A stretch of 64,000 nt of DNA from Thermoplasmata archaeon (GTDB lineage Archaea; Thermoplasmatota; Thermoplasmata; GCA-020350865). The notes beneath the pieces are model-generated. The model was not told the DNA's origin. It saw nothing but the letters and a program-made list of their open reading frames with translations, and made no database searches. Position 1 is the first letter of the stretch. Each line of letters starts with the position of its first letter. The stretch is taken from positions 597,003 through 661,002 of the forward strand of contig CP070751.1 in assembly GCA_020348445.1 (NCBI GenBank), in the 5' to 3' direction. The position numbers were made by a program, and so were the translations under genes. Positions 1-64,000 of the stretch are shown here, piece after piece.

Positions 1-113
1 CATGTAAATTATCGCCCCCCATCTTTTACAATCAATGATGATTTACATAAAAGGATTATCGATATCGAACAATCACCCGAATAGATAAGCCTTGTCATGC
101 AATCACTATATAA

Positions 114-1340
114 CTAGTGTATCCTGCTCCTTGGAGCAATATTGCCCTTTGCCAATGCGTTTGGGCCTATGAAAGAGTTCTCACCTATTATAGTGCCAGG
201 ATCTATGGAGCTGTTGATCCCTGTCTTTGCGTCATCACCCATAATAACACCGAGTTTCCTTTGACCTGTATTCACCAATTTGCCCCTGAGGATCACATTG
301 ATGTTCTTGCCATCCAACCTGAGATTGGCAACCTTTGTTCCTGCCCCAAAATTGCATCTCTGGCCTATTATACTGTCGCCCACATAGTTATTATGTGGGA
401 CATTTGAAAAGTTCATGATTATGCTGTTTTTAACTTCCACGGCATTACCGACCTTGCATTTGTTGCCAATTACCGTACTGGGTCTGATTGTACAGTTGGG
501 GCCTATCGTACAATTCTCTCCTATAATAACCGGACCTGTGATATATGATCCGTTTTTTACGATGGTACCCTTACCTACTTGAACCGGTCCTTTGATCTCA
601 GTATATTTCTCTATTTCCCCTTGGGATTTCTCCTTCAGGTCTTTCATAAGAATCTCGTTAGCACGGAGAAGGTCCCACGGCCTTCCGATCTCCACCCACG
701 GTTCCTCCAACACATGCCCATAAACATCGTTCTTTCCCATGTGGATTTTAATGGATTCCGTGATTTCGTATTCTCCCCGTGATGACTTGGGCGTTTTTTC
801 TATAGCTTCGAATATTTCAGGTGTGAAGATATATATCCCGGCATTTATGAGATTACTTTTGGGTATCTTCGGTTTTTCTGCGATCTCCTTTACACGATCA
901 CCGTCGAGCTCCACCACTCCAAAGCGCTCGGGAAAATCAACCCTTGCCAGGCTGAGTATATCCCCCTTGTTGTTTCTTGAAAATTCCACAAGCCCCTTGA
1001 TGTACGATTTCGCCAAAACGATGTCTCCGTTTAGGCAAACAAATGGTGAGTCCATGACCGATTGTGCGATGCCCACCGCGTGTGCGGTTCCCAGTCTTTC
1101 CTCCTGATGGAGGTAGACTATATTCACACCAAATTTATCTCCATCTCCAAAATATTCTTTAATTGTCAAATTCTTCCAGCCTATCAAAAGAAAGATATCT
1201 TTAATTTCGAAAGCTTTCAACGTTTCTATTATGTGCTGGAGAAACGGTTTCCCTGCCACAGGTAGAAGCGGTTTTGGGATGTTCGCGGTAAGGGGTCTCA
1301 TTCTTGTGCCTTCACCCGCAGCCAAAATCAGAGCCTTCAT
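114..1340 (-). CDS. glmU: Bifunctional sugar-1-phosphate nucleotidylyltransferase/acetyltransferase (archaeal GlmU-type)
   Basis: N-terminal LAAGEGTRMRPLT..PKPLL nucleotidyltransferase motif; C-terminal hexapeptide (left-handed beta-helix) repeats; overlaps the glmM stop (ATGA/CTAA region). Confidence 0.9.
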   Translation of the reverse strand: MKALILAAGEGTRMRPLTANIPKPLLPVAGKPFLQHIIETLKAFEIKDIFLLIGWKNLTIKEYFGDGDKFGVNIVYLHQEERLGTAHAVGIAQSVMDSPFVCLNGDIVLAKSYIKGLVEFSRNNKGDILSLARVDFPERFGVVELDGDRVKEIAEKPKIPKSNLINAGIYIFTPEIFEAIEKTPKSSRGEYEITESIKIHMGKNDVYGHVLEEPWVEIGRPWDLLRANEILMKDLKEKSQGEIEKYTEIKGPVQVGKGTIVKNGSYITGPVIIGENCTIGPNCTIRPSTVIGNKCKVGNAVEVKNSIIMNFSNVPHNNYVGDSIIGQRCNFGAGTKVANLRLDGKNINVILRGKLVNTGQRKLGVIMGDDAKTGINSSIDPGTIIGENSFIGPNALAKGNIAPRSRIH

Positions 1341-2647
1341 GGACTAACACACTCCTTTACCATCTCATAAACCTTGCCATACAATAGTTCTGTCTCATCC
1401 TTTTCCTCGGCCTCGGCGGTAATCCGTATCTTTGGTTCTGTTCCCGAAGCCCGGATCAAAATCCAAGAGCTTTCAAATTGGGCCCTGATCCCATCTTCGG
1501 TTGCCAGTGCTTTCGGATTCAGATCTGATAGTCGATTTTTTACCAAAGCCAGGGTCTCGGATTTTTTATTGTTAGGACAGGATATGGTGCCTTTTTTTCT
1601 TGGATATTTAGGAAGAGCCGAAATCTGGTTGGAAAGCGGCACTTTTTGGACCAATTCCGCCAGGCGAACGGCAGCGAATATTCCGTCGGGACATAGACTC
1701 TGGGCAGGAAATATCCAAGTACCTGATGGTTCGCCTCCAAAATCTGCGTTGTGCTTTTTTATCATCTCAGAAACGAACACATCTCCAACCTTGCAACGGA
1801 TAACCTCTGCATCGCCCACCACCTTTTCTATAGCCATTGAGGTATTGACTGGAACAACTACACTCTTTTTCACCTCATTTTTCGCAAACAACGCTAAAAG
1901 AGAATCTCCCCCAACATAGTTACCCTTCTCATCCACAGCCACCATTCTATCTGCATCACCATCATGGGCGATACCCAGATCTGCATCTGAGGAAATCACG
2001 GCCTTCATGAGGGAGGAGAGATTCTCAATTGAGGGTTCTGATCTTCGTCCTGGAAAGAAACCGTCAGGCTGACAATTTAAAGTGATGATATCGCATCCCA
2101 GTTGTCTGAAAAGATAAGGAGTTATCGTTGATGCGGTACCGCAGCCGCAGTCCACCACGATTTTTAATTTAATTTCATCTTTATATTCCAGGATTCTCTG
2201 CATATGCTCTTCCACGGCATTTTCATAAGGAAAAGAGTTTTTGATGGACACCCATTTGACCCTGTTCACCTGTTTTTCTGCCACCATATTTTCGATCTCT
2301 TTCATTTGCTCAATATTAAAGCCAGCACCATCGGGATTGAAGAACTTTATACCATTGTACTCTGGTGGGTTGTGGGATGCCGTAATCATTATACCGCAGT
2401 TAAAATGTCTTGCTGCGTATGCCAACGTGGGTGTTGTGACCAGTCCTGCATTAAAAACCTCACATCCTGTGGACAAAAGACCTGCAGTTAGCGCGTGAAT
2501 TAAAAGAAGGCTTGATGTTCTGGGATCATTGCCGATTACCACACTTCTATGCAGGGTTCCAACGATCTCGCCCAGGTTCAATGCCAGCTCTGCAGATATG
2601 TCCTGATTTGCGAGCCCCCTGATACCTGATGAGCCAAATAGCCTCAT
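1337..2647 (-). CDS. glmM: Phosphoglucosamine mutase
   Basis: MRLFGSSGIRG start (ATG at 2647, preferred over the ORF start at 2713); ITASHNP catalytic Ser loop; DGDADR metal loop; GGEPSG; IRASGTEP. Confidence 0.9.
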   Translation of the reverse strand: MRLFGSSGIRGLANQDISAELALNLGEIVGTLHRSVVIGNDPRTSSLLLIHALTAGLLSTGCEVFNAGLVTTPTLAYAARHFNCGIMITASHNPPEYNGIKFFNPDGAGFNIEQMKEIENMVAEKQVNRVKWVSIKNSFPYENAVEEHMQRILEYKDEIKLKIVVDCGCGTASTITPYLFRQLGCDIITLNCQPDGFFPGRRSEPSIENLSSLMKAVISSDADLGIAHDGDADRMVAVDEKGNYVGGDSLLALFAKNEVKKSVVVPVNTSMAIEKVVGDAEVIRCKVGDVFVSEMIKKHNADFGGEPSGTWIFPAQSLCPDGIFAAVRLAELVQKVPLSNQISALPKYPRKKGTISCPNNKKSETLALVKNRLSDLNPKALATEDGIRAQFESSWILIRASGTEPKIRITAEAEEKDETELLYGKVYEMVKECVSP

Positions 2648-2901
2648 ACAATCGCAAAGTGTATTGTTATCCCCGATATAAGGATTTTTATTTTCATGAT
2701 AACATAACTTCATTTAATAATTGGTTGTGAACTTCCTTTTAAATGATGAAAAACGGGGTAAAAGTGGGTTTTTTCGTGTATTTTCAGGAGTATAGTAAAG
2801 TGAAAAACATTAAATATAAGAAAATCTTTGTAGTTCCAATATAATCTGATGGGATGGATGGGAATACCAACTTCAAAAGATAGAATATTGGAGGATGGAA
2901 C

Positions 2902-5900
2902 ATGAGCAAAAAAATAGCATATTTGTTGGCATTTTGTATGGTGAGCGTGGTGATTGTGATTATGGCACCAAGTGCCAGTGCAGTACAGGTTGCCAGTAAT
3001 ATACAGACCCACCATAGAGAAGGCAGCAGTTACCCTGTAGACAATTATTTCAGGGATGAATATGATTCGGGTATTACAGATGGCTGGGACGACGTATACT
3101 TCTCATTTAGGGCCCTCGATGATGGGGATCCATTTACTGAGTGGTTATACATATATATTTATGATCCGAGTTCCTCTGCTATACCAGGTTTCAATCCGTA
3201 CTCTTATCAAATTCAGATAACCGATAATGGAATCTACAACAGTTGGGATCATGGTGTTTATTGGGATGTACCATCAGGTGCAGAAATAGGTCAATATACG
3301 TTAGAAATCCACAACGGGACAGACTTGATAGGGAGCCACGATTTCTGGGTATACGATCCAACATGGACGGCAACAGTAGACCTTTATGAGGATTCTTCAT
3401 ATTCAGTTCCTTCTAACAGCTTTCAAATGAATCAGTGGGTCTATTACACGGTCCATATCGAGGATCAACATTTTGCACCATTATACAGCAATTACGGGAC
3501 CGCTTATTCCTACGCTATAAAGGATACACAAGAATTGAGCCTGGATACTCTGCAATTAGATTTAAATGGTGATGATTATGAAAGTTTTCGATTATACCCT
3601 TCGAACTTCGATGAGGGGAGTTGGGATGTACAAATAAGATACCCCTATGGGACAGACATACCGACCATGGAGCCTTTCACCATCTACGAGCCAACCTACA
3701 CAGCAGACATCGACACATTTACAGATGATACATACACCACTGAAACATCGACCTTCCCAGCAAACGGCCAAGTCTTTTGGAATGCCTATATAAAGGATCA
3801 ACAAGGAAAAAACTATCCCAGTTATTCATGGGTTTATCTGCAGGTGGAGCACGATGGTCAAATATACGATAATTGGAATGGCTATACAGATGATACAGGC
3901 AATGCAACTGACTATTTTTGGCTTTCCAACCAAGGTGTATGGACCACAGAGGAACAGGTGGGTTTATACACCATAAGGATAAGCGATAGTCCCACTGGTG
4001 ATCCTTTCTCCGGTAGTGCACAATTCGAGGTTATCGGTATCGATATAACCCCTGATAAGGATAAATATTCCCAGGGCGAAGATATCACGATAACTGTCAC
4101 ATCGAGAATCTATCAGTCCGATATCGATGTTACGATATACGATTATGATGATTGGGGTGATAAGATTAAAAGCTGGAAAGACCAGTCCATGTCAAGCAAG
4201 ACCTGGACAACCACATACAATTTAGAAGATAACCTCCCTGACGGTCAATATCGCCTGTGTGTAAATGATAGTGACACAAAGAGAAATCTTGGGCAATTGT
4301 CATTCAATGTGAAAAAATACACATTGGAGATTCAGTATGACGCAGAGTCATATCTTCCCGGTGAAGCCATGAATATCTATTACACAATAACCAGCAACGC
4401 AGATGGAAGTGGTGTGTCTGGGACAACCATTGAATATACATTGCGCTACTATGACACAGAAAAATCCGAGTGGGAATATTATTACAGTGATCCGATTTCT
4501 GGAGATGAATCGGGAGCTGGATCCTTCTCTGTTGACATTCCGGACACCGCCTCAAAAACTAGCCAAGTCACATTTCATGTCTGGGCAAACGACACCAAGG
4601 ATCATTTCTATAAGATTACAGATTATCCCTCTCTCGGATATCTTACCGCAAGTGTATCTGTTGATAATCCACCTCCTGATTGGTATTTACCTGGAGATCA
4701 TGTAGAGGTAAATATATATTCCGAAGTAGATGGCCGTGACCCACTAAAGGAAGCCGATTGCGCCTTAAACGTGTCCAAAAACGGCGTTGAGATATCAGAT
4801 TATACGGTGAGTGGCCTTAAAACCGATATGGAAGGAAGGCTCACATATATATTCCAGCTTAACTCTGACGCAGAAATCGGCGAGTACGAAATAACAGTAA
4901 ATGTATCAAAAGGAGACGAGTGGGACATTGCGATGGCGGATTTCGAAATCAAGGAGAAAAGAAAGATGACTTTGAAATTTAAATTCGACAACGATATTTA
5001 TCTCGGTACCAATTATCCACAATATTATTCTGGGGATACGGTCACAGTGACCTACACGGCCCTAAGAGGTGAAGAGGTTGTTGATAACGCCAATATTAAA
5101 TACTGGATTAGAGATAGTGATGATTCTTATTACCTCGCCTCAGGAACATCAAATACTGGAGAATTCACGTTTGAAATACCTGAAAATTACGAGAGTAGAT
5201 CAGGTAGATTAAGATTCGATGCAAAAGTTTGGGACGATTCCGAAAGCGCTTGGATGCCTGTTGGGACGTATGATTATTTCACAGCATACATTGAAGTGGA
5301 TCGCGCAGGTCTTATCCTAAAGCCAAACAGGAACAATTACTCACCCGGAGACACCATCACAGTAGAGTACAGTGTTGTTGGAGCCGATATACCTGAGGCA
5401 AGTTATCACTATAAGATTACCGATGATAAAGGTATTACAGTTAAGAAGGAGAGCCTAGCATCGTCCAAGGGAAGTTTCAAGTTCACGGTGCCCACAGGCA
5501 ATGTACCAAACTCCTACAAAATCTGGGGTTATATAACAGATGCCAATGGAGTCAACATAGCACAAAGTGATGTGACTATTACCAGATTAAAGGGTTATAT
5601 GCTGACCTTTACCCTGGATAAAAATACTTACAGACCTGGTGAGACAGCCAAACTAAAATACAAAATACACTCCCTTGACGGCGCCGATATCCCTGAAAAA
5701 TTCACATTGACATGGGCTTTCGGTGGTGCACTACCAAGAAGCATTCAAACCTCTTCATCTGAAGGGACCCTTGAAATAAAAGTTCCAGATGACGCCGCGG
5801 ACGGAACAGGCTATTTCTATATCGGTTCCTCCTCCGAATTAGGGTATGCTGGCTCACAGCAGGAGGCAAAGATACGAGCCAATCCAAATCCCCTGGCAGA

Positions 5901-6228
5901 AACTGTTGGAGACGTTCCGATATTTTCGTACATATTGCTGATCCTTATAATTGTAAGCCTTCTAATCGGCATAGCAGCATGGAAGCACGGAAAGAAAGCC
6001 TTGGAGGAGTCAAAATTACCGCCTTGGAAGAAAGATAGGCCCTTGCCTGAACCCGAGACTTACGGAGAGCCGGGTGAGGGAGAGGAAGGCTTGCCTCCTC
6101 CTGAAGACGAACCCACAATTCCTCCCGAAGAGGGAACTACCCCTACCCCTGAAGAAGGCCCGGCACCTCCTCCAGAAGAAGGTCCGACAGCCCCTCCCGG
6201 GGAAGATTTACCACCTCCTCCACCTTAA
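2902..6228 (+). CDS. Large membrane-anchored surface protein with tandem Ig/MG2 (macroglobulin-like) domains and a Pro/Glu-rich cytoplasmic tail
   Basis: Signal peptide; repeated 'DK..Y.PGE/D.V.I' strand motifs (DKDKYSQGEDI, ESYLPGEAM, NNYSPGDTI, KNTYRPGETA); C-terminal TM; PEEG repeats ending in PPPPP. Confidence 0.7.
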   Translation: MSKKIAYLLAFCMVSVVIVIMAPSASAVQVASNIQTHHREGSSYPVDNYFRDEYDSGITDGWDDVYFSFRALDDGDPFTEWLYIYIYDPSSSAIPGFNPYSYQIQITDNGIYNSWDHGVYWDVPSGAEIGQYTLEIHNGTDLIGSHDFWVYDPTWTATVDLYEDSSYSVPSNSFQMNQWVYYTVHIEDQHFAPLYSNYGTAYSYAIKDTQELSLDTLQLDLNGDDYESFRLYPSNFDEGSWDVQIRYPYGTDIPTMEPFTIYEPTYTADIDTFTDDTYTTETSTFPANGQVFWNAYIKDQQGKNYPSYSWVYLQVEHDGQIYDNWNGYTDDTGNATDYFWLSNQGVWTTEEQVGLYTIRISDSPTGDPFSGSAQFEVIGIDITPDKDKYSQGEDITITVTSRIYQSDIDVTIYDYDDWGDKIKSWKDQSMSSKTWTTTYNLEDNLPDGQYRLCVNDSDTKRNLGQLSFNVKKYTLEIQYDAESYLPGEAMNIYYTITSNADGSGVSGTTIEYTLRYYDTEKSEWEYYYSDPISGDESGAGSFSVDIPDTASKTSQVTFHVWANDTKDHFYKITDYPSLGYLTASVSVDNPPPDWYLPGDHVEVNIYSEVDGRDPLKEADCALNVSKNGVEISDYTVSGLKTDMEGRLTYIFQLNSDAEIGEYEITVNVSKGDEWDIAMADFEIKEKRKMTLKFKFDNDIYLGTNYPQYYSGDTVTVTYTALRGEEVVDNANIKYWIRDSDDSYYLASGTSNTGEFTFEIPENYESRSGRLRFDAKVWDDSESAWMPVGTYDYFTAYIEVDRAGLILKPNRNNYSPGDTITVEYSVVGADIPEASYHYKITDDKGITVKKESLASSKGSFKFTVPTGNVPNSYKIWGYITDANGVNIAQSDVTITRLKGYMLTFTLDKNTYRPGETAKLKYKIHSLDGADIPEKFTLTWAFGGALPRSIQTSSSEGTLEIKVPDDAADGTGYFYIGSSSELGYAGSQQEAKIRANPNPLAETVGDVPIFSYILLILIIVSLLIGIAAWKHGKKALEESKLPPWKKDRPLPEPETYGEPGEGEEGLPPPEDEPTIPPEEGTTPTPEEGPAPPPEEGPTAPPGEDLPPPPP

Positions 6229-6321
6229 GATATTAAATCAGGGACCTGAGGATCAGCCGGAATTCAAAAAGAGATTGAGAGGAACACCTCCCCTTTGAAT
6301 TACCAAGATACGATATTCCGA

Positions 6322-9300
6322 TTAAGGTCCGTTTTTATTTTTCTTTGCAGTGGACCTTTTCTTGCGCCAAAGAACAAATAGAGTCACGATAATGCAAATA
6401 GGGACCACAATCTCTTGAAACTCTGGTATGTACTCGTCAACCAATATCCTTCCTGCATTATCGTTGGGAGGGGAATCATCGTTGTCATAGTAAGTTGGAC
6501 ATCCAACTATGAAGTTGTCGTAACCGCTTCCATTGACATCTCCCGCAGCCACAGCATATCCTAAAGCTTCATCACTGGATCCTGCAAGATCCCAATCTGA
6601 GGTGGTATCTAATGTTCCCGCGAAGTTGTACGCATATGCGTGGCCATAGGATGAGGATGTTCTGTATGCACCAATTAGAGCATCATAGGTTCCATCGTTC
6701 CAAAAGTCCCCTGCGCAAACTGCGAAACCAAAATATTGAGCCCCCGCCTCCTCCAATATAGCATCATCATCCTCGGCTGTTGCGGAACCGAAACCTCCGT
6801 CGGAGTCATCCTGTGTTAAATAGACATAGCCTCTTCCCTCATCTGAGCTCCCATATCTAGGCGCACCAACAAGGATATCATCATAGTCATTTGTTGTTGC
6901 TGCTTTGTTAAGATCAGCTATTGCAATACTCCATCCAAATCTCTCCATTTCACCAGTGTCTGTTGGATAATTTGCACCGGATTCTATTACTACATCAGCG
7001 CCTGCAGATTGTGCTCCATCGCCGTATGTACCATCACCGTAGAATACAAAAACCGCTCCTGCTGAGGTCGAGCCGACCAGATGGGTATAGGCACCAACAG
7101 CGATATCATCGTAATCTGTGGCTCCGTTGTCTTTTAGATTTCCGACGGCTATAGATGCACCAAAATTGGAACTTGTGTGTGAAAGCGTGACACTAGGAGT
7201 ATTTACCACACCATCATCCCAATCAGAGGATTTGAAATACAGGTAAACGTCAAAACTGGCGTAAGCCCCAATAGCCACGTCATCACCTGCATTACCATCG
7301 AAATTACCAACTGCCAAACCAAGCCTACCGAATGCAAAGGCAGCTCCAGGTGGATGTATAATAACATCAGCACTTGTAATGGTCCCAGAGATACCCGAAT
7401 CTCCGTACACCACATAGGCCTCATTTCCTGAGGTGGTGATCACAAAATCATCACGCACGCCGTCATCGTCAAAATCTGCTGATGCAACACATCTCCCCAT
7501 ATAATCATTAGAGCCCCTTTCTGATTCATCAGTAAGAGTTATTATTGCATCTGGTGTGTAATCATCGGCAATCACAGGACCGTAGAAAATGTATGCGGTA
7601 CCCCAATTTGAGGGTGATGCATCTGCGACGTTATCCCAGTACGGTGTACCAGTAATAATGTCATCCTCAACTCCATCGTCATCAAAGTCACCAACAGCAA
7701 TTGAGAAACCCACACGCTCGCCTACATCGCCCCCATCTTCATATTGATCATTCTTCAGGACAGTGGGATCGATTCTCACTGGATATTCGGCAGAGGCAAG
7801 CCAAGAGATGGGGCAGCGCAAACCTATTACCGCGTTATTCTCCTCGTTGGTAAAATCAACCACATATTCACATGTTATCTCGTCATTGTTTGCATCGAAA
7901 GCGACTGGGCCCATTAAGGTGTATATCGTGGTAAAATCAGAAAGATCGCGAAACTCGATGTCGCTTGTTGTTATATAATTTTCTCTACTTTCCTCACCAT
8001 CCACATACATCTTCAATTCCGAAGAAAAACTCACAGGGATGGTTATAAGAAGATAGCCGGAGTCCTCGGGATCCATGATAAAGGTGTTCAGATTCTCGGT
8101 TAGGATGATGTCCTCCTTTAACATGTCCTCACCGAATCTATATTGTGTTGTCACTGAAAGATCATCAAAGGAATAATAATAATCAGCATATGACTCGCTG
8201 ATCTCAAAACCCGAGTTTTCGGGATTATTGAAAACATGTACAACATCCTCTTCGGATGTGATTTTCAGCTCAGAAGGAACATTCCAGGACAAAAAGTAAC
8301 CCTCCTTAGTCTCAAAGAGCACCTCCCCCTCATTCTCATCAAAGTACACATCGTAGCGGCCGTGGTATTTGGTGTCGTAACCCCTTGTGCTTCCATCACC
8401 GATGTAGGCTCTTGTGGGTCCTTCGACTGCCCCCTCGGTATTGGAATAGTCCTTATCTTTTTTCCTCCAGTCAGTGGTTAAAAAGTACGCCTCGAAGCTA
8501 TCATTTGCCGGATTCAGTTCCATGTCGTCCCAGGTAATACCCACCTCCATCCGCAGCATGTCCAGCCCCACTTTGGGAGAACCGCGCTCTGTCCAATTCC
8601 AATCAGAAGGAGAAATTCCGGTCCATTTGTAGAGGTAGATGCTTTGCACCCTGCCGTGCCTACCCTTAACCTCGATCATATAATCAGCATCTATGGGAAT
8701 GCCTTTTGCGTAACCTGTGTCCGGATTCGTATCAATGAAAACGTAGGCCAAATCCTCTCCTGTTATCGGTGATCGAGGCAGTGGCGGTCCAATGTATTTT
8801 GTTGCACCTGTAATCCTCTGTTTAAGAACAGCATCCGCGCCCCCGACATCGTAATCCTCTATACCATCGTCGTCATCATCTGAATCTTCTGTGTCGGGCA
8901 CACCATCGTTGTCGAAGTCGAACTTGGTGTCTTCGAGCACCCCATCGGAATCATATATTTCAAGCTTCTGACCAATAAACATGATCACATATATCGCTTC
9001 GCCGTCTTCTATCTTCCAGTATCTATCCAATACTTTTATCATTTGTGCGTTCAGAGAGAGCGGTTGTGAGTTATTTTCAAATGCCTCTCTCAATAAATTA
9101 TCAACTGTCCCCTCTGTCAAATATTGCCCATAATATCGATCCAAATTGAACAGGAACTTTATGTCTACATCATGGTTGTCATTTATATCTGGGATTCCAT
9201 CCCAATCTGAATCTGTTGGCTCGGATGTCTTGGATGTTTCTGCAGTGGCGGGATTTTGATAAGGCACAGCTGTTCCCAAGCAAATAGTCCCATCCACTTT

Positions 9301-12300
9301 CAAATAGAACGCAGCTTGGGAATCGGTGGTGGAAACGCCGTATTTCAGTATATCCAGATCAGCTCGCCTCACGTCTAGGGCAGTGTCATTTCGTACATGT
9401 TTTGTATCCCAATCTGCAAAGGCACCGTCGATAATCACGTCAGAAGGTGTCTTAAGCAGGTAGCTGTTTTCGTATTTTCCTTCCTCGGGCGCTATTTGCT
9501 TTAAGGACACGGTCCCATAATCGGTCACGATATCATGTTTGTTCATAATTTTAAAGCCTATGCTGCTTCCCTCTAAGGCACTTTCGCTGACATCCACTAC
9601 TATGTACATCGTCGTGGTTCTTTGCCCCTCGGAGAAAGAATAGGACGGCCAGAATGTTGCCACGCCATTGCTTAGGGTCCCGGTCCCAATGAGCTGGCGA
9701 TTTTCATCCTCAAGCCTTATCTCATCAATGTCGTCATCGCTTCCAACACCAGTTCTGTTTACCCTCAGTACACTCACCGATATATCAGTGTGAAATACAT
9801 CGATTTCCAGTTTAAGTAGCCTATTACCATATCCGCTTATCTCATCCTCACCCTCACCCTGTTGAGTAACTGCCAAAACACCCTTTTCATTGGAAATCAC
9901 AGTATCTGAAAAATCTTCGGATCCATTCCAATCCTTCATATAAAATAGCACATCCACCGCATCATTCTCTTGAAGAAACATTGTGTTGTAAGGAACCTTT
10001 GCCTCCAGCTCAGAATCGCTTACCGCAGCCTTAATCAAACCTTCCAGCATCCACAGGTTCCAATCCTGTATATCTTCGTTATAACTTTGCAGATTACCGC
10101 TCAATACCTCGTTGTTGGCGCCGTATATCTCCACCATATAATCTGCACCTATGCCTTTGATATAATAGCCCGAGACCGGATCTTGATCTGTGTCTATGAA
10201 TATCAATGCAGTGTCAACATGTTTTAGGTAATCAGGTTCTATGGGCTCACCGGCCAACATATCACCCTCGACACGCAGATAAAATGAAAGTTCCATTTGT
10301 CTGGAATCTACTCTGTAATCTTTTATATCCACATTTTTGTTGAATTCAGGTCCAAAGACCGAATCAGAAATAGAAGCCACATCCTCCCAATCTTCAAAGT
10401 GACCGTCGATTACGATGTTGTCCGGAATCTCAACAATAGTGAATAAAAACGGTGAAGAAAACAAAAGAACAAAAAATATCAGAATGGCGGATATTCTTAC
10501 CATTCCCCTCCTTTTATCCACAACCTTATCATAAGGAACTATGCCATTTGTAAAGCCGTTTCCGTTTGTTATCCCATTTGTTATGCCTCTTCTTAATGTT
10601 CTTAGGCCATTGGTTAATCCATTGGTGATACCATTTGTCAGACCATTTGTTAGGCCATTGGTCAATCCATTGGTGATACCCTTTTTTCCTCTTCTTAATC
10701 CATTTGTTAATCCGTTTGTCAGTCCATTTGTTAAACCATATGGAACACCAGGCTTTATGATATCCTTTTCAGTTATTGTCTCCAAACCGCCCTCAACCCC
10801 CATTTCTTCCATTTCCTCAAAGATAGGCTCATACTCTTCCTCTTCTTCGAGTTCGAACTCCAATCCACATTCTGGACATGTAAGATCATCTATGTGTACA
10901 CTTGATCCGCAATCAGGGCATTCGAACTCTTCTGCAATCTCTTCAACCTCTATCTCAAGCTCACCCTCTTCGGGTATCTCCGTGAACTGAACATTGCAAT
11001 TAGGGCAGGATGTTGCCTCAGCACCCACATAAAAACCGCATTCTGGGCATTCAAATCGGATTTCCTCTTCCTCGACCTTTTGCTCCCCTTCCTCGAACAC
11101 CAACTCTTCAAGCTCTCTCTCCAACTCCTTAAAAGGTAGCTCCTCGGGTTCTGAAATGACGGTCACAGCAGCCTCCTCTTCCCTGGCAATCAATTCATCA
11201 GGAACCTCCTCCATCTCACCAAATCTTACACCACAACTTGGGCATTTTACATCATCTTCACTCACTTTACCCCCACATATGGGGCATTCATATTCTTCGA
11301 CCTCCTCAGGCACCTCTGCCGAGGATATTTTTCCATCTGCTTCTTCCAGAAGTTCAAGGAGTTCTGTTTCCAATTCTTTTAATGGAGGCACTTCTTCTTT
11401 CTCAGGTGGCTTTTCAGCTGATACTTCATCTGACTTCTTCAGGCATTCTTCGGCCTCGGCATCCCTGCCCAGCGCTGTTAAAACCTCGGCTTTAGCATTC
11501 CATACATTTTTATAATCTGGCTTGAACTCGATGACCTTATCGAAAGCAACTAGAGCATCTTCGAATTTAGAGTGTAAAAGCAATGTATAACCCAAAGAAT
11601 ACCATTTATCAGGATCCTTGGGATGGAGCTGAACGCGCCTCGCCTTTTCCTGGATATCATCCTGGAGTGTAGGAGGAGTCTTTTTTATGGGTTCTGGAGG
11701 AGGTGGTGGAGCGGGTTTTGGCGCCCTTTCTTTTTCAGGGGGTGGAGCTCTATGATCTTCTTCTCCTATGATGATATTGTTTTTGTCTATCCTGAAGTGT
11801 TGATATTTAGAGTCAAACTGAACACCACTCATGGTGAGGATTCCGATTTTTCTTGTTAGCTTATCCCCCTCTCTATGGACCTTCATGTCCACAACGCCGT
11901 CAAAGATTCCCTGCAGCGCTGAGAGCTGTTGTATGTCCTGTGCTTCGGTCTCAATCGTGAATATTGACGTGATATTGCTCTCTCTAAGTCTGGCCACCAT
12001 ACTCTGAACAAAATTATAGGCCCTCTTGTACTCGAAGAAATTTAGCACTTGGGGAAGTATATCCAAAACCGCTCTTCTTACAGGAGCCATGTTGAGTGCC
12101 TTGATTCCTCTGGTTATGGCAATACCTATGTTCGTCAGATCCTTTGAGGCATAAATCACTCCATCCTTCTCCTCCACATCCCCTACGATCTCCTTGCTTT
12201 TGAATGAGTACCAGTCCACGATTTTCAAAAAACCGCTTTCCTCGTACTTACTCACATTCACCCCCATAGCCATTAGACTTTCCCTGAATTTGCTAGGGGA

Positions 12301-12483
12301 AATTTTTGATAATACCACGAGGACTGGCTCGTAATTTTCCAGTCCTTTTTTGACAAATTGAATGGTGAATATGCTGTTCTCTTGCGCAGTGGGGCTTTGC
12401 ATAAGAACGGAGTGACCACTGGGGATGCTGCCTCCTACGAGCAAATCAAAACCCAAAACACCGCTTTTTACTCCATTTGCCAA
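6322..12483 (-). CDS. 2053-aa multidomain membrane protein: degenerate KaiC/RAD55-like domain, TPR, three double Zn ribbons, (L/I)TNG repeats, TM, extracellular domains, FG-GAP propeller, PEF-CTERM
   Basis: N-terminal GFDLLVGGSIPSGHSVLM KaiC-like fold with lost P-loop (SPTAQENS); TPR-like WYSLGYTLL..FEDALVAFDKVIE; CPxCG..CPxCG x3; TM RISAILIFFVLLFSSPFLFTIV; GDFDDDGVEDDIITG-type repeats; terminal IPEF + hydrophobic + RKKR. Confidence 0.8.
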   Translation of the reverse strand: MANGVKSGVLGFDLLVGGSIPSGHSVLMQSPTAQENSIFTIQFVKKGLENYEPVLVVLSKISPSKFRESLMAMGVNVSKYEESGFLKIVDWYSFKSKEIVGDVEEKDGVIYASKDLTNIGIAITRGIKALNMAPVRRAVLDILPQVLNFFEYKRAYNFVQSMVARLRESNITSIFTIETEAQDIQQLSALQGIFDGVVDMKVHREGDKLTRKIGILTMSGVQFDSKYQHFRIDKNNIIIGEEDHRAPPPEKERAPKPAPPPPPEPIKKTPPTLQDDIQEKARRVQLHPKDPDKWYSLGYTLLLHSKFEDALVAFDKVIEFKPDYKNVWNAKAEVLTALGRDAEAEECLKKSDEVSAEKPPEKEEVPPLKELETELLELLEEADGKISSAEVPEEVEEYECPICGGKVSEDDVKCPSCGVRFGEMEEVPDELIAREEEAAVTVISEPEELPFKELERELEELVFEEGEQKVEEEEIRFECPECGFYVGAEATSCPNCNVQFTEIPEEGELEIEVEEIAEEFECPDCGSSVHIDDLTCPECGLEFELEEEEEYEPIFEEMEEMGVEGGLETITEKDIIKPGVPYGLTNGLTNGLTNGLRRGKKGITNGLTNGLTNGLTNGITNGLTNGLRTLRRGITNGITNGNGFTNGIVPYDKVVDKRRGMVRISAILIFFVLLFSSPFLFTIVEIPDNIVIDGHFEDWEDVASISDSVFGPEFNKNVDIKDYRVDSRQMELSFYLRVEGDMLAGEPIEPDYLKHVDTALIFIDTDQDPVSGYYIKGIGADYMVEIYGANNEVLSGNLQSYNEDIQDWNLWMLEGLIKAAVSDSELEAKVPYNTMFLQENDAVDVLFYMKDWNGSEDFSDTVISNEKGVLAVTQQGEGEDEISGYGNRLLKLEIDVFHTDISVSVLRVNRTGVGSDDDIDEIRLEDENRQLIGTGTLSNGVATFWPSYSFSEGQRTTTMYIVVDVSESALEGSSIGFKIMNKHDIVTDYGTVSLKQIAPEEGKYENSYLLKTPSDVIIDGAFADWDTKHVRNDTALDVRRADLDILKYGVSTTDSQAAFYLKVDGTICLGTAVPYQNPATAETSKTSEPTDSDWDGIPDINDNHDVDIKFLFNLDRYYGQYLTEGTVDNLLREAFENNSQPLSLNAQMIKVLDRYWKIEDGEAIYVIMFIGQKLEIYDSDGVLEDTKFDFDNDGVPDTEDSDDDDDGIEDYDVGGADAVLKQRITGATKYIGPPLPRSPITGEDLAYVFIDTNPDTGYAKGIPIDADYMIEVKGRHGRVQSIYLYKWTGISPSDWNWTERGSPKVGLDMLRMEVGITWDDMELNPANDSFEAYFLTTDWRKKDKDYSNTEGAVEGPTRAYIGDGSTRGYDTKYHGRYDVYFDENEGEVLFETKEGYFLSWNVPSELKITSEEDVVHVFNNPENSGFEISESYADYYYSFDDLSVTTQYRFGEDMLKEDIILTENLNTFIMDPEDSGYLLITIPVSFSSELKMYVDGEESRENYITTSDIEFRDLSDFTTIYTLMGPVAFDANNDEITCEYVVDFTNEENNAVIGLRCPISWLASAEYPVRIDPTVLKNDQYEDGGDVGERVGFSIAVGDFDDDGVEDDIITGTPYWDNVADASPSNWGTAYIFYGPVIADDYTPDAIITLTDESERGSNDYMGRCVASADFDDDGVRDDFVITTSGNEAYVVYGDSGISGTITSADVIIHPPGAAFAFGRLGLAVGNFDGNAGDDVAIGAYASFDVYLYFKSSDWDDGVVNTPSVTLSHTSSNFGASIAVGNLKDNGATDYDDIAVGAYTHLVGSTSAGAVFVFYGDGTYGDGAQSAGADVVIESGANYPTDTGEMERFGWSIAIADLNKAATTNDYDDILVGAPRYGSSDEGRGYVYLTQDDSDGGFGSATAEDDDAILEEAGAQYFGFAVCAGDFWNDGTYDALIGAYRTSSSYGHAYAYNFAGTLDTTSDWDLAGSSDEALGYAVAAGDVNGSGYDNFIVGCPTYYDNDDSPPNDNAGRILVDEYIPEFQEIVVPICIIVTLFVLWRKKRSTAKKNKNGP
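10543..10737 (-). repeat. Coding tetrapeptide repeat, 12 x (L/I/F)TNG, inside the giant protein
   Basis: GLTNGLTNGLTNGLRRGKKGITNGLTNGLTNGLTNGITNGLTNGLRTLRRGITNGITNGNGFTNG; 12-nt period with mixed synonymous codons. Confidence 0.95.
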
Positions 12484-12484
12484 A

Positions 12485-13234
12485 TCAGAACACCTCAGCC
12501 TCAGGTTCGATAACTATACCTGTTTCGGTGACCAAAAGTGGATGCACCTTGGTATTATGCCTGGTGAATCTCATCTTGCGAATGGTAATGGACCGTCTCA
12601 ACTCACCACTTATCCTTTCAAGACCCAGATTGATAAAAGAATCGGCAATGAACTGCTCCACACCGTATCTGGTTATATCACCGGATTCGTTCAGGGATTC
12701 AGTTACCAAAAGGCACGTGATTTCCTTGTTCTGAAGAAATGAAGTGAAGGCAAAAAGTTCCTGCCTCAGAATTTCATTTTCCTTGTAATAGAGACCTGCT
12801 GCCGTAATAGAATCAAGGACCAGTCTTTTGGCTTTCGTTGATTTTAAGAAATTCTCTAGGAAATTTTGTAATTTTCCAAATCCCACGATACCTTTTTTGA
12901 CATCGCTTTCCGTACGAAGTTTGGTACGGATCTTTCCCACATCCACAAGTATCAATTTTCCTTTCTTTTCAAATTTATCAACATCCATGTTAAAACATCT
13001 CATGGCCCTCTTGAGGTTCTCTTTGCTTTCCTCCAATGTCAGGTACAAACCAGTATCATCATAATCCTTGGCACCATTGTAGATGAACTGCATACCAAAG
13101 AGACTTTTTGCGCTCCCGCTTGGGCCAGACAACAGATTCACGGTGTTTTTAGGAAAACCGCCTTCAATCAAATCATCCATTCCAGGTATTCCCGTATTAA
13201 CTCTTTTTGAGCCATATTCTCTATCTTTTTCCAT
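12485..13234 (-). CDS. KaiC-like/RAD55 family ATPase (single domain)
   Basis: TGIPGMDDLIEGGFP; Walker A GPSGSAKS; Walker B LVLDS; IRKMRFTRH; ends 1 bp before the giant gene. Confidence 0.9.
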   Translation of the reverse strand: MEKDREYGSKRVNTGIPGMDDLIEGGFPKNTVNLLSGPSGSAKSLFGMQFIYNGAKDYDDTGLYLTLEESKENLKRAMRCFNMDVDKFEKKGKLILVDVGKIRTKLRTESDVKKGIVGFGKLQNFLENFLKSTKAKRLVLDSITAAGLYYKENEILRQELFAFTSFLQNKEITCLLVTESLNESGDITRYGVEQFIADSFINLGLERISGELRRSITIRKMRFTRHNTKVHPLLVTETGIVIEPEAEVF

Positions 13235-13251
13235 AATGATCCCTCCATTTT

Positions 13252-13794
13252 CTAAAGCAGTTCCTTTAACTCCAATTTCCCTTCACCTTTGATCTCGCTG
13301 TCAAGTGCTATGCTCACTATGTCGTCAGCTATTTCCTTTCCAAGGATCTCTATCAAGGCCCTCACGAGATTTTGTATGGACTCGATAGGTGCCTTCTCAT
13401 CAAAATCATCAGGCCCCACTCCTGTCAAAGAGCCGATGACATCCCCTGTGCTTTCACTCGCCATACTGTAGATTGCTTTGTATATCGTTGATGCCGTTTT
13501 TGAATCGATTTTTACAGCCGCAATCAAATCGTCCTTTTTCTCTGACTCTGTGGTAGCCTTTGGTAACTTCCTTTCCACTCTTTCACGGAATAAGAACTGA
13601 CCCCTTCCGATTTTGGATATGGCCCCTTCCAGGGCCAGTCTGTTTAAAACAGTGACAGTTGTTTGTAAATTGAAACCCAAGTCTTTGGCAACCTCTTTGG
13701 GGGTGAGAACCTCATCTGCGTGTTTCACCAGATATTCCAGAATCAACTCCGTTTTAGTAGGGGCTCTACCCCTGATTGCATTAAAGTCTCCCAT
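13252..13794 (-). CDS. Winged-helix DNA-binding protein, first gene of the KaiC operon
   Basis: LTPKEVAKDLGFNLQTTVTVLNRLALEGAISKIGRGQF wHTH; 17-bp gap to the KaiC gene. Confidence 0.75.
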   Translation of the reverse strand: MGDFNAIRGRAPTKTELILEYLVKHADEVLTPKEVAKDLGFNLQTTVTVLNRLALEGAISKIGRGQFLFRERVERKLPKATTESEKKDDLIAAVKIDSKTASTIYKAIYSMASESTGDVIGSLTGVGPDDFDEKAPIESIQNLVRALIEILGKEIADDIVSIALDSEIKGEGKLELKELL

Positions 13795-14019
13795 AATCTC
13801 TCTCCTATGTCAATTATTTCAGATTGTTATATGTTATATACATGACCATGCATATAAAGTTTTCGTATATATACTTTATCAAGATTATAGTGTACCATCC
13901 CATTATTGCAACCTATATTGCATTATGTTATAAAATAAATTTCTAACATATGATTTGTATTTTCAAAACAATTGAAAGCGGTGATATGACCGCTGTATAT
14001 GGGGATCTTTGGCTTGTCT

Positions 14020-14751
14020 TTAACATATCAGCTCACCAGAGAGAAATGATCTTGTAAGTTGATTTTGAGGACTTTCAAAAAAATCCTCCTTTTTGGCCTT
14101 CTCCACGATTTCCCCATCCAAGATAAAGACCACTTCATGAGCCAGTCTTTTGGCCTGAAACAAGTTATGAGTTGCGCAAGCTATGGTTGCATTTGTCTCT
14201 TGATGATACCTTATCACTGCCTCTTCTAATAACTTCACATTTGCAGGATCCAAATTTGCTGTAAATTCATCCAAAAGCAATAATTTTGGTTCAAAGACTA
14301 TGGCCCTTGCAAAGGAAACACGCTGTGCCTCACCTGCGGACAAGGTGGGTGCGAACTGGTGTTTGAGGTTCTCCAATCCAACCAGTTTCAGTGCCCAGGC
14401 AACCTTTTCATCTATTGTTTCTGGTTGGGTGTTGCGAATTTTCAATGCATAGGCCACATTTGCCTCCACAGTTCGCTGAAACAGGCTGGGATTTTGAAAT
14501 ACCATGGCCATATCTGTTCTCAGGGAATATCTCTCTCCATTTGACAATTTTCCTGGATTCTGTCCTTGGATCTTTACAATCCCCTTTGTTGGTGAATCCA
14601 GCATATTTATTATCCTAAGCAATGTTGTTTTGCCCGAGCCTGAGGGGCCAATAAATGCAATGATCTCCCCTTCTTTACCTTTTAATGTAACATCCTTTAA
14701 GGCGCATTTATCTTGGAATTTCATTGTGACATCCTGTAATTCAAAGTCCAA
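14020..14751 (-). CDS. tupC: Tungstate ABC transporter ATP-binding subunit
   Basis: Walker A GPSGSGKT, LSAGEAQR signature, LLLDE; adjacent to tupB. Confidence 0.85.
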   Translation of the reverse strand: MDFELQDVTMKFQDKCALKDVTLKGKEGEIIAFIGPSGSGKTTLLRIINMLDSPTKGIVKIQGQNPGKLSNGERYSLRTDMAMVFQNPSLFQRTVEANVAYALKIRNTQPETIDEKVAWALKLVGLENLKHQFAPTLSAGEAQRVSFARAIVFEPKLLLLDEFTANLDPANVKLLEEAVIRYHQETNATIACATHNLFQAKRLAHEVVFILDGEIVEKAKKEDFFESPQNQLTRSFLSGELIC

Positions 14752-14754
14752 AGC

Positions 14755-15465
14755 CTAGCCCCCGTTTTTCAACCTGATTATCAATTTTCTTGGTTTTCCC
14801 ACTGCAAATCTGCTTTGAAGTATCGTTAATATTATTGATGTGACAAGGGCAAGGATGATAAGAATAAGGCCCAGTAATAAAGCAAAATAGAAGTTGCCTT
14901 TCTGTGTTTCCAACACAATGGCCGTGGTCAGAACCTGGGTGTGCCATTTTATGTTTCCTCCCACAATGATAACTGCACCAACCTCTGAAATCGCCCTCCC
15001 GAATCCTATCATCACGGCGGTGTATATTCCGATTCTCGATTCCACCAAAAGGGTTTTTAAGAGGCTCATACGCCTTGCTCCAAGGGTTCTTGCTGTATCG
15101 ATTGTAACCTGGGGAATTGCACTTATTGCCGATGCTGAGAGGCCAATTATAAGTGGGGTGATCAATAGAACCTGCGCGAAAATCATGGCAGTTGGTGTGA
15201 AAAGGATCCCAAGATCGCCTAGAGGCCCCGCTCTTGATAGCAACATGAACATAACAAGACCTGCAATGACTGGAGGAAGGCCGTATAGAGTATGGGTAAA
15301 TACCTTGATTAGCAAAGAGAATTTAGTTTTTCTCAAACCCAGATACGTTCCTATTGGAATTCCTATGAAACTTGAAATCGTGGTGCTGCATGCTGCCATA
15401 TACAATGTCAGCAATGTGATTCTAACCAGTCTTTCAGATTCCAAAGGATCGAGATCGAATACCAA
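14755..15465 (-). CDS. tupB: Tungstate ABC transporter permease
   Basis: GLPPVIAGL, FGRAISEVGAVIIVGGNIKWHTQVLTTAIVLET motifs typical of TupB; TTG start. Confidence 0.9.
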   Translation of the reverse strand: MVFDLDPLESERLVRITLLTLYMAACSTTISSFIGIPIGTYLGLRKTKFSLLIKVFTHTLYGLPPVIAGLVMFMLLSRAGPLGDLGILFTPTAMIFAQVLLITPLIIGLSASAISAIPQVTIDTARTLGARRMSLLKTLLVESRIGIYTAVMIGFGRAISEVGAVIIVGGNIKWHTQVLTTAIVLETQKGNFYFALLLGLILIILALVTSIILTILQSRFAVGKPRKLIIRLKNGG

Positions 15466-15496
15466 ATTAATAACCCCGCCTTACATTAATTATCAA

Positions 15497-16495
15497 TTAT
15501 GGCTCAGCATTGGGAATGAACAGCTGATGCCCGTTTTTTTCGAAGTTACCAATCTTTTCCTGTATTTCTTGAGAGGTTATCCAGTCCACGAACTTTAAGG
15601 ACAGATCGTAATTCACGTGAGAGTGCTTATCGGGATTTATTGGAATAACGCTGTACTGGTTCAGAAGATCTGGATCCTCCCCAAGAACTATCTCCAAATC
15701 CAGGTTCCCCTCGAAAGCCCAGAAAGTCCCTTCATCGCTTAAGGTATAGGCCTTCAGTTCGTTAGCCTGAATCAGGGTGGTACCCATGCCTGCGGAGACC
15801 GATTTATACCATTCATTGTTGGGGATGTCTATCTCTGATTCATAATCATAACCCGCCTCAGTCCAAAGCTCTTTTTCCTTGGTATGGGTCCCAGAATCAT
15901 CGCCCCTTGAGGCATAACTCGATTGACTTTCGAAAATCATCCTCATTGCTTCCGAGGAATTCTGTGCATTTTTTATATTTGCAGGATCATTTGAGGGCCC
16001 AATTATTACAAAGTAATTGTAGCAGACCAGGTATCTTGCTGTTCCGTAACCTTGATTTACAAATTCCTGTTCTCTTTGTGGTGCGTGAACCATCAAGATG
16101 TAAACATCACCTCTTCTTCCCATCTCCAGGGCCTGACCAGTTCCAACGGGCGTGACCTTTACTGCGCAATCATATTTCTCTTCAAAATCTGGAATTATCT
16201 CGTCGAGAAGACCTGAATTTGCAGTGGATGTGGTTGTTGCGAGAAGAAGGGTTTTTTCTTGGGAGGGATTGCCTGTCTGGTAGAGTGCGTAAGTTATTAG
16301 GGAAATTATCACGATCAGAATTACTATATTGATTATGGTTGGCGTGTAGTATTTTTTCTCAGATTTTTTTGATTTTGTCTTTTTTTTGGGAGCTGTCTTC
16401 TTCTGATCGGGTTTTGGTTCTTTTTCTGGTTCACCTGCGGTATCTTCCTCTGGTTCAGATTGCTCTACTTTTGCAGTTTTATTTTCAGGCATCAT
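15497..16495 (-). CDS. tupA: Tungstate ABC transporter substrate-binding protein with N-terminal TM anchor
   Basis: LATTTSTANSGLLD (TTTS motif), VGTGQAL..GRRGD, SRGDDSGTH; start refined to MMPEN (16495/16492). Confidence 0.9.
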   Translation of the reverse strand: MMPENKTAKVEQSEPEEDTAGEPEKEPKPDQKKTAPKKKTKSKKSEKKYYTPTIINIVILIVIISLITYALYQTGNPSQEKTLLLATTTSTANSGLLDEIIPDFEEKYDCAVKVTPVGTGQALEMGRRGDVYILMVHAPQREQEFVNQGYGTARYLVCYNYFVIIGPSNDPANIKNAQNSSEAMRMIFESQSSYASRGDDSGTHTKEKELWTEAGYDYESEIDIPNNEWYKSVSAGMGTTLIQANELKAYTLSDEGTFWAFEGNLDLEIVLGEDPDLLNQYSVIPINPDKHSHVNYDLSLKFVDWITSQEIQEKIGNFEKNGHQLFIPNAEP

Positions 16496-16576
16496 CTCTG
16501 GTAATGTCAATAGAAATATAAAATCGTTATGCTTTATTAGACATATCCGATACATACTGTGAATTGATTATAATCT

Positions 16577-17740
16577 TCAAAGATATGTTCTACAATTATC
16601 GCAATACCATTTCTTGCAATCATTAATAAATCTTAATTGCCTCCTACATCTGGGGCAAGAATAGGTTTGCTGCGGAGGATAATAGTATTGCTGTTTTTGT
16701 TGTTGATACTGCTGTTGGGGTGGTTGCCGATACTGTTGCTGAGCCTGTTGTTGAGGAATTTGCTTATATGGTTGTTGGTATTGTTGTTTTGGTGGTTGCT
16801 GGTACTGTTGTTGCGGCCGTTGATACTGTTGTTGATATGGTTGTTGGGTCTGCGGTTGGGTTGGCTGTTGAACCTGTTGTTGAGGTGGTTGATACTGCTT
16901 TTGAGGAGTAAGTTGATCCTGTTGTGGTGGTTGTTGGGCCTGTGGTTGGATTGGTTGTTGAACCTGTTGCTGAGGTGGTTGAAATTCCTTTTGAGGAGAT
17001 AGTTGATCCTTCGGTTGTGGTTGTTGGACCTGTGGTTGGATTGGCTGTTGAACCTGTTGCTGGGGTGGTTGATATTCCTTTTGAGGAGTTAGCTGATCCT
17101 GTTGTGGAGATTCATCCTGATATTCTTGCTGAGGCGATTTCTCAACATATTGTGGTTTATCTTCCTCGGCTATTGACACAACAGGCTCCACTGGAGGAGA
17201 TTCAGAAATAAGCGGCTCTTGGGCTGTGACAGGTTCAGGTGGGAACGATGGTTGTGTTTGCGATGATGTGAAATCTTGTTCTACTAGCGGTTCGGAAGCA
17301 GACTCATAAGGAGATGATACAGGTTCAGTGATTGTCGACTCCGCCATTTTCTCCTCTTCAATTTCCTTTTTAATATCCTTCCACCACAGAAGGCCTGCAA
17401 GAGTCCAGCATATTAAAAGTGATGCAACAGCCAGTCCAAGTCCAATTAATAAGCCATAAAATCCCGAATAATAACCTACAATCCAGAAGAAACCACATAG
17501 GCACAATCCCAATATTACGAGAAAACCAGCCAGAATTTCCCTTGGTCCCCACTTTGCATCCAGAGGATTTATCTCATTCTCCTCCTCTATCCCAAGACTG
17601 GAGGATACATCTGGAGTAATATCTGTAGAAGGCTCATCAATTATTGGCTCTTGTTGTATTTGTGCTCCAACCGGGTTACCGCACTTTCTACAAAACTTTG
17701 TTTCAGATGAAATTTGTTCTCCACAATTCTTACAGAACAT
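16577..17740 (-). CDS. Zinc-ribbon membrane protein with Gln/Pro-rich repeats and a C-terminal zinc finger
   Basis: MFCKNCG..FCRKCG; two TM helices; Q/P-rich region; CPRCRRQLRFINDCKKWYCDNCRTYL. Confidence 0.75.
   Translation of the reverse strand: MFCKNCGEQISSETKFCRKCGNPVGAQIQQEPIIDEPSTDITPDVSSSLGIEEENEINPLDAKWGPREILAGFLVILGLCLCGFFWIVGYYSGFYGLLIGLGLAVASLLICWTLAGLLWWKDIKKEIEEEKMAESTITEPVSSPYESASEPLVEQDFTSSQTQPSFPPEPVTAQEPLISESPPVEPVVSIAEEDKPQYVEKSPQQEYQDESPQQDQLTPQKEYQPPQQQVQQPIQPQVQQPQPKDQLSPQKEFQPPQQQVQQPIQPQAQQPPQQDQLTPQKQYQPPQQQVQQPTQPQTQQPYQQQYQRPQQQYQQPPKQQYQQPYKQIPQQQAQQQYRQPPQQQYQQQKQQYYYPPQQTYSCPRCRRQLRFINDCKKWYCDNCRTYL
16831..17100 (-). repeat. Three 90-bp (30-aa) coding tandem repeats
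   Basis: ag(t/c)tgatcct at 16911, 17001 and 17091; peptide xDQL(T/S)PQKxxQPPQQQVQQPxQPQxQQP. Confidence 0.9.
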
Positions 17741-17872
17741 ATCTTACCACCCTCTCCTTATCGTCGAAATAACGACTTATCGATATTTAACCTTATCTAA
17801 TCCATATATGCTGAAAGGCTTTTCGAGGACTTTTTTTTTAACTTTTTCCTTTATATCCTTTTCAACCATAAT

Positions 17873-20800
17873 TTACATATTTTCATCAACTTCTTCTGTT
17901 CCCTCAACCTCCATGGGTTCATCAATTATGGTCTCCTCTTCAGTTACAGGCTCAGCCTCCTCTGGTCTCACAGGCTCCTTCTTCCATGGTTTGAGCAGGA
18001 ACAACAACACGACAATAACCAATATGATAACGACAATAAATATCACCCATAGGTAATTCTCCTCTTCCCCATCCTCTTCATCCTCCTCAGCTATTTTTAT
18101 CATGGTCAAAGAGTCTGTTGTAAGTTTTGTATCATCTCCTGCGGTCACAGTCAAACCTGTTATAGTCTTGTCCTGATAACCTGTCTTTTCCAATGAGAGA
18201 TCGTAAGTTCCGGCCGGCATATCTGTTAAAGTGAAATCCCCGTTTTCATTGGTCGTAGCAGAAAAAGTCGTATCAACTAATTTGACTTTGACACCCGAGA
18301 TCGGCTCGCCATCCTCATCTGTAACTGTGCCCGAGATCGAGCCAGTTGTCACTGCTGCACTGACATTCACCCACATTGTGTCAACGTTCCAGTTTCCTGC
18401 CGCATCTGTTATGTTGAGTGTTACCAGGAATTCGCCTGATGAGTCGAATCTGTGTGTTGGATTGACTTCGTAGAGCATTATTACTGTTCCATCTATAAAC
18501 GTCCAATTATATTTTAAATGCTGGAAATTATCTGTGGTGCCGGTGCTATTGAAGGTCACAGTTGTGCCTTGTGCCACTTCCTGATCAGCTCCTGCATTTG
18601 CAGTTGGTTGGACAGAATCATATCCACAGAAGGCATCTTTCCCTATGTCGGTCTCAACATTGGTTGCCTCATCTGTTGCTTGCGATTTGAATTCATAGTA
18701 ACCGTCACCATCTGGAAAATCGAAGCTCCACTGCCATGGATCTGTAGTATCTATTCCAACTGTATCCCATAAACTCCAAATATAGCCATCGGAACTAAAT
18801 CGATACAACAACTTAACACTTGATACGGTACTTCCAATATCGGAGGCAGTGGCTGTGATAGCAATTGGTCCTTCATTACTCCAGTCTGGTGAAATAGTAT
18901 CGACACTTGAAGTGGGTAATGTTGAATCTATGATTATTGTTGCATATGTCCCTGGGTCAATATTGTAATTATTATTCTCATCCCAGGCATAGACATAGAG
19001 ATCGTAACTATCGTCCCCCCATCCCACAGTATTAATTGAAACTGTGACAACTTCGGATGGCGAATCGAACGAACCATCCTCGGGATTTATATTGGTCCCA
19101 GGCCAGTTCTGGGAGCCGATAGTGTAGTTGGCACCTGTAATATTCGAACCACCAGTTGCCGAGTCTTCGATTGAGGCCATCAATGTGACCATTATACCAG
19201 GTCTTATTGTGATTGAGTCTGTGCCATTAACAGACACATTAGATATTTCTGGTGGATCAGAATCGGCAGGTGCACTGATCGTGATAGTGGCGAATGCTGT
19301 GGATGTAGTATTATAGTTGTATTGTTCGTCCCAGCCGTATACATACAGGTCGTGGGACCCCACACTCCATCCTGTTGTGCTCACATCGAAGGTCACATCT
19401 TCGGTTTTTGAGTTGAAGGTTCCATCTATAGGATTCATATTTGTTCCTGGCCAGTTTTGAGAACCGATTGTGTAGTTCGCACCTGCAATAATAGAGCTTC
19501 CAGTTGTTAAATCATCGATTGTGGCAGTTAGTGTGACAATTGTGCCTGATGTCACCGAAACGGAAGGTAGACCATCAACAAGTACATTGGATATCTCTGG
19601 TGGGGTGGTGTCTATAGGGGGCGTCGTACCCCAAGGATACCTCAATGGATAATAATCAATACTGTCCCCATCGATATCAAACTGAACATCGCATATGCCA
19701 TCAGGTGAGCCAGTTGTCTGAGGTGTAGTTGATCCATTGTATAAATCTAGGCATGTGGGACTATAGTGAGACCAATAATTGCCTCCAGATGGGTAAGTAT
19801 CGTTCCAAAAGTTATCGTTCCCATTATCATAAGCTTGAATTGAATTATCAATGATGTTATTGTGATAAATACTATTGTTTGAACATGAAGAAAAATAGAT
19901 ACCATAATTACTGTTAGAATAAATATTGTTATTTGTAATGGTATTTTTATTTGATGATGATGAAAAACGAAAGCCTTCCCCATTGTCTGATATATTATTT
20001 CCCGATATATTATTGCTTGATGATGAGTCAAACCAAAAGCCCCTTATAAGGTTTGATGTTATATTGTTACCTGTAATATTAATGTTTGATGATGAGTATA
20101 GATAAAAGCCAATGTAATTGTTTGATATATTGTTGGCAGTGTTATTGATGTATGTTGAATCTTTATGACGGATACCAAACCAATTATTTGATAATATATC
20201 GTTGCCTATTATTGATATGTTTTGTGAAAATACAACATCTATACCAATATCAGTGTTAGTTACTTGCAGGTTTCTTATTTCAAAATCTGTGCAATTAGCA
20301 ATAATTAGTTGCCCAATAGGAATTCCATCGATATTAACTCCGCTGCAATTTTTATAGTAATATAGAGGTTTTCCATTCACTATGTTGTTAGTGGGGATAT
20401 TATGAGAATTGAAGTAGGAAAGTGAGCCTCCCCAAATGTAAATCCCATTATTGATGAAATTATTGTCTGTTATATTATTATTTATAGATGAATACATGCT
20501 AATGCCAAACATGTCATTCGATGAGTAATTGTTACCAGTCACATTGTTGTTTGACGACTGGTAAAGTTGAAGTCCGCGATTCATGTTTAGTGACATATTG
20601 TTCCCCGTTACATTATTGACTGATGAATCATGGAGATAGATTCCATCGTAATTGGAAGTGGCATTGTTCCCAACTATTTCACAATTGGTTGATGAATCGA
20701 GAAATATACCTTCATTATTGTTTGATGACACGTTGTTTCCTGTTATAAGGACATTTTTACAGAACGCCACAGTTATTCCCTTATCAGTATCTTTTATCTC

Positions 20801-21601
20801 TAAATTTTTTACCTCGAAGTCCATACAATTTGCGATAATTAGTTGCCCGATTGGTGCCCCATCGATTACTAGACTATAGTCATTCTTGTAATAGAATAAA
20901 GGCTTCTCGTTTACAAGGTTGTCTGTGGATATATTGTGTGAGGTATAATGGCTTAATAAATTTCCCCATAAAGATACCCCACAATTGATAAAGATATTGT
21001 TTGTTATGTTGAAGTTTGATGAAGAGGAAAGAAAAATGCCACTCCCGAAATTCGATGAAAGCACATTGTTTGCGATATAGTTATTGGTCGATGACGTTCG
21101 AATATACATAGCAATCCCTCTATTGTCTATAAAATTATTGTCTAATATGTAATTGTCTGATGACACAGATGCTTCGAGGCCATACTTATTTTTCGTTATA
21201 TTGTTATGTGTTATGTTGTTATTTGACGATAAATCGAGAAGAATACCACTGTCGCCATTAGTAATATTGAATCCTGTGATATTAACCCAATCTGCAGTTA
21301 CATGGACGACATCTGATTCGCTACCATCAATAATGGTGGTGTCCCTATTCTCACCCGTTAAATTTATTGTTATGTCAACGATAATATTTTCTATATATGT
21401 CCCGCTATAAACAAATACAGTATCACCATCATTGGCAATATCAATTGCTCCTTGTATTGTGGCGGAATCGTTCCCAACTCCCGAACCCACATACAATGTA
21501 TTTCCCGCGTTCACAACATATGTCTCAAATGTGACAAATCCCAAAAATCCCGAAATCACCAACAAGCACACTATTCCTATCGAAATTAACCTGTTTTTCA
21601 T
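17873..21601 (-). CDS. Surface protein: right-handed parallel beta-helix (NosD/CASH-like), Ig-like repeats, PKD, carboxypeptidase-regulatory-like domain, C-terminal TM
   Basis: Signal peptide; Asn-rich SSNNNITxNN repeats; GNYWSHY; ANAGADQEV PKD; GSISGTVTDEDGEPI; TM followed by KPWKKEP. Confidence 0.85.
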   Translation of the reverse strand: MKNRLISIGIVCLLVISGFLGFVTFETYVVNAGNTLYVGSGVGNDSATIQGAIDIANDGDTVFVYSGTYIENIIVDITINLTGENRDTTIIDGSESDVVHVTADWVNITGFNITNGDSGILLDLSSNNNITHNNITKNKYGLEASVSSDNYILDNNFIDNRGIAMYIRTSSTNNYIANNVLSSNFGSGIFLSSSSNFNITNNIFINCGVSLWGNLLSHYTSHNISTDNLVNEKPLFYYKNDYSLVIDGAPIGQLIIANCMDFEVKNLEIKDTDKGITVAFCKNVLITGNNVSSNNNEGIFLDSSTNCEIVGNNATSNYDGIYLHDSSVNNVTGNNMSLNMNRGLQLYQSSNNNVTGNNYSSNDMFGISMYSSINNNITDNNFINNGIYIWGGSLSYFNSHNIPTNNIVNGKPLYYYKNCSGVNIDGIPIGQLIIANCTDFEIRNLQVTNTDIGIDVVFSQNISIIGNDILSNNWFGIRHKDSTYINNTANNISNNYIGFYLYSSSNINITGNNITSNLIRGFWFDSSSSNNISGNNISDNGEGFRFSSSSNKNTITNNNIYSNSNYGIYFSSCSNNSIYHNNIIDNSIQAYDNGNDNFWNDTYPSGGNYWSHYSPTCLDLYNGSTTPQTTGSPDGICDVQFDIDGDSIDYYPLRYPWGTTPPIDTTPPEISNVLVDGLPSVSVTSGTIVTLTATIDDLTTGSSIIAGANYTIGSQNWPGTNMNPIDGTFNSKTEDVTFDVSTTGWSVGSHDLYVYGWDEQYNYNTTSTAFATITISAPADSDPPEISNVSVNGTDSITIRPGIMVTLMASIEDSATGGSNITGANYTIGSQNWPGTNINPEDGSFDSPSEVVTVSINTVGWGDDSYDLYVYAWDENNNYNIDPGTYATIIIDSTLPTSSVDTISPDWSNEGPIAITATASDIGSTVSSVKLLYRFSSDGYIWSLWDTVGIDTTDPWQWSFDFPDGDGYYEFKSQATDEATNVETDIGKDAFCGYDSVQPTANAGADQEVAQGTTVTFNSTGTTDNFQHLKYNWTFIDGTVIMLYEVNPTHRFDSSGEFLVTLNITDAAGNWNVDTMWVNVSAAVTTGSISGTVTDEDGEPISGVKVKLVDTTFSATTNENGDFTLTDMPAGTYDLSLEKTGYQDKTITGLTVTAGDDTKLTTDSLTMIKIAEEDEEDGEEENYLWVIFIVVIILVIVVLLFLLKPWKKEPVRPEEAEPVTEEETIIDEPMEVEGTEEVDENM

Positions 21602-21716
21602 AACGGCCCCCCTTGAACCCTTGAATGTATTGGGTTATTATTTAGTTTTTGGTTATATAATTTCTTTTAAAACATACTATAAATGGAGGTAAATCAATAT
21701 TTCTTAGGGAAAAAGC

Positions 21717-21754
21717 CACTTCCCCTCAAAGCTCTTAACAAGCTTCGCCCATTC
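21717..21754. repeat. 38-bp exact copy of the korB 3' end
   Basis: cacttcccctcaaagctcttaacaagcttcgcccattc is identical at 21717-21754 and 27109-27146. Confidence 0.95.
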
Positions 21755-21873
21755 CTCATAGTACTCTTTTTTATAGTTTATCAAAAGTTACAAACAGAGG
21801 TTATACAGATTACTTTTTAAGGTTTCGAATATGGCTATTTCTTATATATAAATGTTTCAAGTTCATCGAAAGA

Positions 21874-21883
21874 TTTATAAATA
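21874..21883 (+). promoter_or_regulatory. TATA box of a probably leaderless transcript for the TA-like pair
   Basis: Purine-rich BRE-like GAAAGA then TTTATAAATA, about 22-30 bp before the ATG at 21905; no RBS. Confidence 0.5.
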
Positions 21884-21904
21884 TTATACCTAATATATAG
21901 AAAC

Positions 21905-22477
21905 ATGAAGAAAAAGGAGCTCATATACAGGCAGTTGCTATTGAATCCCGAGACCACGCAGCTTGAATTATCCAAAACCCTGAGAATATCCTTAAGCACC
22001 GTGAATAATGCCATACAACCTCTGAGGAGTATGGGTGCTATCCAGGTCAGCTTAAGAAAACTTAGGGTTGTTGACAAAGAAAAGTTGTTGCTTTTCTGGG
22101 CGAGCATAAAAAATCTTCAAAATCACCTTCTTTATAAAACCAGGGTCGAGATGCCCGTAGATCAATTAGAAAAAAACATGCCGCCCAAGATATTATTTAC
22201 CGCCTATACCGGATACAAATTCCGTTATAAGGATGTACCCGCTGATTACAGCGAGGTCTATGTTTATACATATGGCAAAGGTCTCGATTCAATAACGGCT
22301 AGATTTCCGGAAAGCGAGAAGGTACCCAATCTCTTCGTACTGGAAGCAGATAAGCATCTAGTTCAGGTTTCCAAAAATAATATTGTTCCAGATTATCAAA
22401 TTTTCGTGGATCTTTGGAACCTCCCGGAGTGGTATGCAAAGGAGTTCATAATAAAATTGAAGGAAAGGATATTATGA
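21905..22477 (+). CDS. wHTH + AbiEi-like protein (type IV TA antitoxin-like)
   Basis: N-terminal HTH TQLELSKTLRISLSTVNNAIQPL; FTAYTG; C-terminal VPDYQIFVDLWN resembling the AbiEi 'VspxQlYlDL' segment. Confidence 0.65.
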   Translation: MKKKELIYRQLLLNPETTQLELSKTLRISLSTVNNAIQPLRSMGAIQVSLRKLRVVDKEKLLLFWASIKNLQNHLLYKTRVEMPVDQLEKNMPPKILFTAYTGYKFRYKDVPADYSEVYVYTYGKGLDSITARFPESEKVPNLFVLEADKHLVQVSKNNIVPDYQIFVDLWNLPEWYAKEFIIKLKERIL

Positions 22478-23100
22478 CAGAGTTTTGGAATGAGCTGTTG
22501 ACAAAGGCAAGCTGGAAAAAACTCCAAGAACTAACCAATGAATTTGAATTCATCCTCATAGGCGGTTGGGCGATATTCATATGGACTAAAAAACACAAGT
22601 CCAAGGACATCGATATTGTCGTTGATTACGAAATCCTCTCCGAAATACAGGAAAGATATCCTTTAACAAAAAATAATAGATTGAAAAAATATGAGGTAAA
22701 ATTTGATGAATTTGATATTGATATTTATCTACCATATTATTCAAAATTGGCCATTCCAATTGAGGACTTGAAAGAACTCTCTGTAAAAGTTCAAGGTATA
22801 AGAACGGTTGCTCTTGAAGCATTGCTTATTCTCAAGCAAGCAGCTGAAATAGAGCGAAGAAATAGTGTTAAGGGTCAGAAGGATAGTATAGATATTTTAA
22901 CTATCCTGATACACGGTGGCATTGATTTGAACAAATACAATGAAATGCTTGTTAAGTACGACCTTGGAAATTATGTAAATGAACTTATTTTTGTAATACA
23001 GAGTTTTGATAAGAAGAATCTGAGATATATTGATTTGAATCTCAAGAAGTTTGCCGACTGGAAAAAAGGATATATTAAAAAACTTAGAAAGCTGAAATAG
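22474..23100 (+). CDS. Pol-beta superfamily nucleotidyltransferase (AbiEii-like toxin candidate)
   Basis: ILIGGWAI....SKDIDIVV (GG/DxD motif); QKDSIDIL; ATGA overlap with the upstream gene (start 22474, not 22414). Confidence 0.7.
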   Translation: MTEFWNELLTKASWKKLQELTNEFEFILIGGWAIFIWTKKHKSKDIDIVVDYEILSEIQERYPLTKNNRLKKYEVKFDEFDIDIYLPYYSKLAIPIEDLKELSVKVQGIRTVALEALLILKQAAEIERRNSVKGQKDSIDILTILIHGGIDLNKYNEMLVKYDLGNYVNELIFVIQSFDKKNLRYIDLNLKKFADWKKGYIKKLRKLK

Positions 23101-23123
23101 TTATGGATTACCAACATTCCCTT

Positions 23124-23177
23124 TTAACTTTTTATCAGATTCGCCCACTCTTCAGCGGATTCTTTCCTCTCAATATT
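23124..23177 (-). pseudogene. Degenerate remnant of the korB 3' end
   Basis: Reads NIERKESAEEWANLIKS* directly after the stop of the 23178 gene; KorB ends DIERKEYTTEWAKLVKSFEGK*. Confidence 0.75.
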
Positions 23178-26100
23178 CTACAACTCCTCTGATTGATCCT
23201 CAGGTGGCAGTGTTTGTGGTCCCTCTTCAGATATAATTTGGTCTCCTTCAAAATCCTCAGGTATTGTCTGTGTTTCCTCATCAGACACAATCTGATCTTC
23301 TTCAAGATTCTCAGGCGGTGAAGTTGGTGGTCCCTCTTCGGTTACAGGCTCAACCTCTTCCGGTATCACAGGCTCCTTCTTCCAGGGTTTAAGTAAAAAC
23401 ATTACCACGACAATAATTATTATGATAACAATAATCAAGATCAGCCACATGTAATTCTCCTCCTCCCCCTCATCTTCCTCCTCCTCTGCAATTTTTATCA
23501 TAATCAAAGAGTCTGTGGTAAGAGTATTATGCTGCCCTGCGGTTACAGGCAAACCTATAATAGTCTTGTCTTGATAACCAGTCTTCTCCGCCTTAAGATC
23601 ATAGGTTCCCGCAGGTATGTTTGATATCGTGAAATCTCCATTTTCGTCAGTTGTAGCAGAATAAGTTATCCCAACCAATGTCACCGTCGCACCCGAGATT
23701 GGTTCGCCATCCTCATCTTTTACTGTCCCAGATATTGAACCAGTTGTCACAGCTGAGCTGACATTCACCCACATTGTGTCTGAATCTTTGTTCCCTGCTT
23801 CATCTGTGACGTTTAAAGTAACTAAATAATCACCCGGGGCAATGAATCTGTATGTTGAATTCACACCTTCAAGTGTTATCAGATCTCCATCTGTAAAAGT
23901 CCATGTGTATTTTAAATGCTGGAAATTATCAGTTGTGCCGCTTCCATCAAAAGTCACGGTTGTCTCTGGCGGAACTTGTTGATCAAATCCTGCATTTGCA
24001 CGTGGTGGAGTTACATCGTAACCGCAAATTGCCTTAGCAGTTGTGGCTGTTTCTTCGTTAGTGGCCTTATCGATTGCGATGGTGTAGAGCTCATAGTAAG
24101 CCTCAGCGTGCGGAAAGTCGAAGATCCACTCCCAGGGAGTCTGTGTATCCACTCCAAAGGTGACATCGGTACTCCAAGTCAAGTTATTATTGCTGTATCT
24201 GTAGAACAATTCCACACTTACCATTTTACTGTCCAGCTCCTTAACGGCAGCACTTATTATAATTGGTGATGTGGTCTGCCAGTAAGGAATGATTCTGCTA
24301 ATCTCTGAATAGGGTATCTGTGTATCATATCCGCATATTGCATCTGTTCCTGTATCTGTTTCAACATTACCTGCGGAATCTGTAGCAATTGATTTGAGTT
24401 CATAATATCTTTCACTCTCGGGGAAATCGAATATCCATTCCCAAGGGCTTGTAGTATCTGTTCCAGCTGTCTCCCATTCACTCCAGGATTGGTTTACAGG
24501 ACTGTATCGATACAACAACTCAACACTTTCTACACTGCTTCCTATGTCTGAAGCGGTGGCGGAAATAGTAACTTGCCCAGTATTGTTCCAGTATGGTGAG
24601 ATCAGATCAACACTTGAAGCGGGTAATGTGGTATCTATTATTATTGTTGCAAAGGCATCTGATGTGAGGTTGAAATTATAATTCTCATCCCTGGCATAGA
24701 CATAGATATCGTAGCTACCATCTCCCCATCCCGCGGTGCTAATAGAAATATTGACAGATTCGGTTGGTGTATCAAGTGCACCATCAGAGGGATCCAAATC
24801 GGTCCCTGGCCAGTTCTGAGAACCGATAGTATAATTCGCACCAGTAATATTCGCGCCACCGGTTGAGGAATCATCGATGGTTGCGGTCAGTGTAACAGTT
24901 GTCCCCTCTATTACAGTAACAGAAGGCAATCCATCTACAAGTACATTGGTAATCTCTGGTGGTCTTATATCCACGGGATTCACAAGTGGATAACAATCCT
25001 CTGCCCCTGCCGGGCCATTTATGAAATAAGAAACATCAACAATTCCATAAGGTGGATTATCATCTGGTGTCGTCCAATCTGCCCACCAATTGCCTTTGGT
25101 TTCATAATACCAATAGTTATAGTCACCGTCATCGTATGCCTGAACATTCAAGGGGTTATAAACATCCGTGCTTCCCCTATTATAGGCTATGTTGTTATGA
25201 TAGATATTGTTGTAGTAAGAGGATGTAATAAAAACAGCGTAATCGTGGCAATTAAAGATATCGTTTAAGATGATGCTGTTGTTGTTAGAATTGTCGAAGA
25301 TATAGATGCCGCGTGCATCAGTGCCGATGGCTTTAATGGTGTTGCCTGTTAGATTGTTATAATTCGAATATGACGTTATCCTAATGCCGTATCCGGACGA
25401 ATTAGTAGTAAATATTGTGTTGCTTGTTAGATTGTTACTCGAAGATGAAGATATCCCAATGCCACGACCATACTCCCCAGAAGTGTTTATTGTGTTACCT
25501 GTTAGATTGTTGTTATTCGAATAATCAGATAAATCAATACCGTACCCATACTGCCCAGATGTATTTATTGTGTTGTCTGATAGAATGTTTTTCGTAGATG
25601 AAGATAGATAAATGCCGTCTCCATTCTGCCCAGATGTATTTATTGTGTTGCCTGTTAGAGTGTTATTCGAAGAATAAGATAGCCTAATACCAAAACCATA
25701 CAGCCGAGATGTATTTATTGTGTTGGCTATTAGATTGTTATTATTTGAAGAGAGTTTTATACTAATGCCGTGCCCATACTCCTCAGCAGTATCTATAATA
25801 TTTTCTGTCAAAGTATTATTCGAAGATGTAACAAGATAAATGCCGGACCCAGCATATCCAGAGGTATTTATTGTATTGCTTTTTAGAATATTGTTATTCG
25901 AAGAGTCATTTAGGTAAAAGCCATACCCATCCTGTCCAGATGTATTTATAATGTTTCCTATTATAGTATTATCATTCGAATAAGGAAATAAATAAATGCC
26001 GTAACTGTCTTCTCCAGAGGTATTGATAAAGTTGTTTTTTATATTATTGTCATTTGAGGAATAATACAGATAAATGCCAATTGCCGATTGGTTTTGAGTA

Positions 26101-26993
26101 GTTATGAGGTTCCCTGATAGACTATTATTTACAGAGTCATATAGATAAATACCATGCCCGGACTGATTATAAGTACTTATCGTATTACCTATTAGATTGT
26201 TATCATTCGATATTGATCCAATTTCAATGCCATGCCCATTCAAACCTGAGGTATTTATCTTATTTTCTGTTAGATTGTTATTACAAGATTCATCTAGAAA
26301 AATACCACTTGCTTGTTGACCAAAAGCATCTATTTTATTGTCTGTAACATTATTATTAAATGAGACAGACATCCAAATACCATACCCCCACTGCCCGAAG
26401 GTCTTTATCGTATTGCCTGTTACCATATTATTATTCGTGAAGGCGTATAAACGAATACTAAATCCGTATAGATTGTTAGTAATTATTGTGTTGCCAGTTA
26501 TACAGTTGTTTGAGGATTGAACTGCAATCCCATAGCTACTATCTCCTGTAGTGGTAATATAATTGCTAGTAATGGTAGAATTATGCGCTGAGCTACTTTT
26601 AAGATTTATTCCATACGTAAAATTTCCAGAAACGGAAATATTGAACCCAGTGATGTTCACACCGCTTGCCGTAACATTAATCCCGGCTGATTTAATGCTC
26701 CATGTTCCTTCATAATGATATATAATCTTACAGTCTGAACTACTATTGCCAATGAGAGAGATATCTGGTGTGCTTATATTTACAGATTCAACATATGTTC
26801 CATTCGCCACGATGATAGTATCCCCAGGGATTGCGGCATCCACTGCACTCTGTATAGTATCATAAATCAATCCAGGACCCACATACAGAGTGTTACCGCC
26901 ACTCACATTCTCAGTCTCAAATGTGACAAATCCCAAAAATCCCGAGATGACCAACATACACACTATTCCCATCGAGATTAACCTGTTTTTCAT
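23178..26993 (-). CDS. Paralogous beta-helix/Ig/PKD/carboxypeptidase-regulatory-like surface protein
   Basis: Near-identical signal peptide (MKNRLISMGIVCMLVISGFLGFVTFET) and homologous C-terminal half to 17873-21601; beta-helix built of NTINTSGQxGxGIxL repeats. Confidence 0.85.
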   Translation of the reverse strand: MKNRLISMGIVCMLVISGFLGFVTFETENVSGGNTLYVGPGLIYDTIQSAVDAAIPGDTIIVANGTYVESVNISTPDISLIGNSSSDCKIIYHYEGTWSIKSAGINVTASGVNITGFNISVSGNFTYGINLKSSSAHNSTITSNYITTTGDSSYGIAVQSSNNCITGNTIITNNLYGFSIRLYAFTNNNMVTGNTIKTFGQWGYGIWMSVSFNNNVTDNKIDAFGQQASGIFLDESCNNNLTENKINTSGLNGHGIEIGSISNDNNLIGNTISTYNQSGHGIYLYDSVNNSLSGNLITTQNQSAIGIYLYYSSNDNNIKNNFINTSGEDSYGIYLFPYSNDNTIIGNIINTSGQDGYGFYLNDSSNNNILKSNTINTSGYAGSGIYLVTSSNNTLTENIIDTAEEYGHGISIKLSSNNNNLIANTINTSRLYGFGIRLSYSSNNTLTGNTINTSGQNGDGIYLSSSTKNILSDNTINTSGQYGYGIDLSDYSNNNNLTGNTINTSGEYGRGIGISSSSSNNLTSNTIFTTNSSGYGIRITSYSNYNNLTGNTIKAIGTDARGIYIFDNSNNNSIILNDIFNCHDYAVFITSSYYNNIYHNNIAYNRGSTDVYNPLNVQAYDDGDYNYWYYETKGNWWADWTTPDDNPPYGIVDVSYFINGPAGAEDCYPLVNPVDIRPPEITNVLVDGLPSVTVIEGTTVTLTATIDDSSTGGANITGANYTIGSQNWPGTDLDPSDGALDTPTESVNISISTAGWGDGSYDIYVYARDENYNFNLTSDAFATIIIDTTLPASSVDLISPYWNNTGQVTISATASDIGSSVESVELLYRYSPVNQSWSEWETAGTDTTSPWEWIFDFPESERYYELKSIATDSAGNVETDTGTDAICGYDTQIPYSEISRIIPYWQTTSPIIISAAVKELDSKMVSVELFYRYSNNNLTWSTDVTFGVDTQTPWEWIFDFPHAEAYYELYTIAIDKATNEETATTAKAICGYDVTPPRANAGFDQQVPPETTVTFDGSGTTDNFQHLKYTWTFTDGDLITLEGVNSTYRFIAPGDYLVTLNVTDEAGNKDSDTMWVNVSSAVTTGSISGTVKDEDGEPISGATVTLVGITYSATTDENGDFTISNIPAGTYDLKAEKTGYQDKTIIGLPVTAGQHNTLTTDSLIMIKIAEEEEDEGEEENYMWLILIIVIIIIIVVVMFLLKPWKKEPVIPEEVEPVTEEGPPTSPPENLEEDQIVSDEETQTIPEDFEGDQIISEEGPQTLPPEDQSEEL

Positions 26994-27107
26994 ACCGACC
27001 CTCCAATGACCCTTGAATGTGTTTGGTTTTAATTTATTTTTTGGTTATATAATTTCTTTTAAGAGATGCCAGAATGGATGGTAAATCCACACTTCTGAGG
27101 GAATAAC

Positions 27108-27950
27108 TCACTTCCCCTCAAAGCTCTTAACAAGCTTCGCCCATTCAGTAGTATATTCCTTCCTCTCGATGTCCTGCAATTCCCCAATCAAAATCTTCTT
27201 GTTCTCACCTTTCTGCTTATCAGACAGAAGCTTCCACTTGCTGTTTACGATGGTATTTGCCTTGTACCAGTCCCAGGCTTCCTTTGCGATCCTCTGCTTG
27301 TTCTTCCTGCCGTAACCAGTTGGGCAGGGTACCAGTGTTTCAATAAATGCAAATCCTTTCTTCTTCAATCCTTTTTTAATGGATCCAACTGTCTCATAAG
27401 GATAACCCATGGGCCACCGTGCAACATATGGTGCACCAGAGATTATGGCAAGCTCGGATAGATCAAAAGGCTCTTCTATGTTTCTGTAGGGCGTCGTGGT
27501 CGTGAAATCTCCCAAAGGAGTTGTGGGCGAAACCTGACCTCCAGTCATGCCATAATTCCAGTTGTTGATCACGATAACTGTCATGTCAACATTCCTTCTT
27601 GCAGCGTGAATAAAATGGTTCCCCCCTATTCCAGCCAAATCCCCATCACCTGTAAATACTATCACATGCAAATCAGGACGGGCAACTTTTACACCTGTTG
27701 CAAATGCAATGGCTCTTCCATGGGTTGTGTGCAATCCGTCTGCATCTATGTAGCCAGGCATTCTTGAAGAGCACCCGATTCCCGAGCTGAAAACAACGTC
27801 ATCGATGTTTATTTTGGATTCATCAATTGCACGGAGCGCATAGTTCAGAACATTACCTATCCCGCATCCCTGGCAGAAGATTGAAGGATACATGGTCTCC
27901 TCAAGATATTTTTCCCTAATAACCTTGGCCTTGTTAAACAAACTACACAC
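27108..27950 (-). CDS. korB: 2-oxoacid:ferredoxin oxidoreductase beta subunit (copy 2)
   Basis: FCQGCG, SGIGCS, HTTHGRA, GDGD..IGGNH TPP motif, YGMTGGQVSPT; substrate specificity not determinable from sequence alone. Confidence 0.9.
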   Translation of the reverse strand: MCSLFNKAKVIREKYLEETMYPSIFCQGCGIGNVLNYALRAIDESKINIDDVVFSSGIGCSSRMPGYIDADGLHTTHGRAIAFATGVKVARPDLHVIVFTGDGDLAGIGGNHFIHAARRNVDMTVIVINNWNYGMTGGQVSPTTPLGDFTTTTPYRNIEEPFDLSELAIISGAPYVARWPMGYPYETVGSIKKGLKKKGFAFIETLVPCPTGYGRKNKQRIAKEAWDWYKANTIVNSKWKLLSDKQKGENKKILIGELQDIERKEYTTEWAKLVKSFEGK

Positions 27951-29130
27951 CTCCTTTTACTGAATCCACAATCTCAGATGGAGAATGCATTTCACCACCA
28001 GTCTTTGGAATGGACACGACATCACATTCTCCCCGACAAAATTCAGCAATTGGATGATTTATCTGCCCGAGATTCATCTCAGGAACAAATATAGAATCAA
28101 CCTTCTTTGCCATGGCTTGGATTTCTTTAATGGGAAAAGGCCAAATGGTGATGAGCCTTAGAAAGTCGGTTTTTATTCCATCCTTCCTAAGCATTTTAAC
28201 TGCCCGCATCGAGCTTCTTGCAGAGATTCCATAACTTACCAGGCTAACCTTGCTTCCCTTCTGGTATCTCTTTTCCACCATCACGATTTTATCTCTGTCA
28301 TCAGCGATTTTCTCGGACAGTCTTTTGATTAGGGCATGGTGTATGTTTTTGTCGTCGGTTGAAGGGAGGCCGTTCTCCTTGTGGGTTAGGCCTGTCACGT
28401 ATGTATGATAACCTGTTCCAAAATTCGCCATCTCAGGGATTTTATCCTTTCCTGCTTTAAAGGGTTTGTATTTCTCCTTGTCTTTTGAGGGTGTCTTCCT
28501 TTCAGTCAATCTCAAATCCTTTCTTTTGGGAATCACAACCTCCTCCCTCATGTGCCCCACATCACCATCAGTTAAAATGATCACTGGATTGCGATATTTT
28601 TCTGCAAGGTTGAAAGCAGTTATCATCAAATCTAGACTTTCCTGTGGAGAGTTGGGTGAAAGAGCAATTATCTCATGATCCCCGTGGGTTCCCCAGCGGG
28701 CTTGCATTACATCGCCCTGGGCAGCCTCTGTGGGCTGGCCTGTGGAAGGCCCCGAGCGCTGGACGTTAACGATCACACATGGAGTCTCTGTCATGCAAGC
28801 ATATCCAATATTCTCCTGCATCAGGGAAAATCCGGGTCCAGATGTGGTGGTCATGGCCTTGGCTCCCGCCCAAGCTGCACCTATCACGGCCCCGATACTT
28901 GCGATCTCATCCTCCATCTGGATACAGGCGCCGCCTATCTTGGGCATGATTCGGGCAAATATCTCTGCTGTCTCTGTTGCAGGTGTGATGGGGTATCCTG
29001 CAAAAAATCTGCAGCCAGCAAGCACGGCACCGTAAGCAACAGCAGTGTCGCCTTGTATGAACTGCTTCTGTTTTCCAAGTGCCTTTGTGACCTTGTTGTA
29101 TTCCTCAGCTGATATCTCCTTTGCCTTCAC
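27943..29130 (-). CDS. korA: 2-oxoacid:ferredoxin oxidoreductase alpha subunit (copy 2)
   Basis: AGYPITPAT, QMEDEIAS, TTSGPGFSLMQE; GTG start at 29130 behind a GGGGTGA RBS. Confidence 0.9.
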   Translation of the reverse strand: MKAKEISAEEYNKVTKALGKQKQFIQGDTAVAYGAVLAGCRFFAGYPITPATETAEIFARIMPKIGGACIQMEDEIASIGAVIGAAWAGAKAMTTTSGPGFSLMQENIGYACMTETPCVIVNVQRSGPSTGQPTEAAQGDVMQARWGTHGDHEIIALSPNSPQESLDLMITAFNLAEKYRNPVIILTDGDVGHMREEVVIPKRKDLRLTERKTPSKDKEKYKPFKAGKDKIPEMANFGTGYHTYVTGLTHKENGLPSTDDKNIHHALIKRLSEKIADDRDKIVMVEKRYQKGSKVSLVSYGISARSSMRAVKMLRKDGIKTDFLRLITIWPFPIKEIQAMAKKVDSIFVPEMNLGQINHPIAEFCRGECDVVSIPKTGGEMHSPSEIVDSVKGGV

Positions 29131-29134
29131 TTTA

Positions 29135-29662
29135 TCACCCCTTCCCCTTCTTGCCAAGAGCGTAACCCTTCTCAAAGGCCTTCATATTGATCTTCTCTGT
29201 TCCCTTGGGAATGTTGTTTTTTATGGTCTCAACCATCTTCTTTTTTGGGATCATATCGATAACTGGTGTGAGGTAACCGAGCATCACGATATTGGCCACG
29301 ATCTTGCGACCAAGGGAATCTGCTGTCTTGGTGAATGGAACAAGTTTGGCATTCTTCACAGCTCCTTCAACTAAATCAGCATCCACAATTATCGCGGTAC
29401 TTTTCTTTATATCATCATGATATTTGTCATAGCCAGGTTGTGATAGAGCAACAAGAATATCGGCATCAACGACCCTTGGATAATCGATTTCGGAATCTGA
29501 GATAACAACTTCGGAACGGGCCGCACCTCCCCTTGACTCAGGACCATAGGATTGTGTCTGTACTGCTTTATGACCCGAGTTGATAGCGGCCTCACCAAGA
29601 ATTCTTCCTGCAAGCACTATTCCCTGTCCTCCAAAACCGGCGATTCGAATTTCCTTTCTCAT
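29135..29662 (-). CDS. korC: 2-oxoacid:ferredoxin oxidoreductase gamma subunit (copy 2)
   Basis: EIRIAGFGGQGIVLAG, QTQSYGPESRGG. Confidence 0.9.
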   Translation of the reverse strand: MRKEIRIAGFGGQGIVLAGRILGEAAINSGHKAVQTQSYGPESRGGAARSEVVISDSEIDYPRVVDADILVALSQPGYDKYHDDIKKSTAIIVDADLVEGAVKNAKLVPFTKTADSLGRKIVANIVMLGYLTPVIDMIPKKKMVETIKNNIPKGTEKINMKAFEKGYALGKKGKG

Positions 29663-30195
29663 TTTCTACCCTCCTTCAAGCCCAATTTATATCCTTCTTC
29701 AAAGGCCTTGATATTGAGGTTCTCTGTCCCTTTGGGAACATTATTTTTTATAGATTCCTTTACACCCTTTTTTGTAACGATTTTTGTGATGGCTGTCACA
29801 TAGCCAATCATGACCATGTTGCCGATGATCTTTCTACCGAATTTCTTGTATGCAATATCTGTTGCTGGAATGCCGTAGAATTTGAACTTTTTCACATCCT
29901 CGGGAAAAACCAAGTCAGAGTCGATGATCAAGGTCCCTCCCTTCTTTAACATTGGAATATATTTTTCAAATGCAGAATGTGACATGGACACGAGAACATC
30001 GATTGCAGGTGGGGACAGTTCGTTTATGTTCTTGTCAGAGATTATGACATCGCTTCTGCAGGCACCACCCCGGGATTCGCTTCCATAGGACTGGGTCTGA
30101 ATGGCATTGTTGCCATCCTTTATGGCAGCATTGCCCAATATGAATCCCGAAAGCACTATTCCCTGCCCACCGAATCCCGAGAAACGAATGTTCAT
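29659..30195 (-). CDS. korC: 2-oxoacid:ferredoxin oxidoreductase gamma subunit (copy 1)
   Basis: NIRFSGFGGQGIVLSG, QTQSYGSESRGG. Confidence 0.9.
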   Translation of the reverse strand: MNIRFSGFGGQGIVLSGFILGNAAIKDGNNAIQTQSYGSESRGGACRSDVIISDKNINELSPPAIDVLVSMSHSAFEKYIPMLKKGGTLIIDSDLVFPEDVKKFKFYGIPATDIAYKKFGRKIIGNMVMIGYVTAITKIVTKKGVKESIKNNVPKGTENLNIKAFEEGYKLGLKEGRK

Positions 30196-30995
30196 TTTCC
30201 TATCCTCTCCTGATTCAGTTTTCTGAGGCTCTCTGTGAATTCTGTCCTTTCTCTGTCCACGAATTTTCCGATCACAATCCTATCCTCAAGCTCCTTTTCA
30301 CTTAGGTTTTTTACCTTTTCAATCTTTATAGCCTTCTCCTTGAACATGTTCAGGTAATCCTGCCCCTCCCTCATTCCGATTTTTCTTCCATGTGCCACAG
30401 GGCAGGGGGAGAGTATCTCAATAAAGGAAAATCCTTTCTTTTTAAATGCGTTCTGCATGGATTCCATCAAGGGGAAGACATTATATGTCGTCCACCTGGC
30501 AACATAGCTTGCTCCTGCTGCAGCAACAAGCTCCGCAATTTTCATGGGGTGCTCGATGTTCTTGTAGGGTGTGGTTGTGGTGGGATGTCCCATTGGGGTT
30601 GTTGGAGAAACCTGGCCTCCAGTCATGCCATAGATATAATTGTTAACAAGAAAGACAGAGATATCGAGATTTCTTCGGGCAGAATGTATGAGATGATTGC
30701 CGCCAATGCCTGCAATGTCTCCATCTCCTGCGATAACCACGACATCCATGTCTGGCTTCATTATTTTCACACCAGTTGCAAAGGCAAGGGGTCTTCCATG
30801 GGTTGTGTGCAGTGTATCGCATTTGAGGTATGGTGAGGGAATCCAGGAAGAGCATCCGATACCAGTTACTGAAACTATGTTCTCTGGGTTCAAGCCAAGC
30901 TCATCTATTGCATGGGCATAGCAGTTGAGGACTGTTCCGCAACCGCAGCCCGAGCAGAATTTTGTGGGAAAGATCTCCTCCCTTAGATACTTCAT
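30192..30995 (-). CDS. korB: 2-oxoacid:ferredoxin oxidoreductase beta subunit (copy 1)
   Basis: FCSGCGCG, TGIGCS, HTTHGRP, GDGD..IGGNH. Confidence 0.9.
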   Translation of the reverse strand: MKYLREEIFPTKFCSGCGCGTVLNCYAHAIDELGLNPENIVSVTGIGCSSWIPSPYLKCDTLHTTHGRPLAFATGVKIMKPDMDVVVIAGDGDIAGIGGNHLIHSARRNLDISVFLVNNYIYGMTGGQVSPTTPMGHPTTTTPYKNIEHPMKIAELVAAAGASYVARWTTYNVFPLMESMQNAFKKKGFSFIEILSPCPVAHGRKIGMREGQDYLNMFKEKAIKIEKVKNLSEKELEDRIVIGKFVDRERTEFTESLRKLNQERIGK

Positions 30996-31018
30996 GAGCC
31001 TGTGCTTGTGCTTATCCG

Positions 31019-32164
31019 TTAGACCACCTCTTTGATTTTTGCATATATTTCGTCTATGGAATGGACAATGCCCCCGATTTTTGGAACTGAGATTACCTCA
31101 CAGTCCACGAACCTCTCAATCTCTCGGGAGATCTGGCCAAGGTTCATCTCTGGGACTAAAATTGTGTCCACCTGTTTTCCCAATTCTGTGATCTGCTTCC
31201 TTGCAAAGGGCCAAATTGTAATGAACCTGAAGAAGCCCACCTTCTTCTTGTTCCTTCGGGCCCTTTCCACTGCTCCCAGGCTGGGCCTTGCAGATGCACC
31301 ATATGAAACCACGGCCACTTTTGCATTCTTCATGTGTTTTTTCTCTATCCTGACTATCTTCTCCCTGTTTGTCTCTATCTTTTTATAAATCCTAGTTATT
31401 AGCTCCTCGTGAACCTCCTGAGACTCCACGTCCCTCATACCGCTTGTCTTGTGGGTTGAGCCTGTGACATGAATGAAACCTCCCCGTCCGAACTCCATCA
31501 TGGGCGGGATGAGTTGTCCACCAAAAACCGATTTATTATCCTTGGCCTTTGGTCTTTTAACAATTTTAACATCCTTTAGTTTGGGCATTACCATCTTTTC
31601 CCTAAGATGGCCGATTTCACCGTCGGTAAGAAGTATCACGGGAGTGCGGTAAATCTCAGAGAGATTGAAGCAATCTATCATCAAATCAAAGCATTCCTGA
31701 ACCGAGGACGGTGCGAGGGCTATAATCTCATGATCCCCGTGGGTTCCCCATCGGGCCTGCATCACATCCCCCTGAGCAGGCTTCGTGGCCTGGCCTGTGG
31801 AGGGTCCTGAGCGCTGCACATCCACGATAACACATGGGGTTTCAGTCATTACAGCGTAGCCGATATTCTCCTGCATCAGAGAGAAGCCAGGGCCTGATGT
31901 GGCTGTCATGGCCTTTCCCCCTGCCCATGCCGCACCTATCACGGCACCGATACTCGCGATCTCGTCCTCAAACTGGACATAATAACCATTTACATTGGGA
32001 AGCAACCTTGCAATTAACTCGGCAACCTCAGAGGCGGGGGTGATAGGATAACCCCCAAAAAAATTACATCGGGCAAACAAGGCTCCGTAGGCAACAGCCT
32101 CATCTCCAAGTATGAAAAAAGTCTTTCCTTCGAACTTTTTAAGGTAATTTTCGTAATAATCCAT
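31019..32164 (-). CDS. korA: 2-oxoacid:ferredoxin oxidoreductase alpha subunit (copy 1)
   Basis: GGYPITPAS, QFEDEIAS, TATSGPGFSLMQE. Confidence 0.9.
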   Translation of the reverse strand: MDYYENYLKKFEGKTFFILGDEAVAYGALFARCNFFGGYPITPASEVAELIARLLPNVNGYYVQFEDEIASIGAVIGAAWAGGKAMTATSGPGFSLMQENIGYAVMTETPCVIVDVQRSGPSTGQATKPAQGDVMQARWGTHGDHEIIALAPSSVQECFDLMIDCFNLSEIYRTPVILLTDGEIGHLREKMVMPKLKDVKIVKRPKAKDNKSVFGGQLIPPMMEFGRGGFIHVTGSTHKTSGMRDVESQEVHEELITRIYKKIETNREKIVRIEKKHMKNAKVAVVSYGASARPSLGAVERARRNKKKVGFFRFITIWPFARKQITELGKQVDTILVPEMNLGQISREIERFVDCEVISVPKIGGIVHSIDEIYAKIKEVV

Positions 32165-32174
32165 AATTTTCGCC

Positions 32175-32375
32175 CTACTCGTTTATGATGAATATGGCAA
32201 ATTCGGGGCATAGAAGCTCGCAGAGCCTGCAGCCCAGACATTCATCCTCTTTTACGGCTTTTGGGGGATAGTAGCCCTTTTTGTTGATCTTATCAGAGGT
32301 CTCCAGCACCTTCATGGGGCAGAAATCTGTACAGATACCGCACCCTTTACAGAGTTCTTCGTCGATTTCTATCAT
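32175..32375 (-). CDS. korD: 2[4Fe-4S] ferredoxin / OFOR delta subunit
   Basis: CKGCGICTDFCP and CLGCRLCELLCP. Confidence 0.85.
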   Translation of the reverse strand: MIEIDEELCKGCGICTDFCPMKVLETSDKINKKGYYPPKAVKEDECLGCRLCELLCPEFAIFIINE

Positions 32376-32570
32376 TTATATGCCCAGCCTATTAGGGGAT
32401 TTGGTTATATCAGAGGAAGGTAAAAAGTTTATGGTTGGGATATCTTATAGATTATTCGAATATTCAATAATAATCTCTCTTGATATAAGAGCGCAAGCCA
32501 AAGGAAATAAGAATGGAGAACTGGGGGTAATATGGTCTAAAAGTAACGTAGTCAATACCGTTTTACCATT

Positions 32571-33647
32571 TCAAATTTGGACCTCGATAATTATCGAGTG
32601 TGTATCTACTTCATCGTGTGCATCTTTAACTGTAAGAGAAATACCATAATAACCTATATTTGAAAATGTATAAGTCATTTGCTCGTCTTCGTCAGTGTGT
32701 ACAATTGCTCCTGGCTCATCTGGTTCGGTACTGTACGTAATAGTCCAATGGTAAACTAAATCACCATCATCAATAGAAATCCCTCCATCGAAATCCACTT
32801 CCTCCCCCGTAGATACAGTATTATCTCCATCCTCATCTTCCCACGTAAATTTTGAATCAGGAGCAGCATTGATGAGCTTCTTATCATCGGCACTATAACT
32901 TGCATAAGATGAAGAATCCTTGACCTCATTATTTTTTATATCAATAGTTATAGTATAATTGCCACTTACATCATAATTTATTATTTGTTCATACTCGGGA
33001 TTTCCTTCCACTGGAATCCATGTTCCGATTCCAGATGTGATCGAGTGAATCCCATCCTCATGCTCTATGCTTGCTATTCTTATTTCGGAATCTCCTGGCA
33101 GTGCACTGTTCGCCCCACTTACCTCGATTTTGAGATTGAATTGTGGTTGTTCATCAACGATAATATTGTCAGAAATGGTTATGGACACATTCTTTAAAAC
33201 GAAATCGATGCTATGTGTTATCTCATCTGAGGCTCCTTTGAATTCTACATTGATGTTATAATCACCGTTATCTACCACGAATTGATTGTAAGGTATCGTT
33301 ATAGTTGCAGTGTTATCTTCTATATCCCAGTTATTGTTCGTATAAACAGTTGAACCGCTTTGTGTTATTGTTATTTTTGCCTGGCCAGAAATCTTGGAAG
33401 GCTTATCAGCACTTATAAAAGCCGTCAATTTCAATCCATCTGGGGTTTCTTGGGAATTTATCGTTATACCTTTGATGATGACTTCATCCTCATTAGAGGA
33501 CTTAGACCCGTCATCCCCAAGAAAAATTATCGAAACAATAGCGATAATAACAATGGCAGCTATAATAATCCCAATAATAATTGGTAATTTTAAATTACCA
33601 CTTGACGAGGATGAAGTATGTGGATCCAGAGCAGAATATTGTTGCAT
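32571..33647 (-). CDS. Membrane-anchored PKD-domain protein
   Basis: N-terminal TM; C-terminal PKD (VDFDGGISIDDGDLVYHW..YGISLTVKD). Confidence 0.7.
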   Translation of the reverse strand: MQQYSALDPHTSSSSSGNLKLPIIIGIIIAAIVIIAIVSIIFLGDDGSKSSNEDEVIIKGITINSQETPDGLKLTAFISADKPSKISGQAKITITQSGSTVYTNNNWDIEDNTATITIPYNQFVVDNGDYNINVEFKGASDEITHSIDFVLKNVSITISDNIIVDEQPQFNLKIEVSGANSALPGDSEIRIASIEHEDGIHSITSGIGTWIPVEGNPEYEQIINYDVSGNYTITIDIKNNEVKDSSSYASYSADDKKLINAAPDSKFTWEDEDGDNTVSTGEEVDFDGGISIDDGDLVYHWTITYSTEPDEPGAIVHTDEDEQMTYTFSNIGYYGISLTVKDAHDEVDTHSIIIEVQI

Positions 33648-33811
33648 TCTTACCCCCTCCTTTATCCTGATTTATTTTTCAAGGGTGATTGGTGCCCTAT
33701 TGCTCTATAAAATGACATTGGAAGGTAAAAGGTTTATGGTTGTTAAAATGCATACATTAGAAATAGTAATTAAAAATAAAAAAAAGGAAGAAGGTTTTTG
33801 AGGAAGCTCTA

Positions 33812-36800
33812 TCATCCAATGGTGATGGAATCCGAAGATCCCGCCGTTGACAGTCGAAAGTTATCATCGTCCTTTACTGTCAGTGTTAAAGTTCCTGAGC
33901 CTTCGTAGATAAGGGTCGTGGTGTCAGATAAAACCACAGGATTCACTTCTGGGCTTGGATACGGATCCGGTGTGTTGGTTGGAGCATTGTTGTAGTATTT
34001 CTTTGATACTGTCTGTGTTCCATATGTGTAGGTGATAGTTTCATCATCACTGCCTGGGTCTGAGACATCACTGGTTACTTCAAATGGATGGCCGATAAGA
34101 AGTGCACTGATATCCACTTCCCAGGGCTCTACATGGTTCCAGTGGTCACTGTCTCTGATCATGGACTGCTGTGTATTGAACGTGTGATGCACTTTTTCCT
34201 CGGAGCCGTTGGGGAACTTTATTATCACCCAAACCGGGTTTCCTGCGTTGTCCTTTTTATCTTTGCCGTTATTGCCCTGGTCTCCATTTATCTCGTCACC
34301 GCTGTCCGGATATGGATCATATGTCACCACCGCCCTGTAGGTCTTAGTCATATCGAGTGTGGTTGGAAGCGCTGGATTTACGTAAGTGGGATTGTTGTCT
34401 GGATTGCCAGGCCATCTTTCAACCTCGAGATAGCCTACTGAACTGTTGCCTTCGTACAATGTCAGGCCCACATTGCTCCACTTGGAGCCTGCGACTCTTA
34501 GTTTGATTTCCACGTCCATAGTCGCTGACTCAATGCTTACATCTGGATCGACATTTAGAACCGTTATTACGCAGGTGTCTGTGTCTGTTAGACCGCTGAA
34601 ATCCATTACTGTCAATGTCACGGTGTAGTTACCATCTGTGCCGTCGCCGTCGTCACCATAGACATGGGTTGGCATTGGACCTGTTGCGTCAACATCATTG
34701 GTTGGGTTCCCATCAGAATCGGAATCCACATTGGCGTCAAAGTCCCAAGTATAGGTGAGAATCGAGTCCTTGATAAGTTGAGTTACGTCATCTATGAAGC
34801 TCTCTTCGTCGTCTATTTCGTACGCTGTTCCATTGGTCTGTGCACCAAGAGATATGAACAGATCCTGAATCGGGCCTGTTGCAGAACCATTGGGTCCGTC
34901 AGGATCGCAGGCCTCGTCGTACATTGGGAACATGAGCACTTTGTTCTCATTGGCAATTATGGCAGTTCCGTTGATTGTATCCCAATCCTGTGGCCAGACA
35001 TAGGGATCACTTGAAGGTCCAGAGCCCGACACACCATCTCTGTGTTGATGCCATGGGGCCGAATCACCTATGGGCGATACTATCCTAAGAGCACCGGCAC
35101 GCCAGTAATGATGAACAGCTACATATGCGGCGCCCTGTGCCCAGCCTTCAGATACATGTGTGGAATGACTGTCGCAAGTCTGGTTGGGAATCAAAAGACA
35201 TGGAGAAGGATTGGCTGTGTTAACATTATGTCCATGTGGATTGCTGATCAGGGGATTTCTCAGGCAGTCAGTTAGTCTGGTACTACCATTAGGTTGAATC
35301 CGGATACCGTAATCCATCCAGCCATCCATAATGGAAGAGTTGTAGGTGTTGCCGTGGTCCAGGCCATAAACTCTGAACCTAAGGTCAAATCCCTCATCCT
35401 CCAAAGATTGCTCGATTGCCGGAAGCGTTCTCGATAATATGTTCCACTCGTCAGGCATGCTGGGTGATGTATCAACCACGAACACCATATCCACCTTTGG
35501 ATCGGGATCATAAGATCCTGTGCCGTTGAATTGAACTGTGTCCCCCTCGTACACAGTTTGATCTGGACCGGCATTTGCTACAGGTGGATCGTTGAACTCG
35601 GGAAGCTGTGTTCTCCAGGTATTGTGGGTCTTCCATGGCTGGTAGTCGTTGGTTATGGAAAGATCTGATCTCACGTTCGTGAAGTAGTAGGCCATCTGAT
35701 TCCAAACAGGTCTGCACTCCACCCATGTGTCGTCGTTTCCGAGAATCAACAATTCTCTGTTGTAGTCTGCGCCTCCACCTGAGTAACCGTTTCCGCTGGG
35801 CACTACAATTTCGGCATGGTCATCTAGGTCGACATCTGCAATGACTGGTGAATGCTCGTTTTCATCGATGTCTATGTTGCTGTTCCAGGTTACATTACCA
35901 GTCATTCCATCCAGAACCAAAGCAGCAATGTCGTCTGAGATAACGGTAACCTCTGGCGATCCGTCACCATTTAGGTCGGTATTTGTGAGATCCGGATTGT
36001 CCCACTCCCCAACCCCGAGATAACCACTGTTCCAAAGAACAGAACCATCGCCATTGAGTGCAAGAACCCGGCCATTTAAACCCCCTGAAACTGATTCTCT
36101 TGTTCCAACTGCAATCTCCGGGTAGCCGTCGAGATCAAGGTCTGAGACAGCTGGGCCTGAGTTGAATACACTCAGGTTGTACATCCATTTGAGAGTTCCA
36201 TTATAACGGTATACAAATACCCCATTACTAGCAGATCTAAATCCCTGTACTGTGATTATCTCAGGATATCCGTCTAGTTCCAAATCAGCAACAGCGAAGT
36301 CGGTTCCGGTTCCTGTCCACCACAATGTTCCATTGTTACGATAGACAGAAAGTCTTCCACTTCTGGAGCCTCCAAAGGCACAAATGACCTCATTGTTCGC
36401 ATCGTCATCGAGATCCAATACAGACACTTTATTATAGCCAGCGCCATCATCACCTCCAGCTGGTTTTTCCCAGATGAGAGAACCATCAAGTCCGCTTAAT
36501 ACCTTCAAATTGTTGGTAGTAGTTGACCTGCTTAGAGCGACAACGACATCGGGATAGGAATCGTCGTTCACCTTCCCAATTGCAGGAGCATGGTTTGTCC
36601 AATATTCATAACTGTACCTTGCGTTGACAATTCTAACCCAAAGTATGCTCCCGTTGGGTTCAATGGCGTAAACCCGTCCTGTTCCGTCCCAAACAAACAC
36701 CACTATCTCAGCGATACCGTCATTGTTTAGATCTCCAATGGCAGGTGCATATGGTGCTCCTCCCAAATCTTTTGACCATACCAACTCCACAGTGTCATTT

Positions 36801-37069
36801 GCGTGCTTGCGGATCACGTTGAGTCTACCGCTCCCGCCAGAGCTGGACAGTGTTTGGGGATTGACGCTGCTGAATATAATCTCAGGGAGCTCATCACCGC
36901 TAATGTTGCCAACTACTGGTGTGGATGGGTATCCGTTGTTGATGGGTCCATAATGTGCTTCCAAAGCATCAGGTTCTGCTGGTGGCCCAACACTTGTTAC
37001 AAATAGTGCTGCAAAAGCCACTGAAAACATAATGGCACAAAGTGCTATGGCTGTTGTTTTGGTCTTCAT
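33812..37069 (-). CDS. Secreted FG-GAP beta-propeller protein with a vWA domain inserted into a PKD domain
   Basis: Signal peptide; about 8 DLxxDGxxEI repeats; VVDTSPSM MIDAS motif; PKD halves on either side of the vWA; no C-terminal TM. Confidence 0.75.
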   Translation of the reverse strand: MKTKTTAIALCAIMFSVAFAALFVTSVGPPAEPDALEAHYGPINNGYPSTPVVGNISGDELPEIIFSSVNPQTLSSSGGSGRLNVIRKHANDTVELVWSKDLGGAPYAPAIGDLNNDGIAEIVVFVWDGTGRVYAIEPNGSILWVRIVNARYSYEYWTNHAPAIGKVNDDSYPDVVVALSRSTTTNNLKVLSGLDGSLIWEKPAGGDDGAGYNKVSVLDLDDDANNEVICAFGGSRSGRLSVYRNNGTLWWTGTGTDFAVADLELDGYPEIITVQGFRSASNGVFVYRYNGTLKWMYNLSVFNSGPAVSDLDLDGYPEIAVGTRESVSGGLNGRVLALNGDGSVLWNSGYLGVGEWDNPDLTNTDLNGDGSPEVTVISDDIAALVLDGMTGNVTWNSNIDIDENEHSPVIADVDLDDHAEIVVPSGNGYSGGGADYNRELLILGNDDTWVECRPVWNQMAYYFTNVRSDLSITNDYQPWKTHNTWRTQLPEFNDPPVANAGPDQTVYEGDTVQFNGTGSYDPDPKVDMVFVVDTSPSMPDEWNILSRTLPAIEQSLEDEGFDLRFRVYGLDHGNTYNSSIMDGWMDYGIRIQPNGSTRLTDCLRNPLISNPHGHNVNTANPSPCLLIPNQTCDSHSTHVSEGWAQGAAYVAVHHYWRAGALRIVSPIGDSAPWHQHRDGVSGSGPSSDPYVWPQDWDTINGTAIIANENKVLMFPMYDEACDPDGPNGSATGPIQDLFISLGAQTNGTAYEIDDEESFIDDVTQLIKDSILTYTWDFDANVDSDSDGNPTNDVDATGPMPTHVYGDDGDGTDGNYTVTLTVMDFSGLTDTDTCVITVLNVDPDVSIESATMDVEIKLRVAGSKWSNVGLTLYEGNSSVGYLEVERWPGNPDNNPTYVNPALPTTLDMTKTYRAVVTYDPYPDSGDEINGDQGNNGKDKKDNAGNPVWVIIKFPNGSEEKVHHTFNTQQSMIRDSDHWNHVEPWEVDISALLIGHPFEVTSDVSDPGSDDETITYTYGTQTVSKKYYNNAPTNTPDPYPSPEVNPVVLSDTTTLIYEGSGTLTLTVKDDDNFRLSTAGSSDSITIG

Positions 37070-37411
37070 TTCCTATTACCTCCCTCCTGAGGCTTATTGG
37101 TATTTATGTCATAGCGCCCCACCTCGGCGCTAATAGTCACTTTGGGAAAAGGGATTGTGCCGATTTTAATGGTTGCTTATCCCCTCTCCCCAATGCGGTA
37201 TTAAATTGAATTTAGAGTATTTAAATATTGTTATTTTCAGTTGTGGCTTATCGTCCAAGGGACTGTGACAATATCGTTTTTGTGAAATTCTCTTGGATTT
37301 AGCCGTCTTAACTTGGCTTAAAATCAACCCGGGGATTCCAAATCTCAACTTTTATATATATATTCGCATATTTTATACGTATTACTGAAATAGAATCTTG
37401 GACGTGAAACC

Positions 37412-38254
37412 TTGAGAAGATCTTTCGTGTTAGTACTTGCCATAATTTGCGTCTTTTCTCTTTTAACAATCTGGACACCCATATCCAATGCAGAGGTCCA
37501 AAAGCCTGAATGGAAAGTTGGAGACAAATGGTATTATGAAACTCCCGATCCCGGCATTAACGCTAATCTCACTGTTAAGGTGATTGATATTACCACGATA
37601 AATGTGAACGAAACCGATTATGATGTATATGTTGTTAACAGCACATTCCTGATGTCCATGTCGGGGGATAATTCAACTGAATATTGGGACAAATATATTT
37701 CGACAGATAATTTTGCAACTGTAAAAGAAAATATCTTTCGCATAGGATTTGCTCGAGAAATCATTCGAAGGGTGGTGACATATAAACCCCCCAGAATGGA
37801 TTATGATTTTCCGCTCTCTGTTGGGAAGGCATGGAAATCAATTTACACTGAGTATGTGGATGTTGAAGGTCAAGGCGTTTTTAGTTTTTCCACAATTCAT
37901 AACTATACAGTTCTCGGAGAGGAAAAAATAACTACCCTCGCAGGAACATTTGAATGCTATAAAATTGAAAGAGATCATGGCTCAGGGATCAAGAATTATT
38001 TATGGTATTCAAAAGACGTTAAAAACATTGTGAATACAACTGGTGGAACAGAAGAAATGCCCTGGAATATGGAGCTTGTCTCCTATAATATCTCATCTGA
38101 AGATGGAGATGGAGACAACGATGGAGGCAAGAATGACAAAAAAGATGGAGAATTTGATCTATTTGCCATGCCCTATCTTCTGATTCTCATACTGGTTCCC
38201 ATAATTATTGTTATAATTATTATATTGTGGATTGTAATAAGGAGGAGAAAGTAA
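37412..38254 (+). CDS. Hypothetical membrane-anchored extracellular protein
   Basis: Signal peptide; KPEWKVGDKWYY and ITTLAGTFECYKI beta-rich motifs; C-terminal TM + RRRK. Confidence 0.7.
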   Translation: MRRSFVLVLAIICVFSLLTIWTPISNAEVQKPEWKVGDKWYYETPDPGINANLTVKVIDITTINVNETDYDVYVVNSTFLMSMSGDNSTEYWDKYISTDNFATVKENIFRIGFAREIIRRVVTYKPPRMDYDFPLSVGKAWKSIYTEYVDVEGQGVFSFSTIHNYTVLGEEKITTLAGTFECYKIERDHGSGIKNYLWYSKDVKNIVNTTGGTEEMPWNMELVSYNISSEDGDGDNDGGKNDKKDGEFDLFAMPYLLILILVPIIIVIIIILWIVIRRRK

Positions 38255-38342
38255 GGAAAAGGTGGTGGGAGTGTAACCTAACACCTTAGTAATAAAAGAT
38301 AATCTCAACTTTTAAATAGCAACCCATGTATTTTCTTTTTCA

Positions 38343-39161
38343 ATGATCGTGGATTTTCACATTCATATCGGTAAAAGAGAGCATTGGCATCCCTGGGTGA
38401 ATCAGCATTTCAAAAAAACAAACCCCACCCTGTACGAGAACTTCGATGACATCATGGTTCCCGAGGGGTTAGAAACCTATTTAAAAAACCAGGGTGTGGA
38501 TTATGCGGTAATCCTGGCCGAGAATTCACCTATCACCACCGGTGTTGTTTCCAATGCCTTTGTGTATGATTTTTGCAAAGACAAAGACATGTTCGTTCCT
38601 TTCGCATCCATAGATCCCAAGACCGAGGATGAACCTGCACAGAAGCTCAGGGAGTTGGTTAAGGATAAAGGTTTCAAGGGCCTGAAGCTCTACCCCTCAT
38701 ATCAACAATTTTATCCCAATGATGATCTTGCTCACCCGTTATACGAAGAGGCCCAAGCATTGAATATCCCTGTTCTTGTCCACACCGGCTCCTCCATATT
38801 CAAAGGCTCAAGGCTGAAGTACGCAAATCCACTTCTTTTAGATGATGTGGCAGTTGATTTTCCAGATCTGAAAATAATAATGGCACATTCTGGGAGAGGA
38901 TTGTGGTACAAGGAAGCTTTCTTCTTATCCAGACTTCATAAAAATGTTTATATGGAGATATCAGGTCTTCCGCCTAAGAAACTGCTCTCCTATTTCCCAA
39001 ATCTAGAAGAAAATAAAGATAAGGTGATATTTGGCAGCGATTGGCCAGGAGTTGCCAGCATAAAAGATAATATAGACGCAGTCAATGCACTCCCCCTTTA
39101 TAACTCTACAAAAGAGAAGATACTTAGTATAAATGCAAAAATAGTATTAGGACTGAAGTGA
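38343..39161 (+). CDS. Amidohydrolase family 2 (TIM-barrel metal-dependent hydrolase)
   Basis: VDFHIH, GLKLYP, VLVHTG, IMAHSG, FGSDWP. Confidence 0.88.
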   Translation: MIVDFHIHIGKREHWHPWVNQHFKKTNPTLYENFDDIMVPEGLETYLKNQGVDYAVILAENSPITTGVVSNAFVYDFCKDKDMFVPFASIDPKTEDEPAQKLRELVKDKGFKGLKLYPSYQQFYPNDDLAHPLYEEAQALNIPVLVHTGSSIFKGSRLKYANPLLLDDVAVDFPDLKIIMAHSGRGLWYKEAFFLSRLHKNVYMEISGLPPKKLLSYFPNLEENKDKVIFGSDWPGVASIKDNIDAVNALPLYNSTKEKILSINAKIVLGLK

Positions 39162-39171
39162 GGTACCAAAG

Positions 39172-39450
39172 ATGAGAATCAAGGTAAAACTCCTAAAACC
39201 CTTCTCAGATATCGCAGGAAAAGATGAGATGGATTTGGATTTCGAAGGGGAAAACATACAAAATGCTTTGGATGGTCTATGTGAACTATATCCCAACCTG
39301 AGAAAGGAGCTATTTAATGAAAAAGGGGACGTTGACTTCAATATCAACATCTTCATAAACGACAAGCCAATGACAGCCGAAGATGATACTACAACGAACC
39401 TTTCAGAAGGTGACATTCTTCTGATTTTCATGCCTGTTGCAGGCGGTTGA
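39172..39450 (+). CDS. moaD: MoaD/ThiS/SAMP ubiquitin-like sulfur carrier
   Basis: Beta-grasp size (92 aa), INIFIND, C-terminal PVAGG. Confidence 0.85.
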   Translation: MRIKVKLLKPFSDIAGKDEMDLDFEGENIQNALDGLCELYPNLRKELFNEKGDVDFNINIFINDKPMTAEDDTTTNLSEGDILLIFMPVAGG

Positions 39451-39535
39451 TTTTTTTAATTCCGCAAAACTTAAAAACAGCGCGTATATATCCTGTGGCA
39501 CTAAGTATAACCTTGCTTTCGTTGAGGTTGATACC

Positions 39536-41368
39536 ATGCTTAACAGGAAACTCGGTGTTGTGGATCTTTCTAAGGGAAAGATCGAAATCCAGGAAGTTTC
39601 AGAATCCCTAAGAAAAGCACTTTTGGGAGGTAGGGGTTTTAACTCGTACTATCTTTGGAATATGGTTCCTGAGGGAATTGACCCCCTCTCCCCAGAAAAT
39701 GTTCTTATCTTTGGTGCAGGTTTTCTTACAGGCACACTTGCTCCATCATCGGGAAGGTTCAACGTATCTGCTAAATCCCCTGAAACCGGATTTCTTGGCG
39801 ACACCAATTGCGGTGGATTCTTTGCACCTGAACTTAGGTACGCTGGTTTTGACAGATTGATTTTAAAGGGCAAGGCCGAAAAACCAAGTTACATATATGT
39901 GGAGGATGGAGCAATCGAAATAAGGGATGCCCAAGATTACTGGGGCCTGGACACATTGGATGTGCAGAAGGCTTTTCGAAAAGACCTTGGTCAGGTGGAG
40001 ATGGCGGTATGCGGTGTGGCAGGAGAGAATTTAGTAAGGTATGCGTGCATCCGAACCGGTATTAAAAATGCAGGGGGTAGGACTGGTATGGGCTGTGTCA
40101 TGGGCTCCAAGAATATCAAGGCTATCGTGGCCCAAGGTACAATAGGGATAGAGATCGCCCATCCTGAGGAGATGCTGAAGACTGTAGAGGAATTAAAAGA
40201 CTACATCATGAAGTCCAAGATCACGCCTATCCTCGGGTCCGTGGGCACACCACTTCTGTATGAAGTGTCCAACGCCTTCGGAGGAATAAGAACAAAAAAC
40301 AGCCAACTCAACGCATGGTCCGATGATTTCAATGCATCAGAAGTTGAAAAATTCGTAGAAAAGATGATTTCATGCTCATCATGTTTTGTTCATTGTAGGC
40401 ACAGAAATACATTGGGAGGAGAGGGGCCCGAGTACACTGCATTGGGCCTTTTGGGCTCCAATATAGGAATGGAGAAACTTGAGGACTGCATCAAAATGCA
40501 GAACCAGGTAAATGATCTTGGACTGGACGTCTCCTCAACTGGAACATATCTTGCTTGGGCAACTGAACTATTTGAAAAAGGCCTGATTGATGAGAAGGTG
40601 ACTGGTGGAATAGACCTGAGCTTCAATGATTTCGAAACCTACACTAAATTAATTGATATGATATCACGCAGGGAAGGTTTTGGTGACATCCTTGCCGAGG
40701 GGCAGTGGGCGGCAGAGAAACTAAATGATCCAAATAGAGATTACCTCATCGCAGTAAAAGGGCTTCCACAATCTGACCCGCATGACGTGAGGTACATGAA
40801 GGCTTTTGCATTGGGCATAGCGACGTCTTCCAGGGGAGCAGATCACTTAAGGAGCAGGCCAACATTGGAGATATTCTTCAAATTACCTCCGGATGTGAGA
40901 AACAAAATCTATGGAGCAGAAATAGCAAACAACCCCATTACACTGGATACCAAGGAGCATGTTGTGTCTTGGTCGGAAAATATCTTTGCGACAATCGATT
41001 GTTTGGGAATGTGCAAGTTCATTTGCCATGGATTCAACAGCCCACATTTCGTGGATTATGACTGGATGCTGAGATTGATCAATGCAGCTTCGGGCTGGGA
41101 CTATACCGATGCTCAACTTAGAGCAGTAGGTCCGAGAGTAATAGATATCGAAAGGCTGTTTAACATGAAGCACGGACTCACAAAGGCCCATGATACTCTT
41201 CCCAAAAAGTACTTTGACGATCCAAGCCCGCTGAAGGTGGCAAAGGGACATCATATAGACAGGGAAGAATTTGCCAAGGCTCTTGATAGGTTCTATGAGG
41301 TGAAGGGTTGGACGCCCCAGGGGAAGGTAAAAGACGACCGCATTGCAGAGCTGGAGGCGATAGCGTGA
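39536..41368 (+). CDS. aor: Tungsten-dependent aldehyde:ferredoxin oxidoreductase family protein
   Basis: LLGGRG, GRTGMGCVMGSKNIKA, CSSCFVHC plus DCLGMC Fe-S ligands; ATG 39536 behind a GAGGTTGA RBS. Confidence 0.9.
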   Translation: MLNRKLGVVDLSKGKIEIQEVSESLRKALLGGRGFNSYYLWNMVPEGIDPLSPENVLIFGAGFLTGTLAPSSGRFNVSAKSPETGFLGDTNCGGFFAPELRYAGFDRLILKGKAEKPSYIYVEDGAIEIRDAQDYWGLDTLDVQKAFRKDLGQVEMAVCGVAGENLVRYACIRTGIKNAGGRTGMGCVMGSKNIKAIVAQGTIGIEIAHPEEMLKTVEELKDYIMKSKITPILGSVGTPLLYEVSNAFGGIRTKNSQLNAWSDDFNASEVEKFVEKMISCSSCFVHCRHRNTLGGEGPEYTALGLLGSNIGMEKLEDCIKMQNQVNDLGLDVSSTGTYLAWATELFEKGLIDEKVTGGIDLSFNDFETYTKLIDMISRREGFGDILAEGQWAAEKLNDPNRDYLIAVKGLPQSDPHDVRYMKAFALGIATSSRGADHLRSRPTLEIFFKLPPDVRNKIYGAEIANNPITLDTKEHVVSWSENIFATIDCLGMCKFICHGFNSPHFVDYDWMLRLINAASGWDYTDAQLRAVGPRVIDIERLFNMKHGLTKAHDTLPKKYFDDPSPLKVAKGHHIDREEFAKALDRFYEVKGWTPQGKVKDDRIAELEAIA

Positions 41369-41820
41369 AATATCTATTCACCTACCCAGAGAAATGCACA
41401 GGATGTAGGCAGTGCTCAATATCATGTGCCCTCAATAAACTTGGGGAATGCAATCCAAAAAAAGGTGCAATCAATGTTCTTAGGGATGAATTTGAGCGCT
41501 ACGAAATCCAGTTCGTTTGCCTTCATTGCGAGGATCCCGAATGTGTTTTGGTATGTATGAAGAGTGCCATAACAAAGGGGGAGGATGGTATAGTCAGGGT
41601 AGACAAAGAAAAATGCATTGGCTGCAGAATGTGCGTGGTAGCCTGTCCCTATGGGGCCATAACATCCTTTGAGGGGGATATCATCAAATGCGACCTGTGT
41701 GACGGGGAACCTGTATGTATAAAATACTGTTCCACTGAAGCTGTGGTATACGAGGAGGAGAACGAGGAGCTAATGGATAGAAGAAAGGAACTGGCAAAGG
41801 TTATTCTGAAGAAAGAATAG
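41365..41820 (+). CDS. 4x[4Fe-4S] electron-transfer subunit (DmsB/CooF-like)
   Basis: CTGCRQCSISC, CLHCEDPECVLVC, CIGCRMCVVACP, CDLCDGEPVCIKYC; GTGA overlap with the aor stop. Confidence 0.88.
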   Translation: MKYLFTYPEKCTGCRQCSISCALNKLGECNPKKGAINVLRDEFERYEIQFVCLHCEDPECVLVCMKSAITKGEDGIVRVDKEKCIGCRMCVVACPYGAITSFEGDIIKCDLCDGEPVCIKYCSTEAVVYEEENEELMDRRKELAKVILKKE

Positions 41821-41926
41821 GGTCGAAATTTCTTATTCCCAAAACCTGCTCACAAACTCATATCCAAGCTTTTTCACTTTTTGAAAAACAAAATAATTAA
41901 ATCAATAACAAAGCTATCCCCAGAAT

Positions 41927-42610
41927 ATGAGAAAGCCAAGCAAAGTCTGGGAGAAGGTGTATCAAATAGGAGGGCCAAGTATGTCCCATGCCCAGGACTG
42001 CATGATTTTTCTTGTGGATATCGGATTCGGCGAGAGCATTTTAATTGACTGCGGAGCAGGCAACAGTTTTGAAACGCTGTTAAAAAATATCAGATCAGTT
42101 GGACTTGAGCCTCAAAGGTTAAAGGCCCTGATTTTAACCCACTGCCACATAGACCATATCGGAGGAACATGGGAATTCAAAGACAAATTTAAAATTAAAA
42201 TAGTGGCACACAAAGAAGATGCAGATGCAATCGAGGGCAAAAACACAAAAAAAACCGCAGCTCTATGGTACGGGGTGGACTATAAACCTGTGTCCGTGGA
42301 TCATATTCTATCTGAAGATCTTGAAACCCTCACATTCGGGGATGTGGATTTTAACTGTCTCCATACACCAGGGCACACTCCAGGTTCGATTTCAGTTTAC
42401 TGCGACATAGAAGGTAAAAGAATACTTTTTGGGCAGGATATTCACGGTCCATTCGACGCCAGCTTCCAATCAAATATCGAGGATTGGAGAAAATCCATGA
42501 AGAAATTGTTGGATTTACAGGCCGATATTCTATGCGAAGGCCATTTTGGTATCTATCGTTCAAAAGAGGATGTAAGAAAATACATCGAAAGTTATCTCAG
42601 AAGGTATTGA
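41927..42610 (+). CDS. Metallo-beta-lactamase fold hydrolase
   Basis: THCHIDHIGG, HTPGHTPGS, CEGH. Confidence 0.88.
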   Translation: MRKPSKVWEKVYQIGGPSMSHAQDCMIFLVDIGFGESILIDCGAGNSFETLLKNIRSVGLEPQRLKALILTHCHIDHIGGTWEFKDKFKIKIVAHKEDADAIEGKNTKKTAALWYGVDYKPVSVDHILSEDLETLTFGDVDFNCLHTPGHTPGSISVYCDIEGKRILFGQDIHGPFDASFQSNIEDWRKSMKKLLDLQADILCEGHFGIYRSKEDVRKYIESYLRRY

Positions 42611-42809
42611 ATTCAAATTTTAAACCATTGGCCTCAAATGAGTTCATAGAATATGTAATGAAAGCGACATTATTAAAATTATTTTTGACATAAAACGCCG
42701 AAATATGTTCCGATATAGTATATATCAGCGAAATATTCAACGAATATCAACAATAGATTTAAATGGTAAAATAATCATACCCAAAGCTAAATCGTAGCGG
42801 TGAGCAACC

Positions 42810-43328
42810 ATGGTAAAACGTAAGTCGAGCAGAGAAAAATCAGAGTTGGCTAGGCGGTGGGAGGGCCTTGATTTGGACCTTCTTCCCATTGATTCGTTGG
42901 ATGTAAACATTCTGGATATTTTGCGTGAAAACTCCAGAACAAGCAACGCCGTGATTGCAAGAATGTTGGGCACAAGTGAAGCCACTATAAGACGCAGGAT
43001 CAAGAACATGATGGACAAGGGAATCATTGTAGGTTTTTCCACTTATATCAATTACTCACTCATAGAGAATCCTGTCAAGGCCTACATACACATAAAGGTC
43101 AGAACAGAAAAAATGGAATCAGTAGTTGATAAGATAAAGTCCCATGATATGCTGTTGGCTTTATACCGTGTTGCAGGGGAGTACGATATACTCTGTGTGA
43201 CAATGTTTTCCTCCATGAATGGCCTGCATGAATTTATCGATTACTTTTTAGGGATCGATGGGATAATAGAGACGAATACGCAGATTGTGATGAAAGCCCA
43301 CAAGGGAGTGCCCTGGACTGGGATTTAA
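42810..43328 (+). CDS. Lrp/AsnC family transcriptional regulator
   Basis: DSLDVNILDILRENSRTSNAVIARMLGTSEATIRRRIKNM; C-terminal RAM domain (VAGEYD). Confidence 0.92.
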   Translation: MVKRKSSREKSELARRWEGLDLDLLPIDSLDVNILDILRENSRTSNAVIARMLGTSEATIRRRIKNMMDKGIIVGFSTYINYSLIENPVKAYIHIKVRTEKMESVVDKIKSHDMLLALYRVAGEYDILCVTMFSSMNGLHEFIDYFLGIDGIIETNTQIVMKAHKGVPWTGI

Positions 43329-43430
43329 GTAAAATTGCTTTATGTTTTCCCTCTATTTAGTGATTGTATTACTAGCTGGATATTTCCTTTTTTATCGGTT
43401 ATTATCGAAAACTTTCAAACAGTCAAAATT

Positions 43431-44465
43431 TTATACCCTTTTTTTCCTCTTTTTTATAACAAATATATAAATCAAGACCAGTATAATAATTCCTATACTT
43501 GATAGAACATATAGGTAAGGAGAAATTTCAATAATCCCATCATTGGATAAATCATATTCAAATACTTCAATCTCCTCCCATTTATTGTTATTATTGTCGA
43601 CCACTTTTACAATAAAAGAATAATTACCACTTCCATCCTCTGATTTATCCCATATAACTCGTAGAATTAAAATACCCTGATCTTGATATTCATACTCAAT
43701 AATCTCAAAATCTACGATATTTTTTCCTGATGGTCCATTAATCAGGACATTATAATCAGCAATATCATATATACCGAATGCATCTGTAATCATCAAATCT
43801 ACCACAGCCTTATTTTTCGTAGTTGTATGATTAAAAATATCGATAGAAATTGGTTTTGTATTAATTGTAAAACGAGAGGGATGATTTGTGCTATTATAGA
43901 GGATTCTCGCTTCTGCTGGTGACTGAGATCCTATAATTCCTACATCTATCCCCATACCAATACAATCTCCTGTATTGAAATATTTTAAATCATCTGGAAG
44001 AACCTCTTCAGAAAGCACACCACTAAACTCCACAGGTTCGTCGAAAACTAAGTTACTACCTATAGTTAGTCCATAGGTTTGTCCCTCTCCACTAGACTTA
44101 TGAATGTTTAGAGAGGCCTGTATAGTAAGATATCTGGGGGAATTGCATACTGCCCATACAGTGATATGAACATCCCCAAAAATTGAGAAACTCGCCTTCA
44201 ACGGATCAGAAAACCAATAATAATAATCCGAAGATTGTAGGGGGTCATTCAGATAATAAATCTGATATTCGTCCGATAATGAAGAAGGAATTGAGGTAGA
44301 AATATTACCTGGAGGATTGGATGGCATGGTTGGATGTAAGCTTCCTCCCTCCCCATAGATATATAAGTTGATATCTTGGGAACCTTCTGAATATTCATCG
44401 GCAATAACTAGAGGAATATTTAATAATATTATTAAACCCAGTCCAAGCACGGTAAGTATTCTCAT
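43431..44465 (-). CDS. AT-rich hypothetical membrane-anchored surface protein
   Basis: Signal peptide, C-terminal TM + KKRKKRV; 344-aa uninterrupted ORF. Confidence 0.65.
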   Translation of the reverse strand: MRILTVLGLGLIILLNIPLVIADEYSEGSQDINLYIYGEGGSLHPTMPSNPPGNISTSIPSSLSDEYQIYYLNDPLQSSDYYYWFSDPLKASFSIFGDVHITVWAVCNSPRYLTIQASLNIHKSSGEGQTYGLTIGSNLVFDEPVEFSGVLSEEVLPDDLKYFNTGDCIGMGIDVGIIGSQSPAEARILYNSTNHPSRFTINTKPISIDIFNHTTTKNKAVVDLMITDAFGIYDIADYNVLINGPSGKNIVDFEIIEYEYQDQGILILRVIWDKSEDGSGNYSFIVKVVDNNNNKWEEIEVFEYDLSNDGIIEISPYLYVLSSIGIIILVLIYIFVIKKRKKRV

Positions 44466-44753
44466 ATCAACACCGCTTAAATCACTCGCACGTTCTTTAA
44501 TGAATTTACAAATTTAAATAACTTTTTCCAATATTTGGGTATTTGTGCCCTCCTGCAACATTATCTTCTCTGAAATGATTTTTAGTTCGTGATTATTAAC
44601 TTCTAAATCTCCCCACTCTAACAAATAAGAATACGTTTTCTTTAAGGGATTTATTTCTTACCTTTAGAGTTATTCATGAATTAAGAGAAACAAACCCACC
44701 CAAAACCTTTTAATTTTTGTAGAACATGCCCGCTTGATTTATGCGGTGATTTC

Positions 44754-46124
44754 TTGGAGCAGGCAATTTTAGAAGAAGGGATAAAGTCTGGTGCTACATA
44801 TTGTGATGTGCGGATCGGGAATATTAAAGGTACATCCATTGAGGTTAAGGATGGCGATTTAAAGAAATCCTCCTCTGGAGAAGAGATGGGTGCGGGCATA
44901 AGGGTACTATACAAGGGTGTATGGGGTTTCTTCTCTACGAACGAGGTATCCAAAGAAAGTTTGAAAAAGGCACTTTATGATGCACTTGAGATGGCAAAAA
45001 GCGGAAGCAGGGTGGCCAAAGAAAGGGTCGAACTTTCCGAGGTAAAAGTCATCCAAAACAAAGTGGTTTGGAAGCCGAAAAATAATCCCCATGATGTACC
45101 GATTGCAGATAAATATAAAATATTGGCTGAGATGGACCGCACAATTCACAAAATCGAAGGCATCCATACTGTAACAACATCATACTCGGACAGCACAATA
45201 GGGACGCACTTCATCAGTTCTGAGGGTGCAGATATATATACCGAGATTACCAGGATCGTAACCCAGGTCAATCTGGTTGCAAGGGAAGGTGCAAAGGTCG
45301 TTGGCTACCGGGGTAGGATAGGGGGAACATGTGGTTTTGAGCTCTTCGATATGCACGATCCTGTGGAGAAAGGTGTTAAGCTTGGAGAATCAGCTGTAAG
45401 GGTTCTTAAAGCAAAGCGCTCTCCCTCTGGTAGGTATCCAGTTGTTGCGGATCATGATCTTACAGGTGTCTTTGTGCATGAAGCTCTCGGACATACAACA
45501 GAAGCTGATCTTGTCACTTCGGGGGATTCAATTCTTGAAGGCCAGATAGGTAATAAGATAGCCCAAGATAATATCACCATTGTAGACGACTCCACCATAG
45601 AACACGCATTCGGTTCATTTCCCTACGATGATGAAGGCACCAAAGGTGAGAGAAAGATTCTCATAAAAGATGGGGTGTTAAAAGGATATATCTTAAACAG
45701 GGAGACAGCGCATAAGCTGGGCATGCGAAGCAACGGCGGTGCAAGAGCAGAATCCTACGCCTCAAGACCTCTTGTAAGGATGAGCAACACCTTCATTGAG
45801 AAGGGAGATTATAGCTTCGAGGAAATACTAAAGGACATAGAATACGGTATCTACGCAAAAGGTACCCGCGGCGGGCAGGTTGATACAGCCAAAGGATCAT
45901 TTCAGTTCAGTGCCCAGGAGGCTTTTTTGATTGAGAAGGGAGAGGTAACCACCCCCCTAAAAGATGTGTCACTTTCTGGCAAGACCCTTCAAACCTTGAT
46001 GAACATAGATGCCGTGGGCAAGGACCTTGCTTTGGGTGATCCTGGTTTCTGCGGGAAGGGGCAACTTGTGCCTGTTGGTGATGGTGGCCCTCATATAAGG
46101 ATTAAGGAAGCAGTTGTGGGATGA
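44754..46124 (+). CDS. tldD: TldD family metalloprotease
   Basis: HEALGHTTEAD (HExxGH), YDDEG, RMSNTFI, RGGQVD, GFCGKGQLVPVGDGGPH. Confidence 0.92.
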   Translation: MEQAILEEGIKSGATYCDVRIGNIKGTSIEVKDGDLKKSSSGEEMGAGIRVLYKGVWGFFSTNEVSKESLKKALYDALEMAKSGSRVAKERVELSEVKVIQNKVVWKPKNNPHDVPIADKYKILAEMDRTIHKIEGIHTVTTSYSDSTIGTHFISSEGADIYTEITRIVTQVNLVAREGAKVVGYRGRIGGTCGFELFDMHDPVEKGVKLGESAVRVLKAKRSPSGRYPVVADHDLTGVFVHEALGHTTEADLVTSGDSILEGQIGNKIAQDNITIVDDSTIEHAFGSFPYDDEGTKGERKILIKDGVLKGYILNRETAHKLGMRSNGGARAESYASRPLVRMSNTFIEKGDYSFEEILKDIEYGIYAKGTRGGQVDTAKGSFQFSAQEAFLIEKGEVTTPLKDVSLSGKTLQTLMNIDAVGKDLALGDPGFCGKGQLVPVGDGGPHIRIKEAVVG

Positions 46125-46128
46125 GGAG

Positions 46129-47484
46129 ATGATGGATACAGCTAAAAAAATAGCGGATCGCGCCCTTGAATTTGGGGCAGACGAGGCCGAGGTTTTTATA
46201 ATCGAAAGTCATTGCCGAGGATTCACAATAGAGAAGAATTCCGTATCCTCCATATCTGGTGGGGTTGATAGAGGAATCGGTATCAGGATTTTAAAGGACA
46301 AGAAACTGGGATTTGCTTACTGCACAGAGGAGAAAGATAATGAAGAAGCCATAAAAAGAGCGTTATCCCTTTCCAAGCTCGGGAAGGAATCTGAGTTCAC
46401 TTTTCCTGAGCCTAAAGATATTAAAAAGATCCATAACTTGTTCGACCAAAGAATTGTTGAGTATCCCACGAAAGAGGCCCTGGAAGGGGCAGTTAATCTT
46501 GTGAAATCCGGACTCGAGGTGGATAAGGATGTTATTGTAACGAGAGGAGGCCTCAGTTACGGTTATGAAAGCTTTGTTGTCGTAAATTCAAAGGGTCTTG
46601 CTGTGGAGGATAAAGGTACAGAGATACATGCCGGTGTCAGCATGGTGCTAAAAAAAGATGGTATCTCCACAGGATTTGAGGATTATTCTTCGAGGATTCT
46701 TGAAATCGATTTCTGTGACTTGGGAAAAAAGTGTGCCGAACTTACAGTAAAAGGCCAGAACGCCAAAAAGATCGAGGACAAGAAGATGACAGTTGTTTTA
46801 ACACCACATGCCTTTGCCAACCTATTGGAGTTTATAACCGCCCCTGCACTTTTGGGCGAGGCAGCCCATAAAAACGAATCAGTATATTCTGGTAAAACGG
46901 GAGAGCAAGTGGCAAGCGAAAAGCTCACTGCAATCGATGACGGCTCCTTTGCTGGGGGGCTCAATTCCGCAATTGTGGATGATGAGGGAGTCCCTTCAAA
47001 AAGGACAGTTCTCATAGACAAGGGGATTTTACAGGGATTCTTGTATTCCCAGGGCAGCGCAATTGAATTCGACAAAGACACAACAGCCAATGCCATGAGA
47101 GCCGAGAGATTTGCCTCGGCAAGGAACTATAAATCACCGCCTGTGGTTAAAGCGAGAAACATCATCGTAGAGGGAGAATGCGAGAAAGTGGATGCCCTAA
47201 TTTCAGAGGTTGACGAGGGTGTTCTGGTGTACGAAGTTCTAGGTGCCCATACTTCCAATCCCGCAAGCGGGGATTTTTCAGTGGAAAGCCCAATACTGTT
47301 TAAGATCGAGCGCGGAGAGATCGTTCATCCCATAAAAAGCGCCATGCTCTCGGGGAACTTCCCAGAGTGTCTGAAGGATGTGCGGGGAATAGGTGACGAT
47401 CATAAATTGGTTTCAGGGGGTCTTACACCTGTAAGTTTCTCTATTCCCACCGTAAGCCTGGGTGGTATGAGGGTTACAGGTTGA
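46129..47484 (+). CDS. pmbA: PmbA/TldE family protein
   Basis: Follows tldD; DDEGVP, GAHTSNPASGDFS; lacks HExxH; start 46129/46132 behind GAGGAG. Confidence 0.9.
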   Translation: MMDTAKKIADRALEFGADEAEVFIIESHCRGFTIEKNSVSSISGGVDRGIGIRILKDKKLGFAYCTEEKDNEEAIKRALSLSKLGKESEFTFPEPKDIKKIHNLFDQRIVEYPTKEALEGAVNLVKSGLEVDKDVIVTRGGLSYGYESFVVVNSKGLAVEDKGTEIHAGVSMVLKKDGISTGFEDYSSRILEIDFCDLGKKCAELTVKGQNAKKIEDKKMTVVLTPHAFANLLEFITAPALLGEAAHKNESVYSGKTGEQVASEKLTAIDDGSFAGGLNSAIVDDEGVPSKRTVLIDKGILQGFLYSQGSAIEFDKDTTANAMRAERFASARNYKSPPVVKARNIIVEGECEKVDALISEVDEGVLVYEVLGAHTSNPASGDFSVESPILFKIERGEIVHPIKSAMLSGNFPECLKDVRGIGDDHKLVSGGLTPVSFSIPTVSLGGMRVTG

Positions 47485-47556
47485 AAATAGAGATATCTCC
47501 ATCCATAATTTTAATAATAGGAATACCGTTTCGGTTTCGAATATCCTGTTTCAATT

Positions 47557-47630
47557 GGGCCTATAGCTTAGACTGGTGGAGCGCCCGGCTGATAACCGGG
47601 AGGTCGAGAGTTCAAATCTCTCTAGGCCCA
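47557..47630 (+). tRNA. tRNA-Ile (anticodon GAT), no intron, CCA not encoded
   Basis: Acceptor GGGCCTA/TAGGCCC+A; D arm GCTT..GAGC; anticodon arm CCCGG-CTGATAA-CCGGG; T arm GAGAG-TTCAAAT-CTCTC. Confidence 0.97.
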
Positions 47631-47644
47631 CTTACCTTTTATAT

Positions 47645-47940
47645 TAAATTGATTCGTGGGCCTATTGATGTTCGAGTTATGCTAGAGATCGCTAAGTCTT
47701 AAGCTCGAACATCTCTAGGCCATAAATTAAGGATGGTGTTCTGAGCATCTCTAGGCCTCTGGTTATCAATTCAATCAAATTAATACGTGGGCCTATTGAC
47801 GCTCAGGTTATGCTAGAGGTTGCTATTTCTTAAACCTGAGCATCTCTAGGCCCACAAGAATTAAGAATGGTGTGCTGAGCATCTCTAGGCCCCCAAGAAT
47901 TAAGAATGGCGTGCTGAGCATCTCTAGGCCCTTGGTTATC
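47645..47940 (+). repeat. tRNA-associated repeat array: two acceptor-stem-capped hairpins plus short repeats ending in the tRNA 3'-end motif
   Basis: Hairpins 47658-47721 and 47789-47854 (131-bp period); ctgagcatctctaggcc(c) at 47741, 47836, 47875 and 47914, with a variant ending at 47721. Confidence 0.9.
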
Positions 47941-48033
47941 TAAAGACATGAATAAGCCCCCTCCGAAAAATATATAAAGGGGGAGCAGATATATAATAGG
48001 GACAGCCGAAAAAGCATAACAACACTACTTTCA

Positions 48034-48125
48034 GAGAGGCAGTGTGAGATAGCCTGCCAAACTGTTTAGGGGCGGAGCTACAAGGATTATCGAATATCTA
48101 TTCGAGTTGTTAAATCACTGCTCTC
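48034..48125 (+). ncRNA. Candidate structured cis-regulatory leader (three-way junction)
   Basis: P1 GAGAG(G)CAGTG/CACTGCTCTC encloses P2 (48050-58/48071-80) and P3 (TCGAAT/ATTCGA); pairing found by eye, family not recognised. Confidence 0.45.
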
Positions 48126-48142
48126 ATGTTGAGTACATAGGG

Positions 48143-48162
48143 TTTCTGATTTAAATCAGAAA
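48143..48162. promoter_or_regulatory. Perfect 20-bp palindrome (candidate operator or hairpin)
   Basis: TTTCTGATTTAAATCAGAAA equals its own reverse complement. Confidence 0.55.
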
Positions 48163-48191
48163 GCGAATTCGTGCTAAAAGGAGGTTAAAAT

Positions 48192-48380
48192 ATGTCAATA
48201 TTAGCTCCAGCAAAGATGAGGCTATGGATTGAACTGTGGAAGGAGGAAGTGATGGCCTCGATTCCAAAAGAAGAATTACAGCAAAAATTTCAAGGTAAGC
48301 AGATTAAAAAAGGACGAATGCCCACTAAGCCACCCGAGAAGATCCAAGCTAAACTCGAGGGAGGAGGCCAAGTTTTGTAG
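48192..48380 (+). CDS. Small Lys-rich ORF upstream of the KamA-family gene (possible leader peptide)
   Basis: Strong RBS AGGAGGT before ATG 48192; second RBS AGGAGG before ATG 48252; no recognisable family. Confidence 0.4.
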   Translation: MSILAPAKMRLWIELWKEEVMASIPKEELQQKFQGKQIKKGRMPTKPPEKIQAKLEGGGQVL

Positions 48381-48492
48381 TTGGGCTATTATCGCCAATC
48401 CTTGGTTGGCTTTGTTTCCAAGGCAATCGTAGAATAGACAACAGTATCGATAAATGCAATACGATTTAAATCCGTGGGGGGAGTGAATCGTT

Positions 48493-50289
48493 ATGGTAAA
48501 TAGATGGCAAAATTGCTGGGATGCAAGTGCAGAGATATATACACTTTTAAAGGAAAGTGACACCGTTGACGGTGCAAGGGAGAAACTGATACACCAACTT
48601 GAAGCCTTGGAATGGTCGTATCGCAGGGACTTTGTGCAGATAAAGTCGTGGGATTACATTGTCCTGAAAGAGGCTGTTAGATGCTTCAAGAATATAATAT
48701 CACCCAGAAATGAGCGTCTGGCAGATACCTCCGCACTGGAACATTTATGGAAAGCAGCAGTTGAGGGCGACTCCGATGTGAGCGACGACTTCATTATCGA
48801 ATTCGAGCATTTATTCAAGGCGATAAAGGGTCATGCAGATATATATCCCTCAACACTTATGAACGGCATAGAGTACCCAGATTTCGAACAATACAAGGGC
48901 AGAGAAGCAGGGAAAATGCGTTCCGACTTCTTGGATATCATGGGTCAAGAAATGGAGAAGTTTATAAAGAGATATCCAAGTGGTTTAGATCCAGAGATTT
49001 TAAAGAAACGGGAAGAAAACAAAGAGCGTATTTTGGACCTTTTTTCCGCGACACAGGAGAACTGGGACGACTGGAAATGGCAGTTTAGGCATGTATTTAA
49101 AAAGAAAGATGATATAGAAAATTTAAAAAAAGTAATAAAATTGACAGAAGATGAAGAAACTGCCATGAAGCTTGCTTGCGAAAATGGAGTTCCTTTTGGA
49201 GTGACTCCCCACTATCTTCACCTAATGGATTTCGAACCCAATGGCAACGATTATGCGGTGAGGAGGCAGGTGTTTCCACCTTTAAGCTATGTAGAGAACA
49301 TGATAGCCCATAAAGAGGACAGGGAACACGCATTTGACTTCATGCGCGAGCATGACACCTCACCCTTAAATTTGATTACAAGACGCTATCCAAAAGTGGC
49401 CATAATAAAGCCCTATGACTCCTGCCCGCAGATTTGCGTTTACTGTCAGCGCAACTGGGAGATCACAGAACCACTTATGGATTCTGCAGAGGCTCCCAAG
49501 GGTTCACTTGATGATGCCCTGGATTGGTTTGCAGAGCACGAGCAAATGATGGATGTATTGGTCACTGGAGGAGATCCACTAGTCATGAACGATAATAAGG
49601 TGGAGTACATAGTGCGAAGATTGTCAGAAGAGCCCCATCTACGCAGCATAAGAATAGCCACCCGGATTCCCATCACAGTTCCCCAAAGAATTACCCTTGA
49701 GCTTTGCGAAATTTTCGGAAGTTACTATGAAGTTGGTAAACAAACGATCTGCATGGTTACACATTTTTCCCACCCCTACGAGATGACCATGGAAACAGCA
49801 GTGGCCATTCAAAGGATTAAGAAACAAGGAATACATGTGTACAATCAACATGTTTATTCCTTTGCAGGGAGCAGGCGCTTTGAGTCAGTTGCATTGAGAA
49901 TAGCAATGAAACAAATCGGAGTGGATCCTTACTACACATTCAACATGAAAGGTAAGACCGAGATCGAAGATTATGCCGTGCCTGTTGCTAGGGTATTACA
50001 GGAGCGAAAAGAAGAGGCGCGATTGTTACCAGGGGTGTTCCGCTCTGATGAACCTGTTTTCAATGTTCCATTTCTCGGAAAAAATCACCTTAGGGCCTGG
50101 CAGGACCATGAGCTGATATCTATACTGCCCGAAGGGGGGAGGGTATATTCGTTCCATCCATGGGAAAAGAACATCAACAGGGTTAAACCCTATCTTTATG
50201 TGGATGTTCCAATAAAAACATATTTAGAGAAATTAGAAAAGAGAGGGGAGAATCCCAGGGATTATAGAAGCATCTGGTATTATTACTAA
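48493..50289 (+). CDS. Long KamA-family radical SAM/PLP aminomutase, predicted glutamate 2,3-aminomutase type
   Basis: CPQICVYCQR (CxxxCxxC + Arg), VTGGDPL, IRIATR; PYYTFNMK and VFNVPFLGK segments; about 200-aa N-terminal extension. Confidence 0.85.
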   Translation: MVNRWQNCWDASAEIYTLLKESDTVDGAREKLIHQLEALEWSYRRDFVQIKSWDYIVLKEAVRCFKNIISPRNERLADTSALEHLWKAAVEGDSDVSDDFIIEFEHLFKAIKGHADIYPSTLMNGIEYPDFEQYKGREAGKMRSDFLDIMGQEMEKFIKRYPSGLDPEILKKREENKERILDLFSATQENWDDWKWQFRHVFKKKDDIENLKKVIKLTEDEETAMKLACENGVPFGVTPHYLHLMDFEPNGNDYAVRRQVFPPLSYVENMIAHKEDREHAFDFMREHDTSPLNLITRRYPKVAIIKPYDSCPQICVYCQRNWEITEPLMDSAEAPKGSLDDALDWFAEHEQMMDVLVTGGDPLVMNDNKVEYIVRRLSEEPHLRSIRIATRIPITVPQRITLELCEIFGSYYEVGKQTICMVTHFSHPYEMTMETAVAIQRIKKQGIHVYNQHVYSFAGSRRFESVALRIAMKQIGVDPYYTFNMKGKTEIEDYAVPVARVLQERKEEARLLPGVFRSDEPVFNVPFLGKNHLRAWQDHELISILPEGGRVYSFHPWEKNINRVKPYLYVDVPIKTYLEKLEKRGENPRDYRSIWYYY

Positions 50290-50300
50290 TTTAAAATGTT

Positions 50301-52529
50301 CTAGAGCCTCATCTCCCGCTTTTGCAGTCTCACAGCCCTTTCTTTTGCTTTGTTTGCATAATTTATTGCTTCTCGAAAATCTCCTTCTGCAAACAGAGAA
50401 TCGGCCTTAACCAGGAAATTTTCAACAATTGTCATGTCCGCGGTACCTCTCATTCCAGAAAGAACTTCCTTTGCCTCCTTAATCGCTTTTAGTGCCTCAT
50501 CGCGTTTTGACATTAGATTATCAATGCGTTCATTTGCATAACCCAGGTATTGCTTTGCCTTGTTGACATCCCCATCGCTCAGGCTCCTTTTTGCTGTGGA
50601 AAGCAGCTGATCTATGTTCGCTGTATCCACGCCCAGAGATTTTGTTTTGTCCAGTTTATCCTGGGCTTTTGATATTTCTTCTCTTGCCTCGCTTTCTTTT
50701 CTTAAAGTTTCGGGATCCTTTACCGGGGCTATCACCCTTTCTGGTGGCTTTTCCCTCCTTGGGGGTGGTTCTCTTCTTTCCCTTGGTGGGATTCTAGCAG
50801 CTCTTTCTCTTCTAGGTTCATATGGTAACGGCTTCTCGATGCTTTCTTTTGGTTCGGCTGTGGGGCCATATGTACCAAAAGGCCTCATTGGCTCTTCACC
50901 CTCTTCTGGGAAATCACCTTCTTCTGGAAATTCCTCATAAGGCTCTTCCCCCGTAGCCTCACCGTAATGGTTCAGATGCGGGACACCTCCGTAATACTTT
51001 AATGAGACCATGCATGAAATGACGGCTATACCAAGGATTATCACAATAATGACATATATGGCAAGATAGTAGGGTTGCCAGTTGATTCTTACATTAACAT
51101 TGAGCATCTTCTCTGCAATATCGGTCCCATGTTCTGTGAAGTTGCCCACACCTTCCACATCTATCGCTATTCTTATGCTTCGGTTGCCATATTCAGAGGG
51201 TGCCCATTTTATTTTCACGGTGGCCACTGGATCATTTACTGAGAGGTTATCGAGGTATGTACTCGCAGCCTTTTTGGAGCCATCATAGAGTATAACTGTG
51301 ATGTTCGTGGCATCTACAAAACCTATGTTTTCTATGGTAACCGACACAGTGGTGGTTTTGTATTGCATTGGCTCCTCATCTGACATCGAGATGTTGGTGA
51401 TGTTTAATACAGGTACGATGATATAATAGAATTCCATTCCGGCAATTAATTCTCCTGTAGAGTTATCCACACAGGAGACGTTGATCGTGTAATTACCAAG
51501 CTGAGTATCAGAGGCGGTTCTGACTCTCAAGGTGTTTCTTTCTAGATCATTTACCCTCACAACCATCTGATCGTGAACAAGATCGATTATTAAAATATCA
51601 GGCCACTCCATTACGAGGTCCAATTTTAAGTCCATGTTTCCCGTGTTTTCCAATGTAAAGTTGAAAAGGGTATCGCGAAAACCTACAAATCCATCGAATA
51701 TGTCCGGATAGAATACAACACTCCGTCTGGGTTGTACAATTGTGGTAATAGTTATGTTGTCCTGGTGTTTATAAGAATACCAGTTTCTATCCGATTTCTC
51801 CCCCCATATCGTGAGATTCATGACTGCATGTGGAGGGGCATCTTGCGGGGCAGTGACCGTGACATTCACGGCTTTTATACCAGCTGTAAAAAGGTCAGCC
51901 TTAGGCACATTCACATCTGGGTATCTCGAGAAGTCGATTCTCCAGGAATTATTGTCGGAAATATTATGTAAAGTAATTATTACATCCTCATTTACCATAT
52001 TTCTCAGGATAAGGGTATAATTGACATAATCTAGGTTATTTACAGCCGAGGTCCATGAGGTTCCTCCTTCGATTTCCAATTCCACAACGACCCCTTCATC
52101 TACGGTGGTGATAACACCAGTTTTGTTAAATTCAGTGGAAACGGTATTTGAAGTTGCGGTTAGATTCAGGATGTCAGTATCGTACGCAGGCCAGCCCATT
52201 GGAATTGTAACATTTGCAAAAACAATGATACTCTCGTCCACATTCAATGGTCCCACAAAAGATTGACTTAATTCTATTTCCCATTCGTTACTGGAATCTG
52301 CAGATAAAATGAAATTATCTGTTTCATCTCCTGTATTTTTGATTGTGAATTCATATGAAATAGTTTTGGTGGGTAGCCCATTTTGAGCCAAAGGAAAGGC
52401 CGTGACTTCAACTCCAGCGTCGGGATTTCTTGTTCCGTGAGGTTCGTCCGCACTAATCATTGAGCTGATATTCAATGCAAAGAAAGAAAGCAACAGCATC
52501 CCTATTAAAATAAAATATCTTTTTCTCAT
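50301..52529 (-). CDS. Membrane protein with Ig-like/CARDB extracellular domains and an acidic/coiled-coil cytoplasmic tail
   Basis: Signal peptide MRKRYFILIG (start 52529); FTIKNTGDETDNF repeats; CARDB VTIENIGFVDATNI; TM; helical C-terminus. Confidence 0.75.
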   Translation of the reverse strand: MRKRYFILIGMLLLSFFALNISSMISADEPHGTRNPDAGVEVTAFPLAQNGLPTKTISYEFTIKNTGDETDNFILSADSSNEWEIELSQSFVGPLNVDESIIVFANVTIPMGWPAYDTDILNLTATSNTVSTEFNKTGVITTVDEGVVVELEIEGGTSWTSAVNNLDYVNYTLILRNMVNEDVIITLHNISDNNSWRIDFSRYPDVNVPKADLFTAGIKAVNVTVTAPQDAPPHAVMNLTIWGEKSDRNWYSYKHQDNITITTIVQPRRSVVFYPDIFDGFVGFRDTLFNFTLENTGNMDLKLDLVMEWPDILIIDLVHDQMVVRVNDLERNTLRVRTASDTQLGNYTINVSCVDNSTGELIAGMEFYYIIVPVLNITNISMSDEEPMQYKTTTVSVTIENIGFVDATNITVILYDGSKKAASTYLDNLSVNDPVATVKIKWAPSEYGNRSIRIAIDVEGVGNFTEHGTDIAEKMLNVNVRINWQPYYLAIYVIIVIILGIAVISCMVSLKYYGGVPHLNHYGEATGEEPYEEFPEEGDFPEEGEEPMRPFGTYGPTAEPKESIEKPLPYEPRRERAARIPPRERREPPPRREKPPERVIAPVKDPETLRKESEAREEISKAQDKLDKTKSLGVDTANIDQLLSTAKRSLSDGDVNKAKQYLGYANERIDNLMSKRDEALKAIKEAKEVLSGMRGTADMTIVENFLVKADSLFAEGDFREAINYANKAKERAVRLQKREMRL

Positions 52530-52710
52530 TGCGGAAACCCTCCAAACGGGGGCAGTAAGAGTAAAAGAATGTGACAATATAAATTTAACTATTCCTATTT
52601 ATTATACGAAAAAGGAATCGAAACATTGAATAAGTGGAAGACATTAATCATCGAAGACTTTAAGTCATTTAGAAATGGGCCAACTTGAGCTTGGGAAAAA
52701 GTGGTTAGAT

Positions 52711-53958
52711 ATGAAGTTGACCATGGTGCTGGGAAATGATTTCTTATATCCTTATCTGGACGATAGGGTTTATAGAGAAGCTGCCACATTAAAAGAGGAG
52801 GGCTGGGATGTACGCGTAGTGTGCTGGGCTAGGACAATTACGAACAAATCCTTGGATCATCTTCCCCAAAATGCTGAGTATAAAGGAATAAAAGTAATAA
52901 GGATTTATCAGAACATTTCTCCCAAAAAGAGCATTTTAATCAAAAGAATTATCCAGCACAGAAGAGCCATGCGAAAAATGGCAAAGAAGATCGAAGAAAC
53001 AGATCCAGATGTCATTCACTACAATGATTTTAACACCCTTTATTCCCTTAGATTTGGTGGAAAAAAGGGTAATGCAAAAGCTTTGTACGATTCCCATGAA
53101 GATTACCCTCTGATGTTAAAAAGCGCAGTTTCTCCCTTTTTCGTGAAAATGGCCACAAGACTTGAAAAACGAATTGTAAAAAAGTACGTGGACGCTGTAA
53201 TCACCGTCAGTCCACCGATTCTAAAGAGACTTAATGAGGTGGGTCCTAAAATAAATGAACTTATCATGAATTGCAAGATTCTAAAGGACTACGATATTCC
53301 CGAGACAAAGGTCAGGGAAGCAAGAAATATATTCACCCAGAAACTTAAAAATAGGGATAATATAGGATTTGAAGAATCAAATAATAAGTTCATCCTGCTG
53401 TACATTGGTTCTCTTGGCGAGGACCGGGGGTTGAGGGAGGTAATTTCCGTATTTCAAACAGTAAAAAAGGAAGACAACTTGATTTTAGTAATTGGTGGCC
53501 ATGGTGCCATAGAGAATGAAGTGAAAGCTATGGTTGAAAAAATCCAATGTGCTATTTATATTGGTGAGGTGAAAAGCGAACTTGTACCTCTTTATACAAA
53601 GGCCTGTGATGCAGTGAATATGATGATGAATCCAAAGGAGGAGTGGCATAAAATCGCCATGCCTAACAAGCTGTTCGAAGCAATGGCTGCTAAAAAATCC
53701 ATCATAGCAAGTGCAGATACGATTTACGGAGACGTGGTAAAAAAGGAGGAATGCGGGATTGTGATACCATATGGTGATGTAAAAAAATTGAAGGAGGTTA
53801 TTACTGAGCTTGCAGAGAATCCCACTCTGAGGATGAAGCTAGGGAAAAACGGATTCAACGCTGCCGTAAGGGAGTACAATTGGGAAAAGCAGGGCAAGAA
53901 ACTAAAGGCTCTCTACAAAAGGTTGGCAGGTGATGGTCCGAAAAAAAGAAATTCTTGA
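52711..53958 (+). CDS. Glycosyltransferase family 4
   Basis: DDRVYREA, YDSHEDYP, YIGSLGEDRGL, PNKLFEAMAA; start 52711. Confidence 0.9.
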   Translation: MKLTMVLGNDFLYPYLDDRVYREAATLKEEGWDVRVVCWARTITNKSLDHLPQNAEYKGIKVIRIYQNISPKKSILIKRIIQHRRAMRKMAKKIEETDPDVIHYNDFNTLYSLRFGGKKGNAKALYDSHEDYPLMLKSAVSPFFVKMATRLEKRIVKKYVDAVITVSPPILKRLNEVGPKINELIMNCKILKDYDIPETKVREARNIFTQKLKNRDNIGFEESNNKFILLYIGSLGEDRGLREVISVFQTVKKEDNLILVIGGHGAIENEVKAMVEKIQCAIYIGEVKSELVPLYTKACDAVNMMMNPKEEWHKIAMPNKLFEAMAAKKSIIASADTIYGDVVKKEECGIVIPYGDVKKLKEVITELAENPTLRMKLGKNGFNAAVREYNWEKQGKKLKALYKRLAGDGPKKRNS

Positions 53959-54008
53959 GGTTACTGCATATGTTCGGGGATAAGAAAAATCCATATCAAG
54001 GGATTTAA

Positions 54009-55202
54009 ATGAAAATTCTTATGGTACTTTCAGATAATACGTTTCCTCCAGACATCAGGGTCGAGAAGGAGGCCAGATCTTTGATTTCTTCTGGCCACAA
54101 GGTTCATTTACTGGTAAGGGGCTCATCAAACCAGAAAAAGGAAGAGATTGTCAACAACATCCATGTCCACAGATTTTTCGTCCCAACTTATGACATGCCT
54201 TTTTTAGGTTATTCCACTTATTTCTTTATACACAGGTATAAATTAACATATAGGATAATAAGAACGATCAGAAAATATGGTATACAGGCGCTTCACGTTC
54301 ATGATCTGCCCTATGGTATGGCCGCTGCAATGGCGGGAAAGATATACAATTTACCTGTGATATTTGACATGCATGAGCATTATGTGGATTTGATGAAATC
54401 AAATTTTGAGGTGCAGGGAATGAACGTGCCCCTTCTACCAAGCCTGCTTTCATATGAGGAGAGATTGGTATGCAGCAATGCGAAGAAGGTCGTGGTTGTG
54501 GCAGAGGAGGGTATTAACAGAGTCGCACAGCAGCACAAAATTTCCAAGGATAAGATCGTTTTGGTGTCCAACACGGCGGACATCCAACTGCTAAGTAGAT
54601 TCGAAGAAGATCATAAGAAACACAAACATGAAAAAGAAAAGGATGATATCATCCTATCCTATATCGGGATTTTTTCCAAGGATAGGGGAATCGATGTGCT
54701 GCTAAAGGCCATGCCACTTATACTCGATAAGCATGAGAATGTGAAGTTACTTTTGGTAGGGGTGGATCCTTATGTCGAGGAATTAACTGATCTTATTAAG
54801 GATCTGGGCATTCAAAACAAGGTCAAGTTCACAGGTTGGGTTCCAATTTCCAAGGCAATGGAGTATGTTATAGAAAGTGATTTATGTACAGTTCCCCATC
54901 AAAGCACACCGCAAAGGAAAACAACGCTTCCCCATAAGATATTTCAATACATGTATTTTAAAAAGCCTGTTGTGGTAAGTGATATCCCCCCATTAAAGAG
55001 AATCGTTACCGAGGCCAAGTGCGGGCTCGTTTTCAAGGCAGATGATCACACGGATTGCGCCCAAAAGGTGAATGAAATTCTCGACAATCCAAAAATACTC
55101 TTTGAAATGGGTGAAAATGGAAGAAAAGCAGTCCAAAGAATATACAACTGGAACGAGGATGCCAAGAAACTGTTGAAACTCTATGAGGAGCTATCAGGTT
55201 AA
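54009..55202 (+). CDS. Glycosyltransferase family 4
   Basis: DIRVEKEA, FDMHEHY, YIGIFSKDRGI, PHKIFQYM. Confidence 0.9.
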   Translation: MKILMVLSDNTFPPDIRVEKEARSLISSGHKVHLLVRGSSNQKKEEIVNNIHVHRFFVPTYDMPFLGYSTYFFIHRYKLTYRIIRTIRKYGIQALHVHDLPYGMAAAMAGKIYNLPVIFDMHEHYVDLMKSNFEVQGMNVPLLPSLLSYEERLVCSNAKKVVVVAEEGINRVAQQHKISKDKIVLVSNTADIQLLSRFEEDHKKHKHEKEKDDIILSYIGIFSKDRGIDVLLKAMPLILDKHENVKLLLVGVDPYVEELTDLIKDLGIQNKVKFTGWVPISKAMEYVIESDLCTVPHQSTPQRKTTLPHKIFQYMYFKKPVVVSDIPPLKRIVTEAKCGLVFKADDHTDCAQKVNEILDNPKILFEMGENGRKAVQRIYNWNEDAKKLLKLYEELSG

Positions 55203-56771
55203 TGGCTCATCATCCTCGCCTTTTAGCTCATCTTTAATGTATTTCCCCATCTTCCCTGGGTGAAGAAGATCGAGGAAGAATCGTAGATCGTTTCGTTTGA
55301 ATTCCTTGAGCACTATCAATATGGCCAAATAAATAATCATCACTATGAAACCCAATATCAAAAGAAGACCAAGATGATAGGGTATTTGTAGATTTTGTGA
55401 TGTCCTGATGGTTGTCCAAACATTATATTCATCCAACAGATAATTTAAACCGATTAAAGATAGCCCAGCGATTAAGGCCGCAACAAGATGCTTTGTTATG
55501 CATGAACCTGGTCTAATCCCAGTCAATCTATTTGCTGCAATATAGTAGAGTATCAGGAGTATTAAGGTGGAAATTATCGTGGCAAATGCGGCACCAAAAG
55601 CACCCAATCCCAACAACCTAATACCAACAATTTGCTTGGGTATGAAAATAAGGTTGAGAACGATATTGATAAGTGCCGCTGAAACAGCGATTCTAGCTAT
55701 GATCTTGGGTCTATCAAGACCACTTATCAGAGAAAAGTAAGGTTTGGCCAATGTTGATATTAAGATAAATACCGCTAAAGCGGCCAAAACGGGTGCTCCG
55801 ATATCCACAAAGGAACTACCCAGTATCAATTCCACGATCTCTTTTCTTTGTATGATGATGAAAGCCGAGATAGGAAAAACGATCATTGAAAGGTACCGCT
55901 CTGCTTTTCTCATAACCTCGCCGATCTCTGCAAGACGATTTTTGGAGGCATAGTAAGAGATAGTGGGAAACAAAATTAGGCCCAGTGAAGCAGAAAGGTG
56001 CCTCAGAATATCGATTATTCGTTGCGAGCCAAAATAATATCCCACATGATCATCGCCCCAGAAGAATCCGATCATAACTCGATCGATATTCAGTGAAATT
56101 GTGCCCATTATAGCAGCGAGAAAGACAGGGAGGGCAAAACGTGTGTAGCTTTTGAACATCTCTTTCTTTGGCCGGGCAATGGGATATCCTCGAATCAATA
56201 GTAAAGCCACCACAAAACTCGCAAAAGCACCGATGACATAGGCTCCTGCCAACCAAGTTAGGCCAAGAGGAATCGTAATTGCTATTGCTATAACCAGAGG
56301 ACCTCTTGTAACATGTTCTGTCATGTTGGAAATCTGACTTTTGGCAATTTCCCTTCGGGCATTGAATGTATGACCCATCATTTGAACGAGGGTAAGGATT
56401 ATATAGTAAACCAGGATGATGAACAAGACAAATTCCTTTTCTGATTTTCCCTCCTCATTGGAAAATATTCTCCACGCCAGAATTCCGATTAAGGCAAGCA
56501 TGGACATAATTGCGATTAAGACGAGCTTAATGGATATGTAAGTTCCAAGACATGTTCCAAGATCTTTTTCTTCTGATATCCTTTTTATATGGGCTGAATC
56601 GTATCCAAGGCTAGTAATAAAGGAGAACAGGCCAATGAATGATAGTGCAAAACCTATCACACCCAGGATGGTTTCACCCATGTACTGGGCTACAAAATAA
56701 AGGGAGAAGAAACCGATTACTGCCCCTATGATACTGTTAACCATTATCAGTAACGACTTTCTCGCGATCAA
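55194..56771 (-). CDS. Oligosaccharide flippase (Wzx/MOP superfamily)
   Basis: About 14 TM segments; NIDRVMIGFFWG..VGYY; LNLIFIP..GAFGAAFAT. Confidence 0.88.
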   Translation of the reverse strand: MIARKSLLIMVNSIIGAVIGFFSLYFVAQYMGETILGVIGFALSFIGLFSFITSLGYDSAHIKRISEEKDLGTCLGTYISIKLVLIAIMSMLALIGILAWRIFSNEEGKSEKEFVLFIILVYYIILTLVQMMGHTFNARREIAKSQISNMTEHVTRGPLVIAIAITIPLGLTWLAGAYVIGAFASFVVALLLIRGYPIARPKKEMFKSYTRFALPVFLAAIMGTISLNIDRVMIGFFWGDDHVGYYFGSQRIIDILRHLSASLGLILFPTISYYASKNRLAEIGEVMRKAERYLSMIVFPISAFIIIQRKEIVELILGSSFVDIGAPVLAALAVFILISTLAKPYFSLISGLDRPKIIARIAVSAALINIVLNLIFIPKQIVGIRLLGLGAFGAAFATIISTLILLILYYIAANRLTGIRPGSCITKHLVAALIAGLSLIGLNYLLDEYNVWTTIRTSQNLQIPYHLGLLLILGFIVMIIYLAILIVLKEFKRNDLRFFLDLLHPGKMGKYIKDELKGEDDEPLT

Positions 56772-57130
56772 TAGCAGGTTCCTCCGATCACATTGGATTT
56801 GGGCGGACTTTCCATAACATGTGGAAAGGTATACCCATCATATTTCCAATTTCTCTCTCTATTATATATGGGCGATAATTTAGGGGTTTAAGTAACTAAC
56901 TGTTTTTCAATGGAGCCTTTCTTTATTGGATATTACTATAAATCTAAAGTTAGAATGAACAGTAAACTTCTTTTATTGTTTTGGAGATGTTCATATACAC
57001 ACACTCCATATCCTCCAACGCAGAAATAAGGAATCTGTCACAAGGTATAACAAACAATCTTTATATAGAAGAACTTATATATCTGCAAAGAACCCCTGAA
57101 AAAATATGAATATGTATTGGGTGAGGAGAA

Positions 57131-57718
57131 ATGAGCAAGAAGAGAAAAAGAAGAGAATCTGATGACGACGATTACTGGCGGGACCATGATTCGTTTTTCG
57201 ACGATTTCTTTGAATTTGGAGATATTGACAGGGAATTTACGCGCATGAGGGAATTTATGGATAAGATCACCAAACGCGCAATGCGTGGTGAGTTGGGCAC
57301 TCAGGAGCAGGGACCCTATGTTTACGGTTTTTCCATGCGCCTTGGACCTGACGGAAAACCCCATATTGAGGAGTTCGGTAACACAAAACCTCCAAGGAGG
57401 CTTGAGGGTGGTGAGGGTGAACAGTTCGAAGTTGCCGAGAGGGAGCCTTTAACTGATGTCATCGAATCCAAGGATTCCATTTCCATAACCCTTGAGATAC
57501 CAGGCGTGGACAAAGATGAGATTGAGCTTACAGTCGAGGAAGATAAGGTTTCCATAAACGTCGATACCTCCCAGCGCAAATATTTCAAGGAGATACCGCT
57601 AAAGTCCAGGGTGGATCCTAAGACATCCAAGGCAACATACAAGAACGGAGTTCTGGATATCATACTAAAGAAACTGCAGACCAAGGGTCAAAAAGGTAAA
57701 AAGGTGAAGATCGATTGA
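57131..57718 (+). CDS. hsp20: Archaeal small heat-shock protein Hsp20
   Basis: GPYVYGFSMRLGPDGKPHIEEFGN, EPLTDV, IPGVDK, ATYKNGVLDI, C-terminal VKID. Confidence 0.93.
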   Translation: MSKKRKRRESDDDDYWRDHDSFFDDFFEFGDIDREFTRMREFMDKITKRAMRGELGTQEQGPYVYGFSMRLGPDGKPHIEEFGNTKPPRRLEGGEGEQFEVAEREPLTDVIESKDSISITLEIPGVDKDEIELTVEEDKVSINVDTSQRKYFKEIPLKSRVDPKTSKATYKNGVLDIILKKLQTKGQKGKKVKID

Positions 57719-57774
57719 ACATCGATTCAAGCAAAATTTTAATAGAATAATCATACTTTTCCGTGGGATTAAAT

Positions 57775-58500
57775 ATGGAGCAAAGAAAGGAAGAAAAGAA
57801 AACGCAAAAAGAAACAGAAGAAAAAATCAACAATGAACTGGTAAAGAAGGATAAAGTGGAAATCAAAACCATACCAAAGGATCCACTAATGGCCATCGAG
57901 AGTGAAGTAAAGGCAACAGGATTAAAGGATGATGAACCCACCTCCAAACAAGAGGATAAAGGATTTGATATAGAAGCCTTGAAAGTCTCCTTGGATGACA
58001 AGACAAAGCTCGCCGATGATTACTATGATAGACTCATGAGAATCCAGGCCGAATTCGACAACTATCAAAAGAGGGCAGAGAAAGAAAAGGAGGATTTCAG
58101 AAACTATGCCAATGCCCAATTGATAAAGGATCTTTTAGGGATTCTGGATGATTTTCAAAATGCGTTATCAATTAAGGAAGAAGGGTCAAACAGGGAGTTT
58201 CTAAGGGGCTTTGAGATGATTTATGAGAACCTATTGGGGATGCTAAAAAAGGAGGGCCTTTGCATAATCAAGGCAGAATCTGAAAAATTCGATCCTTGGA
58301 AGCATGAAGCAGTGGAGATGGTACCCACAAAGGAGCATCCCGATCATACTGTTTTGAGTGTTATTCAACCCGGTTATATGTTCAAGGATAAGATTTTAAG
58401 ACCTGCAAAGGTCAGGGTCGCGATAGGCCCAAGTGTAGAAGAAAATAAGGAAGATAATGGTGATAAGGATTCTGAATCCGGGGAGAATGAGGAAGATTAA
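57775..58500 (+). CDS. grpE: Nucleotide exchange factor GrpE
   Basis: RIQAEFDNYQKR, KFDPWKHEAV, GYMFKDKILRPAKVRV. Confidence 0.95.
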   Translation: MEQRKEEKKTQKETEEKINNELVKKDKVEIKTIPKDPLMAIESEVKATGLKDDEPTSKQEDKGFDIEALKVSLDDKTKLADDYYDRLMRIQAEFDNYQKRAEKEKEDFRNYANAQLIKDLLGILDDFQNALSIKEEGSNREFLRGFEMIYENLLGMLKKEGLCIIKAESEKFDPWKHEAVEMVPTKEHPDHTVLSVIQPGYMFKDKILRPAKVRVAIGPSVEENKEDNGDKDSESGENEED

Positions 58501-58518
58501 TAATGGAGGTGAAGTAAC

Positions 58519-60387
58519 ATGGCGAAGATAATTGGAATAGATCTTGGGACAACGAACTCGGAAGCGGCGCATATGGAAGGAGGCAGAGCTGTGATAATTC
58601 CCAGCGCAGAGGGTAGCACGTTCGGCGGAAAGATGTTTCCTTCGGTTATAGCCTTTACAAAGGAAGGGGAGAGACTGGTTGGCGAGCCTGCAAAAAGACA
58701 GGCGGTCCTCAATCCTGAAAGAACGATAACCAGGATAAAGCGGAAGATGGGTACAGACTACAAGGTAACAATCGATGATAGAACCTACACACCTCCTGAG
58801 ATATCTGCAATGATTCTGCAGAAGATAAAAAGGGATGCAGAATCCTATCTTGGTCAGGAGGTAAAGCAGGCTGTAATCACGGTTCCGGCATATTTTAACG
58901 ATAATCAGCGCCAGGCCACCAAAGACGCGGGTACGATTGCAGGCCTGGAGGTTCTCAGGATAATAAACGAGCCAACTACGGCTGCACTGGCCTATGGTCT
59001 TGATAAAAGCGAGGACCAGAAGATAGTGGTTTTGGATTTGGGTGGAGGAACATTCGATGTCACGATAATGGATATTGGTGAGGGTGTGTTCGAGGTATCC
59101 TCCACGGCAGGTGATACTCAGCTTGGCGGAACAGACATGGATGATAAGATCATCGAATACATGATTTTGGAGTTCAAAAGCAAGGAGGGAATCGACCTTT
59201 CTGACGACAGGTCAGTGCTTCAGAGGTTGAGGGATGCTGCCGAGAAGGCAAAAATCGAGCTTTCAAGTACAGTTACCACCACAATTAACTTACCCTTCAT
59301 AGCCTCCGATTCCTCTGGTCCAAAGCATCTTGAAATGAAACTGAGTCGGGCAAAGATGGAGGACCTAGTGGGACCGGTTCTTGCAAGATGTGAGGGGCCC
59401 ATAAAAAGAGCTTTTTCGGATGCGAAACTGGATTTTAAAGATATCGACAAGGTTATCCTGGTTGGTGGTCCAACAAGAATGCCCATTGTTAGGGAAAAGT
59501 TCGAAAAGATAATCGGGAAGAAGGCCGAAAGAGGAGTTGATCCCATGCAGTGCGTGGCAATGGGAGCAGCGATTCAGGGGGGTGTTCTGGCTGGCGAGGT
59601 AAAGGACCTCTTACTACTTGATGTCACACCACTTTCCTTGGGAGTGGAGACTTTAGGCGGGATAGCCACAAGGTTGATAGACAGGAATACGACGATACCC
59701 ACTAGAAGAAGTCAGATATTTTCCACAGCTGCTGATTTCCAGACTAACGTAGAGATTCACGTGTTTCAGGGTGAGAGGCAGATGGCCACAGACAATATCA
59801 GCCTTGGGAGATTCCATTTGACAGGTATACCGCCAGCACCAAGAGGTATTCCACAGGTGGAGGTCACTTTTGATATAGATGCCAACGGTATCGTGAATGT
59901 TTCGGCCAAGGATCTGGGTACAGGAAAGGAGCAGAGCATCACGATATCTGGCAGTACAAATCTCAGTCAGGATGAGATAGAAAAGAAGATCAAGGACGCC
60001 GAGAAGTACGCCGAGGAAGATAAAAAATATAAAGAGGCAATTGAAATAAAAAATCAGGCTGAAAGTCTGGTCTACAATGCCGAGAAGACCATAAAGGAAC
60101 ACGGGGACAAGGTAATTACCGAGGATAAAAAGGCAATGGAAAAGGCCATAGAGGAATTGAAGGAATCCATGAAGGGTGATGATGTCGCAAAGATCAAATC
60201 GGACATAGATAAGGTCCAGGAGGAGGTTCAGAAGATCGGGACCGCCATCTATCAAAAGGTGGCCCAGGAACAAGCAGAGAAGCAGGCAAAGGAGCAGGCG
60301 AGTGCCCCAGAGGAAGGTAAAAGTGAGGAAAAGGAGTACGTGGATGCCGATTATACCATTGAGGATGAGGACGAGGAGAAAAAGTAA
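58519..60387 (+). CDS. dnaK: Chaperone DnaK (Hsp70)
   Basis: [35 protein letters not shown]. Confidence 0.98.
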
Positions 60388-60502
60388 TAGACTCTTACAC
60401 CACAACTTTTTTTTAATGGTATTCTTTAACACCATTACATTGAGCAAATAAGTCGCTCGAATATGACCGGAATCTGAAAGGAGGTCACTCGGAGGTCCAA
60501 AA

Positions 60503-61627
60503 GTGACAAAGCGGGACTATTATGAAATTCTGGGTGTGGACAAGAACGCCACAAAAGATGCCATAAAAAAGGCCTACCGCAAACTCGCAAAGAAGTATCA
60601 CCCTGACATGAACAAGGAAAATCCAAAGCAAGCAGAGGAGAAGTTCAAGGAAATCTCAGAAGCCTATGGCGTTCTGGGTGATGAAACGAAGCGAAAACAA
60701 TATGATATGTACGGCCACGCAGGAATTGACAGTAGATACTCCCAAGAAGATATTTTCAGGACCATCAATTTCGAGGATATCTTCGGGGAGATGGGCTTTG
60801 GATTCGGTGGATTTGATAGTATATTTGACACTTTTTTTGGGGGGGCAAGATCCAGAAGGCGGGGCCCTGCAAGGGGTGAGCACATATTCTTCGATCTGGA
60901 GATCGATTTAAAGGAGGCGGCCTTCGGCACTAAAAAAACCATAAAGGTTCCAAGGTTAGAGAGCTGCAAAACCTGCAAGGGTAGCGGTGCCAAACCCGGC
61001 ACAAAACCTAAGCAATGTTCCTCCTGCAAGGGAACAGGCCAGATAAGGGATGTGAGAAGCAGCGGATTTGGCCAATTTGTAAGAATCATGCCATGCAGAA
61101 GTTGCAGAGGCTCGGGTGAGAAGATAGAGTATCCCTGCCCAGATTGCATGGGTAAGGGAATGAAACGAAAATACAGGAAGATAACGGTGGAAGTCCCAAA
61201 AGGTGTGGACGCAGGCAACAGGATAAGACTACCTGGAGAAGGGGAGGCCAGTGGGAGCGGAGGGCCACCTGGTGATCTGTTCGTTGTAATCCATATAAAC
61301 CCCGATGACATCTTTCAGAGGGAAGGAAACCATATTCTTTATGATGCAGAGATAACAATCGGCCAGGCAACACTAGGTGATGAGATAGAGGTCCCCACAT
61401 TGAAAGGAAAAGCCCAGTTGAAAATTCCAAAGGGTACCCAAACACATACAGTCTTCCGCCTTAAAGGCGAAGGAATCCCAGATGTTCACGGCAGGGGAAA
61501 AGGGGATGAGTACGTTAGGGTCATAGTAAAAACACCCACTAAACTCACAGAAAAACAGAGGCAGCTACTTTTGGAGTTCGAAGGCCTGGAAAAAGGCCCG
61601 AAAAAGAAGAAAGGACGGTTTTTTTAA
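60503..61627 (+). CDS. dnaJ: Chaperone DnaJ
   Basis: J domain with HPD; four CxxCxGxG motifs; GTG start. Confidence 0.97.
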
Positions 61628-61652
61628 TCGGTATTAAAGGGTAAGATGGACC

Positions 61653-62078
61653 CTATTCGACCAATATCACGGATTTCAGGGCCCTTCCCTCAGGGCATTT
61701 TAACTCATCCTTTACTATTGATATTTTGTATTTCTTGTTGCTTTTATGGCCCAGTGAAAAGCAGATCTTGCGATGTTCACAACCCATGTTCAGGCACTCT
61801 TCTTTTTCGATGTTCACCATGGAACCTTCTATTGCATAATTGGAGTCAACAGTGGTTTCGATGGGTGCTTTCTTCAATTCTACGACCCTCACTCCACCTT
61901 CATGCATATTACATTCATGGTGTTTGTCCCTCACACTCACGATCTCGTATAGGGTCCCCTCCTCGAGATTGAAGCAAACAGTCTTTCTCTTGCAGTCCCT
62001 ACATTCCGGGATAGGACCGCGAAAGACGAAAGTAATGCCAACCTTGGCCTGGGTTTCTCCCACTAAGGTAACTACCAT
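61653..62078 (-). CDS. UPF0179 family archaeal protein
   Basis: VTLVGETQAKVG..F.G...CRDCKRKTVCFNLEEG; start 62078 behind GGAGGTGA. Confidence 0.85.
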   Translation of the reverse strand: MVVTLVGETQAKVGITFVFRGPIPECRDCKRKTVCFNLEEGTLYEIVSVRDKHHECNMHEGGVRVVELKKAPIETTVDSNYAIEGSMVNIEKEECLNMGCEHRKICFSLGHKSNKKYKISIVKDELKCPEGRALKSVILVE

Positions 62079-62098
62079 GAAATTCACCTCCGTATCTA

Positions 62099-63163
62099 TT
62101 AGATAACTTGTGTGATTCTCGCTAAATTTTCAGCTGCTTCATGGCTTAAGCCATTGTCTCCCAATATGGTGTACCTGTCCGGGCTGATCTTATGAGCATA
62201 TGTTAAAGCACGGACCACCTCGTCATCCCCCACTCCCAACCTCTTAGCAGTTGTTGGCGCGCCGATGTTAATTAACGCTTCCCTTATCTTCATCCAATCC
62301 CCGCCGTGAAGATACATCATCATAATCGCCCCAACACCGCACTGCTCTCCATGTAGAGCAGGTTTTTCGGCAATTTCATCCAAAGCATGTGAAAACTTAT
62401 GTTCTGAGCCACTTGCCGGTCGAGAGGAGCCAGCTATGCTCATTGCCACTCCTGAGGAAACAAGGGCCTTGGCCACATACCATGCAGAATCCTCAATACC
62501 TGGTTTTATCATATCTGAGTTGTCCAGCATGAACCTACCTGTGAGATCTGCCAGCATGGAGGCCGAGCTGGAGAATTCCTCGTTTTTAAGCCTCTGGGCC
62601 AGCTTCCAGTCCATGACAGCCGTTATATTTGCCACCACATCACCACAGCCGGCGGCAAGTAATCTATAGGGTGATTGTGCGATAATATTGGTATCAGCCA
62701 CAACTGCAAGGGGTGTTTGGGCTGTAAGAGATTTTCTCTTTCCATCCACGGAAATAGATGCTCTTCCCGAGACTATGCCATCATGTGATGCCGCTGTTGG
62801 GATGCTTAAAAACGGTATGTTACTCTCATGCGAAGCACATTTTGCAACATCGATGGGCCTTCCCCCTCCCACACCTAAAACGAAGTTTGCCTTCAATTCC
62901 TTGATTTGATCCTTCACTTGGGATATATTGTCGGAATTGGCATCAGTGATCATCATTTGATGAACATCGAGTCCATTGTCTGATAGAATCTGCTCCACCT
63001 TTTCACCGGCGATCTTTTTCGTTATCTCATCAGAGATAATTAACCCAGGTTTTTCCAAATGGAGCCGTATGCAAACATTACCCACCTCATTTATTACCTC
63101 ATGTCCTACCATGATTATTCTGGGTAACTCGGTGGTTTTTGACTTCGTGAAAGTCTCGTTCAT
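62099..63163 (-). CDS. egsA: sn-glycerol-1-phosphate dehydrogenase (archaeal lipid backbone)
   Basis: GVGGGRPIDVAK, PTAASHDG, SRPASGSEHKFSHALD, LHGEQCG, RYTILG. Confidence 0.95.
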   Translation of the reverse strand: MNETFTKSKTTELPRIIMVGHEVINEVGNVCIRLHLEKPGLIISDEITKKIAGEKVEQILSDNGLDVHQMMITDANSDNISQVKDQIKELKANFVLGVGGGRPIDVAKCASHESNIPFLSIPTAASHDGIVSGRASISVDGKRKSLTAQTPLAVVADTNIIAQSPYRLLAAGCGDVVANITAVMDWKLAQRLKNEEFSSSASMLADLTGRFMLDNSDMIKPGIEDSAWYVAKALVSSGVAMSIAGSSRPASGSEHKFSHALDEIAEKPALHGEQCGVGAIMMMYLHGGDWMKIREALINIGAPTTAKRLGVGDDEVVRALTYAHKISPDRYTILGDNGLSHEAAENLARITQVI

Positions 63164-63242
63164 TACAATTCGCCCCCAAACGAACAGAGAGGTTAATATA
63201 GGCCTTTTCCCTTTTCAAATTATCGGTTGACAAGGAGCGGAT

Positions 63243-64000
63243 ATGACTTTGGGGGATTTTAAAGCATTCTATAGGCGTTACGCCGGGAAATTAGGGCTTT
63301 TGGTGATTTTTGTCATTCTTATCATTCTCGTTCTTGGTTGCATTTTCGCACCCGAGATCTTCTGGGACAAATTCATATACAGGTACTATTGGGGTCCAGT
63401 TGAGGTGGATGCAAAAGAATCTGGTCCGATAATTCAATCAGACGGTTATGAGATAAACCAGGGTTACACCTTGGTTTCGGAGATCACCTATGGAATCGTG
63501 CTTATTTTGGCGTTATACGCCATCTATTGGCTTTTAAATCGCTTTAAGATACAAATCGATGTGAGGTTCGTTTTATCGGTCATGCCATATTTTTTCCTTG
63601 GGGGGACGCTACGTGTTTTGGAGGATGCAGAACTGTATAAAGAGCCCTATGTGTACCTTTTCATCTCACCTTTGATATACTTTGTAATTGCAATTGTTAT
63701 TCTCGTGCAACTATTTTCATCAGTTTATATCGCAAGAAAAAAGGAATATTCCCCCAAAATAAAATTGATATTTTCAGCTTTAATTTGGGTTATATTCGAT
63801 GTCATTTACGTTTTCATATATTTCTTTCATGAGGATGCTTTCAACTATGTGGTTCATCCCATAATGCCCATAATTCTTTCAGTTGTTGTATTCTCATATC
63901 TGGTTCTTCATACCAGAAGGAACCAGACATTTGATCCCTACTTATCCCTATTTCTATTTGGGTTATTCCTCTTGACTTTTTCAATATTCTTGATAATGCT
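63243..64000 (+). CDS. DUF63-like archaeal polytopic membrane protein, truncated by the window end
   Basis: Translated by hand from ATG 63243: MTLGDFK...GYTLVSEITYG...PYFFLGGTLRVLEDA...LFISPLIYF; no stop seen in the translated part. Confidence 0.7.
   Translation, partial: MTLGDFKAFYRRYAGKLGLLVIFVILIILVLGCIFAPEIFWDKFIYRYYWGPVEVDAKESGPIIQSDGYEINQGYTLVSEITYGIVLILALYAIYWLLNRFKIQIDVRFVLSVMPYFFLGGTLRVLEDAELYKEPYVYLFISPLIYFVIAIVILVQLFSSVYIARKKEYSPKIKLIFSALIWVIFDVIYVFIYFFHEDAFNYVVHPIMPIILSVVVFSYLVLHTRRNQTFDPYLSLFLFGLFLLTFSIFLIM

Follow-up and report, generated by a model that had tools for sequence, protein, structure and literature searches.

Hairpin repeats behind a tRNA-Ile(GAT) gene of Thermoplasmata as probable local copies of a gene-less fold-back family at tRNA 3' boundaries

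Introduction

REP/BIME palindromes are mobilised by RAYT (Y1 HUH) transposases, and each family has one constant sequence with a GTAG-type head. In IS608 a short guide beside the foot of the hairpin base-pairs with the site that is cleaved or targeted. Integron attC sites and the CTX-phage attP(+) are recombination sites folded from a single strand, the attC site being marked by the R-box GTTRRRY/RYYYAAC. Integrative elements and casposons duplicate the 3' end of a tRNA gene directly and leave the gene intact, and the casposon duplication measures 14–15 bp. Behind Escherichia coli tyrT (the rtT region) copies of the tRNA 3' end stand in tandem and shift in number by unequal exchange, as a duplication at a single locus.

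The arms of known hairpin repeats (REPs, MITEs, attC) are constant within each family. In the repeats described here they are instead direct and inverted copies of the last bases of the neighbouring tRNA, with boundaries that are sharp to a single base. The pattern implies that the target sequence is written into the element, or that the tRNA end is recognised by a guide-type process. Either one, if true, would give mobile DNA a new way to use tRNA genes as safe harbours and might amount to a principle of programmable insertion. The arms are also a hazard for annotation, since they can pass for fragments of a tRNA, for att sites or for tRNA mimics. Full-text literature searching found no published description of the hairpin family.

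Materials and Methods

The window was a stretch of 64,000 nucleotides (G000:C1:597003-661002) from G000, a 5.16-Mb scaffolded metagenome-assembled genome containing 353 gaps of 100 N. Positions at the tRNA-Ile locus are given in window coordinates. Tandem repeats were identified using Tandem Repeats Finder, and tRNA genes using ARAGORN and Rfam. A covariance model, R1, was built on 22 units and used to screen five genomes of the genus and 56 other genomes of class Thermoplasmata. The anatomy of the module was read from 143 units in the five genomes, and the arm and leader profiles from 58 first units. The orthologous tRNA-Ile locus was set by its neighbours, TldD/PmbA genes upstream and a small ORF with a radical-SAM gene downstream.

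Results

The features behind tRNA-Ile(GAT) are collected in Table 1. The tRNA sequence is of archaeal type; the gene encodes nt 74 (C) but not the full CCA. The array amounts to two hairpin units and three copies of the 3' arm alone (stubs). An earlier note on this DNA had described two hairpin units 131 bp apart behind tRNA-Ile, accompanied by repeats of the tRNA 3' end; all of these were found in place, and the 131-bp period was recovered by Tandem Repeats Finder (1.9 copies, 82% matches) together with a period of 39 bp (2.5 copies, 96% matches). The 3' arm of unit 2 terminates in the full TCTCTAGGCCCAC, and the same 13 nt are present in tRNA-Ile, as had been observed before. The 3'-arm motif GAGCATCTCTAGGCC occurred 8 times at three or fewer mismatches against 1.06 expected, a number reached in 0/100 shuffles. 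Stub 1 matches the arm motif exactly and is unstructured (z +0.69), as are the other stubs. Positions 47893-47940 and 47720-47767, which belong to direct-repeat family D1, are 85% identical. The arms of the Ile-locus modules are templated by the last 11–14 nt of tRNA-Ile.

Table 1. Features of the array behind tRNA-Ile(GAT), in window coordinates (fold z against shuffles)
Feature	Position	Strand	Description
tRNA-Ile(GAT)	47557-47631	+	ARAGORN; Rfam RF00005, 70.7 bits
Leader 1	47632-47655	+	24 nt, AT-rich spacer TTACCTTTTATATTAAATTGATTC, with T4 run and TATA-like octamer
Unit 1 hairpin	47656-47721	+	inverted repeat I4; fold -30.8 kcal/mol, z -5.1; model R1 64.8 bits
Unit 1 5' arm	47656-47676	+	reverse complement of tRNA 3' end, TT, inner stem
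Unit 1 loop	47677-47703	+	TTAT...TCTTAAG
Unit 1 3' arm	47704-47721	+	inner stem, direct copy of tRNA end, ends early at GGCC
Stub 1	47722-47757	+	19-nt spacer (47722-47740) and 3'-arm-only copy CTGAGCATCTCTAGGCC (47741-47757); direct-repeat family D1
Junction and leader 2	47758-47786	+	junction TCTGGTTATC, leader 2 AATTCAATCAAATTAATAC; direct repeats D1, D2; 131-bp period
Unit 2 hairpin	47787-47855	+	inverted repeat I2, 23-nt arms, 87% complementary; fold -37.3 kcal/mol, z -8.0; model R1 57.8 bits
Unit 2 5' arm	47787-47807	+
Unit 2 loop	47808-47834	+
Unit 2 3' arm	47835-47855	+
Stubs 2 and 3	47856-47931	+	tandem 39-bp copies of spacer and 3' arm; arms 47875-47892 and 47914-47931
Tail	47932-47940	+	TTGGTTATC, repeat of the junction that follows stub 1

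The stem of unit 1 pairs GATGTTCGAG with CTCGAACATC and that of unit 2 GACGCTCAGG with CCTGAGCATC. Three pairs differ on both strands between the units, which agrees with the compensatory changes reported earlier; the stem of unit 2 also contains one C·A mismatch that had gone unmentioned.

The complete module, about 95 nt long, opens with some 24 nt of AT-rich leader, followed by a 5' arm, a 27-nt loop and a 3' arm. The 5' arm is made up of the reverse complement of tRNA nt 74-64, the dinucleotide TT and a 9–10-nt inner stem, and the 3' arm of the inner stem followed by a direct copy of tRNA nt 61-72. The loop (consensus TTATAATTGAACATCAATTAGGTCTTAAG) has the invariant ends GTTAT...TCTTAAG. 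The leader is 81% A+T with the consensus TYWWATTTTWTWTTAATTWAATYC (58 first units), carries a T-run of at least four between tRNA and hairpin in 45/58 cases, and has TTTTATAT-like octamers about 28–31 nt before the inner stem starts. Two palindromes can be drawn, one from the last 11 nt of the tRNA, the leader and the 5' arm, the other from both arms around the conserved loop.

In the 58 first units the 3' arm was at least 86% identical to the tRNA at nt 62-71, with 74% at nt 61, 76% at nt 72, 64% at nt 73 and 45% at nt 74. Complementarity of the 5' arm to the tRNA was at least 91% at nt 67-74 and 72–79% at nt 64-66, and fell to background at nt 75; at 0.91–0.97 over nt 67-74 it was the best-kept relation in the module. 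Opposite tRNA nt 62-63 the 5' arm was consistently mismatched, and a conserved T·C internal loop results (153 cells).

The units had been thought to begin with the 5' end of the tRNA and so to wear its acceptor stem. This was not upheld. At 24 G·U sites in host acceptor stems the 5' arm carried the complement of the 3' strand in 20 cases, neither base in 4 and the 5'-strand base in 0, and the identity pair G3·U70 of tRNA-Ala was A-U in the hairpin. The 5' arm is an inverted copy of the 3' end of the tRNA gene, not its 5' end, and it resembles the latter because acceptor stems are self-complementary. An inverted core motif noted in the loops of the two Ile units is indeed there (8 nt in unit 1, 6 nt in unit 2) but is not a trait of the family. 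The longest loop-to-arm complement averaged 3.68 nt with a unit's own arms against 3.64 nt with the arms of other units, and alternative pairing as a design of the loop was therefore dropped. A BHB splicing motif was absent as judged by eye, the internal loop being 2x2 and not bulge-helix-bulge.

The earlier note had counted a lack of other copies among the signs of a decayed local duplication. Dozens were found behind other tRNAs, with arms matching each one. With model R1 the five genomes of the genus yielded 60, 38, 27, 27 and 45 matches, and the 56 other genomes of class Thermoplasmata none. When 330 nt downstream of each G000 tRNA were scanned, the same module was seen behind tRNAs Glu, Ala (three genes), Leu, Pro, Gln, Asp, Arg, Trp, His and others, and in each case that was read the outer arms fitted the neighbouring tRNA. 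Units occupied at least 24 tRNA loci of G000 and 0/19 tRNAs of a foreign-looking tRNA array. The exact core was present in 15 metagenome contigs, with a detected tRNA adjoining in ten of them, and in 0 viral contigs. In one genus of uncultured Thermoplasmata the family stands at the 3' boundary of native tRNA genes.

A tRNA was located by ARAGORN within 900 nt of 111 units, and 109 of these units lay downstream in the orientation of the tRNA. The first loop begins 44–52 nt past the tRNA end. Relative to the tRNA the loop was forward in 105 units and flipped in 4 (binomial p = 2e-26), and the copies with a flipped loop keep their arms. Units are 75–131 bp apart with no ORFs between them, and number from 0 to 6 per locus; many are decayed, composite or truncated. 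A polarity in which the tRNA-proximal unit is the youngest was dropped, as the arrays were inconsistent. Plain partial copies of the tRNA end were also seen at other tRNAs of G000, such as Thr-CGT and Gln-CTG.

At the orthologous tRNA-Ile locus of the sister species G002 the module is absent and the tRNA directly abuts TTTTTTCATAAAAAAG. Two modules are present in G003, where TTTTTTCAAAAAATG, homologous to the G002 flank, comes after the last 3' arm. With the flank continuous in the one species and resumed after the last arm in the other, the Ile array is an exact insert between tRNA nt 74 and the old T-rich flank. Leader 1 of G000 has no homology to the flank at the empty site and belongs to the inserted module. 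G004 has a composite two-hairpin module that matches the T-stem variant of its own tRNA (CTCCC), together with an older unit, and the G000 orthologue has two units plus the stubs. Modules are kept at orthologous loci between species with only about 73% identity in the flanking genes. The empty site of G002 may be ancestral, or it could equally be the product of a precise deletion between direct repeats. Where a module is present, the tRNA end (nt 61-72) recurs directly after the hairpin, as a duplication of the target site or else as the terminus of the element itself. Outgroup tRNA-Ile flanks contained no inverted copy of the tRNA end, and a native hairpin that would have paired the two before the modules arose was rejected.

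The array had been described as expanding, and its growth can be followed in the stubs. The last stub is the product of the 39-bp tandem duplication (96% matches). The stub spacers are 19–21 nt long, and their motif ATTAAGRATGGYGT had no second site in the rest of the G000 genome or in the fetched loci, and stubs were not found at the orthologous Ile loci of G003 and G004. As both stubs and spacer motif are unique to G000, the array has grown by local tandem duplication. The 131-bp block was duplicated first and the 39-bp piece of spacer plus arm afterwards. In this respect the locus is like E. coli tyrT; the tyrT repeats differ in lacking a hairpin core and an inverted copy, and they do not belong to a family that is spread over the genome and fitted to individual tRNAs. 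The Ile-locus units of three species have GATGC-type loops in common that are absent at other loci, which points to descent from one ancestral Ile unit. They form a lineage of their own, and there is hence no sign of recent movement between loci at the Ile locus. A nearest-neighbour comparison of the 48-nt cores, for vertical descent against recent jumping, was noisy owing to short sequences, consensus pull and the mislabelling of intron-bearing tRNAs by ARAGORN, and was clear only for the Ile-locus lineage.

The earlier note had proposed that selection acts on structure and that a larger alignment should show covariation. Among 130 units, 93.5% of inner-stem cells were paired, double-change cells numbered 279 against 65.7 (sd 13.7) in shuffles, 10/11 inner-stem pairs covaried, and single-side intermediates were rare. 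To that extent selection on structure is borne out, with strong covariation across the family; it does not point to RNA, compensatory change being by itself no proof of RNA structure. In 2481 stem cells of the modules G·T occurred 67 times and A·C 76 times, whereas acceptor and T stems of tRNAs from the same DNA had 68 G·U and 13 A·C (Fisher p = 4e-8). The two strands fold equally well, with z of -5.1 and -8.0 for units 1 and 2 on the plus strand and -5.9 and -7.5 on the minus strand. At the Ile locus the units gave no match to the tRNA model even at E<=10 and no Rfam match, the true tRNA alone scoring. Their discriminator and nt 74 are paired within the stem, and the 27-nt loop lies where a T-arm would be. 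For a transcript that reads on from the tRNA, pairing is predicted between the 5' arm of unit 1 and the 3' end of the tRNA itself, which would harm folding. The missing wobble excess, the equal strands, the want of an Rfam match and the harmful read-through pairing with the T-runs of the leaders together favour a pairing kept at the level of DNA, as a hairpin or cruciform, and argue against a tRNA-mimic RNA.

We regard it as unlikely, on this evidence, that the module is a small RNA gene or a part of the tRNA precursor, either as an acceptor mimic cut out by RNase P/Z, which the earlier note had offered as its first alternative, or as a TATA-driven mini-gene. In the second version transcription would start near the inner stem and yield a stable hairpin with a single-stranded 3' tail equal to the last 12–14 nt of the tRNA, ending at the next T-run. 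Such an RNA would account for the maintenance of the hairpins by compensatory changes, the fixed orientation to the tRNA (105:4), the invariant loop ends and the retention of modules at orthologous loci in three species; the spacing of the TTTTATAT-like octamers is also the distance from TATA box to mature 5' end in tRNA promoters of the genus. Against it, the leaders lack the A-rich element that native tRNA promoters have directly ahead of the TATA box, identity G·U pairs have been turned into Watson-Crick pairs, the 5' arm is never the 5' strand of the tRNA, there is no T-loop, and the loop has been flipped in some copies with no loss of the arms. Release of mimics by RNase P/Z is not supported; the discriminator is paired, and most leaders contain T-runs. 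Hairpin mini-genes, each with a 3' tail that copies the end of one tRNA, are a possibility parallel to that of a programmable insertion.

Retention at orthologous loci, invariant loop ends, fixed orientation and a conserved TATA-like leader would fit a function for the host as well as an RNA. The modules could be host cis-elements derived from a repeat: terminators or insulators, sites on the conserved loop for a genus-specific protein, or decoy copies of the tRNA end that shield the gene from integrating elements. Their presence at native tRNA loci of G000 and not in the foreign-looking array, their conservation throughout the genus, the constant loop ends and the leader with its T-run are in keeping with such a role, and the DNA-like symmetry of the stems would suit recognition as a cruciform or by a protein. 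A copy number of 0 to 6 per locus, with none at tRNA-Ile of G002, nevertheless shows the modules to be dispensable. Many copies have decayed or are composite or truncated, related Thermoplasmata families do without modules, and no candidate binding protein is known. A host cis-element is an unlikely reading.

A search for an HUH transposase or an integrase had been advised. Genes for an IS200-type Y1 (HUH) transposase, a possible enzyme for the modules, occur in each of the five genomes, and nothing tied them to the modules. They were also present in 11/36 outgroup genomes that have no modules, so that the phyletic pattern is uninformative. The genes are of the IS200/IS605 type (NF033573, 76.8–127.9 bits); no RAYT was found in the genus, the best REP_Tyr_transpos score being 17.8 bits against a cut-off of 80. 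The flanks of the two best-scoring IS200 copies and of a third Y1 locus carry GC-rich hairpins that are unrelated to the module, and nhmmer gave no module match near the Y1 loci of G000. Cas1 was absent from all five genomes. For tyrosine recombinases G000 has two gene fragments and no intact gene, and two to seven matches were obtained in each of the remaining four. No coding element with module-like ends was found. There is thus no partner enzyme linked to the modules.

These results bear on the proposal of attL/attR-type scars, repeats that integrase-bearing elements would have left behind by integrating and excising in succession at a tRNA hotspot. Direct copies of the tRNA 3' end do lie downstream of the gene, as they do at integration sites, and the partial copies at Thr-CGT and Gln-CTG would fit. 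The duplicated stretch is, however, just 12–14 nt long; the copies are separated by about 80 nt of conserved non-coding hairpin and not by cargo; an inverted copy is always there too; G000 yields two tyrosine-recombinase fragments and no Cas1; and the same architecture of fixed geometry recurs at dozens of tRNAs. We consider scars of this kind very improbable. The earlier note had offered them together with hairpin DNA sites or MITE-like elements, and the hairpin half of its suggestion comes close to the data; the att half is not supported, the insert being about 95 nt of non-coding DNA and G000 having no intact tyrosine recombinase.

Discussion

The hairpins at the Ile locus are probably local copies of a gene-less fold-back repeat family that acts at the level of DNA, that is, of a hairpin insertion module at the tRNA 3' boundary. 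The module is non-coding and oriented, has an insertion point defined to a single base, takes its arms from the 3' strand of the target, keeps a structure with no RNA signature and changes in copy number via duplication.

With REP/BIME and IS200/IS605-derived elements the module shares a short, gene-less, imperfect palindrome that is intergenic, present in tens of copies per genome and specific to a lineage. Like them it keeps its structure while the sequence drifts, forms tandem and composite arrangements and is probably handled as a folded single strand. It differs from them in its outer arms, which vary by locus and copy the neighbouring tRNA, and in its confinement to tRNA 3' ends. Mobilisation as a REP/BIME by a RAYT was rejected on the type and scores of the Y1 genes, and an IS200/IS605-derived palindrome on the unrelated hairpins at the ends of the resident IS200 copies. 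A MITE was rejected likewise: inner stems of the modules are similar but covarying, the outer arms differ with each tRNA, and no autonomous transposon with such ends was found.

In shape the module resembles attC and CTX sites, which have an outer stem, a conserved unpaired spacer, an inner stem and a variable loop, vary in sequence but not in structure, are strictly oriented and form head-to-tail arrays. The module shows each part, with a 9-bp outer stem, the T·C internal loop, a 9–10-bp inner stem and the 27-nt loop. A single strand exchange at a hairpin site would leave the order target copy, insert, inverted site, loop and hybrid site, which is the order of the module, and single-strand recombination of the attC/CTX type might by analogy yield the same parts, the integrase being missing in G000. 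The module differs from attC in having no R-box and no cassette ORFs, in its tRNA-specific arms and in the absence of an intact tyrosine recombinase from G000. The direct repeat of 12–14 nt of the tRNA end recalls integrative elements and is near the casposon length; here, though, neither integrase nor cargo nor Cas1 accompanies the hairpin insert of about 80 nt, and the target is always copied in inverted form as well. A casposon origin, suggested by a 14-nt duplication at a tRNA end, was rejected for lack of Cas1 in the genus, and a tyrosine-integrase origin is weakened by the presence of fragments only in G000. The family fails the defining tests of a tRNA-like RNA, a MITE, a REP/RAYT system, an IS200-derived element, an attC site (beyond shape) and the scars of integrases or casposons.

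A mechanism that would join these features can be put forward tentatively. A hairpin-binding enzyme, of the HUH/Y1-transposase or attC-recombinase type, may act on the module as folded single-stranded DNA. The 5' arm of the module could serve as a guide, for which that of IS608, which pairs with the flanking target as well as with the end of its element, is the closest model; it would pair both with the 3' arm and with the tRNA end, which lies 24 nt upstream, and so place the cut precisely behind nt 74. The 3' arm would then re-create the target and let units pile up head to tail. Guide pairing together with re-creation of the target would account for a cut at this point, for an orientation that is fixed and for arrays that run head to tail. 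We know of no transposition mechanism that copies its target in inverted form. For the arms to match at more than 20 different tRNAs, a guide model would require hairpin-templated correction, and the arms may be held to the selected tRNA end in this way by analogy with quasi-palindrome mutagenesis, a known process from which the correction step is taken. The better preservation of the complement between 5' arm and tRNA than of any other relation would fit this step. Direct copies of the arms may in addition promote slippage, giving rise to stubs and to changes in copy number. Taken together, folded single-strand handling, guide arm, target re-creation, templated correction and slippage make up a scheme that is possible but less likely than not.

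More doubtful still is the wider reading, in which the modules are the footprint of a hitherto unrecognised, sequence-programmable insertion with an 11-nt guide arm that pairs with the end of a tRNA gene, insertion after nt 74 and arms rewritten from the target. If it were true, one family of elements could colonise every tRNA gene and break none.

A putative second subfamily, with constant arms, is represented by about a dozen copies, among them those at G000 2621051 and 3219251.

Sequences flanking tRNA-Ile

Downstream of tRNA-Ile(GAT) and its hairpin units lies a conserved stretch of roughly 180 nt that is non-coding and kept in four species of the genus. The best-kept segments of this block, among them those given in the table, are followed by a hairpin and a Shine-Dalgarno sequence. 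The block gave no match in Rfam, and zero compensatory pairs were counted across the four species' sequences. One possible role for the block is as the leader, or a regulatory RNA, of a peptide-modification cluster.

Immediately upstream of tRNA-Ile lie two adjacent TldD/PmbA-family metallopeptidase genes. In G001, another genome of the genus, about 2 kb are inserted between these genes and tRNA-Ile, and the genes downstream of the locus are located elsewhere in the genome.

Location of features in the window and on contig C1 of the source genome
Feature	Location	Remark
Two TldD/PmbA-family genes	window 44754-47484	456 aa each
Conserved non-coding block	window 48015-48190	GCAGTGTGAGATAGCCTGCC; GGGGCGGAGCTA; CACTGCTCT..GTTGAGTACATAGG
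62-aa ORF	window 48192-48380	downstream of block
598-aa protein	window 48493-50289	downstream of block; weak radical-SAM match
Constant-arm modules, example copies	C1 70975, 395419, 2621051, 3219251, 3486799, 4029795	
Integrase fragments	C1 1864225-1864591; 2412539-2412823	beside bacterial-type tRNAs
Dense tRNA array	C1 4640570-4643566	outside the window

Other tRNA flanks and a constant-arm subfamily

Conserved 5' flanks were also seen at many tRNA genes of the source genome and its relatives. The 70 nt upstream of the tRNA-Ala, tRNA-Leu, tRNA-Glu and tRNA-Trp genes were read; the conserved flanks contain direct or inverted copies of the tRNA 5' end (such as CTTGGCTACCCTC in front of Leu and GGCCGGTAGA in front of Ala) adjoining small hairpins. 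No 5' module of this kind was found at tRNA-Ile.

A second module subfamily on C1 shares the loop (TTATG...ATCTTAAG) but has constant arms (CCCTTAGG/CCTAAGGG). CGTGGCCTAT, an AT spacer of 23 nt and ATAGNCCAC come before its copies, which end in CTCCCACCC; the first hairpin is similar to a flipped tRNA-Ile-type arm. Some copies have tRNA genes 100-260 nt downstream.

Assembly and foreign tRNA genes

The single "contig" of the source genome is a scaffold with 353 gaps, each of exactly 100 N. The assembly also includes bacterial-type tRNAs with encoded CCA which, together with the adjoining integrase fragments, suggest some contamination or the integration of foreign DNA.

The dense array comprises 19 closely packed tRNA genes, all on one strand, with odd introns in several of them and an HNH-like ORF inside the array. 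Hairpin modules accompany none of the 19, suggesting that the array is foreign, of viral or mobile origin.
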